NCBI GenBank assembly: GCA_005223125.1
Contig: NJBH01000013.1
Coordinates: forward strand, 32,239 to 96,238
Source of the DNA: Promethearchaeota archaeon Loki_b32
Lineage (GTDB): Archaea; Asgardarchaeota; Lokiarchaeia; Sigyniarchaeales; SOKP01
Length of the DNA: 64,000 nucleotides
Reading direction: 5' to 3'
The notes beneath the pieces were generated by a model. It worked only from the letters and a program-made list of their open reading frames with translations, ran no database searches and was not told the DNA's origin. How positions within the stretch are numbered: the stretch's first letter is position 1; each line of letters begins with the position of its first letter. The position numbers and the translations under genes were made by a program. Below, piece by piece: positions 1-64,000 of this stretch.

Positions 1-510
1 AAAATTTTATTTCTCTAGTTATCTAAGCCAATTACTCGCTGGGAAATAACCTTAGGAAAATACTTATATCATATCTTTAGTGCTACTATCGTTCTTGTAA
101 GTGTATTCTTTGCTATAATACTTGGAATTTTTATAATGCCAAACGTGAATCCCACTGATGTTAATTTCGCTGAATTATGGACAGCTTTTTTTATAGTTTT
201 ATTATTTAATTATGCAATTATCAGTACTGCATTTTTCTTTTCGACTTTTAACAACCCTAAGATGGCACTTGTTTTTAGTTTTGGGCTCGTAGTGTTTTTT
301 TATGCTATAGGTCAATTTTGGAATTCTTTTGATGAAAATATGCAAAGTATAAAATACATTAGCATTTTCTACTATTCTGATATGTCGAATCTACTTGTAA
401 ACGGTAATTGGGGAATGGTTCCGTTAAAAATTATCTTTCTCTCAATTTATTCTATAGGATTTACAGTTTTTTCTGTAATTTTATTTAATAAAAGGGACAT
501 TCCTGTCTAA
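1..510 (+). CDS. ABC-2 type transporter permease, C-terminal part (5' end outside window; in-frame TAG at 16-18)
   Basis: Frame 1 reads KILFL*LSKPITRWEITLGKYLYHIFSATIVLVSVFFAIILGIFIMPNV and runs into the 124-aa ORF 136..510. LSKPIxRxEI followed by several hydrophobic helices is the ABC-2 permease pattern. The first ATG (136) lies inside a TM helix, so it is unlikely to be the real start. Confidence 0.55.
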
Positions 511-609
511 ATCCTTAAATTTTTCTTTTTTTTCTTGTTTATAAATTTTCACGGAAAACTTGCTTTAAAGCTTATAGACGATCGGTTGCTTTCAATAAGT
601 ATAAAAATA

Positions 610-669
610 TTAGGGATTTATTGGATCCGTTTTTTTCCTTTTTTCCTTAAAAAAAATTTAAATCCCTAA
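610..669. promoter_or_regulatory. Inverted repeat (11-bp arms TTAGGGATTTA / TAAATCCCTAA, ~38-nt spacer) upstream of ORF 685
   Basis: The arms at 610-620 and 659-669 are perfect reverse complements. The element lies 15 nt upstream of the next ORF. Confidence 0.3.
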
Positions 670-684
670 TTTATTTTAATTATA

Positions 685-954
685 TTGATGAAGAAAGAAA
701 AGAAAGAGATTTTCATCCCAGATAAAGATACATATAAACCATATAGCTTGGGCTGTGCGAAGTATAGGAAATGTCCTGTATGCAGGGGACATCGGGAATA
801 TCCAGACTGCTTTTGGTCTGAGGGTTTATGTGATTATTGTGCGGATTATATCTTTACAGAATCCGAACTTTTTAAGAGATATCTAAGAGCTATTAAAAAG
901 GGTTATATCCAACCTGTTTTGGATGGTCACGCTTATTTCTTTTCCAAGAATTAG
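685..954 (+). CDS. Small Cys/His-rich (zinc-binding?) protein, family unknown
   Basis: 89-aa ORF with TTG at 685 and ATG at 688. It carries CxxC-type clusters (CAKYRKCPVCRGH...CFWSEGLCDYC). It ends in TAG. Confidence 0.5.
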   Translation: MMKKEKKEIFIPDKDTYKPYSLGCAKYRKCPVCRGHREYPDCFWSEGLCDYCADYIFTESELFKRYLRAIKKGYIQPVLDGHAYFFSKN

Positions 955-1114
955 TATTCTAGATAATATAATGATCTTTTTTTTAGAGTTCTAATTAAGA
1001 ATTTAATTGCAAAAATTTATAAATTTATAATAATACAAATATCTTTAATATTATAATTTATAAGATTCTTTTTCAATTCTAAATTATATACTATCTTTAA
1101 CGAGGTTAACTGAA

Positions 1115-2590
1115 ATGACCGATAAATATCGTAAAAAAGTACATTCGCAAGAAATTATTGCTACATTTGATGACGTGTTAGTGCTCCCAGGTTTCACAAA
1201 TTTTAGTCCCAGTGAAGTAGATATTTCTTCAAATTTAGGAAAATACCATTTAAATCTTCCTATAATGTCATCTGCTATGGATACAGTCACAGAAGAATTA
1301 ATGGCAATCAATATGGCTCTACGTGGTGGTTTAGGTGTTATGCATCGCAATTGCTCTTATGAGAGACAGTTAGAAATGGTTAGAATTGTGAAACGCGCCC
1401 GATCTTTTGTAATTGATGATGAACACGTTGCAACTATTGGCCCTAATGCTGGAGTTGCAAAGGCAAAATTCATGATGGAAAACTATAATATTAGCGGCAT
1501 TGTAGTAGTAAATGAAGTTAAGAAAGTTTGTGGTATTTTTACAAAACGAGATATACCTTTTCTTGAGCAAGACATACAAAATGGAACAGTAAAAGATTGT
1601 ATGACCAAAGATGTTATCTCTATCAAACCTGGAGCGTCAAGAGAAGAAGCACTGAAAATTTTATATGAGTCACGCAAGGAAAAGTTACCGATTATCGATA
1701 AAGGAGGTTTTCTAAAGGGACTAATTACAAAGAAAGATTTAGCACCAGAATTTCCGTTAGCTACGAAAGATGAAGAAGGACACTTATTATGTGCTTTAGC
1801 ATTATCCCCAAAATATCCTGAATCCTCACAGGCTCTTAATATGTTAAAAGAAATTGAAAAATATGTTGATATTTTCTTTATTGATGTAGCAGATTTTTAT
1901 AAGAAAGATGATATTGACGGTACTGCAAAATTAATGAGATTTTTAGAATCTGATTTTGTATTAGGAAATATTGGGACGTATCAAGCTGCAGAATACATAA
2001 TTTCGAAATGTGATTTTGTAGAAGAACGGTTTATAGGACTAAAGGTGGGAATGGGTTCTGGATCAATTTGTACAACATCAATCCAAACTGGAGTAGGTGC
2101 TCCAACTTTATTTGCTACTGCACAAGTTGCTGATGCTATACAAGATTATAATCCAAAGTTAGCTTTAATTGCAGATGGGGGTTTTACTAAGCCGGGTGAT
2201 TTACCGAAAGCATTTGCTGTTGGTGCTGATTTAATAATGTCTGGTCATTTCTTTGCGGGTACCGAAGAATCTCCTGGATTTATTGATACTATTGCAGGGA
2301 GAAAAGTAAAAGTTTACCGTGGTATGGGAAGTAAAGAAGCAAGAACATTTGGTTATATCTCAGATCGTTATATAGAAGGTTCCAAAATGTTAACAGAGGG
2401 CGTTTCTAATTATGTGCCTTATGTGGGAGATGTAGATGGGGTTTTAGCTACTCTAAAGGAAGGATTATCAAATGGGATGATTTACGCGGGTGCAAAATCT
2501 ATTAAAGACATGAGGGAGTCTTCATTAGGAATAGTCTCCATCGTAGGCCAACGGGAAACACAACCACATGACCTTATAGGAAAGTTTTAA
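1115..2590 (+). CDS. guaB: IMP dehydrogenase family protein with CBS pair
   Basis: Recognisable IMPDH motifs: RGGLGVMHRN, an internal CBS pair, the catalytic loop VGMGSGSICTTS, IADGGF and YRGMGS. A GAGGT SD lies 8 nt upstream of the ATG. The segment between the CBS pair and the catalytic loop is more divergent than in typical IMPDH. Confidence 0.85.
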   Translation: MTDKYRKKVHSQEIIATFDDVLVLPGFTNFSPSEVDISSNLGKYHLNLPIMSSAMDTVTEELMAINMALRGGLGVMHRNCSYERQLEMVRIVKRARSFVIDDEHVATIGPNAGVAKAKFMMENYNISGIVVVNEVKKVCGIFTKRDIPFLEQDIQNGTVKDCMTKDVISIKPGASREEALKILYESRKEKLPIIDKGGFLKGLITKKDLAPEFPLATKDEEGHLLCALALSPKYPESSQALNMLKEIEKYVDIFFIDVADFYKKDDIDGTAKLMRFLESDFVLGNIGTYQAAEYIISKCDFVEERFIGLKVGMGSGSICTTSIQTGVGAPTLFATAQVADAIQDYNPKLALIADGGFTKPGDLPKAFAVGADLIMSGHFFAGTEESPGFIDTIAGRKVKVYRGMGSKEARTFGYISDRYIEGSKMLTEGVSNYVPYVGDVDGVLATLKEGLSNGMIYAGAKSIKDMRESSLGIVSIVGQRETQPHDLIGKF

Positions 2591-2626
2591 TATTTCCAAA
2601 AAGAAAAAAAAAGATTTTTATTTTAT

Positions 2627-3058
2627 TTATGAGCTAACCATTAGTTGTTTCTTATCAAAATCTTCCGGATCTCCACCTTCTTCAAGGAAATCTACATAAT
2701 TTTTAAGACCTTTTATGACTAAATCAGCAACTTTTTCATAGCCTTTCCTAAGTTTTTTATTTTCAAATTCAGTCCATATTGTTACTTCAGTAAGATCTCC
2801 TTTTGGTTCTACGATATAACCTATTGAATTCATATCGCTGTTTTCCATACGCCAAGTAACATGTTCATTTTCAACACTTTCAGTGTCTACAATTAAAATG
2901 TCTCCTACATCAGATTTTAAAAGAAATTTTTTGCCTTCTTCTTTTTCGATAACATTAGTCAAGACGGGATTCCATCTTGGTGCATTTTGCCCATCCATGA
3001 CTATATCATATAGTTTTTTAGTGGTTGAATTAATTTCTATTTTTTTTTCGACTCTCAT
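2627..3058 (-). CDS. SRPBCC (START/polyketide cyclase-like) family protein
   Basis: 143 aa. The pattern IEINSTTKKLYDIVMD...APRWNP and the length fit the SRPBCC fold. Confidence 0.7.
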   Translation of the reverse strand: MRVEKKIEINSTTKKLYDIVMDGQNAPRWNPVLTNVIEKEEGKKFLLKSDVGDILIVDTESVENEHVTWRMENSDMNSIGYIVEPKGDLTEVTIWTEFENKKLRKGYEKVADLVIKGLKNYVDFLEEGGDPEDFDKKQLMVSS

Positions 3059-3273
3059 ATCAAAATTACCTCATTTGATTTCGGATAAAAATAATGTCAG
3101 AATTACTTTTATACATTTGTGTCGGTATTTAAAAACGGAAGGATGTTTTAAATTTTACAACCTTACTTTATTTCACTTATTAAGGTTCTATTAATTAAAT
3201 TTTAACTATAGTAAACTTTTCTTTGTTACTAACATTTTTATTAAATAAAGAAAATAGCTCAAAATGATTTTTT

Positions 3274-4875
3274 ATGAAAACTATAAAAAGAGCAATTGTT
3301 AGTGTGTTTGATAAGAGTGGAGTTATTCATTTTATTAAAGCATTAGTCAACGAATTTGGAGTTGAAATTTTATCAACAGGAGGGACTGGTAAATTATTAG
3401 AAGAAAATGGGATTAATTATGTTAAAATTTCTGATTATACAGAAACTCCTGAGATGTTTGATGGCAGAGTAAAAACATTACATCCTAAAATTGAAGGAGG
3501 AATACTTTTTCGTAGAGATATCAATAAAGATGTTCTAGACTCACAGAAATATAATATCCCTCCAATAGATATGGTTGTTTGTAATTTGTATCAATTCAAA
3601 GAGGCTATAGCAAAACCAGATACCTCGTTGGAAGAAGCTCTGGAGTTGATCGATATCGGTGGACCTACTATGATACGAGCAGCAGCCAAGAATTTTCCAG
3701 ATGTTACTGTTGTACCAAGTCCAAAGTATTACACCCAAATTCTTGATGAATTAAGGGATTCAGGAGGAATTACTGATAGAACACGAGCCATATTAGCTCA
3801 AGATGTTTTTACTATTATGGCAGATTACAACGCAGCAATTGCTAATTATTTACAAAGAAATTTTAGCCCAGATCTAACAATGGGACAATATTTCATTAAA
3901 GTTTTTGAAAAGGTTCAAGATTGTCGCTATGGTGAAAACTGGGATCAAGCAGCATCTTATTATAGGGATTTATCTTCGATATATGGATTACATAATCTTG
4001 TAAAATTAGGAGGAAAAGAAATCTCATTTAATAATTACTTAGATATTGATTCTTGTATGCAAATTCTTTTAGATTTTGGAAAGGACCATTATACAACGGC
4101 AATTTTAAAACATACAAGTCCTAATGGTGTAGCAATTGATAAAAAGGATCAATTAACATCAGTGAAAAAAGCATTCAGCACAGATCCTTTGTCTGCATTT
4201 GGAGGAATCTGGGGAGTTAATAAAAAATTAACAAAAGATGTAGCGGATTTTATTGTTAATAAGGAAAAAATATTTGTTGAAGTTTTAATGGCACCTTCCT
4301 TTGAAAACGAGGCTCTAGAAATAATAAAACAAAAAAAAAATATGATAATCATTGAATATGGAGATTTCCTTAATAAGAGAAATGATATATACAAGAATCT
4401 TGAAATTAGAAGTGTACTGGGAGGAATTCTTGTTCAAGAGTATGATAGTAAACCTCTTATTAAAGAATGGAATGTAGCAAGTAAGAAAGAAGTAACTGAT
4501 ATCGAAAAAGAGGCGTTAATCTTTGCATATAAAGTTTCTAAATGGGCTAAATCGAATTCAGCATGTTTTGCTCAAACTTATGATGATGGAATCTATACAA
4601 TTGGGATAGGGGCCGGACAACAAAGTAGAGTACATGTAGTTAAATTAGCTATTCAAAAAGCGATTGAGTTTGGTCATGAAGCGGAATTAAAAAATTCTGT
4701 TATGGGAACAGATTCCTACTTTCCATTTCCGGATGGTTTAGAAGTTGCTATTAAAGCTGGAGCGAAAGCTGTTATTAATCCGGGTGGTTCAATAAGGGAT
4801 GAAGCTATAATTAAGCGTGCAAATGAATTAGACTGTGCTCTAGTATTTTGTGGTAAAAGAGTATTCCGTCATTAA
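3274..4875 (+). CDS. purH: Bifunctional AICAR formyltransferase / IMP cyclohydrolase
   Basis: The N-terminal MGS-like domain (RAIVSVFDKSG...STGGTGKLL...GRVKTLHPKIEGGIL) and the C-terminal AICARFT region (GIGAGQQSRV, NPGGSIRD) are both present at full length. Confidence 0.95.
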   Translation: MKTIKRAIVSVFDKSGVIHFIKALVNEFGVEILSTGGTGKLLEENGINYVKISDYTETPEMFDGRVKTLHPKIEGGILFRRDINKDVLDSQKYNIPPIDMVVCNLYQFKEAIAKPDTSLEEALELIDIGGPTMIRAAAKNFPDVTVVPSPKYYTQILDELRDSGGITDRTRAILAQDVFTIMADYNAAIANYLQRNFSPDLTMGQYFIKVFEKVQDCRYGENWDQAASYYRDLSSIYGLHNLVKLGGKEISFNNYLDIDSCMQILLDFGKDHYTTAILKHTSPNGVAIDKKDQLTSVKKAFSTDPLSAFGGIWGVNKKLTKDVADFIVNKEKIFVEVLMAPSFENEALEIIKQKKNMIIIEYGDFLNKRNDIYKNLEIRSVLGGILVQEYDSKPLIKEWNVASKKEVTDIEKEALIFAYKVSKWAKSNSACFAQTYDDGIYTIGIGAGQQSRVHVVKLAIQKAIEFGHEAELKNSVMGTDSYFPFPDGLEVAIKAGAKAVINPGGSIRDEAIIKRANELDCALVFCGKRVFRH

Positions 4876-5079
4876 AAAATCTTTAACTTTATTATAATTT
4901 GGTTTTATACCTTTATGAATTAATCTTTTTGAAAAAATCAGTTTATGGTAAGAAAGGTTTATAAATTTCAAATGATAATTTTATAATACTCAAAAAAATC
5001 AATTTAACTTTTTAAATTAATAATTTTAATGAGGAGAGTATATCTAATCAAATCTTAATAAGGTGGAGCTCTTTTAAAA

Positions 5080-5373
5080 ATGGACTTCTTTCTTAGCAAC
5101 TTAAAAGAAACACTTGAAGCGATAAATAAGTTAATAGATAATAATGTAACTATTGTAAACGCTAAAAGAATTAGAAGATGTAATCATATTAAATCTTCAA
5201 ATCGCTCAAAGATCAATTTCATTTGGAGATCTCTAAGATACCTTGAAGATGAAGGAATATTAACATTAAACGGGATAACTAACCCTAGGACTTATAAGAT
5301 AATAACAAATGAAAAAATTGATGTTGATAAAGTACTTTCTCAAATTGAGAAAAACAAGAAAAATAAGTCTTAG
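5080..5373 (+). CDS. Small basic protein, possible winged-helix
   Basis: 97 aa. A strong SD (AAGGTGGAG) lies upstream. The segment RSLRYLEDEGILTLNG resembles a wHTH recognition helix and wing. The TAG stop overlaps the convergent gene by 4 nt. Confidence 0.5.
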   Translation: MDFFLSNLKETLEAINKLIDNNVTIVNAKRIRRCNHIKSSNRSKINFIWRSLRYLEDEGILTLNGITNPRTYKIITNEKIDVDKVLSQIEKNKKNKS

Positions 5374-8102
5374 ATTAAATCTAACTCTATTAATAACTCA
5401 TTTAATTTGTTTTTTGTTTCCTTATCTTTCGGATTGTTAATCAACCGTTTTTGATAAAAAATTATATTGGGATATTTCAGCTCTAATTTATTAAATAGCT
5501 TTATCCATCTGTTAAAGTTATTGAGTAATTCGTTTACTTCAGGGTCTTCTTCTAAAGACATAATTTCTTCTTTCTCTTCTTTTGAAAGGCTAGTTTTATA
5601 TTTTTTTACACTAATGCCTTGATCATTTAACAACTTCTTATTAGTTCTTCTGATAAATCCTTCCAAACCGCTTCTCCAATGAACATACTTCTCATTAATT
5701 TTATCTATAGTCTCTTGAATAATTTTTATCTCTTGCGGATAAATTGTTTCTTGTTGCTTAGATAATATCTTCTTTATTTTTTGAAATTCTGTTTCAAACT
5801 TCTGAGTGTAATTGTTAACCATTTTCTCAAATTCAAATAACACAGTATTATAATCTTTAGCAAATATTACATCATCACTAGAAAAAGTTAATGTTTCTTC
5901 TTCAAATGAACCTTTTAATCTCCTTTTTTGTATTAAATCCTCAAAAATTTCTCTTAATAAACCAATCTCAGTTTGATTTAATTCCTTGCCATAAAATAAA
6001 TCATAGAAAGAAAATAGAAAACTACTTTCCAACATCTGGTTCCTAATTCCGCTTTCTGTATAAAAGAGAACTTCTCCTGCATTTTGATGAAAAATACCCT
6101 TTACTTTACCGTCAGCTATTAAATCATGAATTAGATCTTCTATTAAACTTGAAGTGATATCATATGTTCCTAAAGAGATATAATCATTAGATTTAGATTT
6201 GTCAATTAGCATAAATTTAATATCATTCTTTGCATCTTCTATTTTTTGCGGGCTAAAAATTAGTAAATCTGCTTTTTTAAAATAAATAAGGCCTAATTCA
6301 TCAATAAATTTCAAAAAAATGTCTAGTTCCATCCCAGTTTTTTCAAGATATTCACTAATCTTTAGTTGATCTTTTTGTTTTATTTCTTCTGCAATTAACT
6401 GTAAATTTTCATCGATTTTTGATAAAATATGATTTCTATCAATATTAAGTTGCTTGGAGATCTCATTAATTTGTTTTAATCTTTCGGTTTCATCTGTAAT
6501 TGAACTTATTTTATCAATTTTATCTTTTAAATACTTTGAGTAATAGAATATATTTTTTTGATTATTCCAAATTCCGCTCCTATAGTCTACAAATTGGTCA
6601 AATACATCTAAGAGTAGAAGTTGTCCTATATTTAATTTATCTGAAATTCTAGATATGTCAAAATAACCGACAATTTTAGAGTTTTGGACTTTATTTGTAA
6701 TTTTTTGTACTCCTAAGTTTGTTAACCACTGTGTACCTTTACGAAACTTAGATAAGTATTCTCTTGGCATATTTTTCACTAATCTTATAAAATCTTCATC
6801 CAATAGAATCTGACGATAAGATTTAAGATCTATAACACTTCCTTTTGCAGCTTCAGAATTAAGTTGATCTTGAATTTTTTTTAATGAGATGTATGTTTCT
6901 TGATCTTTTCGCTTTAAAAAAGTTATTTTCATAGATTTAGAGATACCCTTCATAATTCTATCAATAAAATTTTGAGGAAGGAAGTTATAACTGGTTAACT
7001 CGATAGAACCATTTACTTGTAAATCCTCTATTAATTTTGATTTTATATAGACATAGGGGTAAAAAAATCCAATATCCGAATAATACCCCTCAATTATTTT
7101 TAGATTATTTAGCGTTTTTATAAATAGCTTTAATTCTGAATCATCATCAATAACTTGAGAAAATGTATTATAAATTTTCTTATCTGAGATTTTCTTATCT
7201 TGTTTAAAAAATGTTTTTAGTTTATCTTTTTCTAATTCATAGATATATATTACATTTTCTTTGGTTTTTATATAGAAATAAATCTTCTTTTCCTTAAGAT
7301 TTGATTTAGCAAAGTTCTTTAAGTGCTCTTTGAGATCCACATCTAACTTCTTCCTTATTAGTGAAAAATTGTGTTTTTTCATCAAAAAAAGGTTTTCTAT
7401 TAGGGTTATAACATCTTTACTTTCCAAGTTCTCCAATCCAATTTCATTAAGCAATGGAAAAAACTTCTTTAAAAGTTCTATTAATCTAATGAAAATTTTA
7501 GAGGATTTTTTATCTTCAAATGAGGAAATTAATGATTTTGAAATATCTCTAAAATAAAATAAATGATCAAAATCTAAATCAACACAGGAATCAAGGAAAT
7601 TTAGCAGGGAAATGATATTATCTGTTTTATTTTCTGTTAGAAGACTTTCCAAAATGATTTCTAAATCAGGATTTAATAAATTTGGATTAATTTTAATTAA
7701 TTCTTGTAAAAAGTAATGTACATTATTCCTAACATCTTCAGATTTATCTTTAAGAAACTTTACAAACTCATGAGAATAGCTTTCAACGTATTTTGAATTT
7801 GCAAGCATCGCAAATCCAATGATAATTATTGAATTAATTTTTAACTTTACATCTTCAGATTGAAGAAAATTCTCAATTTTTTGTATTAATCCTTCAGAAA
7901 TAAGTTCGATTCTATTTTCTGCCAAAATTGATAAAATATAGGTAATTGGAACATTATATTTTTTTTCATCCAATAAAAATTTAAATTCATTAATGAGTTT
8001 TGAAATTTTATCAATTTTATTTTTACTTAAAAGCTTGTTTAGTTTATCTACTTTTTCAAGAATTAAGCTATCTTTAAAATCCTCAAGATTAAGCATATTC
8101 AA
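5370..8102 (-). CDS. Large (910 aa) protein: N-terminal HEAT/ARM-like repeats followed by an array of winged-helix-like modules; function unknown
   Basis: Long uninterrupted ORF with typical K/E/I/L-rich coding composition. The N-terminal ~170 aa are helical repeats containing SEDVRNNV-type HEAT turns. They are followed by repeated G-x-[IV]-x-[LI]...F modules. It starts 13 nt downstream of the HAD gene. Confidence 0.8.
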   Translation of the reverse strand: MNMLNLEDFKDSLILEKVDKLNKLLSKNKIDKISKLINEFKFLLDEKKYNVPITYILSILAENRIELISEGLIQKIENFLQSEDVKLKINSIIIIGFAMLANSKYVESYSHEFVKFLKDKSEDVRNNVHYFLQELIKINPNLLNPDLEIILESLLTENKTDNIISLLNFLDSCVDLDFDHLFYFRDISKSLISSFEDKKSSKIFIRLIELLKKFFPLLNEIGLENLESKDVITLIENLFLMKKHNFSLIRKKLDVDLKEHLKNFAKSNLKEKKIYFYIKTKENVIYIYELEKDKLKTFFKQDKKISDKKIYNTFSQVIDDDSELKLFIKTLNNLKIIEGYYSDIGFFYPYVYIKSKLIEDLQVNGSIELTSYNFLPQNFIDRIMKGISKSMKITFLKRKDQETYISLKKIQDQLNSEAAKGSVIDLKSYRQILLDEDFIRLVKNMPREYLSKFRKGTQWLTNLGVQKITNKVQNSKIVGYFDISRISDKLNIGQLLLLDVFDQFVDYRSGIWNNQKNIFYYSKYLKDKIDKISSITDETERLKQINEISKQLNIDRNHILSKIDENLQLIAEEIKQKDQLKISEYLEKTGMELDIFLKFIDELGLIYFKKADLLIFSPQKIEDAKNDIKFMLIDKSKSNDYISLGTYDITSSLIEDLIHDLIADGKVKGIFHQNAGEVLFYTESGIRNQMLESSFLFSFYDLFYGKELNQTEIGLLREIFEDLIQKRRLKGSFEEETLTFSSDDVIFAKDYNTVLFEFEKMVNNYTQKFETEFQKIKKILSKQQETIYPQEIKIIQETIDKINEKYVHWRSGLEGFIRRTNKKLLNDQGISVKKYKTSLSKEEKEEIMSLEEDPEVNELLNNFNRWIKLFNKLELKYPNIIFYQKRLINNPKDKETKNKLNELLIELDLI

Positions 8103-8115
8103 TGTAAAATAGGTT

Positions 8116-8841
8116 TTAATCCAATAAGAATTTTTTGATTTCTTCGATTTCTAAAATATTTTTAATATTTTTAAGCATTATAGTTGGATTAGACTTTTCC
8201 AAACCTTCCCTTGTACCATGTCCTGAAAGTAAAGCAATACTCTTGATTTTTGCATTCTTAGCACATTCAATATCTGCGGGAAGATCACCGATATAGTATA
8301 CTTTATCTTTAATTATTGAATAATTGAAATTTTTCTTAAATTGTTTTAATGCAGTTATAATTGGATATGGATGAGGTTTTCTATATAGAGTATCATCACG
8401 TGAAACAAAGACAGAGAAATACTTATCTAAATTTAATTTCTGTTTAAAAGAATCTAATCTTCTTTTACTAGTGTTAGATACAATCCCTAAGAGAATATTA
8501 TTTTTTTTAAATTTGATCAAAACTTCTTCTAGATTAGGTTTTAAAGTTTCGTACTTTTCATATTTTGGATACATACGCCTAAATTTTATGAAAAATAGAT
8601 TTCTCCTCCAAATACTTGGAATATGTGGTTTATAAACTTTATTTATTCGATTTAAAGCTACCAATCGATTTTTTGAATCTGATTCCTCAAAAAGTCTCGC
8701 ACAATCGATAAGTCTCATATTTTCTGTATTTTGCCAATTATAAAATTTCTTTTTTAAGAAAAATGACGCTGTATATTCAAGAGCCTTTTGAGTAATAATA
8801 ACACCATCAAAATCAAATAAAACTATTGGTGGGTAAGACAT
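8116..8841 (-). CDS. HAD-superfamily hydrolase (phosphatase)
   Basis: HAD motifs are present: motif I VLFDFDGVI, motif II VSNTS, and motif IV YIGDLPADIECA. Confidence 0.85.
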   Translation of the reverse strand: MSYPPIVLFDFDGVIITQKALEYTASFFLKKKFYNWQNTENMRLIDCARLFEESDSKNRLVALNRINKVYKPHIPSIWRRNLFFIKFRRMYPKYEKYETLKPNLEEVLIKFKKNNILLGIVSNTSKRRLDSFKQKLNLDKYFSVFVSRDDTLYRKPHPYPIITALKQFKKNFNYSIIKDKVYYIGDLPADIECAKNAKIKSIALLSGHGTREGLEKSNPTIMLKNIKNILEIEEIKKFLLD

Positions 8842-8944
8842 AAGTGTATTTTAAAGTGCTAATTAACACTTAAATTTATCTAAATTTGTTTTACTTTTAA
8901 AAGAATTAAAATTTAAAAAAAAAGTAAAGATTATACTTAAAATT

Positions 8945-9628
8945 CTACGAATCTATTTCATCTGGTTCTACTGACACGTGAGAAAGTAACCAATCAAGTT
9001 GCTTTTCCCTTTTGTTGATATTAAGAACTGTGGGTAAGATCATGACCTCATCGGCTTTACCAGGCATAATTGTAAATTTACCGGCCCTTAACATGAAGAA
9101 CTCAAAAACATCAGGAATTTCTTTTTTGAATCGTAAGCTTTTTACTGGGAATCGTTCAGCCGAGCTAAATATACCCTTTTTATGAATAATTTCGTTCCTT
9201 TCAATTTTGTAGTATTCGAATCTCGTGCTAATAATGACAATTCCGAGGATAAAAAGTAATATTACCGTCATAACCATATAGAATTGCCATGTTAAAGTTA
9301 AATCTGTTTCCAATCCAGTAAGAGATAACGAGAAACGTGGTAAAACCATGAAAACAAGAATAAAAACGAGAACAACAATAGCTAAAATTAGTACAAAAAA
9401 CATAGTTAAGGAGAAATCAAAAGCAGTTACGAATATATTTACAAAAAACACTATAAACCACACATAACCTAACACAGTATATAGATCAGAATCAGGAACA
9501 AGATTAGTAAACGCTTGAATCAACCATAAAACAAAACTCGTGATGAGCAAGGGCCAAAAGAAAATCACTTTTGGATAAGATCTTATGAAGATCTCAGTAG
9601 GGTGTTTCGCAGGTTTTTTATCAGACAT
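8945..9628 (-). CDS. Membrane protein with C-terminal bacterial-PH (bPH/YdbT-like) domain
   Basis: Four predicted TM helices are followed by YYKIERNEIIHKKGIFSSAERFPVKSLRFKKEIPDVFEFFMLRAG, a bPH-like pattern. It is a paralogue of 9844..10521. Confidence 0.7.
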   Translation of the reverse strand: MSDKKPAKHPTEIFIRSYPKVIFFWPLLITSFVLWLIQAFTNLVPDSDLYTVLGYVWFIVFFVNIFVTAFDFSLTMFFVLILAIVVLVFILVFMVLPRFSLSLTGLETDLTLTWQFYMVMTVILLFILGIVIISTRFEYYKIERNEIIHKKGIFSSAERFPVKSLRFKKEIPDVFEFFMLRAGKFTIMPGKADEVMILPTVLNINKREKQLDWLLSHVSVEPDEIDS

Positions 9629-9843
9629 ATTATATTTTCACTAAATTTTTTTTTTTTTAATTATTTAATGAGGATTATAAAAATAATAGATAGGTGTGTT
9701 ATTTAAATATTAGTATCTTTTAGAGTTTATTTAAAAGTCAATTGAACTGATTTTAATCTTTATTCAATCTCCATTATATTCTAAAAAATTGTTTGAAAAA
9801 TCATGATGCTTTCCATTAATACTCGCTGTTTTTTATGCTATTA

Positions 9844-10521
9844 TTAGCTTTCCATTATAACATGCAAACTACTTAAGAGAAAATCGATACGTTCTACTTT
9901 TTTATTCACGTTAAGAACAGTATTTAAATGTACCACGGTCCCTTTAGCTAATATTAGAGTTAAAGATCCTGCCCTGAACATTAAATACTCAAATAAATCG
10001 GGAATCTCTTTTTTAATACGTAAACCTCTTACTGGAAATCGCTCAATCTGTGTAGAAAACATTCCTTTTTTATGAATAACTTCGTTTCTCTCGATGCGAT
10101 AATAATCAAATCTTGAAGTAAGAACAACCAAACCTAAGATTAAACCTAAAATTATTGTCATTATCAAATAGAATTCAGCAGGTAATCCAAGGTTTATATT
10201 TTTACCAATAATTTCTGCCTCTTCTAAAGTGGGAAATAATCCAAGAAATATTAGAAGTAAAACGACAATAAGAGTTCCTAAAATAATAATTAGGAATTTA
10301 GTAGAAGGGAAATCTAAGGCTGATACAAAAAAATTTGAGAAAAATATAATCAACCAAATTACTCCTAACCATGGATTTAGTTCTGGTAAAAATACCTGAA
10401 TTATCCAAAAAATTATCGAGATTGCGAATAAAGGTGTAAAAAATATCCCTTTTGGAAAAGATCTTAATACAATATCATCCTTTTCTAAGTAAGTGTTCTT
10501 ACTTTCTTCTTGTTCTCCCAT
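9844..10521 (-). CDS. Membrane protein with bPH-like domain (tandem paralogue)
   Basis: Same architecture and a near-identical core (YYRIERNEVIHKKGMFSTQIERFPVRGLRIKKEIPDLFEYLMFRAG). The ORF track begins at TTG 10569. ATG 10521 (MGEQEESK) is my preferred start. Confidence 0.7.
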   Translation of the reverse strand: MGEQEESKNTYLEKDDIVLRSFPKGIFFTPLFAISIIFWIIQVFLPELNPWLGVIWLIIFFSNFFVSALDFPSTKFLIIILGTLIVVLLLIFLGLFPTLEEAEIIGKNINLGLPAEFYLIMTIILGLILGLVVLTSRFDYYRIERNEVIHKKGMFSTQIERFPVRGLRIKKEIPDLFEYLMFRAGSLTLILAKGTVVHLNTVLNVNKKVERIDFLLSSLHVIMES

Positions 10522-10663
10522 AATAATCAGAAGTTTAAATTTATATTCAATATTTAATAGATTTCTCAAAGTTTTATATAATTCTCAAACTAAAAAGGAT
10601 TACTATTAAAACATAATAAAGTAAGGAAGAAATTTTTCTTCTAATACTAATTTTTTAGAACTA

Positions 10664-11413
10664 TTAGTAAAAGGAAGTCATAGATTGAATCATTTTATAA
10701 GAAAAAGCTATTTGCGGATTACCATTATCGCTAATCCCCATATGGCCCGGAAGAAGATATTTTACATCTAAATTGTTCACATATTTAATAGAATTAATTA
10801 GGTCGCTTAATGAACCTCCAGGAAAATCATATCTTCCAAAACTGCCTCCAGTAAAAACTAAATCTCCTGGGATTAATATTTTTTTGTTAGAATCGTAATA
10901 ACAGATTGAGCCTAAGGAATGGCCTGGTGTATAATGGATTTGAAACGTAAATTCAGAAAATACTTTAATCTCTTCAGAATTAGCGAGGTCAATCACACTT
11001 AAAGGGAAAATCTCAATTCCAAACATTTCAAGATTTATTCCTAGAATATCTGGGCAAATTTGAGATTTATTACCCGCTTTTAAGATGCTAGCCGTTTCAC
11101 CATATGCATAAATTTCTGGAGGACCATCGTTTAATGTTTTTATTAATGGATATAAACCCAAAACATGATCAACATGCTCATGAGTTAAAAATACTTTAGT
11201 GATATTGCGGTATTCAAGATTATATTTCTCCATGCCTTTGAATAAACCTTTAAGAGAAATACCATTACCGGTATCAAATAGAGCAAGTTCTTCAGTTTTA
11301 GGATCTTTAATTACATATTGATTACAGTCTAACATTTGGTTTTCTGAAAAGTAATAAAGATTTTTTACAGCTTCTTTGCCCTTTTTCTCAGAATCCCCAC
11401 TAGAAAAAAACAT
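10664..11413 (-). CDS. MBL-fold metallo-hydrolase
   Basis: Contains the HxHxDH motif (THEHVDHVLG) and downstream His/Asp ligands (TPGHS, GD, PGH). Confidence 0.85.
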   Translation of the reverse strand: MFFSSGDSEKKGKEAVKNLYYFSENQMLDCNQYVIKDPKTEELALFDTGNGISLKGLFKGMEKYNLEYRNITKVFLTHEHVDHVLGLYPLIKTLNDGPPEIYAYGETASILKAGNKSQICPDILGINLEMFGIEIFPLSVIDLANSEEIKVFSEFTFQIHYTPGHSLGSICYYDSNKKILIPGDLVFTGGSFGRYDFPGGSLSDLINSIKYVNNLDVKYLLPGHMGISDNGNPQIAFSYKMIQSMTSFY

Positions 11414-11522
11414 GATGAATATTACAATTAAATTTATTTAAAAGATAAAATAAGCTTAACTTTAATGTTTTTCTTTTACAAACTATAAAACTAATAATAA
11501 ACAAAAAATAAATTATAGTAAT

Positions 11523-11903
11523 ATGGAAAATCAACCCAATATTGAAGAATTAAAATCTAAAATAAATTATGGAATAAAATTTTGGTTAGAATTTGAGGGT
11601 AAGAGTATATTGGGCTCTGGTTGGGCAGAATTATTAAAAAGCATTGAAAAAAACAAAGAAGGATCATTAACTCAAGCAGCTAAAGAGTGTAATTATTCTT
11701 ATAAATACGCATGGAATATTTTAAAAAGAATCGAGAAAAGAACGGGTAATCCTGTGGTAATTACTGGCAAAGGAGGTCGCGGTGGGGGTGGTTGGGTAAG
11801 ATTGAATAATTGGGGGAAATTCCTCTTAGATATCTATAGAGAATATCTAAACGAAATTAGAAAAATCGAAGAAAAACTTAAAGAAACCATAAAGATCGAC
11901 TAA
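11523..11903 (+). CDS. ModE-N-terminal-like winged HTH protein
   Basis: SLTQAAKECNYSYKYAWNILKRIEKRTGNPVVITGKGGRGGGG matches the ModE/LysR-type HTH followed by its glycine-rich tail. There is no TOBE domain. Confidence 0.7.
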   Translation: MENQPNIEELKSKINYGIKFWLEFEGKSILGSGWAELLKSIEKNKEGSLTQAAKECNYSYKYAWNILKRIEKRTGNPVVITGKGGRGGGGWVRLNNWGKFLLDIYREYLNEIRKIEEKLKETIKID

Positions 11904-11994
11904 TAAATATATTTTAATTTCAATATTGATTATTTTCAGTAAGGAAATTAGAAATTATGTTTTTTCGAAATTATTTTTAGATTAAGGTAATATC

Positions 11995-12423
11995 ATGGAA
12001 GACTGCTTAAAAGAATTGAGTGATATAAAAGTATCAAGCATGATGATTAAAGACCCCCTCTATACATTTCCAAATGAAAAAATTAGTGCCACTGAACTTC
12101 TTATGATAAGGAAAAATATAGGTGGACTTCCTGTTGTGAAAGATCGTAAGAATAGATTATTAATTGGTATTATAACTCAAAGAGATATACGTCTTGCTAG
12201 ATTTGCTATGAGTCTTGATTCACCCAATACAACTGTTAAGGATTTAATGACTTTAGAACCCTTTGTTGTACGAAAAGATGACACTTTGAAGTATGTATTA
12301 GAGGTAATGTTTGGGAAAAAAATAGAACGACTACCTGTAGTGAATGAAAATAATGAACTTATTGGTCTAGTTATGCAAAATGAGATTCTACAAAAACTTC
12401 TTGAATATATGAAGAAAGATTGA
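11995..12423 (+). CDS. CBS-pair domain protein
   Basis: Two CBS repeats are present (GGLPVVKD...GIITQRDI and ERLPVVNENNELIGLV). Confidence 0.85.
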   Translation: MEDCLKELSDIKVSSMMIKDPLYTFPNEKISATELLMIRKNIGGLPVVKDRKNRLLIGIITQRDIRLARFAMSLDSPNTTVKDLMTLEPFVVRKDDTLKYVLEVMFGKKIERLPVVNENNELIGLVMQNEILQKLLEYMKKD

Positions 12424-12526
12424 AAATTTAATTAAAAGTAATAAATTTATAAAGTTTACAAAAAAATATTAATTTTAGATTATTAATAAGAAAAACAATA
12501 TTAAAAAACTAAATTATTGATAGAAA

Positions 12527-14050
12527 ATGGCACTGCCTTTACCTGGAACACCAATTATAATTGATATTGGCTCAGCATATGTGAAGATTGGATTTGCCGG
12601 AGAACCAGGACCTAGATTTGTGTTTCCTTGTATAACAGGAACAGAAAAATATAAATCTGTGATGGTTGACATAAGCGCTAGAAGTATTTACGTTGGAAAC
12701 GACGTATCTCGCATGCGTGGAGTTCTTAAAATTAAACATCCTCTAAATCGTGGAGAAATCATTGATTGGGACAGTTATTATGAGATCTTAAACTATATAT
12801 TTTATTCATTACTTAGAATTGAAAATCTTTCACTTTATCCAGTATTCTATTGCGAACCTCCTTTTATGCATAGAGATACTAAAGAATTTATTGCCAGAGT
12901 TTTTTTTGAAACTCATCACGTCCGAAGTCTAGTAATGATGTCAACACCTTTACTTTCCCTATTTAGTGTTGGATTGACATCAGGATTGGTAATTGAAAGC
13001 GGAGATGGCTTGTCATGGATTGTACCAATAATTAACGGTCAAATAGTTCACCATGCAGTCCAGAAAATTCCAATTGCAGGAATAGATGTTAATCAGAATT
13101 TAAAAGGTCTTTTAATGAGAGAAGGAGCAAGTATTTCTTCTAGTGCTGCGGATGAGATTATCCAAGATATTAAAGAAAAGAATTGTTATTTTGTATTGGA
13201 TCCAAATAAACCACCAAGTACAGGAGAAATATTTAGTTTTCCAATGCCAGATGGATCAACCATTAGTGTTCCAACTTACATTCTCTATCAAGCTCCAGAA
13301 GTATTATTTAATCCTGGCATGTTAGGTTATGGAAACGTTATGAATCTACCTCAAGCAGTACTTACTTGTTTGAGAGCCATTGATAATCACTATTGGCATG
13401 ATCTTTTATCACATATTGTATTTTCGGGAGGGAATCTTTCATATAGTGGCTTTAAAGAACGTTTCGAATTTGAATTAGACCAGATTCTTCCTCAATTAGG
13501 TTCAATCCCTAAACCAGTCGCCCCTCTTTCTGCAGTTAAAAGTGAATTAATCAAGCTTCAATCTGTTGAAATATCAAAGAAAAAAGAGGATACTTGCCCT
13601 CATTGTGGGACTAATGTTAATCTTGGTGATGGGAAAAAATTATGTCCCTCATGTGGGGGTGTACTTGTTTTACCGGAGATAAAAATTGGAGCACTAGGCC
13701 AAAGCAGTCAAAGTAAACAAATTAAGGTAAAATGTCCACATTGTAAAAAGAAGGTCGCCGATACAGATTCACTTTTTTGTCCGTATTGTGGAAAACCCAT
13801 AGAATCTTTAGAAGCAGCTGCTCTACCCAAAGCAGTAATAGAAAAATCACCCGCTCAAGAATTTTCTGAATTCATGGAATCTGCTAGTAATGTTCTCAAA
13901 TTTTTTATTCCTGACAATCTTCAATTTACTATTTTTAATGGAGCTGCCATTTTAGGGAGTTTGCCTAGCTTTCAGCAATTATTTATAACATCTGAACAAT
14001 TTCAAACAAACAAGGATCTATTATACAGAGACATTAGTGAGATTCTTTAA
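12527..14050 (+). CDS. Actin-family protein (Asgard actin/Arp-like) with ~110-aa double zinc-ribbon insertion
   Basis: The N-terminus IIIDIGSAYVKIGFAGEPGPRFVFP matches the actin phosphate-1 loop. Also present are GLVIESGDG (phosphate 2), VFSGGN (adenosine motif) and a C-terminal FNGAAILGSLPSFQQLFITSEQF. Two CxxC-x11/12-CxxC units sit between the last two motifs. Confidence 0.85.
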   Translation: MALPLPGTPIIIDIGSAYVKIGFAGEPGPRFVFPCITGTEKYKSVMVDISARSIYVGNDVSRMRGVLKIKHPLNRGEIIDWDSYYEILNYIFYSLLRIENLSLYPVFYCEPPFMHRDTKEFIARVFFETHHVRSLVMMSTPLLSLFSVGLTSGLVIESGDGLSWIVPIINGQIVHHAVQKIPIAGIDVNQNLKGLLMREGASISSSAADEIIQDIKEKNCYFVLDPNKPPSTGEIFSFPMPDGSTISVPTYILYQAPEVLFNPGMLGYGNVMNLPQAVLTCLRAIDNHYWHDLLSHIVFSGGNLSYSGFKERFEFELDQILPQLGSIPKPVAPLSAVKSELIKLQSVEISKKKEDTCPHCGTNVNLGDGKKLCPSCGGVLVLPEIKIGALGQSSQSKQIKVKCPHCKKKVADTDSLFCPYCGKPIESLEAAALPKAVIEKSPAQEFSEFMESASNVLKFFIPDNLQFTIFNGAAILGSLPSFQQLFITSEQFQTNKDLLYRDISEIL

Positions 14051-14205
14051 ATAATAAAAAAAAACTTTTCCTTTTAATTGAATTTCATACTAGATTATAA
14101 AAAATTGAAAAATTACTTCATGTACTTTAGCCATATAGTTAATTTTTAATTTCAAGATAGATTTAAGAAATTAAATTTTAAATTATCAGAATTAGGTATT
14201 TTTAT

Positions 14206-15303
14206 TTGAAGTACAGATATCGGAATTTAATTGTTGTAGTATTTTTGTTGTTAATAACAATAAATGCAATTCCGAGTGCGTTAGGAAAAAATAGACGGGC
14301 TTATTTAACTAGTTTTATATTAAATAATGAAATTATAGGGAACGGTTTTTCCAATGCTATTTATAGCGACGATACCGTTTCTTTTGAAGCAACAGCTTAT
14401 GCATTAGAAATTTTAGATGATTATGGAATTAATCCGCATGAAATTGAAGCTCTTCAAAATAATCTAGAAAATAATGTAGACGAGATGTTTAATAATGATG
14501 AAGTAGTTCTATACGATTTATTTTTTTTAATGAAATCATTAAACATTTTACAGCATGAAGATATAGATTTAGAAAATAGAATTTATAAATATTTAAATGA
14601 TACTGAACAGATAGGAGGTGGGTTCTCTTTCAAAAACTCCACGAGTTCAGCAAATTTAGCTTCTACATATTATGTTATTCAACTTTATTTATTGATTGAT
14701 GAGCCAATTAATAATCTTACAGCTCATAAAAATTGGATTCTTTCATGCAATAATTCTGATGGGGGGTACGGAGGAAGTCAAGGTCTTTCCTCAACTTTAA
14801 CCGATACTTTTTTTGTTGTTTCGCTTTTAGATGAATTATGGGGAATTGACGCTCTAGTTGATATGAACAAGACATTACATTATCTTAAATCATTTTATGT
14901 TGATGATTCAGCAGATCTTAATAGTTTTGGAGGATATTTACCTGATGAAATTGCACAATATGCATTATTAAGTAGTACTTTTTTTTGTGTTAAATCAATT
15001 TCACTAATTGATCCAGATCTTAGCGAATTAAATAGTGCTTCCACAATGGTTTGGGTATTAGCGCGCCAATATTTCGAAGATGGAGGATTTGCAGAGAACT
15101 CTGAAGGATATGAACAAAAAACATCTTCTGTCATCTCATCATATTATGGATTCGAAACTTTAAGAGTATTTAATGCCCTATCAAGTTTAGCAGGAGAAAT
15201 TTGGATGGTGGAATTTAATTTTTGGATATTAGGGATAGTCTTAATGTCTATAGGAATTATTATTGCTTTAATAGTATTTTTATGGCGAAAAAGAAGAATA
15301 TAA
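14206..15303 (+). CDS. Secreted, C-terminally anchored protein with prenyltransferase/terpene-cyclase-like alpha-alpha toroid repeats
   Basis: TTG start preceded by AGGT. It has an N-terminal signal-like helix and repeated GG[FY] motifs (IGGGFSF, SDGGYGG, FGGYLP, EDGGFAE). A C-terminal TM helix is followed by RKRRI. Confidence 0.7.
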   Translation: MKYRYRNLIVVVFLLLITINAIPSALGKNRRAYLTSFILNNEIIGNGFSNAIYSDDTVSFEATAYALEILDDYGINPHEIEALQNNLENNVDEMFNNDEVVLYDLFFLMKSLNILQHEDIDLENRIYKYLNDTEQIGGGFSFKNSTSSANLASTYYVIQLYLLIDEPINNLTAHKNWILSCNNSDGGYGGSQGLSSTLTDTFFVVSLLDELWGIDALVDMNKTLHYLKSFYVDDSADLNSFGGYLPDEIAQYALLSSTFFCVKSISLIDPDLSELNSASTMVWVLARQYFEDGGFAENSEGYEQKTSSVISSYYGFETLRVFNALSSLAGEIWMVEFNFWILGIVLMSIGIIIALIVFLWRKRRI

Positions 15304-15403
15304 AGATTTTCCTTTCTTAAATATGATTATAGTGAATTTCGTATTTCATATTAACAGTATTACTAATATCTGTTTACATATCAAATAATTCATAAAAATT
15401 ATC

Positions 15404-16267
15404 ATGAAAAGTAAAATATTAGATGGAAAAAGATTAGCAGATAAGTTAAATTCGGAGCTAAAGGAAAAAGTTAAGCAATATGTAGAAAAAACATGTATTA
15501 AACCAAAATTGGCAACAGTTCTCGTAGGAAAGGATCCTGCGTCAAAAATCTATGTTAATATTAAGAATAAAACGTGTCAAGAAGTAGGTATCGATTCAGT
15601 AATCATAGAATTAGATGAAAATATTTCAAAAGAAGGATTAAAGAATGAGATCAACAAACTTAATAATGACTCTACTATCCATGGTATTTTACTCCAATTA
15701 CCTCTACCTAAAAATTTAAGAGAGTATACTCCCGAGTTTTTAGAAGAAATTGTACCATTGAAAGATGCGGATGGTTTAAATCCATACAATCGTGGAAAAC
15801 TTTTTGATTACAATGAAGAATTGGCTGCTTGTACTCCTAAAGGGATAATAAAATTGCTCGAACATTATGATATTGAGCTTAAGGGGAAAGATGTAGTCAT
15901 AATAAATCGTTCGAATTTAGTAGGGAAACCCTTGATCTTTATGTTGTTAAAAAGAAATGCAACTGTTACTATTTGCCACACTTCTACAAGAGATATTGAT
16001 GAATATATCCGGAAAGCAGATATCCTAATAGTTGCTGTTAGACAACCTAAATTCATAACTAATGAGAAAATTAAGGAAAATGTAATTATTATTGATGTGA
16101 GTACAAATCGAGTTGAAGGAAAGTTATGTGGCGATGTAGATTTGGAAGACGTTTTGGAAAAATGTCAAAAAATAACTCCCGTTCCTGGGGGAATAGGACC
16201 AATGACAGTTGCTATGCTCTGTGAGAATACATTTACGGCTTATAAGAAACAGTTAAATCTCTCTTAA
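15404..16267 (+). CDS. folD: Bifunctional methylene-THF dehydrogenase / methenyl-THF cyclohydrolase
   Basis: ILDGKRLA...LATVLVGKDPASKIYV, the PLP motif, GKDVVIINRSNLVGKP and PVPGGIGPMT are all present. Confidence 0.95.
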   Translation: MKSKILDGKRLADKLNSELKEKVKQYVEKTCIKPKLATVLVGKDPASKIYVNIKNKTCQEVGIDSVIIELDENISKEGLKNEINKLNNDSTIHGILLQLPLPKNLREYTPEFLEEIVPLKDADGLNPYNRGKLFDYNEELAACTPKGIIKLLEHYDIELKGKDVVIINRSNLVGKPLIFMLLKRNATVTICHTSTRDIDEYIRKADILIVAVRQPKFITNEKIKENVIIIDVSTNRVEGKLCGDVDLEDVLEKCQKITPVPGGIGPMTVAMLCENTFTAYKKQLNLS

Positions 16268-16487
16268 TTTCTTTTTAGATTTTATCTTTTCATTAAAATA
16301 CGATTAATAGAATAATGGTTATTAATCTAGAAAAAACATAATAATAATCTTTATTGTATTAAAAAACAATTAAAAATATATTGATAAAGGTTTAAAAAAA
16401 AATAGAAATAAAAACATTAATTACTACTATAAAACAAATACGAAGTAAATAAATATTTTAGAATCAGTAAAAATATCCTTTTGAAAA

Positions 16488-16943
16488 ATGGCAATTTTAG
16501 AAGTTGGAATTAATCTTGGCATGAGAAACCTAGTTGAGATAAAATATTATATATCTTCGGATAATGTTTTAGATCCAAACTTACGTGCTGGATTTCTAAC
16601 TGCACTTGAAAGCTTTACAAGCGAAGTTTTTGGTGATGATATAAACGTTATCAGTCTTGCGAGTTTTAAATTAGTTTGTTATTGTGAGATGATAACATTA
16701 CCAGATGATGATGTGAATAATAAACAACCATTACTTTCATATGCTATTATAGAAAAATCTACAGACGCCTCAGTAGTGAAAGAACAATTGAATGAAATAA
16801 TCTCTTATTTTCTCAATCGATACCCCTTGAATGATATTTTTTCAAAAAAACCTAAATATTTTAAACAGTTTGAAAATCGAATAGATGAATTATTAGGAGA
16901 TTTAAAATTAAAAACTGAGGATAGATTTCGTTCTTTATTTTAA
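16488..16943 (+). CDS. Small alpha/beta protein, candidate longin/SNARE-like-fold regulator
   Basis: 151 aa. The core LRAGFLTALESFTSEVFGDDINVISLASFKLVCY shares a pattern with ORF 50986..51507. It ends 22 nt upstream of the DRG-type GTPase gene. Confidence 0.45.
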   Translation: MAILEVGINLGMRNLVEIKYYISSDNVLDPNLRAGFLTALESFTSEVFGDDINVISLASFKLVCYCEMITLPDDDVNNKQPLLSYAIIEKSTDASVVKEQLNEIISYFLNRYPLNDIFSKKPKYFKQFENRIDELLGDLKLKTEDRFRSLF

Positions 16944-16965
16944 ATTAATAAAATAGTGTTTTGAT

Positions 16966-18159
16966 TTGAGTTCCAATTTACCCCCTCAAGCTAAAGCTAA
17001 ATATCAAGAGTATCTAGATGCTGGAGCTTTAGAAGAAAGGATAAAAAAATTAGAAGAATTTCTATCCCTAGTACCTAAACATAAAGCAACAGAAAAAACT
17101 GTCGCTCTCAATAAATCACGCTTAGCGAAGATGAAGCGTGAATTAGAACATCGTAGGCAAAAACAAAAAAGTATACAAAAAATAGTCAGCCCTTTTTCAA
17201 TAAAGAAGGAAGGAATTCAAGTAATATTAATTAGTTGTTTCCAAACCCCCGGAGTTGGAAAAACAGCACTTTTGAATTATCTTACTGGAGCAGCGGAAGA
17301 TAAAATTGGAAAATTTACAGCTTTACCAGAAATAGGAATTTACCAATATCAAAAAATCCGTTTTCAAATAGTCGAGATGCCCTCTCTTATGGAAGGAGCG
17401 GCTGATGGAGTTGGAAATGGAAAAGAAATACTTTCACAACTTAGAGCTGCAGATTTATTATGCATTTGTATAGATTTATCTGGAAATATTGAAAAACAGA
17501 TGAATTTATTACTCACTGAATTATCTAAAGCAGATATTCGAATAAACATTCAACCACCATCTCTTACAATTGAAAAAACTGGTGCAAATAAAATTCAAGT
17601 GTTATATATGACTAAAAAGGCAAAAGAGATTGAGAAACTAGGAGATTTATCAGAACAAATAAAAGATATTGTAAATGAAAATGGAATTCATAATGGGATT
17701 GTAAAAATTTATGGTAAGATAACTCTTGATGATGTTATAGATGTTCTAACTCCCTCTGTTGTGTATAAAAAAGTAATGATATTAGGAACTAAAGGAGATC
17801 TTTCTCATACTCAAGAGATTTTTGATAAATTAGAGAAGAAATATTCAGATAAATTTCCAATAATTTTAGGTACAAGTTTCCAGAAAGAGACTTTTCCTAA
17901 TGATTTTGGCGAGATTATCCTAAAATTCTTACAAAAAATTAGGATATATACCATGAGTGGCGGAATTGTTGCTGAACAGCCATTATTAATGGACAAGAAT
18001 CCCTCTATCAAAGATGTGGCATTAAAAGTTCATAGGAGTTTTTATAATTCTTTCGAACATGCAATAATTATACGAGAAGGAGAACGTCAAAAACGCAAAA
18101 AAGTTGGCCTAAATTACATTTTGAAAGATAATGATATAGTAGAAATACACATTACCTAA
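16966..18159 (+). CDS. DRG/Obg-family GTPase homologue with C-terminal TGS domain; G motifs partly degenerate
   Basis: N-terminal KHKATEKTVALNKSRLAKMKRELE helix as in DRG. It has a P-loop TPGVGKT and a C-terminal TGS-like segment (IRIYTM...VGLNYILKDNDIVEIHI). G3 reads EMPS where DRG has DLPG, and G4 reads TKGD where DRG has NKxD. Confidence 0.75.
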   Translation: MSSNLPPQAKAKYQEYLDAGALEERIKKLEEFLSLVPKHKATEKTVALNKSRLAKMKRELEHRRQKQKSIQKIVSPFSIKKEGIQVILISCFQTPGVGKTALLNYLTGAAEDKIGKFTALPEIGIYQYQKIRFQIVEMPSLMEGAADGVGNGKEILSQLRAADLLCICIDLSGNIEKQMNLLLTELSKADIRINIQPPSLTIEKTGANKIQVLYMTKKAKEIEKLGDLSEQIKDIVNENGIHNGIVKIYGKITLDDVIDVLTPSVVYKKVMILGTKGDLSHTQEIFDKLEKKYSDKFPIILGTSFQKETFPNDFGEIILKFLQKIRIYTMSGGIVAEQPLLMDKNPSIKDVALKVHRSFYNSFEHAIIIREGERQKRKKVGLNYILKDNDIVEIHIT

Positions 18160-20822
18160 TACTTGATGTTTTCTATTAAAGCTGGTATCTTTTTAATCTC
18201 TCTTACATAATTCTCTTCTAGTTTGGAAATTCCTTCTGCAATATTTTTAATACTTTCCAAACTATAGATTAGATTCTCTAAATAATCTATCAGATCTCCC
18301 TTAAACACTAATATCTTATATTCTTCAATCAAATAATTAGCAATTTCTTCAATAGTCATATTTTCTTTTACACGTAAATTAACAATTAACTTTTCCAGGT
18401 TTAATCGCCCACAATCGCAGTAAGGATTGTCTTTACAGTTACAATTAAATATATCACCGGTTAATTTCATAATAAAGTCTATAAAATCACGCGAGAATGT
18501 CTTTCTTTTCTTAACATAGTCAGCATTCATTAAAGATAACACACTGGCACTGAATAAATTGTTTGAAAAGTATTTCATATTGACATTCTTTGATAAATCA
18601 GCAACTAAATTTTTTGATAAATAAACATTTCTGAGAAATTCTAAGTTTAAAGCTATATCTATAGGGGATTCTAATTTATTTTGCATTTTTTTAATTATCT
18701 CAAAACTTTCATCAACGCTTAAAAAAGAATTAGCAATTGCTCTTCCTAAACGAGTTGCTTTTATTGTTAAATTTTCCTTTATCCGTATTAAATTAAAAGA
18801 TATTAATTTCTTCAAAACTTCTTCCAGATCAAAATGATCATTAATTAAATGGTTATAAAATTCAAAGATAATTTCTTTCCCAATCCACTGAGTAAACATA
18901 GAAATAAAAGCAAGAATTTCTGTTTGAGATTTGTCTTGATCAGGAATGAGCTCATAATCTTTAAATTTTCCATTCAATAATTTTATTGCAATATTTTCTT
19001 CAGTAATTTTCATTTTAGGAGAATATACCTTTCCCGGCTCTACAAGGATATATGCTAAACCCTTTTCATGTTTCCCCAACCTACCAGCACGTCCTAACAT
19101 CTGTTCAAATTCTGCAACTGATAACCAGTTTATACCCATTGCTAAAGATTCGAAAATTACTTGGCGAGCTGGAAGATCTACTCCCGCTGCTAAAGCTGCA
19201 GTCGCTACAACGCCTGTTATTTTTTGAGATTTAAATTTTTCTTCAACAGTTTTTCTTTCTTCATTTGTTAAACCTGAATGATATGCTGCCACATTGATCC
19301 CTTTCTTTTGTAAGTATGATGATATTGATTCACACTTTTTTCGAGTATTTGTAAATGCTATCGTTTGCCCCTTAAATCCATATTTTGACTTCGTAGAAAA
19401 AGCAGCTCTTATTAATTTTGAAATATACTTTTGTTTTTGAGCTTCACTTAAGCATAATAATAAATGGCGCTCAACAGGAACTGGGCGATTATTATACTTA
19501 ATTAATTGACAATCTAATTTTTTTGCTAATAATTCTGGTTCTCCTAGAGTTGCACTTAAATATAGGAATTGAGAATCAAATTGAGTTTTTAATCTAGCTA
19601 TTAACCCATCTAATATGAAACCACGTTCGGGATCAATCAATGTTTGAATTTCATCAATAATTATTGTACCAACATCCCCTAAGAGCACTTTATTCCCACT
19701 TCTTAAAATATAATCAATTGCTTCATAAGTTGCTATAATGACGTGAGCATTAGCTAAGTCTTTGATATTATCTTTTTGTTGCTTTCCAAATAATGATTCT
19801 CCAACTCTCTTGATGACTTTCAATTTAATTTTTTTATATTTTTCTTTAAATTCTTCTGTCCTTATATTTGCTAATGCCACAATTGGCACTAAATATAGCA
19901 TTTTAGCATTCCTTTCCTCCAAAACTTTTGATATACCTGCCAACTCCCCAACTAATGTTTTACCCCCGCTTGTTGGAGCCATTATTAATTGATTACATCG
20001 TTCCGTTAATAAACCTTTTTCTATTGAGATTGTTTGGATTGGCAATAGAATAAATAAATTGAGCTCTTTCAATATATCAATAAACTCTGGTGGAATCCCT
20101 ACATTTTCTATTTTTTGATTAAGATATTTCTTACTTATTGAAGGTGTTTTTTCGATATCATAAAGTGTGATCTCTCTATTGGCTACGGGATTAAAATCTG
20201 GCTTAAATACCTCTAATACTTTCTTAATATCTTTAAATTTGAGGATTAAATGCATTAAAAAATTTTTTAATTTAGGACTGATTCTCTCTTGAGAAATTAA
20301 GCCCGTAAGCTTAATTCTATTTATAACAATATCAAAAGCACATTCAGAACAAATAGTTTGATTTTTTAATGATTTAATTTGAAGATTCTCATTTATTAAT
20401 GTAAACTTTTTTTTATCTAAACATGAATCGCATATAGTTAAATTTATTATTTTATCTGGATCATATTGAAAACTACTTAACATTTCTCTAACTGGTAATA
20501 TATCCTCAGATGAAGTTTGACTTGAAAAAGCAATAAATTTGTTTTCATTTGAAAGAATAAATTTCCTAAGTAAATGTGGATTAATTGGTTGTATACTTCC
20601 GTCTTTCTCTATTTTATTGAAATTGAGAGGTCTCATTTTATTTTTAAAATCTAATCCTAATATTACGGTTCCCCTAAAGAATGGTTCATTTACATATGTA
20701 AAAGTGAATCTTTTTTTCTTAAATGATTTAAGGTAAAAGAAATTAACATTGAAAAGCAATTCTTTTTTATGTACACGATTTCTATCCAAAACAATGAAAT
20801 AAGATCTTGAGGGAACACTCAA
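18156..20822 (-). CDS. Ski2/Hel308-like SF2 helicase with N-terminal zinc ribbon and C-terminal Cys cluster
   Basis: Helicase motifs are present: I APTSGGKT, II IIDEIQ, III SAT and VI QMLGRAGRLG. There is an N-terminal CDSC...CSEC and a C-terminal CNCKDNPYCDC. TTG start preceded by AAGGT plus 6 nt. Confidence 0.85.
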   Translation of the reverse strand: MSVPSRSYFIVLDRNRVHKKELLFNVNFFYLKSFKKKRFTFTYVNEPFFRGTVILGLDFKNKMRPLNFNKIEKDGSIQPINPHLLRKFILSNENKFIAFSSQTSSEDILPVREMLSSFQYDPDKIINLTICDSCLDKKKFTLINENLQIKSLKNQTICSECAFDIVINRIKLTGLISQERISPKLKNFLMHLILKFKDIKKVLEVFKPDFNPVANREITLYDIEKTPSISKKYLNQKIENVGIPPEFIDILKELNLFILLPIQTISIEKGLLTERCNQLIMAPTSGGKTLVGELAGISKVLEERNAKMLYLVPIVALANIRTEEFKEKYKKIKLKVIKRVGESLFGKQQKDNIKDLANAHVIIATYEAIDYILRSGNKVLLGDVGTIIIDEIQTLIDPERGFILDGLIARLKTQFDSQFLYLSATLGEPELLAKKLDCQLIKYNNRPVPVERHLLLCLSEAQKQKYISKLIRAAFSTKSKYGFKGQTIAFTNTRKKCESISSYLQKKGINVAAYHSGLTNEERKTVEEKFKSQKITGVVATAALAAGVDLPARQVIFESLAMGINWLSVAEFEQMLGRAGRLGKHEKGLAYILVEPGKVYSPKMKITEENIAIKLLNGKFKDYELIPDQDKSQTEILAFISMFTQWIGKEIIFEFYNHLINDHFDLEEVLKKLISFNLIRIKENLTIKATRLGRAIANSFLSVDESFEIIKKMQNKLESPIDIALNLEFLRNVYLSKNLVADLSKNVNMKYFSNNLFSASVLSLMNADYVKKRKTFSRDFIDFIMKLTGDIFNCNCKDNPYCDCGRLNLEKLIVNLRVKENMTIEEIANYLIEEYKILVFKGDLIDYLENLIYSLESIKNIAEGISKLEENYVREIKKIPALIENIKY

Positions 20823-20951
20823 TTTGAAACCTTTTATGGATAATAATAAATTAGAATGAAAACTAACAATTCAATTTTTCTATAATCTAAAAAAACCTGA
20901 AATTATTTGAGTGTAAATACAGAATTAAGATAATAAAAAAGAAATTAAAAA

Positions 20952-21113
20952 TTAAAACCCAAAAACTTGTTTAATTTTATCATAAACTTCTTTAATTTGT
21001 CTAAGTTTAGCCTCATCGCCTTGATTTATAAAATGGGAGATCCAATCGGCTAAACCATTATTTTTAATCCATTCAAGGAAATATTCAACTGATTGACGTT
21101 CCTCAGCAGACAT
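20952..21113 (-). CDS. Small ORF (53 aa), hypothetical
   Basis: My own translation gives MSAEERQSVEYFLEWIKNNGLADWISHFINQGDEAKLRQIKEVYDKIKQVFGF. It has coding-like composition and falls below the ORF-track length cutoff. No SD is visible. Confidence 0.35.
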   Translation of the reverse strand: MSAEERQSVEYFLEWIKNNGLADWISHFINQGDEAKLRQIKEVYDKIKQVFGF

Positions 21114-21264
21114 TTTTCTTTCTACTTTTATCTTTTGTATGTTATTGTTTTTTATTTTCTTCTATATAAAAATTATAAATCATTCTATTTTATATTTTTA
21201 TAATTCTAAAACAATTAAATAAAGTTAGTGAAATTTATAATTAAATTTTATAAGTGAAAATAAA

Positions 21265-22221
21265 ATGTCGACGAGGATAAAAACACCCAATCTTGATGAG
21301 ATATGGTTAAGATGGAAGCAAAAATCTGCAAGAACTGATAAAAAAAAGATGGAAAAACAATTTGGAACGAAAGGAGCAGTTTTCTCTTTAGATGCGATAA
21401 GTGCTGCAGAATATGTTAAAGATACAATGAAAGAAGCAGCTATCTATTTCGCTGTTAAAAGATCTCTTGGTCCTGCACCTACAGGGAAAGAGGAAAATTT
21501 AGTTACAGTACCCAGGGTAGGTAGAGAACAATATTATTCTTTTAAAGGAGCAGGAAAAATTGATAAAGAAAACTGGAAGGGTGATGAAAAAGTACCTCAC
21601 TTTGAGTCAATTAAAGCTGTTCCTTGTAAAAATTGTAGAGGGAAAGGATATATTGAAGATAAATGTAAAACATGTAAAGGAACTGGTAAAATTGAGGAAA
21701 CCTTTACAGTGTTAGTAGGAGAAGAGCAAAATAAAGAAAAGAAACCCTTTTCCTATTCCTGTGCAGTTTGTTATGGGACTGGAAATAGATCAGAACCATG
21801 TAAAGAGTGCGGAGGTCATAAAAATATGTATAAATATGACATTCTTCCTGTACCCTTTAAAACTGTAGTAACAGGAATCCCAATTTTACACAGTAGTGCT
21901 CAAACAAAATATGAAAAGGAAATCGGAGATGACCTTCATAAAATGATTGAAGATGTCGAAGGAATAAAGTTCAGCGAGTTTAAAGAATTAGAATCGAAAG
22001 CAGAAGCTTCATTAGGATATATGAACAAAAATATTAGTAAAACGATTGGAGCCGCGAGAAACGATTACAAAAAACATGAAAAAGATAAAGAAGCTCAAAT
22101 TACCTCGCAAATTTACTTGTTTCCGATGATCCAAATGATGGCGACTACTAAACGAGGAATGAAGTTTGAAATCTACAGTCTCGGCTCGGGCAATAAGTTC
22201 ATGGTATTTTCTAATTTCTAA
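21265..22221 (+). CDS. Protein with DnaJ-type cysteine-rich (CxxCxGxG) zinc-finger repeats
   Basis: CKNCRGKGYIEDKCKTCKGTGKI and CAVCYGTGNRSEPCKECGGH give four CxxC(x)G units, as in the DnaJ CR domain. No J domain is present. Confidence 0.7.
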   Translation: MSTRIKTPNLDEIWLRWKQKSARTDKKKMEKQFGTKGAVFSLDAISAAEYVKDTMKEAAIYFAVKRSLGPAPTGKEENLVTVPRVGREQYYSFKGAGKIDKENWKGDEKVPHFESIKAVPCKNCRGKGYIEDKCKTCKGTGKIEETFTVLVGEEQNKEKKPFSYSCAVCYGTGNRSEPCKECGGHKNMYKYDILPVPFKTVVTGIPILHSSAQTKYEKEIGDDLHKMIEDVEGIKFSEFKELESKAEASLGYMNKNISKTIGAARNDYKKHEKDKEAQITSQIYLFPMIQMMATTKRGMKFEIYSLGSGNKFMVFSNF

Positions 22222-22392
22222 TTTATATTTTTCTTTAACAAAGGGTAATAGACTAATTTTGCTTTAAAATACCTTTCTATTTCTATAAAAACTTTGTTCA
22301 GAATGACTTTTAATGCAATTTGATTAAAATAATTCTCTCTTACTCTATCCTTCAATCTAAATATTCAAATATTAGAAGAGATAATTATATGT

Positions 22393-22428
22393 AAGTTTCA
22401 ACTTATATATAAGTTCAAACTTATATAT
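22393..22428 (+). repeat. Tandem 18-bp direct repeat containing TTATATAT (TATA-box-like) just upstream of the ECF-S gene
   Basis: AAGTTTCAACTTATATAT (22393-22410) and AAGTTCAAACTTATATAT (22411-22428) match at 16 of 18 positions. Confidence 0.4.
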
Positions 22429-22438
22429 TTTAAGTGGA

Positions 22439-23077
22439 ATGAAAATGATGAAAGATAATAAAATAGTGAAAGAAAAAAGGTCTTTTGGAGGAAAAAGTCT
22501 ATTTGGTTATTTCATACCTGATAATGCATTAGTAATTTCGGTAATAGGTATTTTTATAGCTTTAAATTTTATAGTAACCTATTGGATTCAAATTCCTGTT
22601 CCTGCTACTGGAGGATACATTAATATTGGAGATCTTACAGTAATGTTTACGGCTCTTTTATTTGGACCCATTATAGGAGGTATTGCAGGTGGCGTGGGGC
22701 CCATGCTAGCAGATATATTTTCTCCTTGGGTAATTTATGCTCCTGCTACTCTAGTTATTAAAGGTATCGAGGGATTTTTAATTGGATTTATTGCTAATCC
22801 AAAAGATTGTGAAGGGAGAGTTTCTTATCGTGATATAATTGCTGTTTTATTTGGTGGAATTTTAATACCTTTTGGGTATTTCATCTATGAAGCTTTCATA
22901 ATCAAGCTTGGAACTGCCGTAGCCTTGGTTGAGATGCCAGGTAACTTTTTTCAATTTGGGTTTGCTGCGATAGGTTCAATTTTACTTATAATTCTTTCAA
23001 GAGAAAACATAATTGAAGCTTTACCACAGGTTTTTAATAAAGTATTTATTCCAATTGAAACCGAAAATGTTGAATAA
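22439..23077 (+). CDS. ECF-transporter S component-like membrane protein (substrate unknown)
   Basis: Five to six TM helices. GGYINIGDLTVMFTALLFGPIIGGIAGGVGPMLADI is typical of ECF S components. No ECF A or T genes are adjacent. Confidence 0.65.
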   Translation: MKMMKDNKIVKEKRSFGGKSLFGYFIPDNALVISVIGIFIALNFIVTYWIQIPVPATGGYINIGDLTVMFTALLFGPIIGGIAGGVGPMLADIFSPWVIYAPATLVIKGIEGFLIGFIANPKDCEGRVSYRDIIAVLFGGILIPFGYFIYEAFIIKLGTAVALVEMPGNFFQFGFAAIGSILLIILSRENIIEALPQVFNKVFIPIETENVE

Positions 23078-23084
23078 ACTTATC

Positions 23085-24521
23085 TCAAATTAATGTAATT
23101 AATACATCTAGAGCATCTAAAACCTTTTTACCACTTTCAGTTATAAAATACAACACATTTTTTCCTTCTTTTTTTCGAGAAATCAATCCTTTCGATTCTA
23201 ATTCTTTTAAGTGCTGATATATTGCTGCTAAACTTATAGTTCCCATAATTTCTTGAATTTTAGTGCCACTAATTCCCTTAATACTTGATATCGAAATTAG
23301 AGATAAAATTTTCAATTTTGTGATTATAATCGAACCTTTACCAGTTGTTTTAGTTTGAGATGAAATTGCTTCTAATACATATGGTGCTTTCAATCCACTT
23401 CCCGTTATTAAACATACAATCTTTTCATTAATATCAAAAGAATTTTTTTCATTTAACGATTGAATTGCTGCTATTGTTAAAGCAGAGGCTGGTTCAGCAA
23501 AGATTCCTTCGTGTCTTATAAGCTTATCAATTGAATTTAAAATTTTATCTTCTGGAATTGCTATAACAGTACCTTCACTCTCTCTAATACATTTTATTGC
23601 CAAATCTTTATATAAAGGATTTTTTACTAATATCCCCAAGGCGAGTGACTTTTGGATACCTTGGTTCTTTCTTTCAATTTTATCTTTTCTTAGGAATTCA
23701 TCTACAATCGGAGATAATGCTTGAGATTGTACCCCCACTAATTTTGGAACATTTTTTATGACCTTAGCATTTTGAAGTTCATAAAAACCTTTCCATAAAC
23801 TTACTAATAATTCTCCACTACCCATAGGAATTAAAATCCAACTTGGATCTTCAACTTGATTTATAATTTCATAAGCAATGGTTTTTTGGGCTTCAAGAGT
23901 AAGTGGATTTAAGTCAGGAGTCCCTTGATAAAAATCATCAATATTTTTTCGTTTTAAAACATCTTTAATAGCATCATCGACAGTTTCTCCAATTACTTCT
24001 AATTTAGAATTGTAAGCAATCATTTGAGCTTTTTTCCCAACATCAATTATTCTTGGAATAATATTCAAACAATTCATTCCTTCAACAGAACTATAAGCCG
24101 CTAAAGAAGCACCTTGATTACCATTTGAAGCACAAATAATTTTTTGAAAATCCCAACTTCTCGCATGGGACGTTAATAATGCAGCGGCACGATCCTTGAA
24201 AGAATTTGTAGGATTTTGAGTTTCATCTTTAAAAAAAAGGTATTTTAATCCTAATTTTTCTCCAAATTTATTTGAAATTCTACACGGGCTTCCACCTTCT
24301 CCTAATGAAACAATAAAATCATCCTTTATTTTAGGCAGCGCGAATTTGTAATCCCAAAACTTTTTACTATCTTTAATTTTAGAGAATTCCCGGCTAAGAT
24401 TTTCTATATTAAGTTCGAACCATAATAACCCATTACATTCAGGACATTTATGTTGAATAGAGGTAAATTCATACTTTTTCTTACAATTAGTACAAGACAG
24501 AATCAGTGGTTTTTTAATAAT
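23085..24521 (-). CDS. thrC: Threonine synthase with C-terminal winged-HTH domain; probable ATT start
   Basis: The ORF track starts at internal Met 24077, but the frame stays open up to 24554. That stretch encodes the ThrC zinc ribbon (LSCTNCKKKYEFTSIQHKCPECNG), the PLP-lysine motif NPTNSFKDRAA, and CASNGNQGASLAAY. It contains no in-frame ATG, GTG or TTG. ATT at 24519-24521 is preceded by AGAGGT plus 6 nt. The C-terminal ~75 aa (GTKIQEIMGTISLAAIYQHLKELESKGLISRKKEGKNVLYFITESG) look like a wHTH. Confidence 0.8.
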   Translation of the reverse strand: MIKKPLILSCTNCKKKYEFTSIQHKCPECNGLLWFELNIENLSREFSKIKDSKKFWDYKFALPKIKDDFIVSLGEGGSPCRISNKFGEKLGLKYLFFKDETQNPTNSFKDRAAALLTSHARSWDFQKIICASNGNQGASLAAYSSVEGMNCLNIIPRIIDVGKKAQMIAYNSKLEVIGETVDDAIKDVLKRKNIDDFYQGTPDLNPLTLEAQKTIAYEIINQVEDPSWILIPMGSGELLVSLWKGFYELQNAKVIKNVPKLVGVQSQALSPIVDEFLRKDKIERKNQGIQKSLALGILVKNPLYKDLAIKCIRESEGTVIAIPEDKILNSIDKLIRHEGIFAEPASALTIAAIQSLNEKNSFDINEKIVCLITGSGLKAPYVLEAISSQTKTTGKGSIIITKLKILSLISISSIKGISGTKIQEIMGTISLAAIYQHLKELESKGLISRKKEGKNVLYFITESGKKVLDALDVLITLI

Positions 24522-24645
24522 GAAATAACCTCTAAGATAGATATTAATTTTAATTTATTCATTAATTGGTTTTTCTTATTATTAAGTCCTTTTAACAAAC
24601 TCTTTTCTTGTGAGAGAGAACTTTATTTTATTTAATTTTAATAAT

Positions 24646-24663
24646 TTTACGATGCATCGTAAA
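24646..24663. promoter_or_regulatory. Perfect 18-bp palindrome TTTACGATGCATCGTAAA in the thrC/ZIP divergent intergenic region (candidate metalloregulator operator)
   Basis: Base-by-base check shows 9 plus 9 perfect complementarity. It lies 60 nt upstream of the ZIP transporter start. A DtxR-family regulator gene sits immediately downstream of the ZIP gene. Confidence 0.45.
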
Positions 24664-24722
24664 TTTTATATTCATGATAACACTAAGTAAAACAATTTAA
24701 AATTTTAATAAAGTGATTAAAA

Positions 24723-25478
24723 ATTCTTCTGTGGATAATATTTTTTAGTATTTTAGGAAGTGTAGGAGCAATTACTGCAGCTGGAAGTTTTATGTTTTTA
24801 AATGAGAAATCTCAAAAGAGCCTTATACCCCTTTTAATTGCATTTGCTACAGGCGTTCTCCTCACGGCAGCATTTTTAGGATTAATTCCAGAAGCAGTTG
24901 AAAAAGCTGGCGAACCTCATATTATTATGCCTTATATATTAGGAGGTATCCTTTTCTTCTTTATAATGGAAAAGGTTGTTATTTGGAGAAATTGCCGCGA
25001 TAAAACCTGTGAGGTTCATTCAAATGCATCTGGACCAATTATCCTTCTGGGGGATTCTTTACATAATTTAACAGATGGTATAGTTATAGCTGCGGCCTTT
25101 TTATCTGGATTAAATCTTGGAATTGTAGCAGGATTTACTATTATATTTCATGAACTAGCACATGAAACTGGAGATTTTGGAGTCCTTTTACATTCAGGAT
25201 ATTCAAAAAAGAAAGCTTTTATTTATAATATGGTCTCTAGTTCAACCACAATACCGGCTTCGATTATTTCTTATTTCCTTTTAGATTCGATGGAATTTGC
25301 CGTACCATTTTTACTGGCAATTTCCGCTTCAAGCTTTATATACATTGCTCTCTCAGATTTAACCCCAGATCTCCATCAACACACAGAAATTAAATATATT
25401 CTGAAGCAGATAGCTTTTATTATAATTGGAATTGTCTTGATGGCGCTAATATTATCACTAGGAGGCCATCAACATTAA
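24723..25478 (+). CDS. ZIP-family divalent metal transporter; probable ATT start
   Basis: Contains the ZIP signature HELAHETGDFGVLL. The first TM helix (LLWIIFFSILGSVGAITAAGSF) lies upstream of the first ATG (24792), in an open frame with no ATG, GTG or TTG. ATT at 24723 is preceded by GTGAT plus 5 nt. Confidence 0.8.
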   Translation: MLLWIIFFSILGSVGAITAAGSFMFLNEKSQKSLIPLLIAFATGVLLTAAFLGLIPEAVEKAGEPHIIMPYILGGILFFFIMEKVVIWRNCRDKTCEVHSNASGPIILLGDSLHNLTDGIVIAAAFLSGLNLGIVAGFTIIFHELAHETGDFGVLLHSGYSKKKAFIYNMVSSSTTIPASIISYFLLDSMEFAVPFLLAISASSFIYIALSDLTPDLHQHTEIKYILKQIAFIIIGIVLMALILSLGGHQH

Positions 25479-25529
25479 ATACTATTTTTTTATAACAACC
25501 TATAGATTTAAAATTAATATAGATTAAAA

Positions 25530-25943
25530 ATGTTAGATTTAGATTATAAAACTATAAAAGTCTTATATCGTCAAAATGATTTGAAAGTTGGGACAATAGC
25601 AAAAAAACTTGAGTTGCCCCATTCTACAGTTGGAAGTTGCATAAAAAGATTAGAAAATAAAGGATATGTGATTTATCATCGTTATAAACCAGTTTTATTA
25701 TCCATTAAAGGAAGGGAACTCGCAATTGAGTTAACTCGTCATGCACGACTTCTAGAAATGTTATTAATCAATGAGTTCAATCTTAATCCGGTTGATGCTC
25801 ATTCAGAATGTGAAAAATTCAATTTGCTCTTTTCATGTGAATTAATAAATAAGATATGTCAAAAATATGACCATCCAAAAAGTTGCCCTTGTGGTGAGAA
25901 AATTTTAAGTTCATCAGGTTGTTTATGTGAAAAAGAAATTTAA
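25530..25943 (+). CDS. DtxR/MntR-family metal-dependent transcriptional regulator
   Basis: An N-terminal wHTH (VGTIAKKLELPHSTVGSCIKRLENKGYV) and the HARLLEMLL dimerisation helix are present. The C-terminal segment is Cys-rich (DHPKSCPCGEKI). Confidence 0.8.
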   Translation: MLDLDYKTIKVLYRQNDLKVGTIAKKLELPHSTVGSCIKRLENKGYVIYHRYKPVLLSIKGRELAIELTRHARLLEMLLINEFNLNPVDAHSECEKFNLLFSCELINKICQKYDHPKSCPCGEKILSSSGCLCEKEI

Positions 25944-25947
25944 GATC

Positions 25948-26433
25948 TTATTTAATAAGCTTATTCGAAGCATAAGCAGCAAGTATTTCTCCATAAAAAT
26001 AATGATGACTGCTCATATTTGATTTACTAGAATGAATAATTTTACATTCATAGCTTAATATAGAATCCTTTATAGTAGGAACTGACATTTTTTTTCCTGG
26101 AATGGATCCTAAACCTGCTTTTTTAAATTTATCTGTATTCCTTCCTGAGTAAGAACCTGCAATATCTATTGCCGAATATATTTTATCTGATGGTATATTA
26201 ACAGAAAATTCATTCACATCCTCTGTAAGTAATTTATACGTATATCGAGTGTAGGCTACAGTAGCCCTGATGACGGGTTTACCATCAAATTCCTCAATGC
26301 TTTTCCAGTCTAAAGCCATAACATTGGGTTTTCCATTTTTATCCATCGATACCAATAATCCTGTATTTCTCTTGAAGTGTTCGATATAATCGTATGGTCC
26401 AATTTCTTTTCTATTTTCAGCCATATTTATCAA
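25948..26433 (-). CDS. Flavin reductase-like (FMN-binding split-barrel) protein
   Basis: 161 aa. GKPNVMALDW and the overall pattern fit the flavin reductase-like domain family. Confidence 0.7.
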   Translation of the reverse strand: MINMAENRKEIGPYDYIEHFKRNTGLLVSMDKNGKPNVMALDWKSIEEFDGKPVIRATVAYTRYTYKLLTEDVNEFSVNIPSDKIYSAIDIAGSYSGRNTDKFKKAGLGSIPGKKMSVPTIKDSILSYECKIIHSSKSNMSSHHYFYGEILAAYASNKLIK

Positions 26434-26478
26434 ATCTTCATTTCAATTATTAATTTGAAATTCTTGTAACTTAAAAAA

Positions 26479-27314
26479 TCAAGGTAAACCTGCACCAGGT
26501 ACTTCAACTTTAACATATTCTATACTTCCATTTGTTCTTTCTTTGGTTGCTGTACAAATGAAAAGTATATCTCTATCGGGGCCACCCAACATACATGCAA
26601 AAACATCTCTAGTAATTTTAACTTTATGAGTAATTTTACCACCTTCAAGGATACGTACAACTCTACCTCTTCCTGGAGCAGCAGCCCAAATTGCTCCTTC
26701 AGCATCTAAACATATGCCATCAGGTGCTATAGATTTTAGATTAGCCCAAATTCTTCGATCTGCAAGAGAGCCATTATCCATAATGTTGAAAGCTGTAAGT
26801 CTAGTGGCAAATATTTCGGCAACAATAAGAGTCTTATCATCTGGAGTAATAACAGTTCCATTCGGGAAAGCCATATTATCAGCAACAATCCTGGCATCTC
26901 CTTGTGGGTTACGAGAATTATTTCAGCAGGAGCAAAAGGTTTAGTATTGAAATAATCAAAACCAAAATTACATATGTAGGCTCTACCTTCTTTATCTACT
27001 ACCATATCATTCAAGTGGAAGGACGCGAGTCTACTTAAATCGGCTACTTCAGTAAGACCATCAGGATCAAGACGAAGTAATCGGTGATTTTCCATTGAAG
27101 TAACTAATAACCTTCCATCAGGAAGCCATCCCAACCCGGAAGGTCGATTAGGTATTTCTATTATTACATCTGAATTACCATTGAGATCAACGGTCATTAC
27201 CTTATGGGCCTCCATATCAGAAAACCAAAGCTTATCATCATGCCAACGTGGACTCTCTGCAAAATCTAAACCTTCCAGAAGCATTTTTGTTTCTAAAAAT
27301 ACCATTATTCTCAC
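26479..27314 (-). pseudogene. SMP-30/gluconolactonase/LRE-like protein, frameshifted
   Basis: Two overlapping ORFs (26736..27314 and 26479..26874) together encode one beta-propeller protein (EGLDFAESPRW...PSGLGWLPDGRLLV ... NMAFPNGTVITPDDKTLIVAE...PDGICLDAEGAIW). The frame switches near 26909-26910 (GTAACCCACAAGG), where one extra A would restore ..ILVNPQGDARIVADN... GC content is visibly higher than in the surroundings. Confidence 0.8.
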
Positions 27315-27323
27315 AATTTTTGA

Positions 27324-27563
27324 TTATGGTTCAAATTTTTTGTCATGTATGACTTTATCTATTGCCTTTAATGTAGCATCTTCCCAATTATCATCAGGAT
27401 CGATACTTTCACAGCAATCAGGGCACCAATCTTCAGGATAACCACTATCGAAATCATCACCTTCCATATCACCATTTAAAGTGCTCCCACAATAAAGGCA
27501 GGTACCATTCTCGTAATTTTCGACGATCTCTAAAATTAACTCAATTTTTTTTTTTAAATTCAT
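27324..27563 (-). CDS. Small acidic Cys-containing protein, hypothetical
   Basis: 79 aa. CLYCGS...CPDCCES suggests a zinc ribbon. The protein is very acidic. Confidence 0.45.
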   Translation of the reverse strand: MNLKKKIELILEIVENYENGTCLYCGSTLNGDMEGDDFDSGYPEDWCPDCCESIDPDDNWEDATLKAIDKVIHDKKFEP

Positions 27564-27632
27564 TTTTAGATATGAAGTTTAATTTAAAATATAATAAAAT
27601 AAGACAAAAAATAATATAAGTATTGCATAAAA

Positions 27633-27965
27633 TTATACAATACACAAACTTACTTCTTTTAACCTTTTTTCGGCATCACTTACAATATTATAAATAATAT
27701 CTTGAACACTATTAATAGAGCTAATTAATCCGATACTTTGACCTAAAAGAACAACTCCATCATCAATATTACCTTCATAAGTCATTTCATAATGCTTTTG
27801 ATCCTCTATTACCATCTTAGGAGTAATTTGAGCCTCTAATGCTATTTTTTCTTCTTTACTTTTTACAACGCCATGATCTAATGAATACTTATTTTTCCAA
27901 AGTCGTATTGGGCCCAAGACTCCAGTAACCCATAATGTGTCGTTTGCCTCTGCAGAAGATTTCAA
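27633..27965 (-). pseudogene. C-terminal fragment of a nitronate monooxygenase/FabK-like gene (relic paralogue of 49722..50774)
   Basis: GPIRLWKNK...SKEEK...YEMTYEGNIDDGVVLLGQSIGLISSINSVQDIIYNIVSDAEKRLK aligns with the last ~110 aa of 49722..50774 (GPARVWKNK...LEMTYEGNVEDGTVYLGQSTGLVDRLESVSEIINRIVNDAEHCLK). The TIM-barrel N-terminal part is absent. Confidence 0.7.
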
Positions 27966-28108
27966 ATTTTCATTTCTAAATATATATATATAAGAATTCC
28001 TATTTTGTTTTTATAAATTAAAAAATTACATATCATACACTTCTATTTTAAAAGCCAGAACAATTACTATTGAAGTTTTTTAATAATTTTTTCTAGGCGA
28101 TTAAATAA

Positions 28109-29284
28109 TTGGACACCACTGTTAATATAAAAATATCTGTTCTTGGAGATGGAGAAGTTGGTAAAACTTCTATTATAAATGCATTCTTAGGAGAAGAAAT
28201 ACCAGATAGATATATGCCTACTATTGGTACTATAACACATAGGAAAGATTATAGAATAAAAGATTTAGAAAAAGTTATAAGCATAACGCTATGGGATGCA
28301 GGAGGACAAAAGTCATTTAATCCTTTTAATCCAACGGTATACAGCGATGTAGATGGAGCTCTTTTAGTCTTCGATTTAACAAAGCCAAAGGAAACATTAA
28401 TAAATTTAAAAAAAGAATTTTTAGAGAATACAAATCGTTATTCTGAAGAAGTTTTGATACTTTATATTGGAAATAAATTAGATCAACTTTCGAACGATAA
28501 ACAAGTTAAAGCTTCATTAAAAGATAATATGACGAAAAGAGATAATTTATTTCTAATTTCCGCCAAAACCGGTGAAGGTGTTAAAGAATGCTTTGAATTA
28601 TTGATTTATACATTTCTAAGAAAAGCAGAAATAATAGACCCTGACAAAGTTCCTACTAACACTGCTGAAAGATTTCTGAATTTAATTGGTATGGATGAAA
28701 AGAAATTAAAAGCTCATTTAGTAAATTTAACTAATTTAGAAACTGCTTTTCAAAAAATTAAACCAAAAACTAAAGTTAAAAAGGAAATTGCAGTTGAAAA
28801 AGAAAATAAGGATTTAAAATACTTTGAATTTCTTAAAGAGCAATTGCAAAAGAATGAAATTCAAAAAAATGATGTGTTTGATCAATTCTTAATAAACATA
28901 TCTGAACTTGACAGAACAATTAAACATTTAAAAAAATCGCAATCTAAATCAGTTAAAGAATTAGTCGATAACTTAAAAGAATTTTTAATTACAGCAAAAA
29001 TAGATTTTGAAAAGAATGTTGATTTAATAAGAAAGTTAAATTTAGAAGAATTTGAATTAGTAAAAATAATATTCAAAACAAAAGAAGAAGCATCAAATCC
29101 AGAAAGGAAAGAAATAAAAATTAAAAATAAAGAGGATAAGAAGAACATCAAACCTCAAGAAAAATTATACACTTTATATGAGAAAGAAAACCCAGGTAAA
29201 AAAGCTCTGTGGAGAAGTAAAGAAACTAAAGATTATAAAACCTGGAAAGAAAAATATGGACAAATTATGAATATCTCAAAATAA
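28109..29284 (+). CDS. Ras-superfamily (Rab/Arf-like) small GTPase with ~210-aa coiled-coil/basic C-terminal extension
   Basis: All five G motifs are present: G1 GDGEVGKT, G2 PTIGT, G3 WDAGGQ, G4 GNKLD and G5 SAKTG. TTG start preceded by AGGCGAT plus 7 nt. Confidence 0.85.
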   Translation: MDTTVNIKISVLGDGEVGKTSIINAFLGEEIPDRYMPTIGTITHRKDYRIKDLEKVISITLWDAGGQKSFNPFNPTVYSDVDGALLVFDLTKPKETLINLKKEFLENTNRYSEEVLILYIGNKLDQLSNDKQVKASLKDNMTKRDNLFLISAKTGEGVKECFELLIYTFLRKAEIIDPDKVPTNTAERFLNLIGMDEKKLKAHLVNLTNLETAFQKIKPKTKVKKEIAVEKENKDLKYFEFLKEQLQKNEIQKNDVFDQFLINISELDRTIKHLKKSQSKSVKELVDNLKEFLITAKIDFEKNVDLIRKLNLEEFELVKIIFKTKEEASNPERKEIKIKNKEDKKNIKPQEKLYTLYEKENPGKKALWRSKETKDYKTWKEKYGQIMNISK

Positions 29285-29301
29285 ATTAAAGGTGATAAAA
29301 A

Positions 29302-30174
29302 ATATCTGAAGAAGTATCTGGAAAAGATTTTCAGAAATTAAAGGAGCAAGTAAATAAACTTAGTCAAAAATTAGATGATCAGTTAAAAAAATCCGAACAA
29401 AAAACGAATGAGCAGATAAAATCACTTGAACTAGCTCGAAATGAACAAGTTAATAATCTCGAAGAAACTTTAACTGATAGATTTAATAAATTAGAACAAA
29501 AAACAAAAGATCAGTTCACACAATTAGATAAGAAAATAATAGGGCAAGGAAATACAATTAATAAGAAAATTGAAGATTTAGCAAACATGTTTGAAGGAGA
29601 ATTAAAGGAGAAATTTACAAATTTAAATAATAAATTAGAGGAGAACTTCAAAACACTTAACCAAGAAATAGAAAATAATTTTAAAGTAATAACTCAAAAA
29701 TTAAATGAAAATGTTAATGCTCTAGAAGAAAAAATAGGATCTCTATTAGGTAGAATAAAATCTGTAGAAGAAGATTTTTCAACTAAGTTGAAGATCCTCA
29801 ATGAAGATTTCGAGATCAAAGAAGAAGTACTTAGAGATATATTTAAAAAATTCGAAACTGATAATACAGAATTCAAGAATAATCTTAAACCTGTGTTGGA
29901 GACCCTTAAAAGTCAACAAGATTTAGTTAAAATAACTCTTGACGTGCAAAAAAAACAAATACACGAAAGTGCCAAAGAATGGATCAATGATGAAATAAAA
30001 TTAGCTTGTAAAAACAAAGAAAGAGAAATTCTTATGAATTTATGGATTGATGAACTGAAAGAAATAATTGACAATTTAGATAAATTAAAAGAAATGCACC
30101 CAAAAGAATTAAAGCTTCATATTAATGAAATTTCAAGCGTTATCGGATTATTTAAACAGAAGTTTATAAAATAA
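29302..30174 (+). CDS. Coiled-coil protein (heptad/11-mer-like repeats); probable ATA start
   Basis: The frame is open from 29299. The repeat pattern (xxLxxKLxxQxK) continues for 95 codons upstream of the first ATG (29587). ATA at 29302 is preceded by GGTGAT plus 5 nt. It lies 17 nt downstream of the GTPase stop. Confidence 0.65.
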   Translation: MSEEVSGKDFQKLKEQVNKLSQKLDDQLKKSEQKTNEQIKSLELARNEQVNNLEETLTDRFNKLEQKTKDQFTQLDKKIIGQGNTINKKIEDLANMFEGELKEKFTNLNNKLEENFKTLNQEIENNFKVITQKLNENVNALEEKIGSLLGRIKSVEEDFSTKLKILNEDFEIKEEVLRDIFKKFETDNTEFKNNLKPVLETLKSQQDLVKITLDVQKKQIHESAKEWINDEIKLACKNKEREILMNLWIDELKEIIDNLDKLKEMHPKELKLHINEISSVIGLFKQKFIK

Positions 30175-30304
30175 TACTCTTTTCAAATTTTATAGAAGGG
30201 AACTTTTAAATTCTAAAATAATTTAGAAACTGTTTTTTAAATAGTTATAACTATTTCTAAATAATTATTGCAAAAGTAATTTAAAAATGCTCAAATGATA
30301 AAAA

Positions 30305-31264
30305 ATGAGCCCTGATATTATTTCTCTAGGGGAACTATTAGTCGAAATTATGCGTCCCGAAAAGGATATCTACCACGGGGTGCTTGGAGCTACTTATCGA
30401 GGTCCATTCCCTAGTGGAGCACCAGCAATATATATCGATTCTGCCGCTCGAATGGGTAAAAAATTTCATTTAACTGCGGGATTTATTGGAGTAGTTGGTA
30501 ATGATGAATTTGGAAAATGCATAATTGAGAAATTAAAAAATGATAACATAGATATAACTCATATTAGAATCACACAAGAGTTAACTACTGGAATAGCATT
30601 CAATCAATATAATTCCGATGGTTCACGTAAATTTATTTTTGCTAAAGGAGCTGCAGGAGAAACCTCTCCGCATGATATTAAACCAGAATATTTCAAAGAT
30701 ATTAAAAATCTCCATATCATGGGAAGTGCTCTTTCTATTAGTAAGAAATCTCGAGATGCATGTTATAACGCAATTCAAATAGCAAAAGATATGAATCCAG
30801 ATGTGTTAATATCATTTGATCCAAATTTTAGACCCGAAATGTTAGATATTGAAACCATTTTAGAGATTAGTTTGCCAGTTTTAGCAACAACCTCAATTTT
30901 ATTTCCTAGTGGAGAAGAAGCGGAAATGCTTGCAAGAATAAAAGGACCAAAAAGAGCTTGTCAAAAATTGCTTGAAATGGGACCACAGATTATTGTATTA
31001 AAACAAGGAAAAGAGGGGTGTACCCTCTTTACCCCTGATAAACATGAAGGAAAAAGGGTAAAAGGTTTTAAAGTGAATGAAATAGATCCTACTGGAGCAG
31101 GAGACTCTTTTGGAGGTGCTTTTATCATAGGATTATTAGCAGGTTGGGATTTGGAAAAAATTGCCACTTTTGCAAATGCTGTAGGAGCCCTCAAGGTTGA
31201 GTTTTTTGGTCCTATGCCTAATACTTCATTTGAAGAGGTTATTGAATTAATAGAAAAGATTTAA
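30305..31264 (+). CDS. PfkB-family sugar kinase (ribokinase/KDG kinase-like)
   Basis: Contains the DPTGAGDSFGGAF ATP/anion-hole motif, an N-terminal GELLVE, and the FDPNFRP motif. Confidence 0.9.
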   Translation: MSPDIISLGELLVEIMRPEKDIYHGVLGATYRGPFPSGAPAIYIDSAARMGKKFHLTAGFIGVVGNDEFGKCIIEKLKNDNIDITHIRITQELTTGIAFNQYNSDGSRKFIFAKGAAGETSPHDIKPEYFKDIKNLHIMGSALSISKKSRDACYNAIQIAKDMNPDVLISFDPNFRPEMLDIETILEISLPVLATTSILFPSGEEAEMLARIKGPKRACQKLLEMGPQIIVLKQGKEGCTLFTPDKHEGKRVKGFKVNEIDPTGAGDSFGGAFIIGLLAGWDLEKIATFANAVGALKVEFFGPMPNTSFEEVIELIEKI

Positions 31265-31616
31265 TGATAAATATGTCAATTAGCTCTGGTAAATTAATTC
31301 AGAGAAGAACTCTGGAATTTTGTAAGACATTAGAAAATTGGGTACTAAAAACGCAATAAAGTTTTACTGTTATCTTTCAATCCGGTCAAAAGACACAATA
31401 ACCCCATTTTTAGAGATTAAATGAATTAAAAAAATATAATTTACCATTTAAACCATTTTCATTTATAAAGTTATTCATTTATTTTGTCCTAATACCTAAA
31501 TATTAAAGAGAAAAAATCAATATTTAAATATCTGGACTTTCTCTATTTCTTAAGAATCAAATTTGATGAGCAAAATAATGTTCTATTTGTATCGACATCT
31601 ATTTGAACAAAAAAGA

Positions 31617-31632
31617 TTTTGCAATTGCAAAA
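31617..31632. promoter_or_regulatory. Perfect 16-bp palindrome TTTTGCAATTGCAAAA upstream of the coiled-coil membrane protein gene
   Basis: Checked base by base. It lies 72 nt upstream of ATG 31704, inside a 439-bp intergenic region. Confidence 0.3.
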
Positions 31633-31703
31633 ATTAATTAAATTTTCATATTCTAATTCTATATTATAAATTTTCATAATCCAATAATCATAAACCTAGA
31701 AAA

Positions 31704-33158
31704 ATGACTGAAGAGCTTAACGGAGAAGAAAAAGAAGGTAAATCGGATAAAGAAACTGTTAGAGTAGATAAGGAATTTTTATCTAAAGCTAAAAATTCAA
31801 GAGACATGATTGATAAAGAATTAAGAAAGTTTGAGAATAGCATTGAAGATATATCTGAAACTATAACAAATGGAGAAACAGTAGAGGAAAAAGAGATAGA
31901 GAAGAAAGCAATGGAGAAAATTAGTGAAGAAACAAAAGAAGCACAAATGAAGCTAAATGATATACAAAAAAAAATAGATGATAAAGAAGAATATCTTACT
32001 GCGATTGAAGAGACTATAAAACAGCTTGAAGAAAAATATAATCATAATACTGAAGAATTGACTAATTTGGATGATAGATTAGCTATAACGAAAGAAAGTA
32101 AAGAGAATTTAGAAGAGGAATATATGGAGCTATTGAAAAATAATGAACAATTAGTAAAAGCATATGAAACAAGACAAGTGGACTTAATTGTACTTACTGA
32201 TTCAATAAAAGAGAAAATTGCTAATCAAGATGATCTCCGTAATAAAATTGCAAAATGGAATCAAGGAATCCAAGAAAAAGAAGATATTCTAAATAAACAA
32301 AGAGAAGACTCAGAAACATTAGAAAAAAAATTAAAAAGTCAGCGAGCTGAAAACGATACTTTAAAAGTATCAATTCTTAAAAATAAAATTGAATTGGAGC
32401 ATTCTAATTCTGAAATTGAAGCAAAAGAAGAGGAGAAGAACCTATTAAACGAACAAATTGAGAAAAAAGAGAAAAGAATTAAGGAGATTGAGATTAATCT
32501 CGAAGAATACAAAGAAGGATTTCCTGAAATGGAAAAACAAAGAGCAACATATGAAGAACTTCTTGCTAAATATAAAATACAACTTTCAGATAAACAACAA
32601 CAAATGATAGATATTGAATCTCGAATACAAGGATTAAATGATACAACAAATTCTATGATTGAGCAAATTATAACAAAAGAAAATCTAATAGAAGCTAATG
32701 AAAAAAGACTAGTGGAATTAAAACAAGATATTGAAACATCAAATACCGAATATATAGAACGAGAGCAACGATTAACTTCTTTGAATGAAAAACTTCAACG
32801 TGCAGAAGTAGATCATGAAAAATTAAGTAAAGCAAAAGAAGCAATTGAAAACAGCACCAATGATTCTAGGGTAATCTTACAACGACTAAAAGTAGAATTA
32901 GAAAGTCAGGAGAAAGAGATTAGAGATAAGGAAAGCCGAATTCATAGATTAGAAGTCCTATCGGCTATTTATCGAGCTTCCAAATTTTTTGGTGGTATTT
33001 TAATTGGTATGGGAATTTTTTTCGTAATCTATGCTATGGGTGTGTTTTATAATTTTATTGATTTAGGTGATTTAAGTGTCTATTTGATGGGTTTATTCTT
33101 ATTAATTGGTGCTATATTAGCGATTATTTCAGGAATATTCCATTTAGAAAAATCGTAA
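31704..33158 (+). CDS. Long coiled-coil protein with two C-terminal TM helices (tail-anchored)
   Basis: About 420 aa of E/K/L/I-rich heptad-like sequence are followed by FFGGILIGMGIFFVIYAMGVF and LMGLFLLIGAILAIISGIF. Confidence 0.8.
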   Translation: MTEELNGEEKEGKSDKETVRVDKEFLSKAKNSRDMIDKELRKFENSIEDISETITNGETVEEKEIEKKAMEKISEETKEAQMKLNDIQKKIDDKEEYLTAIEETIKQLEEKYNHNTEELTNLDDRLAITKESKENLEEEYMELLKNNEQLVKAYETRQVDLIVLTDSIKEKIANQDDLRNKIAKWNQGIQEKEDILNKQREDSETLEKKLKSQRAENDTLKVSILKNKIELEHSNSEIEAKEEEKNLLNEQIEKKEKRIKEIEINLEEYKEGFPEMEKQRATYEELLAKYKIQLSDKQQQMIDIESRIQGLNDTTNSMIEQIITKENLIEANEKRLVELKQDIETSNTEYIEREQRLTSLNEKLQRAEVDHEKLSKAKEAIENSTNDSRVILQRLKVELESQEKEIRDKESRIHRLEVLSAIYRASKFFGGILIGMGIFFVIYAMGVFYNFIDLGDLSVYLMGLFLLIGAILAIISGIFHLEKS

Positions 33159-33196
33159 TATGTTAAATTCTTTCAATAATATTTTAATTTTTAAAT

Positions 33197-35119
33197 TTGG
33201 ACATTAATTATACGATAAAATTGACTGAAAAAGAGCAAAAACAAATTCCCCCAACAAGAACAGTTGGATTATTGACAGGAATTTTGTATGGGATCGGATG
33301 TGGAATTGGAGGTTCAATATTTATCCTTTTAGGTTCAGCAATACGTGACGCAGGAGCAGGCGTATTAATAAGTCTTATTCTAGGCGGAATTTTAATATTT
33401 ATCACAGCTCTAAATTACAGTGAATTATCTACTAGTCTACCGGTATCTGGAGGAGCTTATAACTTTAGTAAAGAAGCACTAGGAGGTTTTTTAGCTTTTA
33501 TAATTGGTTTTTTTTTATGGATCGCAAACATAGCAACGTTCTCATTTTCTACTCAAGCTTTTTCTATTGTAATTGAAGCTTTTTTTCCTTTACCATTTGT
33601 TAAATACTTATTTATACCAATAACAATTATACTGATTCTTTTTACTGCGATAGTAGTGTTCAGAACCCAAAAATTAGCGTTAAGAACTCTTGTTTATTTA
33701 ACAATCATCTTATTAATAATCTTTGGAATTTTTATTTTTTCAGGAATTTTTATTGCTCCTACAACCAATATTTCTGGATATGATCCAAGTTTTCTACTCG
33801 CTGACATTAACTTCTTTTATGTTATTACTATGTTTTCAACATTATTCATTTTTTTTACAAGTATCACCTCAAATATCGCTTACTTAAATGCAGATTTTAA
33901 AAACCCATCAAAAAATATTCCCAAAACTAATATTTTTGCTATTTTAATAACATTACTAATTTACTTATCCATGACAATCGTAGTATTGATCAATATTGGT
34001 TCTAATACAAAAGGATTAGATGAATCTCCACTCTTGTTAGCCTTAGTAATGAATGATATATTAGGTTTTCCTGGGTATTTATTAATGGGAATTGCAGCGG
34101 CTATTTCAACATTTATAGCAATGAATGCCGCATTGGGTTCTGCTGTAGCTGTAATGTATGCTCTCGCAAGAGATCACTATATATCAAAAAGATTTTTAAA
34201 AGTAAGTAAAAAAAAAAAAGTACCTACTTTAGTAATAATAGTAACAACAGCAATTGCGATACTTTTTACCATTTTGGCAATAATTTATGCAAATATTGGA
34301 TTTACAGCGAACATCACAACATTTATTTATTTCATTGGATTAGCTTTTGTAAATTTTGCTGCTGTCCTTCTAAGATATAAAAGAAAAGAATTAGATCGTC
34401 CCTTTAAAGCACCATTTTTTCCCTATTTACCCATAATTGTTGGTACTAGCTGTTTAATTTTAGCTTTTGTATTAAGTGCAACAAATATTAACGCTGTAAT
34501 TCTTGGTTTAATTTTTCTATTTATTGGAGTTACTTATTATTTTTTAACAATAACCGATCGCCATTCAATTACGTTAACCTTAGCGGGTTTAAAGTTTTTT
34601 GCAATACTTCTCGTTGGGATTTTTATTTGGGTGATAAATAATCTAAGTATTGTAAGCTCTACGATAGATGGATTTACTTCCATTTTCTCTTATGTTTTAT
34701 TAAGAATATTGATATTCTTTTGTATTTTTATAATTGGCACTATTTTTTTTGACATTGTACCTCTTAAAGAATTAGTATATTTTTTTATAAGAAGAATCAA
34801 TAAGGATGAAGTAGCTATAGATATTGGAATTGGCCGAATTATAGAATTGAAAAAAAGTAAAGCAAGACTCATTTATTATACTAACAACATTATAGATATT
34901 GTTCAAATTTCATGTTCAATTTTCATCTTTATACTAGTATCATTATTTACTATGGATATTTTATCAATAGATACTATTACTTTTGGAAATACTGTGGTAT
35001 CTCAAAAAACCAGTGAATTTTTATTTTTGGCAATTTTAATTTTTCTTAGTACAATTCTATTGTTTAGTGGCTCTTTTAGTCTGTATTTAAATAAAGAAAC
35101 AAAAACGTTAGGAATTTAA
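33197..35119 (+). CDS. APC-superfamily amino acid/polyamine permease with extra C-terminal TM region
   Basis: The N-terminal GIGCGIGGSIF motif and about 12 TM helices are typical of APC permeases. An additional ~190 aa carry 4-5 further hydrophobic helices. TTG start. Confidence 0.8.
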   Translation: MDINYTIKLTEKEQKQIPPTRTVGLLTGILYGIGCGIGGSIFILLGSAIRDAGAGVLISLILGGILIFITALNYSELSTSLPVSGGAYNFSKEALGGFLAFIIGFFLWIANIATFSFSTQAFSIVIEAFFPLPFVKYLFIPITIILILFTAIVVFRTQKLALRTLVYLTIILLIIFGIFIFSGIFIAPTTNISGYDPSFLLADINFFYVITMFSTLFIFFTSITSNIAYLNADFKNPSKNIPKTNIFAILITLLIYLSMTIVVLINIGSNTKGLDESPLLLALVMNDILGFPGYLLMGIAAAISTFIAMNAALGSAVAVMYALARDHYISKRFLKVSKKKKVPTLVIIVTTAIAILFTILAIIYANIGFTANITTFIYFIGLAFVNFAAVLLRYKRKELDRPFKAPFFPYLPIIVGTSCLILAFVLSATNINAVILGLIFLFIGVTYYFLTITDRHSITLTLAGLKFFAILLVGIFIWVINNLSIVSSTIDGFTSIFSYVLLRILIFFCIFIIGTIFFDIVPLKELVYFFIRRINKDEVAIDIGIGRIIELKKSKARLIYYTNNIIDIVQISCSIFIFILVSLFTMDILSIDTITFGNTVVSQKTSEFLFLAILIFLSTILLFSGSFSLYLNKETKTLGI

Positions 35120-35146
35120 AAGAAAAAAAAAAAATCTATTTGAAAA

Positions 35147-35872
35147 ATGCCATTTCCAAAAATAAATCTGCATATTCATTCGAATTATTCTGATGGAAAA
35201 CAAACCATCAATCAAATTGTAGATAAGGCAATTAAATTAGAATTAGACTATATTGCGATAACAGATCACTTTACTAACTCATGGAAAGCGTGGTTTTCTA
35301 CTTTAAATAATAATGAAACCATTTCAAAATATTTGGAAGAACTATCAAGTTATCAAAGATATTTAATAAATAATAATAACCATTTAAGACTTCTCAAAGG
35401 ACTTGAAGTAGATTTAGCAAGTACAGAGAAATTTATTAAAGATTTCATTCAACTTGATAAATTTGATTTAATATTGTTTGAATATCTTCAAAGTTATGAA
35501 ACTGTGGCTTTTTTGAAAAATATTCTTAATTGTTGGAAAAAATCCATAAATAACTTTCCAATTTTAGGTTTAGCTCACTTTGATCCATCTTTTTTTGCAT
35601 ACGGGAATCTTGATCCTTTAATGAATTTTCTTAAAGAATATAATATTTATTTTGAGTTTAACTCTAATTATCCTTCATTTTATTCTCGCAAATATGAACT
35701 ATTTTTCGAAAAATTAAAAGAATATCAAATCCCGGTTGCGATTGGGTGTGATTCTCATAGAACATCTAATTTGATTGATATTGAAGAACCGTTTGAAATG
35801 ATAAAATATTATAATCTTGAGAAAAATTTCGAAATTCTGTTGAAATCTCTAAAATCACTAAAAATTGTTTGA
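35147..35872 (+). CDS. PHP-domain (histidinol-phosphatase-like) metal-dependent phosphoesterase
   Basis: Contains INLHIHSNYSDGK, IAITDH, and later AHFD and CDSH metal-ligand motifs. Confidence 0.8.
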   Translation: MPFPKINLHIHSNYSDGKQTINQIVDKAIKLELDYIAITDHFTNSWKAWFSTLNNNETISKYLEELSSYQRYLINNNNHLRLLKGLEVDLASTEKFIKDFIQLDKFDLILFEYLQSYETVAFLKNILNCWKKSINNFPILGLAHFDPSFFAYGNLDPLMNFLKEYNIYFEFNSNYPSFYSRKYELFFEKLKEYQIPVAIGCDSHRTSNLIDIEEPFEMIKYYNLEKNFEILLKSLKSLKIV

Positions 35873-35886
35873 TTTTAACAAAAGGA

Positions 35887-36297
35887 TTAGCTTTCCAAGT
35901 TGTTTTTACTGACATAATCAAGGAAAAGTTTGAAAGCTTTTTCAAACGCTATATCAACAATTATTTCACTTTTCGTTTTTGGTCGCTTTAACATAGTTTT
36001 CAATATTTTACTTCCAATACAAAATATTTCTTTAACTGTATTTAATTTTTTTCCAATGGGTAATTCTCTAATATCAGCAATGGTTTTATTATTTCTAATT
36101 TGCCACTCTCGTATAGCATTCCAGGTCATAGCTTTTATAGCAATATCCGGAAGTTTTATAATTTCACTTAAAAATCTAGATATCTCTTGGATAATTTTAG
36201 ATTGTTCTGCTGTAAGTTTTACTTTTTCATAAACTTCTTCTGTATCTTTTAAAGCTTCCAAATCAAAATTTATAGTATAAGATAATATAATCCTCAA
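35887..36297 (-). CDS. Hypothetical protein
   Basis: 136-aa ORF with K/E-rich coding-like composition. The hydrophobic ORF on the opposite strand (35930..36232) looks like its shadow. Confidence 0.45.
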   Translation of the reverse strand: MRIILSYTINFDLEALKDTEEVYEKVKLTAEQSKIIQEISRFLSEIIKLPDIAIKAMTWNAIREWQIRNNKTIADIRELPIGKKLNTVKEIFCIGSKILKTMLKRPKTKSEIIVDIAFEKAFKLFLDYVSKNNLES

Positions 36298-36502
36298 CCT
36301 CTGCTATACCAAATATATCATCAAATAATTTTTATTTAAACTTTGATTAAAGCAAAAACTAACAAATTGTAATATTGAATGTTCTCCTTATTGAAAAGCG
36401 ATATTTATCGATTGTTTGTCTGAAAATATCTATATAAAATACTCCTTTTTTTCAACTTTAAAAGAAAAACATTTTAATTTAATTAGGTAGAAATATGTAA
36501 AT

Positions 36503-37768
36503 ATGAGTGAAAATAAAAAAGAAAAAGGAAATAGGCAGTTTTTCTCATATTTTAAATATATGATTTTTATCCTGATTTTTGTTGAAATACTTGATACTTA
36601 TACTACGAATAATCTTAATGTTGTAGTTTCCGATATATCAAGTGAATTTTTTCCAAGTTTAACTGAAAATGCGGCTATTTCATTTTTTCAGATTTTTGTA
36701 GCTATAGCAACAGTGGGTATGTATTTTGTATTTTTAAATCAATATTTTGCTGATAAAATGGGAAGGAAATTTCTCTTAGTTTTTACAGTCTTTGGTATGG
36801 GGTTGGCTTCCTTATTAATTAATTTCGCAACGAATATAATTACTTATACGATATTTCTGTTTTTATTGTATTTTTTCTTCAATTCAGACATTTGGGTAAT
36901 TTATATTAACGAAGAAAGTCCTTCTGATAAAAGAGCTTTTTATACTAATTTTGTTCTGATAGGTGGAGTAATAGGTGCGTTATTAATTCCTGTATTTCAT
37001 GATATTATTATAAATTGGAGAGGTATGACGTATTTCGCAATATTATTAGGGCTTCCATTAAGCATAATCATCTTCTTTACCTTTAAAGAGACTTCAAAGT
37101 ATCTAGAAATAAAAGAAGATAACTCCTTATTAACACAAAAACCAAAAATGCTTAAAGAAAATATAAAGAAAATCTTTAAGTCTTCTCGAAGAAAGGAATT
37201 TATTATAATTCTTATTATAAGTTTGATAATCGGTCTAAATAATCTCTTCATTTTAGTGGGAGAGGATTTTTTATCAGATAGTTTTACTAAGGAAGATGTT
37301 GATACAGTTGTATGGGTGATGGGAATTGCTTCTATAATAGGATACTTTATTACAGGGGTAACTGCTGATAGAATTGGAAGAAGACCTTTATGCATTCTCT
37401 ATTCTATTCTATTTCCTATCTCTATATTGATTATTGTTCTTGGAGTCAATTTTTCGGAAGGCGCTTTAACAATGGTCATGATTGGAGCGGGATTAGCAAA
37501 CTTATCATATTGGGGATTAAGAATATTAATTAGTATTATGGCTTTAGAAATTATTCCAACCCAATCTAGAGGAACAGGAACTGGATTAAAAACATTGGCA
37601 AGTTCCGTTGGTATCACAGTAGGGTTAATATTCAGTAGTATTATTACATTCAGTCAAGGATTAGCAGTATCTTTCACAATTTTTAGTCTTTTATTCATTG
37701 TCGTTGTATTTCTAGTTTTAATTTTCTTAAAGGAAACTAAAGGTGTAGATTTAAGTAAGATTGAATAG
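36503..37768 (+). CDS. MFS transporter
   Basis: About 12 TM helices. MFS loop motifs are present (ADKMGRKF between TM2 and TM3, and ADRIGRRP in the second half). Confidence 0.85.
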   Translation: MSENKKEKGNRQFFSYFKYMIFILIFVEILDTYTTNNLNVVVSDISSEFFPSLTENAAISFFQIFVAIATVGMYFVFLNQYFADKMGRKFLLVFTVFGMGLASLLINFATNIITYTIFLFLLYFFFNSDIWVIYINEESPSDKRAFYTNFVLIGGVIGALLIPVFHDIIINWRGMTYFAILLGLPLSIIIFFTFKETSKYLEIKEDNSLLTQKPKMLKENIKKIFKSSRRKEFIIILIISLIIGLNNLFILVGEDFLSDSFTKEDVDTVVWVMGIASIIGYFITGVTADRIGRRPLCILYSILFPISILIIVLGVNFSEGALTMVMIGAGLANLSYWGLRILISIMALEIIPTQSRGTGTGLKTLASSVGITVGLIFSSIITFSQGLAVSFTIFSLLFIVVVFLVLIFLKETKGVDLSKIE

Positions 37769-37875
37769 TTAATTTATATATAATAATAAGAATAACTCTA
37801 ATAAAGAAACAAATTTATTTATAATACCATTTCATTAAATTATTTTAGACTTTTAAGTTCAATAATGATAACATA

Positions 37876-38496
37876 ATGTATAAGTTTAAAGTGATATTAG
37901 CTGGAGACAAAAATGTAGGAAAGAGCTCTCTTATTTCTCGTTATTGTGATAATAGTTTTGATGAACATATGAAAGAAACTATAGGTGTTGCATTCAAAAG
38001 AAAAAAAGTTATTGTAATAGAGAACGATAGTGAAATTGCTTTAGGTTTAAATATATGGGATTTTGGAGGAGAGGAAAAATATCGTAAATTATTTCCTTCG
38101 TATTCTTATGGTGCAAATGCAGCACTGATATTATTTGATACTACAAATGAAAAAACTCTAAATGGTATAGCAAATTGGGTAAAAATTATCGAAGATAATT
38201 GTACTTCAAATGTAGTAAAATTATTAATTGCCACTAAAATCGATTTAAAGGAAAAAAGAGAAGTCTCTACAAAAAAAGCAATGGAATATTGTAATAATTA
38301 TAATTGGTGCAAGGAAATTATTAAAACTTCATCAAAAACGGGAGAATATGTTGAAGAGACATTTTTAACTATTGCTAAAAATTTATTGAAAAGAAATTTG
38401 CATAAATGTAAAGATTGTGGTACATTTTTTAGTATAAAATTAAAATTCTGTAGTTTTTGCGGCGAAAAAATTGAAATGGATGTAAGTCCTATTTAA
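37876..38496 (+). CDS. Rab-like small GTPase with C-terminal zinc ribbon; catalytic Gln replaced by Glu
   Basis: G1 GDKNVGKS and G2 ETIGV are present. G3 reads WDFGGEE (E where Ras/Rab have Q). G4 reads ATKID and G5 reads SSKTG. The C-terminus is CKDCGTFFSIKLKFCSFCGEKI. Confidence 0.85.
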   Translation: MYKFKVILAGDKNVGKSSLISRYCDNSFDEHMKETIGVAFKRKKVIVIENDSEIALGLNIWDFGGEEKYRKLFPSYSYGANAALILFDTTNEKTLNGIANWVKIIEDNCTSNVVKLLIATKIDLKEKREVSTKKAMEYCNNYNWCKEIIKTSSKTGEYVEETFLTIAKNLLKRNLHKCKDCGTFFSIKLKFCSFCGEKIEMDVSPI

Positions 38497-38501
38497 AACT
38501 T

Positions 38502-39308
38502 TTATAAATCTTCTTCTTTTCTATCATAAAGGGAAGGGGGTATTTTTACTTTTTCTAAGGGTCTAGTTTTAATCCTACTAATAAAAGTTTCTAATTCCAT
38601 TTTAGCATTAGTTATAGAAGATTCTATTTCCTTTTTTACTAGTTCTTCTCCAATGATATAATTACCATGACCTGGATAGACACTATCTATTTTAAAAGTA
38701 TTTAATATTTGAAGCGAATTGATATACTCTGAAATTGAACCGGATTCATAAATATTCGTAATTCTTCCTTGAAATAATGTGTCTCCTGAAAATAAATAAT
38801 GTTTGAATGGTTCATAAAGACATATACATCCAGATGTATGACCTGGTGTTTCAATTACTTTTAATATGGTATTTCCTAAATCTATTATATTTCTATCTTC
38901 AAACCAAATGTTTACAGTTAAATCTGTTAAATCTACGCCCCATTTCTTTCCTTTAGTTATCAACTCATCACTATACTGGATTTTTACTGCTGCCCACCTA
39001 TGTGCTGCTGTAATACAGTGAAAGTAGGCGTTTGAACTGATATGATCAAAATGTTCATGTGTATTGATAACGAGATTAATTTCTTCTAATTTTAAGCCTA
39101 TTTCTGTAACAAGTAAATAATTAAAACTATTGAATTTTGTAATAATACCAGTGTCTATAAGAACATTTAACTCGTCACCTACTATTAAATAAACATGACA
39201 ACCAGGTCCTGCAGTGTAAAACTGGTAAACATTTGGAGTTAAATGGTTTAAACTGTATCCTGATTTTCCATATAAATCATCCTCCTTGATTAAATGAGGT
39301 TTAAACAT
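38502..39308 (-). CDS. MBL-fold metallo-hydrolase
   Basis: Contains THEHFDHI (HxHxDH), TPGHTSG, SGDTLF and PGHG. Confidence 0.85.
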   Translation of the reverse strand: MFKPHLIKEDDLYGKSGYSLNHLTPNVYQFYTAGPGCHVYLIVGDELNVLIDTGIITKFNSFNYLLVTEIGLKLEEINLVINTHEHFDHISSNAYFHCITAAHRWAAVKIQYSDELITKGKKWGVDLTDLTVNIWFEDRNIIDLGNTILKVIETPGHTSGCICLYEPFKHYLFSGDTLFQGRITNIYESGSISEYINSLQILNTFKIDSVYPGHGNYIIGEELVKKEIESSITNAKMELETFISRIKTRPLEKVKIPPSLYDRKEEDL

Positions 39309-39516
39309 ATTTTTTCACTTATTAATGGTAGATTTCAATATATTTCATTTTTTATTTAAAATAACTAATGAAATGTGTTAAAAAAAGTTTGGATAGAATT
39401 ACAATTTTCAATCTACAATTTATTAACATAATTTTAAATAAAATGTAAAATATTTTTCTTTTACTTAAAATTGTGATTCCTATAACCCCATGTAATTAAA
39501 ATGGAGGGCAAAAAAA

Positions 39517-40719
39517 GTGGTTGATATTAGTAATATTAAAAATGTAGCGGTTATTGGAGCAGGTGTACAAGGACATAAAATAGCTCAAGTTGCATTAATG
39601 GCGGGATTTGATAAGGTTATACTTAATAGTAGAACAACGCAATCAATTGAAAGAGCTGTAGAACAGATAATTAATAGTAAATCTGTAGGGTTAAAAGTAC
39701 TTGAATCTAAGGGCCATTTGAAAGAAAATCAAACTACTGAAACTCTATTGAGCAAATTAGTTAAAGAGGTTGATTTAAGGAAAGCGGTTGAAGATGCTGA
39801 TTTTGTAATTGAGTGTGTACCGGAAATTTTGAAATTAAAACAAGAGATTTTTAAAAAAATGGGTGAATTTTCACCAGATCACACAATCTTAGCTTCTGAT
39901 ACTTCAACAATGAGCATTACAAAAATAGGTGAATCCTCCAGAAGATCCGATAGAGTAATGGGTATGCATTTCTTTAGTCCAATGGGAAGCACACTAATTG
40001 AGATTACAAAAGGAACGAAAACATCTGATAAAACTATGGATATCGGGTATGAGATTGCTAAAAAATTACCTTGTGAAAGGGGAGAAAGAATGGTTATTAG
40101 ACTTGAAAAAGAGTCACCTGGATTTGTGGTAAATAGAGTGATAGGTACTGGTGAAATATACTTTAAGTGGGTAATTGAACAAGCTACTATGAGAGGGATT
40201 CCTTATGAGCAAGTTGATGCCGATGTAATTAAATTGATGCCTATGGGTTGCTGTTTAATGTGTGATATCATGGGTTTAGATACAGTAAATAATTCAATGA
40301 AATATTTTGCCTCAACTCTATCTTCTGATTTTTCGCCTAGTCCAGTATTTAAAAATTTAATTGATAAAGGACATACTGGCAAGAAATCTGGGAAGGGATT
40401 CTATGACTGGTCTAAAGGGAAACCTGTAATTAATAGAGAGAAAAAAGCTGGTCTAATGGATGTTAAAATAGTTGCTGCAATTCATTTAAATGAAGGTTGC
40501 AAACTTCTTGAAGAAGGGATTGTGGATAACTATAATATCATTGACGATGCCGTTTCGGCAGGATATCATATATCAGGTCCATTTAAAGTAGGAAAGAGGT
40601 GGTATAAAAGACTATCAAAATTATTAGAAACATTTGCAGAAAAAGCTAATACCGATTATCTTAAACCTTGTCATTTAATGAAATCTGGAGAATTTCGTAA
40701 GATGAGTAGATCAAGCTAA
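39517..40719 (+). CDS. 3-hydroxyacyl-CoA (3-hydroxybutyryl-CoA) dehydrogenase
   Basis: Contains the Rossmann motif VAVIGAGVQGHKIAQ, the SDTSTMS and HFFSP motifs, and the C-terminal domain. GTG start with a GGAGGG SD. Confidence 0.9.
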   Translation: MVDISNIKNVAVIGAGVQGHKIAQVALMAGFDKVILNSRTTQSIERAVEQIINSKSVGLKVLESKGHLKENQTTETLLSKLVKEVDLRKAVEDADFVIECVPEILKLKQEIFKKMGEFSPDHTILASDTSTMSITKIGESSRRSDRVMGMHFFSPMGSTLIEITKGTKTSDKTMDIGYEIAKKLPCERGERMVIRLEKESPGFVVNRVIGTGEIYFKWVIEQATMRGIPYEQVDADVIKLMPMGCCLMCDIMGLDTVNNSMKYFASTLSSDFSPSPVFKNLIDKGHTGKKSGKGFYDWSKGKPVINREKKAGLMDVKIVAAIHLNEGCKLLEEGIVDNYNIIDDAVSAGYHISGPFKVGKRWYKRLSKLLETFAEKANTDYLKPCHLMKSGEFRKMSRSS

Positions 40720-40779
40720 AAATAATTGTCTTTCAATAATTAAAAATGAAAATTAATAATTTAGTATCTATATTGTTTC

Positions 40780-40909
40780 ATCTGGCTGAATCTCCATAGT
40801 AAATTCACATAAATATTTAATAAAGTAGTTAAGAAATTGATTTTTATAAATTTATTTGAAACTACCTATGAAATAAATGTAATTCTCTTTTATATAAAAC
40901 CAGATTTAT
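40780..40909. repeat. ~130-bp intergenic direct repeat, copy A (partner at 42501-42630)
   Basis: Ungapped hand alignment at a constant offset of 1721 bp gives 13 mismatches in 130 positions. Long identical blocks include AAAGTAGTTAAGAAATTGA and TTTATTTGAAACTACCTATGAAATAAA. Confidence 0.75.
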
Positions 40910-40933
40910 TGTAAAAATTAACCAAATTAAAAA

Positions 40934-42394
40934 TTAAATTTTCTTCTTCTTATCAGGTGTCTCTTTGATTTCTAACTCCTCTTTCCTTTTATCTGGATGT
41001 TTTACGCGTCTTGATTCATCAATTGGATGTTCACATACCCAACATTCATTTTCGCGATTAGCTAATGATCGGGCACACTTTTCGCAATAAAGAACATCAC
41101 ATTTTGGACAGATGAATGTAAATGTAAATCCTCCTACATGGCCTTTGCATACTAAACAAATTTTTTGCTCCTTATATAATTCCAAATCTTCTTCGGAGAT
41201 TTTTTCAGTTGGTTTCTCCCATTTTACCACTGCTTTGGTTGGGAGGGTTTCTCTCATCTGAATTATGACAATAGTAGCTAAAATAAAAACAAAAAGTAAA
41301 ACTACTGTTAAATAGGTAGGCTCCGCTAAAAAGTAAGGTCTCATGATTTCTGCAATAATAACACCAATTACACTTCCACTCATCATGAAAGCTAAAAAGA
41401 GTGCTCCATTATCTCTTAAATATTGATATTCGGAGAGCTCTCCATAAATTAAAAAACTGGTTGTGAGACTCAAACTTAAACCAGCACCTAAGATTAATGG
41501 AGCAATGTAAAGTAATATAAATTCATTTTGACTATTAAATGAGAGAATTAAAAATGCACTCGCTTGAAATATTAACCCAATTAAAACAGATATTCGCCTT
41601 CCTATCATATCTGCTATTAATCCTCCAGGAAAGGAAGAGATCATTATCGAAATACAAAAGAAAATTACATAGATATCTAACTTTGCATCCAGACCATTTT
41701 TTTCTAAGAATAAAATTGTAACATAATAGATATTAACCCATAAAAAACCAGCAAAAAAAGCGAAACCTATCTTAAGTAGGCCTCTCCTTTCTTTAATATA
41801 TGAAGAAATATTCAGAGATTCTTGAATCGGTAATTTAATTATAGCTCCCTTACCCAATATAGCAAATATGAAGATTGAAATATACACTAAAATGAAAAAT
41901 ATTATTCCTAATAAAGGATTTTTGTTGATATCAATCATAGCTTCAATCATAATAAGAAGGCCAACGAAAATGAAGGCCGTACTAAAATATCGTGCTGCGA
42001 ATCTTGTTTCTTTAAATATTGGAAAAAAATGCTTATATAATAAACCAAGTACTATTCCAATACTAAAACCTGCTCCAAATAATCCTATTGGCACGAACCA
42101 TGGTTGATCAATTATTATAAGACAAATAAAAAAGATGATTACGATAGCATTGGAAATGAGGTAACTTGTAAAATGATTCAATTCTTTATAAATTAGCTTT
42201 AAAGCAAATATAGTTCCAATAGGTATCCCAATTAAATGGTAAATAATAAGAACATAAGGAAGTTCTCTTTCCATGAGTATTACGAATTCAAAAAGAAAAT
42301 GATATTGCATTAAAAGAAATATACTAAAGATGCTACTTATTAGCATACACCATTCTTTAATCGAGAATTTACCTAATGGAGGAATAATCTTCAT
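40934..42394 (-). CDS. MFS-like 12-TM membrane protein fused to a C-terminal C4C4 RING-like zinc finger
   Basis: The hydrophobic body includes ADMIGRRIS (MFS loop motif). The cytoplasmic tail is CLVCKGHVGGFTFTFICPKCDVLYCEKCARSLANRENECWVC, with spacing C-x2-C-x12-C-x2-C-x4-C-x2-C-x10-C-x2-C. Confidence 0.8.
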   Translation of the reverse strand: MKIIPPLGKFSIKEWCMLISSIFSIFLLMQYHFLFEFVILMERELPYVLIIYHLIGIPIGTIFALKLIYKELNHFTSYLISNAIVIIFFICLIIIDQPWFVPIGLFGAGFSIGIVLGLLYKHFFPIFKETRFAARYFSTAFIFVGLLIMIEAMIDINKNPLLGIIFFILVYISIFIFAILGKGAIIKLPIQESLNISSYIKERRGLLKIGFAFFAGFLWVNIYYVTILFLEKNGLDAKLDIYVIFFCISIMISSFPGGLIADMIGRRISVLIGLIFQASAFLILSFNSQNEFILLYIAPLILGAGLSLSLTTSFLIYGELSEYQYLRDNGALFLAFMMSGSVIGVIIAEIMRPYFLAEPTYLTVVLLFVFILATIVIIQMRETLPTKAVVKWEKPTEKISEEDLELYKEQKICLVCKGHVGGFTFTFICPKCDVLYCEKCARSLANRENECWVCEHPIDESRRVKHPDKRKEELEIKETPDKKKKI

Positions 42395-42500
42395 ATTAGT
42401 TTTTTAAGATAAATTTATATTTTAATCTTTTTGTAAAAAAAGCTGGTAACAGAAGAACGTATAAATATTCTGATTTTTTAGTTAAAAGAACTGTTTTATT

Positions 42501-42630
42501 ATCTGGTTGGATCTCCATAATAAACTCATATCAATGTTTAACAAAGTAGTTAAGAAATTGACTTATATAAATTTATTTGAAACTACCTATGAAATAAACG
42601 TAATTCATTTTTATATAAAACCAGATTTAT
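42501..42630. repeat. ~130-bp intergenic direct repeat, copy B (partner at 40780-40909)
   Basis: See copy A. It has the same orientation and lies on the other side of the MFS-RING gene. Confidence 0.75.
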
Positions 42631-42906
42631 GATATTCCACCATTTTAGAATTTGATTTTTCCCTATCTTCTGATGCATTTTCACATATCTCATGTTTTTA
42701 ATATTAAAATAACTGAACGAACTGTAAAAAAATGGGTGTACAAATGGCAGATAAATAGACCTTCACTTAGACAAATGCTGCAAATTCGTAAATTAGGAAA
42801 AAGATCACCAATTGAGCTTCATAAAATATATTTTAAATTAGAAAAAAGTAAAACTTAATTCCTTTTTTCATTTTAAGACGTTATATTTTTATGTCTGCTT
42901 TATTTA

Positions 42907-43671
42907 ATGATTTTTATGGAAATAGAAGAAAAAATCGATCTAGCTGCTAAATGGATAGTTGAATCAGAACGTTTAGTAATTTTTACTGGTGCTGGAATAT
43001 CAACGGGTAGTGGATTACCTGATTATAGAGGTCCAGATGGAGTATGGACTAGACGGGATCAGGGACTTCCTCCTCCACAGAGTCCTCCTTGGGATCAAGT
43101 GAAGCCTAATCCTAATCATTATGCAATTGTGGAGTTAATGGAAATGAGAAGGTTAGACTATTTAATTTCGCAAAATGTAGATGGGTTACATGCTAAATCT
43201 GGAATCCCTTTTGATATATTCAGTGAACTTCACGGAAATTTATACTTCATGAAGTGCCTATCATGTAATAAAAAGATGTTATTCGAAGAAGTCGGTTGGG
43301 ACAAAAGTAAATGGGGTCCAGGATATAGAACGCATCCTGTTCGAGAAGATCAGCCAACATGCCCCTTCTGTGAAGGAAGAATAATTTCAAGTATTGTAAA
43401 TTTCGGTGATCCATTACCTTCCGATGAACTTGAAGAATCTATGATACGTTCTCAAAATTCTGATGTTTTCTTTGTAATTGGATCTTCTCTAGTAGTAACA
43501 CCAGCTGCTAATATGCCTGGTATTGCAAAACAGAATGGTGCTAAATTGATAATTCTAAACAAAGGTGATACTCCTTATGATCACGTAGCAGATATAAGAT
43601 TCGACAATTTAATTGAAGAAGTACTCCCTCCTATAATGGAAAAGGTAAAAGAAATGGTAAAAAAAAATTAG
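42907..43671 (+). CDS. cobB: NAD-dependent protein deacylase (sirtuin, Sir2 family)
   Basis: Contains GAGISTGSGLPDYRGPDGVW, QNVDGLH, the zinc ribbon CLSC...CPFC and GSSLVV. ATG 42916 is an alternative start. Confidence 0.9.
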   Translation: MIFMEIEEKIDLAAKWIVESERLVIFTGAGISTGSGLPDYRGPDGVWTRRDQGLPPPQSPPWDQVKPNPNHYAIVELMEMRRLDYLISQNVDGLHAKSGIPFDIFSELHGNLYFMKCLSCNKKMLFEEVGWDKSKWGPGYRTHPVREDQPTCPFCEGRIISSIVNFGDPLPSDELEESMIRSQNSDVFFVIGSSLVVTPAANMPGIAKQNGAKLIILNKGDTPYDHVADIRFDNLIEEVLPPIMEKVKEMVKKN

Positions 43672-43722
43672 TAATTTAATACTCGGTTTTAATTATTTTA
43701 CTTATATGATAGGGTATTTTTT

Positions 43723-44552
43723 ATGAGAACTATTGATGAAAAACAGATTAAAAAGATAAAAGAGTTTATTTTTAAAAATGGAAGACTCCTTGAAAGAAGA
43801 TTAGTTTCATTTTTTTTTGAAAAGGGAAATAAAGATGACGTCATTAAGGCTTTAGTGGCATATCAGAATTTGGATGGAGGATTTGGTAATGGAATTGAAC
43901 CAGATCTATTGTGTCCAGACAGTACTGCTATTGGTGCTGAAACTGCAATGTATATTCTTGATCTCTTGGGATATGTAAATAATGAAATCACAGATCATTT
44001 ATTTAATTGGATTATTAAAGAACAGAATGAAGAAGGATATATTAACCATCCTCCTAAAAATTTGTATAATTATCCATTTCAAGAATGGTGGAGTAATCCT
44101 GATGATCTGAGAATATTTGCATTATCAGGCTTTCTTAAAAAGTGGGGATTAAAAGACGCTACTTTTTTTGAAAAAGTAAAATATTTTTATTCAAACAGCT
44201 CTCTTCCTAAAGAATTTACTTTTTATGAGTATCCCTATTTTATATATCTGAAATACTTAGGAAAAAACAAAGAGAAAAAAAGATGCAACAACAAATTATC
44301 AACCAATTCCCAAGTATTTTTGAAAAGAATAAGGAACATTATCCATTATTTGGTCGACATTGGTATCATGCTCTCGATATTGTGGATAAAAAAGTAGTAG
44401 AAAATGAAGCAGATAATTTTCTTAATGGTCTTAAAGACGATGGTGGTCTTAAAATAATCTATCAGAACTTTCCTTGGTGGAGACCAATATGGACTTTAGA
44501 TGGATTGATTATCGCGAAAATATGGGGAATATTTGATTTTCAAAGTGATTAA
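43723..44552 (+). pseudogene. Alpha-alpha toroid (terpene cyclase/prenyltransferase-like) protein, frameshifted in an A-run
   Basis: ORFs 43723..44397 and 44283..44552 overlap in different frames. The second frame opens after TAG at ~44256. The switch must occur within GGAAAAAACAAAGAGAAAAAAAGATG (44260-44285). The motifs YQNLDGGFGNG and LKDDGGLKI sit on either side. Confidence 0.7.
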
Positions 44553-44559
44553 AGTATGG

Positions 44560-46203
44560 TTATTTTACTTTAGCAAAAATGTCTTTATCATTATTTAATT
44601 CTTTTAATATCTTTTTTGCTTCTTTGTTTGATAATGAAAGAGAAATATCACTATTACGGCTCAATGAACCTATAAAAATCTGTTGATTATCGGCATAAAT
44701 TACAATATTTTGACTAGCGTATTCAGGATTAGCTCTAATAATTATTTTTTGTTTTATTACATCGATATTTAAATCGATTCTTTTATCTTTTTTCGCTCTA
44801 CTTGAGGGAATTCCCCTTCCCTTTGAGGAATATTTAGAGCTTATTGGATTTACAACAACATCATTTCCAAAATTATAGATCTCAAATTCTAAGCGATCAT
44901 TTTTAAAATCTCTTACTTCTACTACAGGTCTTGCTAAATCTTTATCTCTGAATCCATGAGGTACTTTGACAGTCATTTTTAATATAAAAACTTTTGAAAT
45001 ATCTCCACCTTCAATAAAAATAATGGTATCTAAAATTGAAGGGAGCATTCCAAGTTCTATTCGACCAATAAATCTTTGAATTGCATCGATTGCAGAAGAT
45101 GAATGAACAACTCCAACCATTCCAACTCCTGATAAACGAAAATCCGAATAAATCTGGAAATCTTTTGTAGTTCTGACTTCATCAAAAATAGTAAAATCTG
45201 GTCTTACAAGTAAAAGTATATCAGCTGAATTCTCAAGACTGCCCTCTAATTTGGTATATTGAGTTATTTCTGGTTCCACTTGTAAGTCTCTTACACTTTC
45301 TAACGTTTTTATTACTTTTTCTTGTTTTAAGTAGTAATTTGCTAATGCTGCCGAAAAAGTTGATTTTCCTGCTCCTGGTGAGCCTGCTACAAGTATTCCT
45401 TCCGCTTTTTCCAATCTATTCTGTAATCTACTATCAATGGAATAATCAGATAGTTTTAAACTTACAAGAGGCCGTACTGCGGTAATTTCTACATCTTTTG
45501 AAAAAGGAGGACGGGTTATAACTATCCTAAAATCCCTCATTTGGGCAACTATAGCACCTTCTTTTTCAATTTCAATAAAAGAATGTTTATCTTCTCGTGT
45601 CACTTCTACAATCTCCATTGCAATATCTTCTATTAACTTATTTGAAGCTGGCTCATTACTGATTCTTTGTAAACGCCAATTTCCTGGAGAACCTCTTTTG
45701 GCATAAGGAGGAATATTTTGTTTTAGATGAACACTCATCGTTTCGTCATCGAAATATTCCAAAATCTTTAGAGAAATAGGTAAGAGCTCTTCCTTAGACT
45801 TTTTTTCCCAAGCAAAAAGAACTTCTAATCCTTCAAATTCTCCAACAACGCCTTGGATTCTGTCCGCGGTTATTAGTATAGCATTGTTCTGACGAGCTTC
45901 TTCTCTAATCAATGCATCAAGCTCACCGCCCCGAGCTAGCTTTATTTCCTCTCTCGTTGGCCGTCTCCCTACGATGAGCAAATTAATCATTTTTTCATTG
46001 TGAAGCTTACGTAATTCTTTTAATACATTTAATCCGAAAAATCCAATTTCTTTTTGGATATTAGTCCGATATTCGACTTCTGCAACTACTATATTACAAA
46101 TAATAATTTCTGGTTTTTCCCCTAGCTCTCCATCCTCAATTAAATTAAGGATTTGACCATTAAAAATTACAGACGTATCACATAAGAACTTATCTGATAT
46201 CAT
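44560..46203 (-). CDS. PIN-domain-containing PilT-like ATPase (archaeal PINA-type) with KH/TRAM-like C-terminus
   Basis: N-terminal PIN pattern (FLCDTSVIFNG...) and Walker A GSPGAGKST. Its start overlaps the endA stop region by 14 nt. Confidence 0.8.
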   Translation of the reverse strand: MISDKFLCDTSVIFNGQILNLIEDGELGEKPEIIICNIVVAEVEYRTNIQKEIGFFGLNVLKELRKLHNEKMINLLIVGRRPTREEIKLARGGELDALIREEARQNNAILITADRIQGVVGEFEGLEVLFAWEKKSKEELLPISLKILEYFDDETMSVHLKQNIPPYAKRGSPGNWRLQRISNEPASNKLIEDIAMEIVEVTREDKHSFIEIEKEGAIVAQMRDFRIVITRPPFSKDVEITAVRPLVSLKLSDYSIDSRLQNRLEKAEGILVAGSPGAGKSTFSAALANYYLKQEKVIKTLESVRDLQVEPEITQYTKLEGSLENSADILLLVRPDFTIFDEVRTTKDFQIYSDFRLSGVGMVGVVHSSSAIDAIQRFIGRIELGMLPSILDTIIFIEGGDISKVFILKMTVKVPHGFRDKDLARPVVEVRDFKNDRLEFEIYNFGNDVVVNPISSKYSSKGRGIPSSRAKKDKRIDLNIDVIKQKIIIRANPEYASQNIVIYADNQQIFIGSLSRNSDISLSLSNKEAKKILKELNNDKDIFAKVK

Positions 46204-46807
46204 CTAAATCGCCATTCTCTCCTTTATTTAGAATCTGGAATTTCTTTACGCTATAATAGATGGGTTTAGAAAGTCTATCTACTGTAGCGACGATTAAATC
46301 CTTTCGAGAACTCATAGCAACTCTCGACATTTTATCCAAGTCTCTTAATTCAATAGGATTCCCTTCGAATACTGGAAATATTAAAAATTTTGCAGAATCT
46401 TTTTCAAAGTCAGCCCCTCTTTTATAAACACGAAAATCAAGTCCATCTCCATAACCTGTACGAACGATATATCCTCTTTTTCTTAAATCCATATAAATTA
46501 TGTACTTTTGCCAAAGTTTTTCATCATATTGAGTGAAATATGTCAATAGACCCTCAAAATCATATAAATTCTCATTTTTATCATTATCTTCCCAAACCAA
46601 TATCCTATTCCTTTCACATAACAATAAAACTTCAACGGCATCAATAATTAAGATTTCTTGTCCGTTAGTATTTTTCTCTATTGAACCTATAAAAGAAGTT
46701 GCATAAAATTCTTCGAACCCTTTTTTATCTGTAATAATAACTTTATCCTTTTCAATTGATCCTTCTACTTGAATTTTCTCAGGTTTCTCAGGTAAATCTT
46801 CCGTCAT
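46190..46807 (-). CDS. endA: tRNA-splicing endonuclease
   Basis: The catalytic-domain pattern YIIYMDLRKRGYIVRTGYGDGLDFRVYKRG...FLIFPV is typical of archaeal EndA. Confidence 0.85.
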   Translation of the reverse strand: MTEDLPEKPEKIQVEGSIEKDKVIITDKKGFEEFYATSFIGSIEKNTNGQEILIIDAVEVLLLCERNRILVWEDNDKNENLYDFEGLLTYFTQYDEKLWQKYIIYMDLRKRGYIVRTGYGDGLDFRVYKRGADFEKDSAKFLIFPVFEGNPIELRDLDKMSRVAMSSRKDLIVATVDRLSKPIYYSVKKFQILNKGENGDLDDIR

Positions 46808-46945
46808 GTAATATTAAATAGGAATTAATTATAATTAATGAATTTATCCATGGTCTATTCTCTAACCGATAATTTAAAATGTTAAAAATAGTAAAATAAA
46901 AGACAAGGGTTCAAATATGTTTTCTTGTAAGGAACTATTTTATAA

Positions 46946-48478
46946 CTAATCTTTTATAAGTGGAAGTGTAAAATAAAAAGTGCTTCCTTTATCCTTACCC
47001 TCAGATTCCATCCAAATTTTCCCACCATGGGATTCTACTATTCTTTTTGAAATGTATAAACCCAAACCTGTTCCATCGATTCCTAAATCAAATCCTTGTC
47101 CATAACGTTCAATCTTTCCAAATTGCTTAAAGATTTTTCCTTTTTCTTCTTCTGTGAAACCTATTCCATTATCTTTTATCGATACTATTACAAAATCATC
47201 TGTTAAATCTGTCTTTATATCTATCCATCCACGTGGAGGTGTGTATTTTATGGCATTTATCAATAAATTTGAAATTACATCATGAATTTCTTCTTTTTCA
47301 AACCGAGTTATTATCGAGTCGTGAATTTCTATATTAAATGAGTGTTCCCTTTTTGCGGCTAAAGGATGTAATTCATCTATGCAGTAATTAATTAAAAATG
47401 ACAAATCTTCTTTTTCGATTTTTGGCTTTAAATCTGGTGATTCCAATTTAGATGTGTGTAAAAGGTTATTAATTATGTTTTGTAATCGTTCACACCCCTT
47501 ATCAATTTCTTCTAATTTAGAAAGTATATCTGGATTTAATTCTTCTGAGTACATTGTCAAAATAAGATCTGCAAATCCCTTAATCGAAATTAACGGAGTT
47601 TTTAACTCATGAGAAGCTCTTCTTAAAAATTCGGTTTTCATTCTATTAACTTCTTTTAATTTTTGTTCCATTTGCTTAGTCTCTGTACTATCCCGTACAA
47701 TTGCCCAAATTCTGTGTGGATCACTCTGTTCATCTTGTAAAATCCAAAATCTGATACTTACTGGTAAGATCTTACCATTTTTATGAATATATTCTTTTTC
47801 ATAGACTTTACTTTCACCCGCAGATAAGTGAGTAAATAACATATTATCTTCAATTTCATGCCATTTTTTTGGAGTTACCTCACGATTATGCATTTTTAAA
47901 AGATTTTCTCTTGAATATCCAAGCATCTTAATAAAAGCTTCATTAACTTCAATAAAATGGCCTTCCATATCAGTAGAATAAATCCCATCTGTACTTGATT
48001 CAAATAGAGTCCTATATTTGTTTTCAGATTTTTGTATTTTTTGTAAAGCGTTCTTTCTCTCTGTTATATCTCTTGAGACAAAAATTGCACCTGTTATCTG
48101 ACTATTCTCCTTTAGAAACTTTCCCTTAGTTTCTACCCAAATATAATGTCCATTTTTATGCTTAATTCTATATTCGTCCAATATTTCGCCTTTAATTAAA
48201 CTTATTTTTAAAGTCTTTGAGCTTCGTATGACATCATCTGGATGAGTAAAATCCCTCACTAGTTTTCCAAGAATATCATCCTTTGAATATCCTAAAATAT
48301 TTAAATATGCGCTCTCATTGATATATTCATGTTCAAAATCTTTATTTAAAATTGCTATCAAATCATTTGAGTTATCCAAAATTAATTTAAATTTTTTTTC
48401 AGGAATAGGTTGTTCTTCGTCTTTAATGGTCAATTGTATCAGCGTTCTTCTTTCTATTAAAGATATTAGAACTAACAA
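46946..48478 (-). CDS. Sensor histidine kinase with two PAS domains
   Basis: Two PAS/PAC segments, the H-box RASHELKTPL, the N-box LLINAIKYT, and G-boxes DNGIGF and GTGLGLYISKRIVESHGGKIW. No response regulator gene is adjacent. Confidence 0.9.
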   Translation of the reverse strand: MLVLISLIERRTLIQLTIKDEEQPIPEKKFKLILDNSNDLIAILNKDFEHEYINESAYLNILGYSKDDILGKLVRDFTHPDDVIRSSKTLKISLIKGEILDEYRIKHKNGHYIWVETKGKFLKENSQITGAIFVSRDITERKNALQKIQKSENKYRTLFESSTDGIYSTDMEGHFIEVNEAFIKMLGYSRENLLKMHNREVTPKKWHEIEDNMLFTHLSAGESKVYEKEYIHKNGKILPVSIRFWILQDEQSDPHRIWAIVRDSTETKQMEQKLKEVNRMKTEFLRRASHELKTPLISIKGFADLILTMYSEELNPDILSKLEEIDKGCERLQNIINNLLHTSKLESPDLKPKIEKEDLSFLINYCIDELHPLAAKREHSFNIEIHDSIITRFEKEEIHDVISNLLINAIKYTPPRGWIDIKTDLTDDFVIVSIKDNGIGFTEEEKGKIFKQFGKIERYGQGFDLGIDGTGLGLYISKRIVESHGGKIWMESEGKDKGSTFYFTLPLIKD

Positions 48479-48542
48479 GAAATTAAAGTTCTTTATATCT
48501 ATATAATGATTATAATATGAAAATTTTTCTTTTTTAAAGTTA

Positions 48543-49181
48543 ATGACTTTAGATTTTAATTCATCTGGAAGATTATCTAATTATTATAAGATATCAAAAA
48601 TATATGGAATTATGAATGAGATGTTAGAAAAACTGTTAAAAATTCTAAACGATGCTCTAAAAATCGTGTTTGTGGGAATTGGTGAAGAGAAACTCGCAGA
48701 TGAGGGTGTTGGACCTTATGTAATAAGTGAACTCTTACACTTCTCTAATGAAAAATTTTTATTTATTAATGCTGGTATTGATCCTATGAGTAGAATAGAC
48801 GAAGTTGTTAATTTTCAAGCATCTCATCTCATATTGATTGACACTTGCACTTTAAATAAACCTCCAGGCACAGTTGCGATAATTACACGCGAGAATATTA
48901 AAGATTCTGTTGCCATATCTACGCATACAATCCCAATTCAAGTAATAGTTGATTTATTAATAAATAAATTGCCCAATTTAAAGGTTTTTATGATTGGAAT
49001 TGTACCAAAGAGTCTTGTTGGATTTACAGAGTTAAATTTATACAAAGAAGATGAATATTCACTTGAGGAAAGAAGTGAAAATGAAGATCTTCCTTTTTTT
49101 GAGTTTAATCTCACTCCCACTATTCAAAAAGTGGCTGACCAGATTATTGATATCATCAAAGAAATTATACAGAAAATCTAA
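48543..49181 (+). CDS. Hydrogenase maturation endopeptidase-like protein (HycI/FrhD family) with C-terminal extension
   Basis: IVFVGIGEEKLADEGVGPYV corresponds to GxGNxxxxDDGxG, and LILIDT and STHTIP match the Asp and His ligand positions. The real start is probably an internal Met (MNEMLEK). Confidence 0.65.
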   Translation: MTLDFNSSGRLSNYYKISKIYGIMNEMLEKLLKILNDALKIVFVGIGEEKLADEGVGPYVISELLHFSNEKFLFINAGIDPMSRIDEVVNFQASHLILIDTCTLNKPPGTVAIITRENIKDSVAISTHTIPIQVIVDLLINKLPNLKVFMIGIVPKSLVGFTELNLYKEDEYSLEERSENEDLPFFEFNLTPTIQKVADQIIDIIKEIIQKI

Positions 49182-49185
49182 CTTA

Positions 49186-49374
49186 TTATTCTTTTTTCTC
49201 TGAGATTTTTGAAATATATTCAACAATAATTTCAATAGTTCTAGAGAAATTTGCTTGTTCTTCAGTATTTAACTCTTCTTTAAGGCTTTCTAAAAACGTA
49301 ATAACCTTGTCAGCTTCCCTCAGTTTTCTAATATAATCGGAACCTTCTTTATTAAGTGAACCTCCCCAAACCAT
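49186..49374 (-). CDS. Small helical protein, hypothetical
   Basis: 62 aa. GGTGT plus AAAAA precedes the ATG (SD-like). The composition is coding-like. Confidence 0.45.
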   Translation of the reverse strand: MVWGGSLNKEGSDYIRKLREADKVITFLESLKEELNTEEQANFSRTIEIIVEYISKISEKKE

Positions 49375-49721
49375 TTTTTACACCATATTACCTCAGAAAA
49401 TTGAATATATGTGAAAAATAAACATCACTTATTTAAAAAATTCTTGAGAATCTTTAATTTTATCTTTTCACACACTAAATTTTACTTTAAATAAATAGAT
49501 TCAAAATGAAACTTTTAGAAGAAATTTACTGAAAACTGAAATCACCTTATTTAAAAGAAGTAAATTTTATTTTTTTAATAACTATGCTTCAATTCTAGAA
49601 ATTAATAAAAAGCTTGAAAAGATTTTTAAATAAACCTTTAATAAAAATAACTAATTATTTAATCTTATAATAAAAGGTTTTATCTAATCTGAATATTCAA
49701 ATTAAAAGAATGTGAATTAGA

Positions 49722-50774
49722 ATGGTAATCGAAACGAATATTACAAAAATGTTAGGTATTAAACATCCGATACTAAGCGCTCCAATGGGTCCATTTTATA
49801 CTACTAAATTAACTGTGGCAGTTTCAGAAGCAGGGGGATTAGGGGTCTTGAGTCATGTTACCTTACATGGAACTATATCTTTAGATGAAATGAAAAAAAG
49901 TATGGAATATGTTATTGAACATACAGATAAACCTTTTGGATTTAACATTAGAACAGCTAGACTACAACCAGATGCGATAAAACTTTGTAGACAACTTCCG
50001 AGATTTATTATGGAAAATCCAAAAATAAGAGAACAATGTGTTTATTTAATTACTAGTGCTGGCTCTCCAAGACTGATTTATAATAAACATTTTGAAAAAT
50101 TGAAAGAAAGTGGTTCAAATATTAAGCACTTCCACGTTGCCCCCTCCCTACATCTTGCCGAAAAATTGGTGCATAGTGAGATCGATGGGTTAGTTATTAC
50201 TGGAATTGAAGGTGGAGGTCATCAAAGTTATGAAAAAATTAGTACCTTAGTCTTATTACAACAAGTTAAACGAAAACATCCAGATATTCCAGTAATAGCG
50301 TGTGGAGGGTATGCTACTGGGGAAGGCTTAGCGTCTGCTTTATCTATGGGTGCAGGGGCTATCGCAATAGGATCCAGATTTATTGCATCAAGAGAATGTG
50401 AATTCCACGAAAATTATAAAAATGTCGTCATTAATTCAAGTGCTACTGATACAGAGCTAAAAACTGGGATTTTTGGTCCTGCGAGGGTATGGAAGAATAA
50501 AATGACTGAAAATCAACAACTTGTCACAAGTAAAGAGGAAAAGAAAGCTGGAGAAACTTCAGCATCAAAAGTAGAAAAAGAATTAGCAAAGTTGGAAATG
50601 ACATATGAAGGAAATGTGGAAGATGGTACCGTGTATTTAGGACAAAGCACTGGACTTGTAGACAGGTTAGAAAGTGTATCAGAAATAATAAATAGGATAG
50701 TCAATGATGCCGAACATTGTTTAAAAGCAGCATATAACACAATAAAGAAAATTCCTATTGAGCAAATAATCTAA
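49722..50774 (+). CDS. Nitronate monooxygenase / enoyl-ACP reductase II (FabK)-like FMN oxidoreductase
   Basis: Contains MLGIKHPILSAPMG, EAGGLGVLS, GIEGGGHQS, and ACGGYATGEGLASALSMGAGAIAIGSRF. Confidence 0.9.
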   Translation: MVIETNITKMLGIKHPILSAPMGPFYTTKLTVAVSEAGGLGVLSHVTLHGTISLDEMKKSMEYVIEHTDKPFGFNIRTARLQPDAIKLCRQLPRFIMENPKIREQCVYLITSAGSPRLIYNKHFEKLKESGSNIKHFHVAPSLHLAEKLVHSEIDGLVITGIEGGGHQSYEKISTLVLLQQVKRKHPDIPVIACGGYATGEGLASALSMGAGAIAIGSRFIASRECEFHENYKNVVINSSATDTELKTGIFGPARVWKNKMTENQQLVTSKEEKKAGETSASKVEKELAKLEMTYEGNVEDGTVYLGQSTGLVDRLESVSEIINRIVNDAEHCLKAAYNTIKKIPIEQII

Positions 50775-50985
50775 AATTCATTTTTATTATACTATATCTT
50801 TTTCTTAAGTTACACAATTAATTTATTTGAATTTCTATTTGTTTTATTACAATATGAAATAAAAGCGGTATTTGATTCTGTACAAAATGAACAATATAAA
50901 TTAAAATAATCCTCTTCTACCGATATTACTCTTAAATTAGTTATTTTGAATTTAATAAATTCTAAGATAAAAGTTTAAAAATAAA

Positions 50986-51507
50986 TTGACCCATAAGTTA
51001 TTTGATAAAAGTTCTCCAATAATTGAATTTAATAAGAATATATCGAATAATCAAGAAATATTTGAAATTTTAAAAGTTAAAATGATTCAAGAATTAATGA
51101 TTATAAATCAAGCAGGAATCGCTTTATTGTACCACAATTTCCTTCATAAGGAAAGAGTCGACGATGAACAATCCTTAGCAAGTTATTTTGATATAATTTG
51201 TAGATTTACCAAACACAGTTTCAAAGAGAGTTTAAAAACATTAGAGCTTGATAGTTTTATCTTTTTCTTTTACACACACAAATCTCTTTTTCATTTAGTT
51301 CTTAAATGTGAAAATGAAAAATATAATAAAGACGTATTAGAATCTATTTCCGAAAAAATAATTAAAAAATTCTTATTAAAATATAAAAAAGAACTTAAGG
51401 ATTTTAATGGAGAAACTTCCCTTTTTATATCATTCTCAGAAGATATTATAGAAATTTTAGCCTCAGAATTCGATGAGTTTAAGAAATTTTTAACTATGGA
51501 ACAATAG
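50986..51507 (+). CDS. Candidate longin/SNARE-like-fold protein
   Basis: LMIINQAGIALLYHNF...EQSLASYFDIICRFTKHSFKESLKTLELDSFIFFFYTHKSLFHLVLKCE follows a longin/sigma-adaptin-like pattern and resembles ORF 16488. The TAG stop is followed by 56 further open in-frame codons. Confidence 0.5.
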   Translation: MTHKLFDKSSPIIEFNKNISNNQEIFEILKVKMIQELMIINQAGIALLYHNFLHKERVDDEQSLASYFDIICRFTKHSFKESLKTLELDSFIFFFYTHKSLFHLVLKCENEKYNKDVLESISEKIIKKFLLKYKKELKDFNGETSLFISFSEDIIEILASEFDEFKKFLTMEQ

Positions 51508-51780
51508 TTAACTAGTGAAAAAAGTTCAGTAATTTCGCTTTCGAAAACAAATCAATGGAGTATTAAAAATGAAATAAAAAAATTTATTGAAAATAAAAAA
51601 TCAGCTTTAATGAAACTTATAAAGAAGGCGGAAATTGTTAAAATAAATTTGAAAAAATTTCTTGATTTCTTGAAATAAAAGATAATACAGGATGATAATA
51701 GGAAAAGGATTTATAATAAAGCATAATTTTGCACTAAACTCATGTAGAAAATGATGATTTGAGATATAAAGATATTTATT

Positions 51781-52427
51781 TCATACATCAACTACATTAT
51801 AATTTTTATTTCTATTGTAGAAAACACTAATTGAATTGAAGAGCTCACCCATATTTTTTTGCTCTCGTTCACATAATTGTCCTTCCTTTGGTGCTTGCCA
51901 ATTTATTAAATATTTTCTCCAATCAGAATCATTTAAGATTTTGGAATGAATTCCAAAAAATATAAGAATTTCTTTATCATTTACATAACCACTCTCGTTT
52001 TCGATAACAAAATGAGGGACTTCATGTAAATATGTCCTTCCAGCAATCATGTAAGAAAGTAAAGAATGGTGTCCATCAAATAAAATCCATTCCGATTGCT
52101 TTGTCTTTACTAATTTAATATGTGGTAATCCCCGTGGAGATAGGATATCTTTTCCAGATTTTATTTGTTTAACCATTGTTCTTATCTGGTTAATACTTTT
52201 AATGCCATTAATATTGTGGAGGTTTATAATTTCTCTCAATAAAACTAGTTTTTTACTTCTTTGATTATTTCTTTTATTTTTGAACCTAATTCTTTTTCAA
52301 ACTGCTCTACAGTATCATAAATGGTAACGTTTTTATTTCTTAAATGAACTTTTAATGATGAAATGCGCGTTAAATTTCCATCTTTAGATTTATACGGATA
52401 TATTATTTTCACGAATCTATAATTCAT
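51781..52427 (-). pseudogene. ParB/Srx-like (DGHH motif) protein gene, full length but split by a 1-nt deletion
   Basis: ORFs 52245..52427 (60 aa) and 51781..52239 (152 aa) are co-linear with the single ORF 62962..63429. Copy 1 reads AGTTTTTTAC where copy 2 reads AGTTTTTTAAC (near 52255). The motif WILFDGHHSLLSYMIAG resembles the ParB-N/sulfiredoxin DGHHR box. Confidence 0.7.
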
Positions 52428-52628
52428 CTGTATTAAAAATATTTAACCTAATTTATAAAGCTTTTATGAGTGTTTTAACCAAATATTACATCTTTCATTA
52501 ATAATTGATAAAAAGTTATTTATACAATTCAATTTTGCTAGCCATTCTTTAATAAATTATTAAGAAACACCCTTTCCCTAAAAATCACGAATTTTGGATA
52601 ATAAAGGAATAATAACGGAATATCCATG
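51976..52628 (-). repeat. 653-bp direct repeat, left copy (partner 62971-63624)
   Basis: Hand alignment shows the copies are co-linear, with scattered substitutions and one 1-nt indel. The repeat covers the 5' two-thirds of the ParB-like gene plus ~200 bp of upstream non-coding DNA. Confidence 0.9.
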
Positions 52629-53142
52629 CTTTTTCAATAATTGAAATATCCAAGCCGATTTTCTTAAAATTACTAAGAGCCTTCATAGCTATAGATCCAC
52701 CTCCTATTACCACTACACGTTTAGCATTAAAAACTTGTTTTACAACTTTTTTAGCATCATCAAGTCGATATAAAGTATTTACACCTTCAAGATCTACACC
52801 TTTCCATGGAAGCATTATCGGACTTCCTCCAGAGGCTATCAAAAGATAATCATAGTTTAAGATTAAACCGTTCCTCAATAAGATTTGTTGTTTTTCATGA
52901 GTAACTTTTAACACATGATCATAAATGAATTTTATTTTATTATCATCATAGATCTTTTTACTTTTTAGAAAGAGATCATCTTCCGAACAACTAGCGGATA
53001 TTAGGTTGATAATTTTACTTCTTTTATAGAATTGGTAATCTTCATTTGAAATAATTGAAATATCTCCTGTAGAATCCAACTTCCTAATTTCCAAAGCCGC
53101 GGTAGTCCCTGCTGGACCTCCTCCAATAATTATATATCGAAT
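52585..53142 (-). pseudogene. FAD-dependent pyridine nucleotide-disulfide oxidoreductase (NADH oxidase/CoADR-like), truncated at the repeat junction; probable ATT start
   Basis: The upstream extension of ORF 52585..53094 encodes (I)RYIIIGGGPAGTTAALEIRKL, the FAD GxGxxG motif. A second Rossmann motif, RVVVIGGGSIAMKA, follows. The reading frame then runs into repeat DNA at 52628/52629 and stops after 14 unrelated codons, so about 60% of a normal protein is missing. Confidence 0.7.
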
Positions 53143-53363
53143 TATTTTATCACATACTCACTTTAAAATTTGAATCTAATTTAGATTCTTAACGAGATTA
53201 CTAACCCGTTTTCAGAATAAAAATCTAGGTGTTTAGAAATATTAAAGTCTGTTAGATTTCAATTTCATAGTAAATTCAATTTAAAGAAAATAAGTATAAA
53301 TTATAATTTGTATTGAAACCCGCAATTATAATCAAAAGAGAAATGTATCATTCACAAAAGATA

Positions 53364-53519
53364 TTAACAACAACGCCGGCGTGAAACTTTAGCAGGATTA
53401 TCTTGTCTTATCGGTTCTTTGCGGATATTTTCTTTCAAATTTAATTCAAAACCACATAATTCATAAAAATTTTTATTATTTATTTCCTCGATTTTTACAC
53501 CCCAATTCGGACACTCCAT
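53364..53519 (-). CDS. Small ORF (51 aa) with strong SD, ends in RRRCC
   Basis: My own translation gives MECPNWGVKIEEINNKNFYELCGFELNLKENIRKEPIRQDNPAKVSRRRCC. GTGAGGT plus 6 nt precedes the ATG. Confidence 0.45.
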   Translation of the reverse strand: MECPNWGVKIEEINNKNFYELCGFELNLKENIRKEPIRQDNPAKVSRRRCC

Positions 53520-53682
53520 TTGACAACCTCACTTTACTGCTTATTCCTTTGTTTAGATAAACCTCTAATTATATTGTTTTTATAAAATAAATTTTGGATT
53601 AATAAATTATATATGATATCTTATAAGCGGATCAATATCAAGGTTTTTACAAAACTAATTGAGATATCCAATTTTTTATTTC

Positions 53683-54693
53683 TTAGCAGATTTTTTCATA
53701 TATATGAATATAATCTTTTACCATTCTTTTGACATTGAATTTTTCTTCAACCCATTTGCGACAATCAAACCTATTTATGATTTTTATATTTTTTAATGCT
53801 TTAACAGCTTCTTCAATTGAATTAATTAAAAATCCAGTTTTACCATCTACTATTACTTCAGGCATACTTCCTCTATTAAAAGCTACAACTGGAGTACCAC
53901 AAGCCATTGCCTCAACAACAGATAATCCAAATGGTTCATTAAAATTAATAGGATGAATTAAAGCATAAGCTTCTCCTAATAACTTATTTCTTCGTTCAGG
54001 ACTTACACTTCCAATATATTGAACTTTGTCATTATTTAAATAGGGTTTTATTTTTTGATTAAAATAATTTTTATCTTGAATAATCCCTGCCATTATTAAT
54101 TTCATACCAAATCTAAGTGATATTTCAATGGCTTCTTTAGCTCCTTTATCATGATGAATCCGTCCAAAAAATAATAAATAATTACCTATTCCAGCCCTAT
54201 AAGTAAATTGATTTAAATCAATTCCATGATGAACCGTAGCAATATAATCAAGTTCAGGGCTACGATCTGAATCACTTATTGATACATAATAACATTTCTT
54301 GTTATACTTTTTATATACAGGTAATATTTTTGGAGAAGAAAATCCATGAATTGTAGTGATTATTGGGGTTTTTGTCATTTTCATATAAGTTAATGGAAGA
54401 AAATCAAAATGATTATGGATAATGTCAAAATTATCTCCTGTTTCAAACAATTCAGCAATATGAATACACTCCCATACTTTTGGTAATAATTCTTTATCTT
54501 CTTCATAACCCCGAGGACATACTCCAATAAGATTTCCTTTAGTTTGAGAATCTTTCGTAGCAAATAAAGTTACTTCAACCCCTTCTTCAACAAGTCCTTC
54601 AGTCAATAATGAAACTAAATATTCCCAAGGACCATAATGCCGAGGTGGTGTCCGCCAGGCAATCGGAGAGAGCATTGCTACATGCATATTCAC
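53683..54693 (-). CDS. GT4-family (GT-B) glycosyltransferase
   Basis: N-terminal VAMLSPIAWRTPPRHYGPWE and C-terminal FNEPFGLSVVEAMACGTPVVAFNRGSMPEVI (the E-x7-E region). It overlaps the upstream GH130 gene by 4 nt. Confidence 0.9.
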   Translation of the reverse strand: MNMHVAMLSPIAWRTPPRHYGPWEYLVSLLTEGLVEEGVEVTLFATKDSQTKGNLIGVCPRGYEEDKELLPKVWECIHIAELFETGDNFDIIHNHFDFLPLTYMKMTKTPIITTIHGFSSPKILPVYKKYNKKCYYVSISDSDRSPELDYIATVHHGIDLNQFTYRAGIGNYLLFFGRIHHDKGAKEAIEISLRFGMKLIMAGIIQDKNYFNQKIKPYLNNDKVQYIGSVSPERRNKLLGEAYALIHPINFNEPFGLSVVEAMACGTPVVAFNRGSMPEVIVDGKTGFLINSIEEAVKALKNIKIINRFDCRKWVEEKFNVKRMVKDYIHIYEKIC

Positions 54694-55646
54694 ACTTTTA
54701 TTTGACTATTATGTTCTTTTAACCATTTAAGTAGTTCAGAAATATTAGCAGTAGCTAATGCAATACAACTATCACCACCTCCATAATAAAGTAAAATCTT
54801 TTCCTTATCTTGTATCCAGCCACAAGGGAAAACAACCTTATCAACATCACCAAAAATTTCATACTTTTCTTTAGGTTTAAATACCCATTCATTAGATCTA
54901 GCTAAGATAATCCTTGGATCTTTTAAATCTAAGAGAGCCAAACCAAGTCTATATATAGCACCACTTACAGTTGTTTTAACACCATGATAAAGGATCAACC
55001 ATCCATCTTTAGTCTTCAAAGGAGGAGGTGATAAACCAATCTTATTTGCATCCCACCAACTCCCTTCTCTGGAGTGAATAAGAATTTGGTGTTCTCCCCA
55101 ATGTTTTAGATCTGGAGAAAAGGAGAGCCAAATATGAGTACCAACACCCGGTCTATTACATACTGGTCGATTTATCATTATCCATCGCCCATTAAATTTA
55201 ACTGGAAATAAAGCAGCATCTTTATTCTCAGGTGGCATAATTGGACCTAAACGTTTAAATTTTTTAAAATCTTTACTAATTAATAAAGATACTAAGGGTC
55301 CTGCTCTGGAGTAAGCTGTATATGTAATTGCCCAAATTTTTTCTTCTTCTAGAAATGTAATTCTAGGATCTTCAATACCCCATATTTCTTCAGGATAGCG
55401 GTCAGGTTTTGGTATCAAAGAAGGTTGAGGATCTATTTGCCAATCACTCATCCCATCCTTGCTCTGTGCCAATGTCAAATGAGAAATTCCTCTTCTATCC
55501 TCAATTCTCATTAAAAGAATATATTTATTATCAATTTTAACAGCTCCAGCATTAAACACTGTATTTGCCGAATAGGGTAAATTCTCGACTGTAATAATAG
55601 GATTTTGGGGATAACGAATAAAAAGTTCTTTATTTGGATCATTCAC
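54690..55646 (-). CDS. GH130-family glycoside phosphorylase/hydrolase (beta-mannoside phosphorylase-like)
   Basis: Contains NPIITVENLPYSANTVFNAGAV, WGIEDPRITF, TYTAYS, LFP, LYHGV and YGGGDS, the five-bladed propeller GH130 pattern. GTG start. Confidence 0.9.
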   Translation of the reverse strand: MNDPNKELFIRYPQNPIITVENLPYSANTVFNAGAVKIDNKYILLMRIEDRRGISHLTLAQSKDGMSDWQIDPQPSLIPKPDRYPEEIWGIEDPRITFLEEEKIWAITYTAYSRAGPLVSLLISKDFKKFKRLGPIMPPENKDAALFPVKFNGRWIMINRPVCNRPGVGTHIWLSFSPDLKHWGEHQILIHSREGSWWDANKIGLSPPPLKTKDGWLILYHGVKTTVSGAIYRLGLALLDLKDPRIILARSNEWVFKPKEKYEIFGDVDKVVFPCGWIQDKEKILLYYGGGDSCIALATANISELLKWLKEHNSQIKV

Positions 55647-55662
55647 TATATAACAAACTTTT

Positions 55663-55871
55663 TTAGAATTCTTTTTCTAAATTGACAGAAATATCATTTT
55701 TTTTAGCATTTTGAGCTAATCTAAAGGCAATATTATATTGCTTAGCTACAATTTCCCAAGAAACTATGATATCAAGATAACGTCTTAAATTATCTCCTAA
55801 TTTTAATCGCAGGCGCTCATTACATGCCGTGGGGGATATGAACTTATGATTACAATTGGTTGATTTGACAT
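55663..55871 (-). pseudogene. Relic of a GT4 glycosyltransferase (N-terminal 16 aa joined out of frame to C-terminal ~55 aa)
   Basis: ATG at 55871 gives MSNQPIVIISSYPPRH, a typical GT4 N-terminus, followed by a stop. The +2 frame continues ..LGDNLRRYLDIIVSWEIVAKQYNIAFRLAQ.., a typical GT4 C-terminus. The ~300-aa core is missing. Confidence 0.5.
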
Positions 55872-55872
55872 A

Positions 55873-56055
55873 TTATTCACTTTCTATTATTTTTAATCCT
55901 AAATCTATTTCTGTTATATTATCTAATGAATACATATTTAAAAAAGAAAGTAAACAAGCTAAGGTAGATTTTGCCCCTTGATTTCTATTTATTCCAGTGG
56001 GGGTTATACTATCATAACATCCTCCAGTCTTATAATCGCAAAGAGAAAGATTCAT
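55873..56055 (-). pseudogene. Probable C-terminal fragment of a larger (glycan-related?) gene
   Basis: 60-aa ORF whose stop abuts the GT4 relic start. The upstream reading is broken by stops and frameshifts. NQGAKSTLACLLSF resembles C-termini of six-hairpin proteins that I recall occurring in GT4/GH130 clusters. That recollection is weak. Confidence 0.3.
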
Positions 56056-56179
56056 ATCACTGCGTCCTAAAAACCATTGTCTATCCTGTTTTTTAATTGA
56101 ACATCGTTGAGTTTATCTCGAAATCCTATAGGGATACCCAGAATTTCTACAGGAATAACTAAATATTGTATAATAATAC

Positions 56180-56374
56180 GGTGTAATTTACCGTATGCAA
56201 GATCTCAAAACTGTTTTCTTAATTTTTTCTACGGGAAAAGTAGTTTGTGTAGGAGCAAAGAATAAAAAAATTGTAAGAGATGCGTTTTTAAAATTAAATC
56301 ACGAAGTACGGGAACTGGGCGTTACTAAAAAAAGTAAGGCTAACATCGATAATCAAGATATAACTTTTATTTAA
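56180..56374 (+). pseudogene. TATA-box-binding-protein (TBP) derived fragment
   Basis: GVIYRMQDLKTVFLIFSTGKVVCVGAKNKKIVRDAFLKLNHEVRELGVTKKSKANIDNQDITF matches the second half of a TBP repeat plus the start of the next repeat (FPGxIYRxxxPKxxxLIFxSGKxVxTGAK...LxxxG...IxNxV). In-frame stops lie immediately upstream (56156-56176), preceded by a YPEF remnant. Confidence 0.55.
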
Positions 56375-56604
56375 ATTTTTTTCTATTCTATGTTATAGAT
56401 CGAACTTATTTTTTTTAGAAAAACATTTTCCTTATTAAGAATAAATAAATATTTAAATTAATTAACTCTTTAAAATTATTGACAAAGAATAATTGCTTAA
56501 AACATTTTCTAGGCAATTATAGATTTAATTTGAATAAAAATCTATGCTTAAATATACTTGTAAAATATTAATTAAAACATGATGAATAGGTTAGTAATAA
56601 TTCT

Positions 56605-57885
56605 ATGACTAAAATCATATTTATGTCTGGTTTTCCACCGATGATACATGGGATAGGATCTTATACCAAGTATTTAGTCGATGCTTTGTGTGAAAAGGAT
56701 TGTGATTGTGGAGTAATAAGTTTTGATCCTAATGCTTGTGAATTTCCCATAATGAAGGAGAAAAAAGTAGAATGTGACTATCCAGTCCTTTATACCATCC
56801 CTAGTTGTTATGATTATAATTTCAATCTGATCTTTGACAGTTTAACTAAATTATATAAAAATGGGGATAATTATGTTTTTTGGATACAACAAGGTGATAG
56901 TTTTTGGAGAAATCGTCTAAAATTTGTTAAGATGTTGAAATTTTTCAAGGAAAAGAAAGTTAAAAACATAATTGTTACACATCACACTCTTAATTTTCAG
57001 AGCCCTGAAACCAGATATGGTCTTAAAAAATGGCAATATGAATTACTTAAAAACGAATTACCTTATATAGACGTGAATACAGTGTTCACAAATGGGGTTT
57101 ATATGGCAATTACTAAAGCATTCCCTGAGTATAGAGATAAGATTGTTTTAATTAGACATGGTGTCCCGTCATATCCTCGAATAAGTCAGAACAATGCTAA
57201 AAAAGAAATTATAAGTTGGCTTGAGAGTAAAAATGAATTAAAAAAAGATTGGCAAAAAAGTGTAGAAGATTTAAATTCAAAGATTTTTGAAAGAATTTCT
57301 ATTACATTTGGAGATGTAGGTTTCATAGACAATAGAAAACTTTCAACTAATATCCATTCTACTATAAAACTTTTTCAAAAAAAATTCCCTAACAAGAATA
57401 TAATTGGTTTATATATTGGAACTCTAAGCTTTCTATCTAAACAAAAAATTAGCTATCTACAAAGACTTAAAAATCTACACAATCCTGAGAATAACTTCTA
57501 CTTCTTTGAAACTTATGTGCCTGAGAGATTATTTGCGAAATCACTAAGGGCTTTAGACATAGTTCATATGTGGCAAGAAGATTGCAGGCAGAGTGGAAAA
57601 TTTGCACACGCTATTGGTATTGGTGCCTATGTTATTGGTAGAAAACTTGAGGGTGTAGGCGAAACTCTTAAAATGTGTGGTTATCCTGCGTTGAACACTT
57701 ACAAAGATTTTCTAAATGAAATAGAGCGAGTTACAGCCAATTCTGAGTCTATAGATTTAATGAAGAAAAATGCTAGCAAGTATGCTAGGACTTATAATTG
57801 GGAGAACCAGGCCTTAAAACATATAGAACTTGTAGAATCTTTAATTTCAGGAGGAAAATTACCTCTTTTAGATGGATGGGAGTGA
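56605..57885 (+). CDS. GT-B fold glycosyltransferase (GT4-like, divergent)
   Basis: The N-terminus IIFMSGFPPMIHGIGSYTKYL parallels the GT4 SSYPPRxCGIAxF motif. 426 aa. Its stop overlaps the next ORF. Confidence 0.7.
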   Translation: MTKIIFMSGFPPMIHGIGSYTKYLVDALCEKDCDCGVISFDPNACEFPIMKEKKVECDYPVLYTIPSCYDYNFNLIFDSLTKLYKNGDNYVFWIQQGDSFWRNRLKFVKMLKFFKEKKVKNIIVTHHTLNFQSPETRYGLKKWQYELLKNELPYIDVNTVFTNGVYMAITKAFPEYRDKIVLIRHGVPSYPRISQNNAKKEIISWLESKNELKKDWQKSVEDLNSKIFERISITFGDVGFIDNRKLSTNIHSTIKLFQKKFPNKNIIGLYIGTLSFLSKQKISYLQRLKNLHNPENNFYFFETYVPERLFAKSLRALDIVHMWQEDCRQSGKFAHAIGIGAYVIGRKLEGVGETLKMCGYPALNTYKDFLNEIERVTANSESIDLMKKNASKYARTYNWENQALKHIELVESLISGGKLPLLDGWE

Positions 57886-59074
57886 TTGGATGAAATATGA
57901 ATTGAGAAATTTTCCTCTTAAAAGAAAAGAATTTGATGAAAAAATGAGTTTTGCTGAAAAAAATCTCTTCAGTTTGGGGTTAAAAGATGTAGCAGAAGAG
58001 ATTGGTAGAGAGAATGCAAAGTGGTTCATAGCTAATATACATTCTATTCAAGAAAAATTAGGCTATGAAAAACAAACGATGGTTGTTGGAGCACCTGGTT
58101 TCACTTTCCAAACATCTTCTGACAAATTTCGTAGAGGAATTCCTGAAGGAGCAAGGTTCACATGGGGAGATAATACATATGATTTTATTCCAGCAGACTT
58201 AGATATAGATTTTTGTGGCATGTTAGTTGGCATGGTAGAAGATGATTTAAGTCTTGAGAGAATTTTGAACGTCTTATATGAAATGAGAGAAAAAAAATAT
58301 GAAATTGATAATATAGAGATAGAAAGATCTTATTTTTGGCCAGGAAGTCATTTCTTGAAAGTATATGATGTTAAAAACTATAAAGCCCTAGACTTGCCGA
58401 AAAATGTTGCGGTTTTACACACATCTTCAAATAAAATGCGGAATCAATTAAAAGATTTAGTTCGAGAGAGAGCTGAAGAAATAGAAACATCCTTTGGTAT
58501 AACACGTGTTTTTCGAGGAAAAGATGCGAAGAAATATGAAAAATATTGCAAGTATGCAAGCGACTTTTCTAAAAGAAAACGACAGATTCTCTTTGAAGAG
58601 ATTTTTGATGGTGAGATAATAGCAAACCATAATCACTGTGATTTAAAGGGACTTAATGAAGCAATTATTGGCTGTGATGTTGTTGACGAGGGAGAAATTT
58701 CTGTGATATCATTAACTAATAGAGCTTATCTAGTTAAAGGTAAAAAGAATCTTTCTTCAGAAAAAATCGAAGAATGTTTTGGTTCAAGATCAATTGAAGA
58801 ATGGGCACATAATTACCTTTTAAACCTTAATATGGTTTCTCATGGAGGTGGTCATGAATTACCTGGAGTAGATCGTCTTGAAAAAGTCATTTTTTTTCCT
58901 GAGGGAAGAATATTTGTTTTAAAGTGCGGTTCTAGTACCGATGTATATGAAGACTTGTGGAATTTCCCTCGCGGTTACAGAGTAGAAGGTATTTTGGAGA
59001 GAATCCAATCTCTTGGATTAGCAAGTCATTATGCAACTCTTCAATTAAATTATACTATCAAAGTCGATTTCTGA
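57872..59074 (+). CDS. Uncharacterised metalloenzyme-like protein; compact RtcB-like candidate
   Basis: An ordered set of His/Cys motifs (DIDFCGM, PGSHFLKV, VAVLHTSSNKM, ANHNH, VSHGGGHE) parallels RtcB motifs as I recall them (DINCGV, GSGNHFLEV, VMVHTGSRGLG, AHN, CHGAGR). It is translationally coupled to the upstream GT gene. ATG 57890 is an alternative start. Confidence 0.5.
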   Translation: MDGSDWMKYELRNFPLKRKEFDEKMSFAEKNLFSLGLKDVAEEIGRENAKWFIANIHSIQEKLGYEKQTMVVGAPGFTFQTSSDKFRRGIPEGARFTWGDNTYDFIPADLDIDFCGMLVGMVEDDLSLERILNVLYEMREKKYEIDNIEIERSYFWPGSHFLKVYDVKNYKALDLPKNVAVLHTSSNKMRNQLKDLVRERAEEIETSFGITRVFRGKDAKKYEKYCKYASDFSKRKRQILFEEIFDGEIIANHNHCDLKGLNEAIIGCDVVDEGEISVISLTNRAYLVKGKKNLSSEKIEECFGSRSIEEWAHNYLLNLNMVSHGGGHELPGVDRLEKVIFFPEGRIFVLKCGSSTDVYEDLWNFPRGYRVEGILERIQSLGLASHYATLQLNYTIKVDF

Positions 59075-59251
59075 GATCAAAAAATTTATTCAATGTCCAT
59101 AAAATCAAGTTGATAATTTCTTAACTATGGATTTCTTTTTTCTGTTATAATTTCTTTCAAATATAAATAAATACTTATTTTATGAAAAAACTTTTAATTA
59201 AAGTTGATTTACAATTTTTAGTAAAAATAAGTTAAATACCCTATAAGTTTC

Positions 59252-59271
59252 GTGAATTTATAAAAATTCAC
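59252..59271. promoter_or_regulatory. Hairpin/palindrome GTGAATTT-ATAA-AAATTCAC between the RtcB-like and cytidylyltransferase genes
   Basis: 8-bp perfect arms with a 4-nt loop, followed by CGGGG. It could be a terminator-like stem or an operator. Confidence 0.3.
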
Positions 59272-59425
59272 CGGGGAGATTTATTCATACTCTTAAAACA
59301 TCCTAGATCATTGATTATTTAGCTTAAAAGGTTAATTTATTTTAACTAAATTTTTCATAATGGTAATGTAAAAAAAGTTCTAAATAAAATAATAAAGGTA
59401 TTAGTTACACCAAACAAATTTAAAA

Positions 59426-60211
59426 ATGAGGAATAGAAAAATCGAGGGTTTAATCCTTGCAGCGGGTTGTTCTAGGCGATTTAATTCAATGGATAATGCA
59501 TTTAAAAAATATTTATTAAAGGTAAATAATTCGAATATTCTAAGTTATATTATTGGTGGAATGATTAAAACTGGAATTAGAAAAATCAATATTATAGCTA
59601 GTAAAATTTCAAATAAATCAAAATATAAACAAATTCTCTTAAATTCCATAGGAAAACTAGGATTTGATTTTAAAAATTTTAAATTAAATATAATTGAAAA
59701 TACAACTCCAAAAAGGGAAAACGGTTATAGTCTTTTTTTAGGTTTAAAAGCAATCTCCTCTGAATATACATTATTATCAATGGCAGACCATATTTTCTCA
59801 GAAAACATTTTTTCTCAATTGGTAATGAATTATCATAAATATGATATTCTCTTAGCTACAGATCCCATAAATTTAAAAGACTCTTATAAATTAGAAGATG
59901 CCACTAAAATATACGGACTTAATTCTTTTATTACCAATATTGGTAAAGACATACCTGAGTTTAACCGATTAGATATGGGTGCTTTTCTATTAAGGACGAA
60001 AGTTATTCGTAATATTTGTCAGGAAAAAAAATTAGATACTTATAAATTTGGAGTAACAAATGTTGTTCTTTTAGCTATTGAATCTGGACTTAAAGTAAGT
60101 TATTTTGATTTTCCAAATGTCTTTTGGGTAGATGTAGATAATTCTTCAATATATCATCAATTAAAAGAATTTTTTCGCGAATCTTCTAATTTACACCCTT
60201 TTGGTTTATAA
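59426..60211 (+). CDS. Nucleotidyltransferase (MobA-like NTP-transferase; candidate CTP:inositol-1-phosphate cytidylyltransferase)
   Basis: Contains the GLILAAGCSRRF (LAAGxGxR) motif. 261 aa. It lies immediately upstream of a CDP-alcohol phosphatidyltransferase and an inositol-3-phosphate synthase. Confidence 0.7.
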   Translation: MRNRKIEGLILAAGCSRRFNSMDNAFKKYLLKVNNSNILSYIIGGMIKTGIRKINIIASKISNKSKYKQILLNSIGKLGFDFKNFKLNIIENTTPKRENGYSLFLGLKAISSEYTLLSMADHIFSENIFSQLVMNYHKYDILLATDPINLKDSYKLEDATKIYGLNSFITNIGKDIPEFNRLDMGAFLLRTKVIRNICQEKKLDTYKFGVTNVVLLAIESGLKVSYFDFPNVFWVDVDNSSIYHQLKEFFRESSNLHPFGL

Positions 60212-60266
60212 CCTCAAAAAATACCTTTTATAAGGAAAAAAAGAAAAAACGTGAAGAAATACGAAA

Positions 60267-61598
60267 GTGCAACAGAAATATATTCAAAATATGGGAAAAA
60301 ATCAAAATATTGATAATATAATAGGTATTATCATTTTACCAGAAAATCCAATATTATTCAAAAATCAGCCTTTTTATACAAAAAAATTATGTGGAGTTTC
60401 AATTTTAGAAAGAAATCTTAATATTTTAATTAAAAATGGAATAAGAGATATATTTATTTTATCAAAAAGTTCAGTAGATTTCAATAATGAAATGAATTTT
60501 GATAGTAAGAAGTTTGTAAGAATCATAAAGATAAGCAATCTTAATCATGTTAAAGAACATTTTAATCGAAAGAAAGAAATTAATTATATGAGCAATATTG
60601 CCGTTATTTTAGATGGAGGAGTTTTAATCGATGAGAGAATTGTTTCTTCATTATTAAATTATGGAGAAGATATTATATTCATAAAAGGTAATAGCATTCA
60701 TTCAAACCATACAGATAAAAATCAATCTAATATTTTAGGAGGTAAAATCAACCTTAGATCCAACGAGTATATTTTTGAAAAAAAGATAGGTTCTTTTCAT
60801 GACTTTTTCAAATCTTTAAAATCTTCTAATAAAACAATCTTTCATTCCTCAGATGAGATTTCTACCTATAAACCAGATATGAGAAGAGATATACATCTTT
60901 ATATTTATTCCTTTCGCAATTATCGAGATTTTAAGTCCGCTAAAAAGTTTCTTGTAAAAAGAACACAAAAGGGAACATTGGACTTAATTGCATGGTATTT
61001 TAATAGACATTTTGAAAATATTTTTGTTTATCTATTTGCTGATACTAGTATAACTGCCAATCATATTACGATATTGGTAAATATATTAGGATATTTTGTC
61101 TTATTCTTATTTTTAATACAATATTGGTGGATTGGTCTTTTTCTATTAATTTTAGTAAATATTCTTGATGGAGTTGATGGTAAACTAGCTCGTTTAAAAA
61201 ACCAAGAGAGTACGGTTGGCCATATTGAACATTCATTTGATCAATTATATGAACAGGCAATATACGTAGGTATAGGTCTTGCCTCGTACTTTATAATTGA
61301 TCAATTTTTTGTCATTATAGCATTAATTATAATGCTACTTTCTGATTCATTCAATCGGCATTGTTCAATGCAGTATAAAGAAGTAATGAAAATAACCTTG
61401 GCAGATAGCAGTAAATTTGATCAATCATTTAGAAAATTTGATGGAAGAAGAAATATCTATACTCTTCATATCTTAATTTTTGGTATTTTTGGTCAATTTA
61501 AATTTGTTATTTTTTCAATTTGTATTCACGCAATAATTACGAGTATAATTTATTCTATTCAAGCAATTAAACACATGAAAAAAGTGGATAACTTATAA
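60267..61598 (+). CDS. CDP-alcohol phosphatidyltransferase with N-terminal degenerate nucleotidyltransferase-like domain (IPCT/DIPPS-like architecture)
   Basis: The C-terminal multi-TM domain carries LDGVDGKLARLKNQESTVGHIEHSFD (DG-x2-AR-x8-G core). The N-terminal ~200 aa are NTP-transferase-like but lack the GxGxR loop (IIILPENPILF). GTG start, with ATG 60291 as an alternative. Confidence 0.8.
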   Translation: MQQKYIQNMGKNQNIDNIIGIIILPENPILFKNQPFYTKKLCGVSILERNLNILIKNGIRDIFILSKSSVDFNNEMNFDSKKFVRIIKISNLNHVKEHFNRKKEINYMSNIAVILDGGVLIDERIVSSLLNYGEDIIFIKGNSIHSNHTDKNQSNILGGKINLRSNEYIFEKKIGSFHDFFKSLKSSNKTIFHSSDEISTYKPDMRRDIHLYIYSFRNYRDFKSAKKFLVKRTQKGTLDLIAWYFNRHFENIFVYLFADTSITANHITILVNILGYFVLFLFLIQYWWIGLFLLILVNILDGVDGKLARLKNQESTVGHIEHSFDQLYEQAIYVGIGLASYFIIDQFFVIIALIIMLLSDSFNRHCSMQYKEVMKITLADSSKFDQSFRKFDGRRNIYTLHILIFGIFGQFKFVIFSICIHAIITSIIYSIQAIKHMKKVDNL

Positions 61599-61640
61599 AT
61601 AGAAAAAAAATTACAGAAAACTTTAAAGAGGGATATTTCA

Positions 61641-62801
61641 ATGAGTAAAATTAAAATTGCAATTGCTGGACTTGGTAATTGTGCTTGTTCACTAATTCAA
61701 GGTCTTGAATACTATAAAAGTAAGAATCAAGATAATTGTATTGGTTTAATGCATTGGGACATAGGGGATTATAAGCCAGGAGATATTGAGGTTGTTGCCG
61801 CATTTGACATAGATCAAAGAAAAGTGGGAAAGGATGTTGCAGAAGCCATTTTTCAACCACCTAATTGTACTAAGATATTTTGCAGAGAAATTCCAAAGAC
61901 CAATGTTGTCGTTAAAATGGGAAGAGTTTTAGATAGTATTGCGGAGCATATGAAAGATTATGATGATAATTATACTTTTGTTTTATCTTCTCAAAAAGAA
62001 TCTACAAAGGAAGAATTAGTTCAAGAACTTAAAAAATCTAAAGCGGATATGTTTATAAATTATTTACCAGTTGGTTCTGAAAAAGCTGCTAAATTCTACG
62101 CTGAAAGTGCTTTAGAAGCAGAAGTGGGTTTTATAAATTGTATTCCTGTCTTCATTGCTAGTGATCCTGAGTGGAGCATCAAATTCGAAAAGAAAGGAAT
62201 CCCAATAATCGGAGATGATATCAAATCTCAGATAGGTTCTACTGTAATTCACCGTGTTTTAACTAATCTTTTCAAAAAGAGAGGAGTAAAGCTAATGCGA
62301 ACATACCAACTCAATACAGGAGGAAATACAGATTTTCTTAATATGCTTGATAGAGTTAGGTTAATCTCCAAAAAAACATCTAAGACTGAAGCTGTTCAAT
62401 CACAAACAGCAGTTCGTTTAAGCAATGAAAATATACACATAGGACCAAGTGACTGGGTTCCTTGGCAAAAAGATAATAAATTCAGTTTTATCCGAATGGA
62501 AGGTAATATTTTTGGAGATATTCCCATGAATCTCGAACTACGCCTTTCAGTTGAGGATTCAGCAAATTCTGCAGGGATTGTAATAGATGCTATAAGATGC
62601 TGTAAATTAGCACTTGATAGAAATGAAGGTGGGGTTTTATATCATCCTTCTGCATACTTTACAAAACACCCTCCAATACAATACACCGATGATGAAGCAT
62701 ATCGCTTAACAGAAGAGTTCATCAATGGGAACGTGGATATCGCTAGACACTCAATTAAAAAATTGGTTAAATCAAATGAACAAGATATCAATATCAAATA
62801 A
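61641..62801 (+). CDS. ino1: myo-Inositol-3-phosphate synthase
   Basis: KIAIAGLGNCACSLIQGLEYY follows the VAIVGVGNCASSLVQGVEYY pattern of prokaryotic Ino1. Also present are NYLPVGS, GDDIKSQIG and QLNTGGNTDF. Confidence 0.9.
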   Translation: MSKIKIAIAGLGNCACSLIQGLEYYKSKNQDNCIGLMHWDIGDYKPGDIEVVAAFDIDQRKVGKDVAEAIFQPPNCTKIFCREIPKTNVVVKMGRVLDSIAEHMKDYDDNYTFVLSSQKESTKEELVQELKKSKADMFINYLPVGSEKAAKFYAESALEAEVGFINCIPVFIASDPEWSIKFEKKGIPIIGDDIKSQIGSTVIHRVLTNLFKKRGVKLMRTYQLNTGGNTDFLNMLDRVRLISKKTSKTEAVQSQTAVRLSNENIHIGPSDWVPWQKDNKFSFIRMEGNIFGDIPMNLELRLSVEDSANSAGIVIDAIRCCKLALDRNEGGVLYHPSAYFTKHPPIQYTDDEAYRLTEEFINGNVDIARHSIKKLVKSNEQDINIK

Positions 62802-62961
62802 ATGTTCCGAAGCAAATCTTTTTTTTATTTTTTATAATAAATGTTTTTATGAAAATCTAAATTAAAAAAGATACCAGAGAGGGAAATTAAGAAAATTTGA
62901 GAAAATGTCGGATTACTCACCGACCAAAAGAGGATGAAGGGAAAAACAACATTTTAGTATT

Positions 62962-63429
62962 TTAAGAACAATCATTTACATAACCACTTTTATTCTCAAC
63001 AATAAAATGAGGGACTTCATGTAAATATGTCCTTCCAGCAATCATGTAAGAAAGTAAAGAATGGTGTCCATCAAACAATATCCATTCCGATTGCTTTGTC
63101 TTTACTAATTTAATATGTGGTAATCCGCGTGGAGACAGGATATCTTTTCCAGATTTTATTTGTTTAACCATTGTTCTTATCTGGTTCATACTTTTAATGC
63201 CATTAATATTGTGGAGGTTTATAATCTCTCTCAATAAAACTAGTTTTTTAACTTCACTGATTGTCTCTTTTAGTTTTGAACCAAGTTCTTTTTCAAACTG
63301 CTCTACAGTATCATAAATGGTAATGTTTTTATTTCTTAAATATACTTTTAATGATGAAATACGCGTTAAATTTCCATCTTTAGATTTATACGGATATATT
63401 ATTTTCACGAATCTATAATTCATCTGCAT
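62962..63429 (-). pseudogene. ParB/Srx-like gene, second copy: N-terminal part intact and in one frame, C-terminal ~70 aa missing
   Basis: The 155-aa ORF is co-linear with 51781..52427 but diverges at 62971 and stops (..GYVNDCS*), where copy 1 continues ..GYVNDKEILIFFGIH... Confidence 0.65.
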
Positions 63430-63624
63430 TAAAAATATTTAACCTAATTTATAAAGCTTTTATGAGTGTTTTAACCAAATATTACATTTTTCATTAATAA
63501 TTGATAAAAAGTTATTTATACGATTCAATTTTGCTAGCCATTCTTTAATAAATTATTAAGAAACACCCTTTCCCTAAAAATCACGAATTTTGGATAATAA
63601 AGGAAAAATAACGGAATATCCATG
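62971..63624 (-). repeat. 653/654-bp direct repeat, right copy (partner 51976-52628)
   Basis: See the left copy. The right end (..GGAATATCCATG) lies 32 bp upstream of the GH130 start codon. Confidence 0.9.
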
Positions 63625-63656
63625 AATTAATAAGAAAGAGATCGTTATACCCAATT

Positions 63657-64000
63657 ATGGTAACAATACGAAGAGAAAGAGTTCTTATGGAAGCAACTGA
63701 ACACGAGTTTGAAAATCAGGCTGTATTAAACCCTACGGTGGTTCAGCAAGGAGATACATTACATTTGTTTTATCGTGCTGTAAAAGAAGGAAATTATTCA
63801 AGTATTGGTTATTGTAAATTAAAAGGGCCCTTGAATATCGTAGAAAGGAGAAATAGCCCTATTTTGTTTCCTGAACATGATTATGAAATACATGGTACAG
63901 AAGATCCTAGAATTGTTTTTCTTGATGATACATATTTCATGTTTTACACGGCCTATGATGGAAGAAATGCATTAATAGCATACGCAACTAGTAAAGATTT
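63657..64000 (+). CDS. GH130-family glycoside phosphorylase/hydrolase, 5' part (runs off window)
   Basis: My own translation gives MVTIRRERVLMEATEHEFENQAVLNPTVVQQGDTLHLFYRAVKEGNYSSIGYCKLKGPL...HGTEDPRIVFLDDTYFMFYTAYDGRN. It shows the same GH130 motifs (NP..V, EDPRI, TAYDG) as 54690..55646. Confidence 0.8.
   Translation, partial: MVTIRRERVLMEATEHEFENQAVLNPTVVQQGDTLHLFYRAVKEGNYSSIGYCKLKGPLNIVERRNSPILFPEHDYEIHGTEDPRIVFLDDTYFMFYTAYDGRNALIAYATSKD

What the first reader, a model, noticed from the sequence alone, without database searches (positions are those of the whole stretch)
57872..59074. Compact RtcB-like protein translationally coupled to a glycosyltransferase
The 400-aa ORF carries five His/Cys-containing motifs in a fixed order: DIDFCGM, PGSHFLKV, VAVLHTSSNKM, ANHNH and VSHGGGHE. 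In sequence and order they mirror the metal-binding and nucleotidyl-histidine motifs of RNA ligase RtcB as I remember them for Pyrococcus (DINCGV, GSGNHFLEV, VMVHTGSRGLG, AHN, CHGAGR). The inter-motif spacers are shorter, and I could not find the N-terminal PDxHxGxG motif.

Its start overlaps the stop of the GT4-like gene, and it sits in a sugar/inositol-phosphate operon rather than an RNA-repair context. RtcB chemistry activates a phosphomonoester by nucleotidylation and then forms a phosphodiester. That is conceptually what is needed to make phosphodiester-linked polyol or sugar compounds, so a non-RNA substrate is conceivable. This last step is speculation.
Basis: inference. Interest (0 to 1): 0.7.

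Follow-up and report, generated by a model that had tools for sequence, protein, structure and literature searches.

The report
Divergent RtcB-like enzyme in Lokiarchaeota
This unannotated Lokiarchaeal gene encodes a very distant relative of the RNA ligase RtcB that keeps the metal-binding and catalytic histidine residues but has lost the residues RtcB uses to grip GTP and RNA, so it probably performs RtcB-type chemistry on a different, still unknown substrate.

Summary
ORF 57872-59074 (+) carries all five motifs, and one residue in each is conserved family-wide: H160, H183, H255 and H324 in 140/140 homologues, C115 in 135/140. The RtcB reading holds at superfamily level. An AF2 model (pLDDT 93.5) matches only RtcB structures (PDB E 1.7e-9; viral library E 8e-11). 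Profile-profile alignment is collinear over the whole protein (E 7e-12; shuffled controls E >= 0.04) and pairs D113/C115/H160/H183/H255/H324 with E. coli D75/C78/H168/H185/H281/H337.

It is not a canonical RtcB. It gets no Pfam hit. Residues invariant in 89 RtcBs for guanine recognition (E171, PGSM loop), the 5'-OH RNA clamp (R189) and R341 are variable or absent.

The glycosyltransferase/inositol context occurs only in Lokiarchaeia, and the partner's GT identity is sub-threshold. Elsewhere the gene stands alone or sits beside ATP-grasp, radical-SAM, polyamine, HD or kinase genes. Twice it is fused to an APH-type kinase inside a biosynthetic operon. No RNA-repair partner was seen. The likely true start is ATG 57890, 4 nt after the upstream stop.

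Verdict: a new, unnamed clade of the RtcB superfamily. Its substrate is unknown and may not be RNA.

The parts
57872..59074 (+). RtcB-like ORF (400 aa from the longest ORF). Identical to NCBI TKJ21442.1, 'hypothetical protein CEE43_09880', Promethearchaeota (Lokiarchaeota) archaeon Loki_b32.
   Evidence: AF2 model pLDDT 93.5; Foldseek RtcB-only hits; hhalign E 7e-12
57890..57892 (+). Probable true start codon (Met7; gives 394 aa), 4 nt after the partner's stop codon
   Evidence: most homologues begin at MKYELR/MEYELR; the gene call on L115 starts here, 4 nt after the 426-aa partner
57877..57884 (+). GGGAGTGA, a Shine-Dalgarno-like element upstream of ATG 57890, lying inside the end of the upstream gene
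   Evidence: read from the sequence; function is inferred
58208..58216 (+). Codons D113-F114-C115. D113 pairs with the RtcB M2 ligand Asp (Eco D75/Pho D95). C115 pairs with the metal-bridging Cys (Eco C78/Pho C98).
   Evidence: hhalign; C 135/140, position 113 is N81/D51 of 140; ligand roles from PMC9745838
58349..58351 (+). H160 codon (PGSHF), pairing with the M2 ligand His (Eco H168/Pho H203)
   Evidence: 140/140 conserved
58418..58420 (+). H183 codon (VLHTSS), pairing with the M1 ligand His (Eco H185/Pho H234)
   Evidence: 140/140 conserved
58634..58636 (+). H255 codon (second His of ANHNH), pairing with the M1 ligand His (Eco H281/Pho H329)
   Evidence: 140/140 conserved
58841..58843 (+). 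H324 codon (SHGGG), pairing with the nucleotidyl-accepting His (Eco H337/Pho H404)
   Evidence: 140/140 conserved; role of Pho His404 from PMC9745838
56605..57885 (+). Upstream partner gene (426 aa), tentatively GT4-like. Tightly coupled to the RtcB-like gene in all close Lokiarchaeial relatives.
   Evidence: Pfam Glyco_transf_4 E 0.0016, below threshold; pairing conserved in the window, L086, L087, L097 and L115; single-sequence AF2 model unusable
59132..59143 (+). Oligo-T run (TTTCTTTTTTCT) 58 nt after the stop codon; possible archaeal terminator. It lies in a 351-nt AT-rich spacer before the next gene.
   Evidence: read from the sequence; function is inferred
59426..60211 (+). NTP-transferase, similar to inositol-1-phosphate cytidylyltransferase (IPCT)
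   Evidence: Pfam NTP_transf_3 E 5e-9; NCBIfam NF041135 N-terminal half E 2.8e-25, below the equivalog cut-off
60267..61598 (+). CDP-alcohol phosphatidyltransferase-family membrane protein (similar to DIPP synthase and archaetidylinositol-phosphate synthase), with an unassigned N-terminal region of about 220 aa
   Evidence: Pfam PF01066 E 2.3e-9; NF041135 C-terminal half E 2.4e-13; N-terminal part has no Pfam hit
61641..62801 (+). myo-Inositol-1-phosphate synthase
   Evidence: Pfam PF01658 E 2.4e-35; TIGR03450 E 1e-129

Best explanation
The gene encodes a member of a previously unnamed, deeply divergent clade of the RtcB superfamily.

Shown: it has the RtcB fold and keeps the complete catalytic core. 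That core comprises a Cys-bridged two-metal site and the histidine that in RtcB accepts the nucleotide (H324). In the alignment, M1 corresponds to C115/H183/H255 and M2 to D113/C115/H160.

Inferred mechanism: like RtcB, it binds an NTP across the two metals and forms a covalent His324-NMP. It then passes the NMP to a phosphomonoester to give an activated pyrophosphate-linked intermediate. That intermediate is either released or attacked by a hydroxyl to form a phosphodiester.

The family has lost RtcB's guanine-reading Glu, the guanosine-pocket loop, the Arg that clamps the 5'-OH RNA strand, and the Arg of HGAGR. So the nucleotide is probably not specifically GTP, and the substrate is probably not the canonical RNA 3'-P/5'-OH pair.

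In Lokiarchaeia the gene is co-transcribed with a GT-like gene next to CDP-inositol-type genes. In other lineages it sits in unrelated small-molecule operons. The substrate therefore seems to be lineage-specific or generic and remains unidentified.
For: Fold:
- AF2 model has pLDDT 93.5 and pTM 0.92.
- All four significant PDB matches are RtcB: 9i8v_C at 1.7e-9, 2epg chains A and B, and 8orj_A. The next hit is at E 0.06.
- The only significant viral-library match is a phage RtcB, E 8e-11.

Sequence:
- hhalign of 140 family members against 89 RtcBs gives probability 97.5-98.7%, E 7e-12 local and 2e-15 global, collinear over residues 24-398 against 4-407.
- Reversed and column-shuffled controls give E 0.04-0.9.
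- A HMMER profile hits Pho RtcB at 3.4e-4 and TTHA1785 at 5.9e-4, with the next hit at 0.2.
- Five of 72 members graze Pfam RtcB below threshold.

Catalytic core:
- H160, H183, H255 and H324 are 140/140; C115 is 135/140; position 113 is D or N.
- These map onto the ligands listed in PMC9745838.

Loss of specificity elements:
- Eco E171, R189, N282, P313-M316 and R341 are 89/89 in RtcBs but variable or absent here.
- Their roles are given in PMC9745838 and PMC8051266.

Context:
- No RtcA, archease or canonical RtcB among 1,118 neighbour ORFs in about 110 loci.
- An APH-kinase::RtcB-like fusion occurs in two independent assemblies, inside a radical SAM x2 / ATP-grasp / PLP enzyme / SDR / HAD-or-PRK operon.
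- Non-orthologous ATP-grasp genes abut the gene in several lineages.
Against: - No biochemical data exist. Nucleotidylation, metal use and any ligation step are inferred from homology alone.
- I could not inspect model coordinates, so spatial clustering of the six residues rests on the alignment and on global fold matches of moderate quality (TM 0.44-0.58).
- Conserved basic residues (R/K190, K/R236, R237, R370, K397) could still form a nucleic-acid-binding surface.
- In Hadarchaeota the gene is a stand-alone gene next to TBP, RNase P, ribosomal-protein and TRAM genes. One bacterial copy is followed by an RRM gene. About ten loci have PolX-PHP downstream. All of these are compatible with a nucleic-acid role.
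- Neighbourhood themes differ between lineages, and several may reflect shared ancestry rather than function.
- The M2 Asp is Asn in 58% of members.
Confidence: 0.55

Rival explanations
1. It is a true nucleic-acid end-joining or 3'-phosphate-capping enzyme. On this view it is a specialised RNA or DNA ligase of RtcB type that binds its polynucleotide and NTP through a different set of residues.
For: - It has the same fold and catalytic core as RtcB.
- Family-specific conserved basic residues are available for phosphate backbone contacts: R/K190, R237, R370 and K397.
- Some neighbours are nucleic-acid related. Examples are TRAM and RNase P/ribosomal genes, RRM, PolX-PHP downstream in about 10 loci, and HD-domain genes 6-101 nt downstream in about 10 loci.
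- Stand-alone housekeeping-like placement in Hadarchaeota and Bathyarchaeia.
Against: - The counterpart of Arg238/Eco R189, which clamps the first two phosphodiesters of the 5'-OH strand, is not conserved. Asn202 is Ser in this protein.
- None of about 110 loci contains RtcA, archease or another recognisable RNA-repair partner among the annotated or recurrent neighbour genes.
- PolX genes lie 380-640 nt away, so they are probably separate transcription units.
- The kinase fusion sits in an amino-acid-type biosynthetic operon.
Confidence: 0.28
2. The enzyme works with the adjacent glycosyltransferase and the CDP-inositol genes to build a phosphodiester-linked inositol, polyol or sugar solute. 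It would do so by nucleotidylating a sugar or inositol phosphate.
For: - The four-gene block (GT-like, RtcB-like, NTP-transferase, CDP-alcohol transferase) recurs in Lokiarchaeial contigs whose flanks differ: the window, L087/L088 and L115.
- Tight coupling to the GT-like gene is invariant in this lineage.
- One 48%-identical relative (P0045) lies among GT4/TreT-like and trehalose-phosphatase genes.
- The kinase fusion elsewhere shows that the domain can be combined with a small-molecule-type phosphorylating enzyme.
Against: - The context is absent outside Lokiarchaeia. One close relative (L086) lacks the CDP-alcohol genes.
- The relatives sharing the block are 82-85% identical, so synteny may be inherited.
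- IPCT-like and CDP-alcohol-transferase genes already supply the known route to the inositol phosphodiester.
- A 351-nt spacer with an oligo-T run suggests a separate transcription unit.
- The partner's GT identity is sub-threshold.
- The GT genes near P0045 are convergent.
Confidence: 0.12
3. It is a metal-dependent phosphoesterase that uses the RtcB two-metal site for hydrolysis. This would be akin to RtcB's own 2',3'-cyclic phosphodiesterase step. H324 would act as a general base or phospho-acceptor, with no nucleotidyl intermediate.
For: - The metal ligands are retained while every element tied to guanosine binding is lost.
- Neighbours include HD and HAD phosphohydrolases.
Against: - Absolute conservation of the nucleophile His within an HGxG loop matching RtcB's HGAG is most simply explained by a retained covalent step.
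- The counterparts of the Tyr/Lys pair of RtcB's C-terminal AYK motif are kept as Y369/R370. Lys480 of Pho RtcB contacts guanine O6; equating it with the AYK Lys is my own assignment.
Confidence: 0.05

Closest known systems
RtcB 3'-phosphate/5'-hydroxyl RNA ligase (Pfam PF01139; P. horikoshii PH1602, E. coli RtcB, human RTCB, T. thermophilus TTHA1785)
   Same: - Same overall fold, with RtcB the only significant structural match.
- Collinear full-length profile alignment.
- Conserved counterparts of the Cys/His/Asp ligands of both metal sites, of the nucleotidyl-histidine in an HGxG loop, of the helix ending in (N/K)R, of the S(F/Y)(I/L)VxGxGN strand (AYLVKGKxN here), and of the C-terminal Y-(K/R) and K residues.
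   Different: - About 10-12% identity in the structural alignments.
- No Pfam or NCBIfam RtcB hit for this protein.
- The guanine-specific Glu, the PGSMG guanosine loop, the 5'-OH-strand Arg (Eco R189), Eco N282 and the Arg of HGAGR are lost or variable.
- The His of PDxHxGxG is replaced, with a 7-residue insertion.
- The M2 Asp is Asn in most members.
- A different helical N-terminus.
- Never found beside RtcA or archease; instead found in small-molecule operons or fused to an APH kinase.
Specialised RtcB paralogues such as RtcB2 of the PrfH ribosome-repair module (PMC9304027, PMC13166195, seen in the search listings only)
   Same: They are precedents for RtcB-fold enzymes recruited to a specialised target through a dedicated neighbouring partner gene.
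   Different: I assume, without testing, that those paralogues are ordinary PF01139 members acting on RNA. The family here falls outside the Pfam model and has no PrfH-like or other RNA-repair partner.
IPCT/DIPPS pathway for di-myo-inositol phosphate (NCBIfam NF041135) with myo-inositol-1-phosphate synthase
   Same: The three genes immediately downstream match the two halves of the bifunctional IPCT/DIPPS model and match MIPS. The locus therefore does encode CDP-inositol-type chemistry.
   Different: Those enzymes are unrelated in fold and mechanism to the RtcB-like protein. Their scores are below the NCBIfam equivalog cut-offs. The known pathway has no step that needs an RtcB-type enzyme (established pathway knowledge).

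Membership tests
RtcB superfamily (fold level) | RtcB fold, otherwise unique among solved structures | tested here: met
   Foldseek on the pLDDT 93.5 model. PDB top four are all RtcB, E 1.7e-9 to 3.3e-7, probability 1.00, TM 0.44-0.52, with the next hit at E 0.06. In BFVD the only significant hit is a phage RtcB, E 8e-11, TM 0.54/0.58.
RtcB superfamily (sequence-profile level) | Significant full-length profile-profile similarity to RtcB | tested here: met
   hhalign probability 97.5-98.7%, E 7e-12 local and 2e-15 global. Controls give E 0.04-0.9. HMMER profile against the PDB finds RtcB entries at E 3e-4 to 6e-4.
RtcB family proper (Pfam PF01139) | Score above the Pfam gathering threshold | tested here: not met
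   No hit at E <= 1 for this protein. Only 5 of 72 family members hit weakly, best E 0.0071. An hmmsearch with my own RtcB HMM finds none of the family at E <= 1e-3.
RtcB family proper | M1 ligands Cys98/His234/His329 and M2 ligands Asp95/Cys98/His203 (Pho numbering; PMC9745838) | tested here: met
   Aligned to C115/H183/H255 and D113/C115/H160. The His residues are 140/140, Cys is 135/140, and the Asp position is D51/N81 across the family.
RtcB family proper | Nucleophilic His404 (Eco H337) that forms His-GMP | tested here: met
   H324 aligns to Eco H337 within an HGGG/HGAG loop and is 140/140. Covalent adduct formation itself cannot be tested here.
RtcB family proper | Guanine recognition by Glu206 and Lys480, plus the Gly378-Thr383 guanosine-pocket loop (PGSMG) | tested here: not met
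   The Glu206 counterpart (position 163) is N58/D19/K17/E14 and is Lys in this protein. The PGSM loop, 89/89 in RtcBs, has no counterpart. The Lys480 counterpart, by my assignment, is Arg370.
RtcB family proper | 5'-OH strand contacts: Arg238 (Eco R189) and Asn202 (Eco N167) (PMC8051266) | tested here: not met
   The R189 counterpart (position 187) is P/N/D/S-variable and is Asn here. The N167 counterpart is Ser here (N96/S35 in the family). Both are 89/89 in RtcBs.
RtcB family proper | GTP/Mn2+-dependent sealing of RNA 3'-P or 2',3'>P to 5'-OH ends | not testable with these tools
   Needs biochemistry.
RtcB RNA-repair systems | Genomic association with RtcA, archease, PrfH or other RNA-repair genes | tested here: not met
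   None recognised among the annotated or recurrent neighbour genes of about 110 loci. No canonical RtcB among 1,118 neighbour ORFs.
GT4 glycosyltransferase (upstream partner, 56605-57885) | Pfam GT4/GT1 domains above threshold, or a GT-B fold | tested here: inconclusive
   - Glyco_transf_4 E 0.0016, 18.9 bits against a cut-off of 28.5, in 2 of 3 orthologues. No C-terminal Glycos_transf_1 hit.
- No PDB sequence hit.
- hhalign against the neighbouring true GT4 is not significant.
- AF2 single-sequence model has pLDDT 42 and is unusable.
Di-myo-inositol-phosphate pathway (downstream genes) | MIPS, IPCT and DIPPS activities encoded together | tested here: inconclusive
   MIPS is clear (PF01658 2.4e-35). 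The NTP-transferase and CDP-OH transferase pass Pfam thresholds and match the two halves of NF041135 (E 2.8e-25 and 2.4e-13), but far below its equivalog cut-off. Archaetidylinositol-phosphate synthase is an alternative for the transferase (E 5.5e-12).

The most novel reading that the evidence does not exclude
RtcB chemistry has been recruited outside nucleic-acid repair. In this reading the family is a metabolite (or peptide/polyamine-conjugate) phosphate ligase or nucleotidyltransferase. It uses a covalent His-NMP on an RtcB scaffold to activate small-molecule phosphomonoesters. These would be made by a fused or neighbouring kinase in some bacteria, and would be linked to sugar or inositol-phosphate metabolism in Lokiarchaeia.
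Probability: 0.35. Interest if true: 0.85.

Novelty: new variant of a known kind. Interest (0 to 1): 0.62.

Why it matters
RtcB is the only known enzyme class that joins 3'-phosphate to 5'-OH ends through a His-GMP intermediate. All characterised members that I know of, or found in the literature searches here, act on nucleic acids.

This family has 317 clusters at 50% identity in a library of 1.84 billion representative proteins (themselves clustered from about 15 billion). It includes Lokiarch_51850 of the original Lokiarchaeum genome, and every named member is annotated 'hypothetical protein'. It keeps the catalytic machinery while discarding the GTP- and RNA-binding determinants.

If the family is active, it would widen the substrate range of RtcB chemistry. 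The kinase fusion and the biosynthetic operons give concrete, testable starting points. At the least, it allows a few hundred orphan proteins in Asgard, Hadarchaeota, Bathyarchaeia and Armatimonadota genomes to be annotated as RtcB-superfamily enzymes.

Tried and rejected
- **Direct searches.** Single-sequence Pfam, NCBIfam, PADLOC and PDB searches gave nothing relevant. The weak uL6 hit is noise.
- **Narrow profiles.** A 35-sequence HMMER profile missed RtcB in the PDB. hhalign against a low-diversity E. coli-type RtcB alignment was only marginal (E 0.058). Both improved once diversity was added.
- **Pseudo-enzyme.** Rejected because the catalytic residues are invariant.
- **Defence-system component.** No PADLOC hit.
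- **APH kinase as a general partner.** The kinase near the gene in Zipacnadia-like Armatimonadota loci is separated by two opposite-strand genes. It is not orthologous to the fused kinase, and those loci are mutually related, so it counts as weak evidence only.
- **Pattern-based scans.** Wide alignments failed in the viral and metagenome scans because no 7-10-column block was conserved enough. I therefore did not survey viral contigs for the family.
- **Structure of the GT-like partner.** The prediction failed (pLDDT 42) and its GT fold remains unverified.
- **Active-site geometry.** Model coordinates are not exposed, so it could not be measured.
- **Bacterial promoter/terminator scan.** Not informative for an archaeon.
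- **Literature.** Searches found no description of this clade.
Full report
**1. What is in the sequence**

The window has about 29% G+C. The longest ORF at 57872-59074 (+) encodes 400 aa and contains DIDFCGM, PGSHFLKV, VAVLHTSSNKM, ANHNH and VSHGGGHE in that order. The protein is identical to NCBI TKJ21442.1, 'hypothetical protein CEE43_09880' of Promethearchaeota (Lokiarchaeota) archaeon Loki_b32. Its 90% cluster also holds Lokiarch_51850 of Lokiarchaeum GC14_75. Every named member is called hypothetical.

The 14-nt overlap with the upstream stop codon (TGA 57883-57885) depends on using the first ATG. Three observations point instead to ATG 57890, which gives 394 aa and lies 4 nt after the stop:
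- Most homologues begin at the equivalent of Met7, MKYELR or MEYELR.
- An independent gene call on a relative begins there, 4 nt after its partner's stop.
- A GGGAGTGA element lies just upstream, at 57877-57884.

The two genes are tightly coupled under either start.

**2. Direct searches find nothing**

Pfam, NCBIfam, PADLOC and PDB sequence searches with the single protein return no meaningful hit. A word-indexed search finds only 52 clusters, none with a Pfam domain. An exhaustive profile search of 1.84 billion representatives finds 317 clusters at E <= 1e-3. They are about 350-420 aa or fragments, and none looks like a canonical RtcB.

**3. It is an RtcB-superfamily protein**

- **Structure.** An AlphaFold2 model built on 35 homologues is confident (pLDDT 93.5, pTM 0.92). 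Foldseek against the PDB returns only RtcB as significant: zebrafish RTCB at 1.7e-9, T. thermophilus TTHA1785 at 8.4e-9 and 1.6e-7, and human RTCB at 3.3e-7. The next hit is at E 0.06. Against viral models the only significant match is a phage RtcB (8e-11, TM 0.54/0.58). TM-scores of 0.44-0.58 and 10-12% identity show a distant relationship.
- **Profile-profile.** I ran hhalign with 140 family members against 89 RtcBs (E. coli plus viral and bacterial RtcBs). It gives 97.5% probability with E 6.9e-12 locally, and 98.7% with E 2.3e-15 globally. The alignment is collinear over residues 24-398 against 4-407. Reversed or column-shuffled RtcB alignments give E 0.04-0.9.
- **Profile against the PDB.** A 72-sequence HMMER profile hits P. 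horikoshii RtcB (3.4e-4) and TTHA1785 (5.9e-4), with the next hit at 0.2.
- **Pfam.** Five of 72 members graze Pfam RtcB below threshold.

**4. Residue mapping**

My E. coli translation lacks the initiator Met, so true numbering is mine plus one. It then matches the E. coli numbers quoted in PMC9745838.

| This protein | E. coli | P. horikoshii | Role in RtcB |
|---|---|---|---|
| D113 | D75 | D95 | M2 ligand |
| C115 | C78 | C98 | bridges M1 and M2 |
| H160 | H168 | H203 | M2 ligand |
| H183 | H185 | H234 | M1 ligand |
| H255 | H281 | H329 | M1 ligand |
| H324 | H337 | H404 | guanylylated nucleophile |

Across 140 homologues the four His are invariant, Cys is 135/140, and position 113 is Asn in 81 and Asp in 51. 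Other shared elements are:
- the helix ending in K/R236-R237, matching RtcB's N-R;
- the AYLVKGKxN strand;
- Y369-R370, matching the AYK motif;
- K397 near the C-terminus.

The 'missing' N-terminal motif is present as PD-x-T…(R/K)(W/F)xxGxxxG, with a 7-residue insertion and the His replaced.

**5. It is not a canonical RtcB**

Several residues are 89/89 in my RtcB set but are variable or absent in the family:
- **E171** (Pho Glu206), which reads guanine N1/N2.
- **The PGSM loop** (Pho 378-383), which forms the guanosine pocket.
- **R189** (Pho Arg238), which clamps the first two phosphodiesters of the 5'-OH strand.
- **N282** (Pho Asn330), which contacts the gamma-phosphate.
- **R341**, the Arg of HGAGR.

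The roles come from PMC9745838 and PMC8051266, except that no role was retrieved here for R341. Asn202/N167, which holds the 5'-OH nucleophile, is Ser in this protein and Asn in 69% of the family.

In short, the catalytic core is preserved while the determinants of GTP specificity and of RNA 5'-OH strand binding are not.

**6. Distribution**

Genome records place the family in the following groups:
- **Archaea:** Promethearchaeota at 82-85% identity, one of them labelled Bathyarchaeota; Hadarchaeota at about 55%; Bathyarchaeia at about 50%.
- **Bacteria, at 25-29% identity:** Armatimonadota including Zipacnadia, Ca. Hydrothermus and WS1.

A metagenome scan for one bacterial-type subclade alone confirmed 316 loci.

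**7. Genomic context**

*Lokiarchaeia.* The coupling to the 426-aa partner is conserved in all close relatives: the window, L086, L087, L097 and L115. An NTP-transferase plus CDP-alcohol transferase pair follows in four of five genomes. The flanks of the block differ between contigs.

Three things weaken the 'sugar/inositol operon' reading:
- These relatives are 82-85% identical, so synteny may simply be inherited.
- A 351-nt AT-rich spacer with an oligo-T run follows the gene.
- The partner is only a sub-threshold GT4 match, and its structure prediction failed.

*Other archaea.* In Hadarchaeota and Bathyarchaeia the gene is mostly a stand-alone gene. Its neighbours vary and include TBP, RNase P/ribosomal genes, TRAM and F420-related genes. 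One 48%-identical relative lies among convergent GT4/TreT-like and trehalose-phosphatase genes.

*Distant, mostly bacterial branch.* Recurrent same-strand arrangements are listed below.

| Arrangement | Loci |
|---|---|
| TetR, DksA/TraR zinc finger, [family gene]; PolX-PHP 380-640 nt downstream in about ten of these | about 22 |
| AdoMet decarboxylase x2, spermidine synthase, [family gene], Glu racemase, class IV aminotransferase, class I aminotransferase | about 8 |
| [family gene], then an HD-domain gene after a gap of 6-101 nt | about 10 |
| ATP-grasp genes of at least four non-orthologous kinds abutting or overlapping the gene | several lineages |

Two independent assemblies carry an APH-kinase::RtcB-like fusion: P0067 (743 aa) and P0350 (745 aa), 68% identical. 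Both lie in the same tight operon. The gene order is:
1. HydE/PylB-like radical SAM enzyme
2. a second HydE/PylB-like radical SAM enzyme
3. ATP-grasp ligase
4. HisC/CobD-like PLP enzyme
5. the kinase::RtcB-like fusion
6. SDR
7. HAD phosphatase in one contig, PRK-type kinase in the other

L099 repeats the theme of a radical-SAM aminomutase (KamA-like) plus ATP-grasp genes. No locus has RtcA, archease or a canonical RtcB.

**8. Interpretation**

What is shown: RtcB fold, full-length homology, and an invariant catalytic core.

What is inferred: two-metal NTP binding, a His324-NMP intermediate, and transfer of the NMP to a phosphomonoester.

The substrate is unknown. Several lines favour a non-canonical, possibly non-nucleic-acid substrate:
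- loss of the GTP and RNA determinants;
- absence of RNA-repair partners;
- the kinase fusion;
- repeated embedding in amino-acid, polyamine or sugar-type operons.

None of this is proof. The TRAM, RRM, PolX and HD neighbours and the conserved basic residues keep a nucleic-acid role alive.

That idea was building inositol or polyol phosphodiesters together with the GT. The context is lineage-restricted, and the downstream IPCT-like and CDP-alcohol-transferase genes already account for that bond.

**9. Novelty**

I found no paper describing this clade, no database name and no Pfam model that captures it. I classify it as a new variant of a known kind: an unnamed, deeply divergent RtcB-superfamily clade with altered specificity determinants.

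Noticed in passing
window 51976-52548 and 62971-63544: A direct repeat of about 573 bp at 95% identity, spaced about 10,996 bp apart, brackets the whole 11-kb island: the Pyr_redox fragment, GT4, GH130, the GT-like gene, the RtcB-like gene, the IPCT-like gene, the CDP-alcohol transferase and MIPS. Each copy covers most of a 152-155-aa ORF (51781-52239 and 62962-63429, both on the minus strand) that has no Pfam hit. It could be a segmental duplication, a mobile or recombining island, or an assembly artefact.
   Followed up: partly
window 53683-55646 (- strand): A bona fide GT4 glycosyltransferase (PF00534, E 3e-26) overlaps by 4 nt with a GH130 beta-mannoside phosphorylase-type gene (PF04041, E 9e-64). 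The pair is divergent from the GT-like/RtcB-like pair across a spacer of about 960 nt. This suggests mannoside or compatible-solute metabolism in the island.
   Followed up: no
window 52585-53094 (- strand): A 169-aa ORF matches only positions 24-174 of the 291-position Pyr_redox_2 model. It looks like a truncated pyridine-nucleotide-disulphide oxidoreductase remnant just inside the left repeat.
   Followed up: no
window 60267-61598 (+): The CDP-alcohol transferase protein has an extra N-terminal region of about 220 aa with no Pfam hit. It sits where the bifunctional IPCT/DIPPS enzymes carry their cytidylyltransferase domain, while a separate IPCT-like gene lies immediately upstream. It may be a degenerate nucleotidyltransferase domain.
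   Followed up: partly
L113 5518-13751 and L114 96-8391: An apparently undescribed bacterial biosynthetic operon. It encodes two HydE/PylB-like radical SAM enzymes, an ATP-grasp ligase, a HisC/CobD-like PLP enzyme, the APH-kinase::RtcB-like fusion, an SDR, and then a HAD phosphatase or a PRK/uridine-kinase-like protein. The kinase and PLP enzyme weakly resemble the guanitoxin enzymes GntI and GntC.
   Followed up: partly
L175, L177, L179, L182, L192, L193, L197 (family gene at about 8001-9194 in most): In one bacterial lineage the RtcB-like gene is embedded between polyamine genes (two AdoMet decarboxylases and spermidine synthase) and a glutamate racemase plus two aminotransferases. L003/L118 place another family member after arginine decarboxylase, agmatinase, deoxyhypusine-synthase-like, peptidase, 7TM-transglutaminase and ATP-grasp genes.
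   Followed up: partly
L001 9005-9559 and L108 6164-6712: In two Hadarchaeota-type contigs the family gene is divergently adjacent to a TBP (TATA-binding protein) gene. This may be lineage synteny.
   Followed up: no
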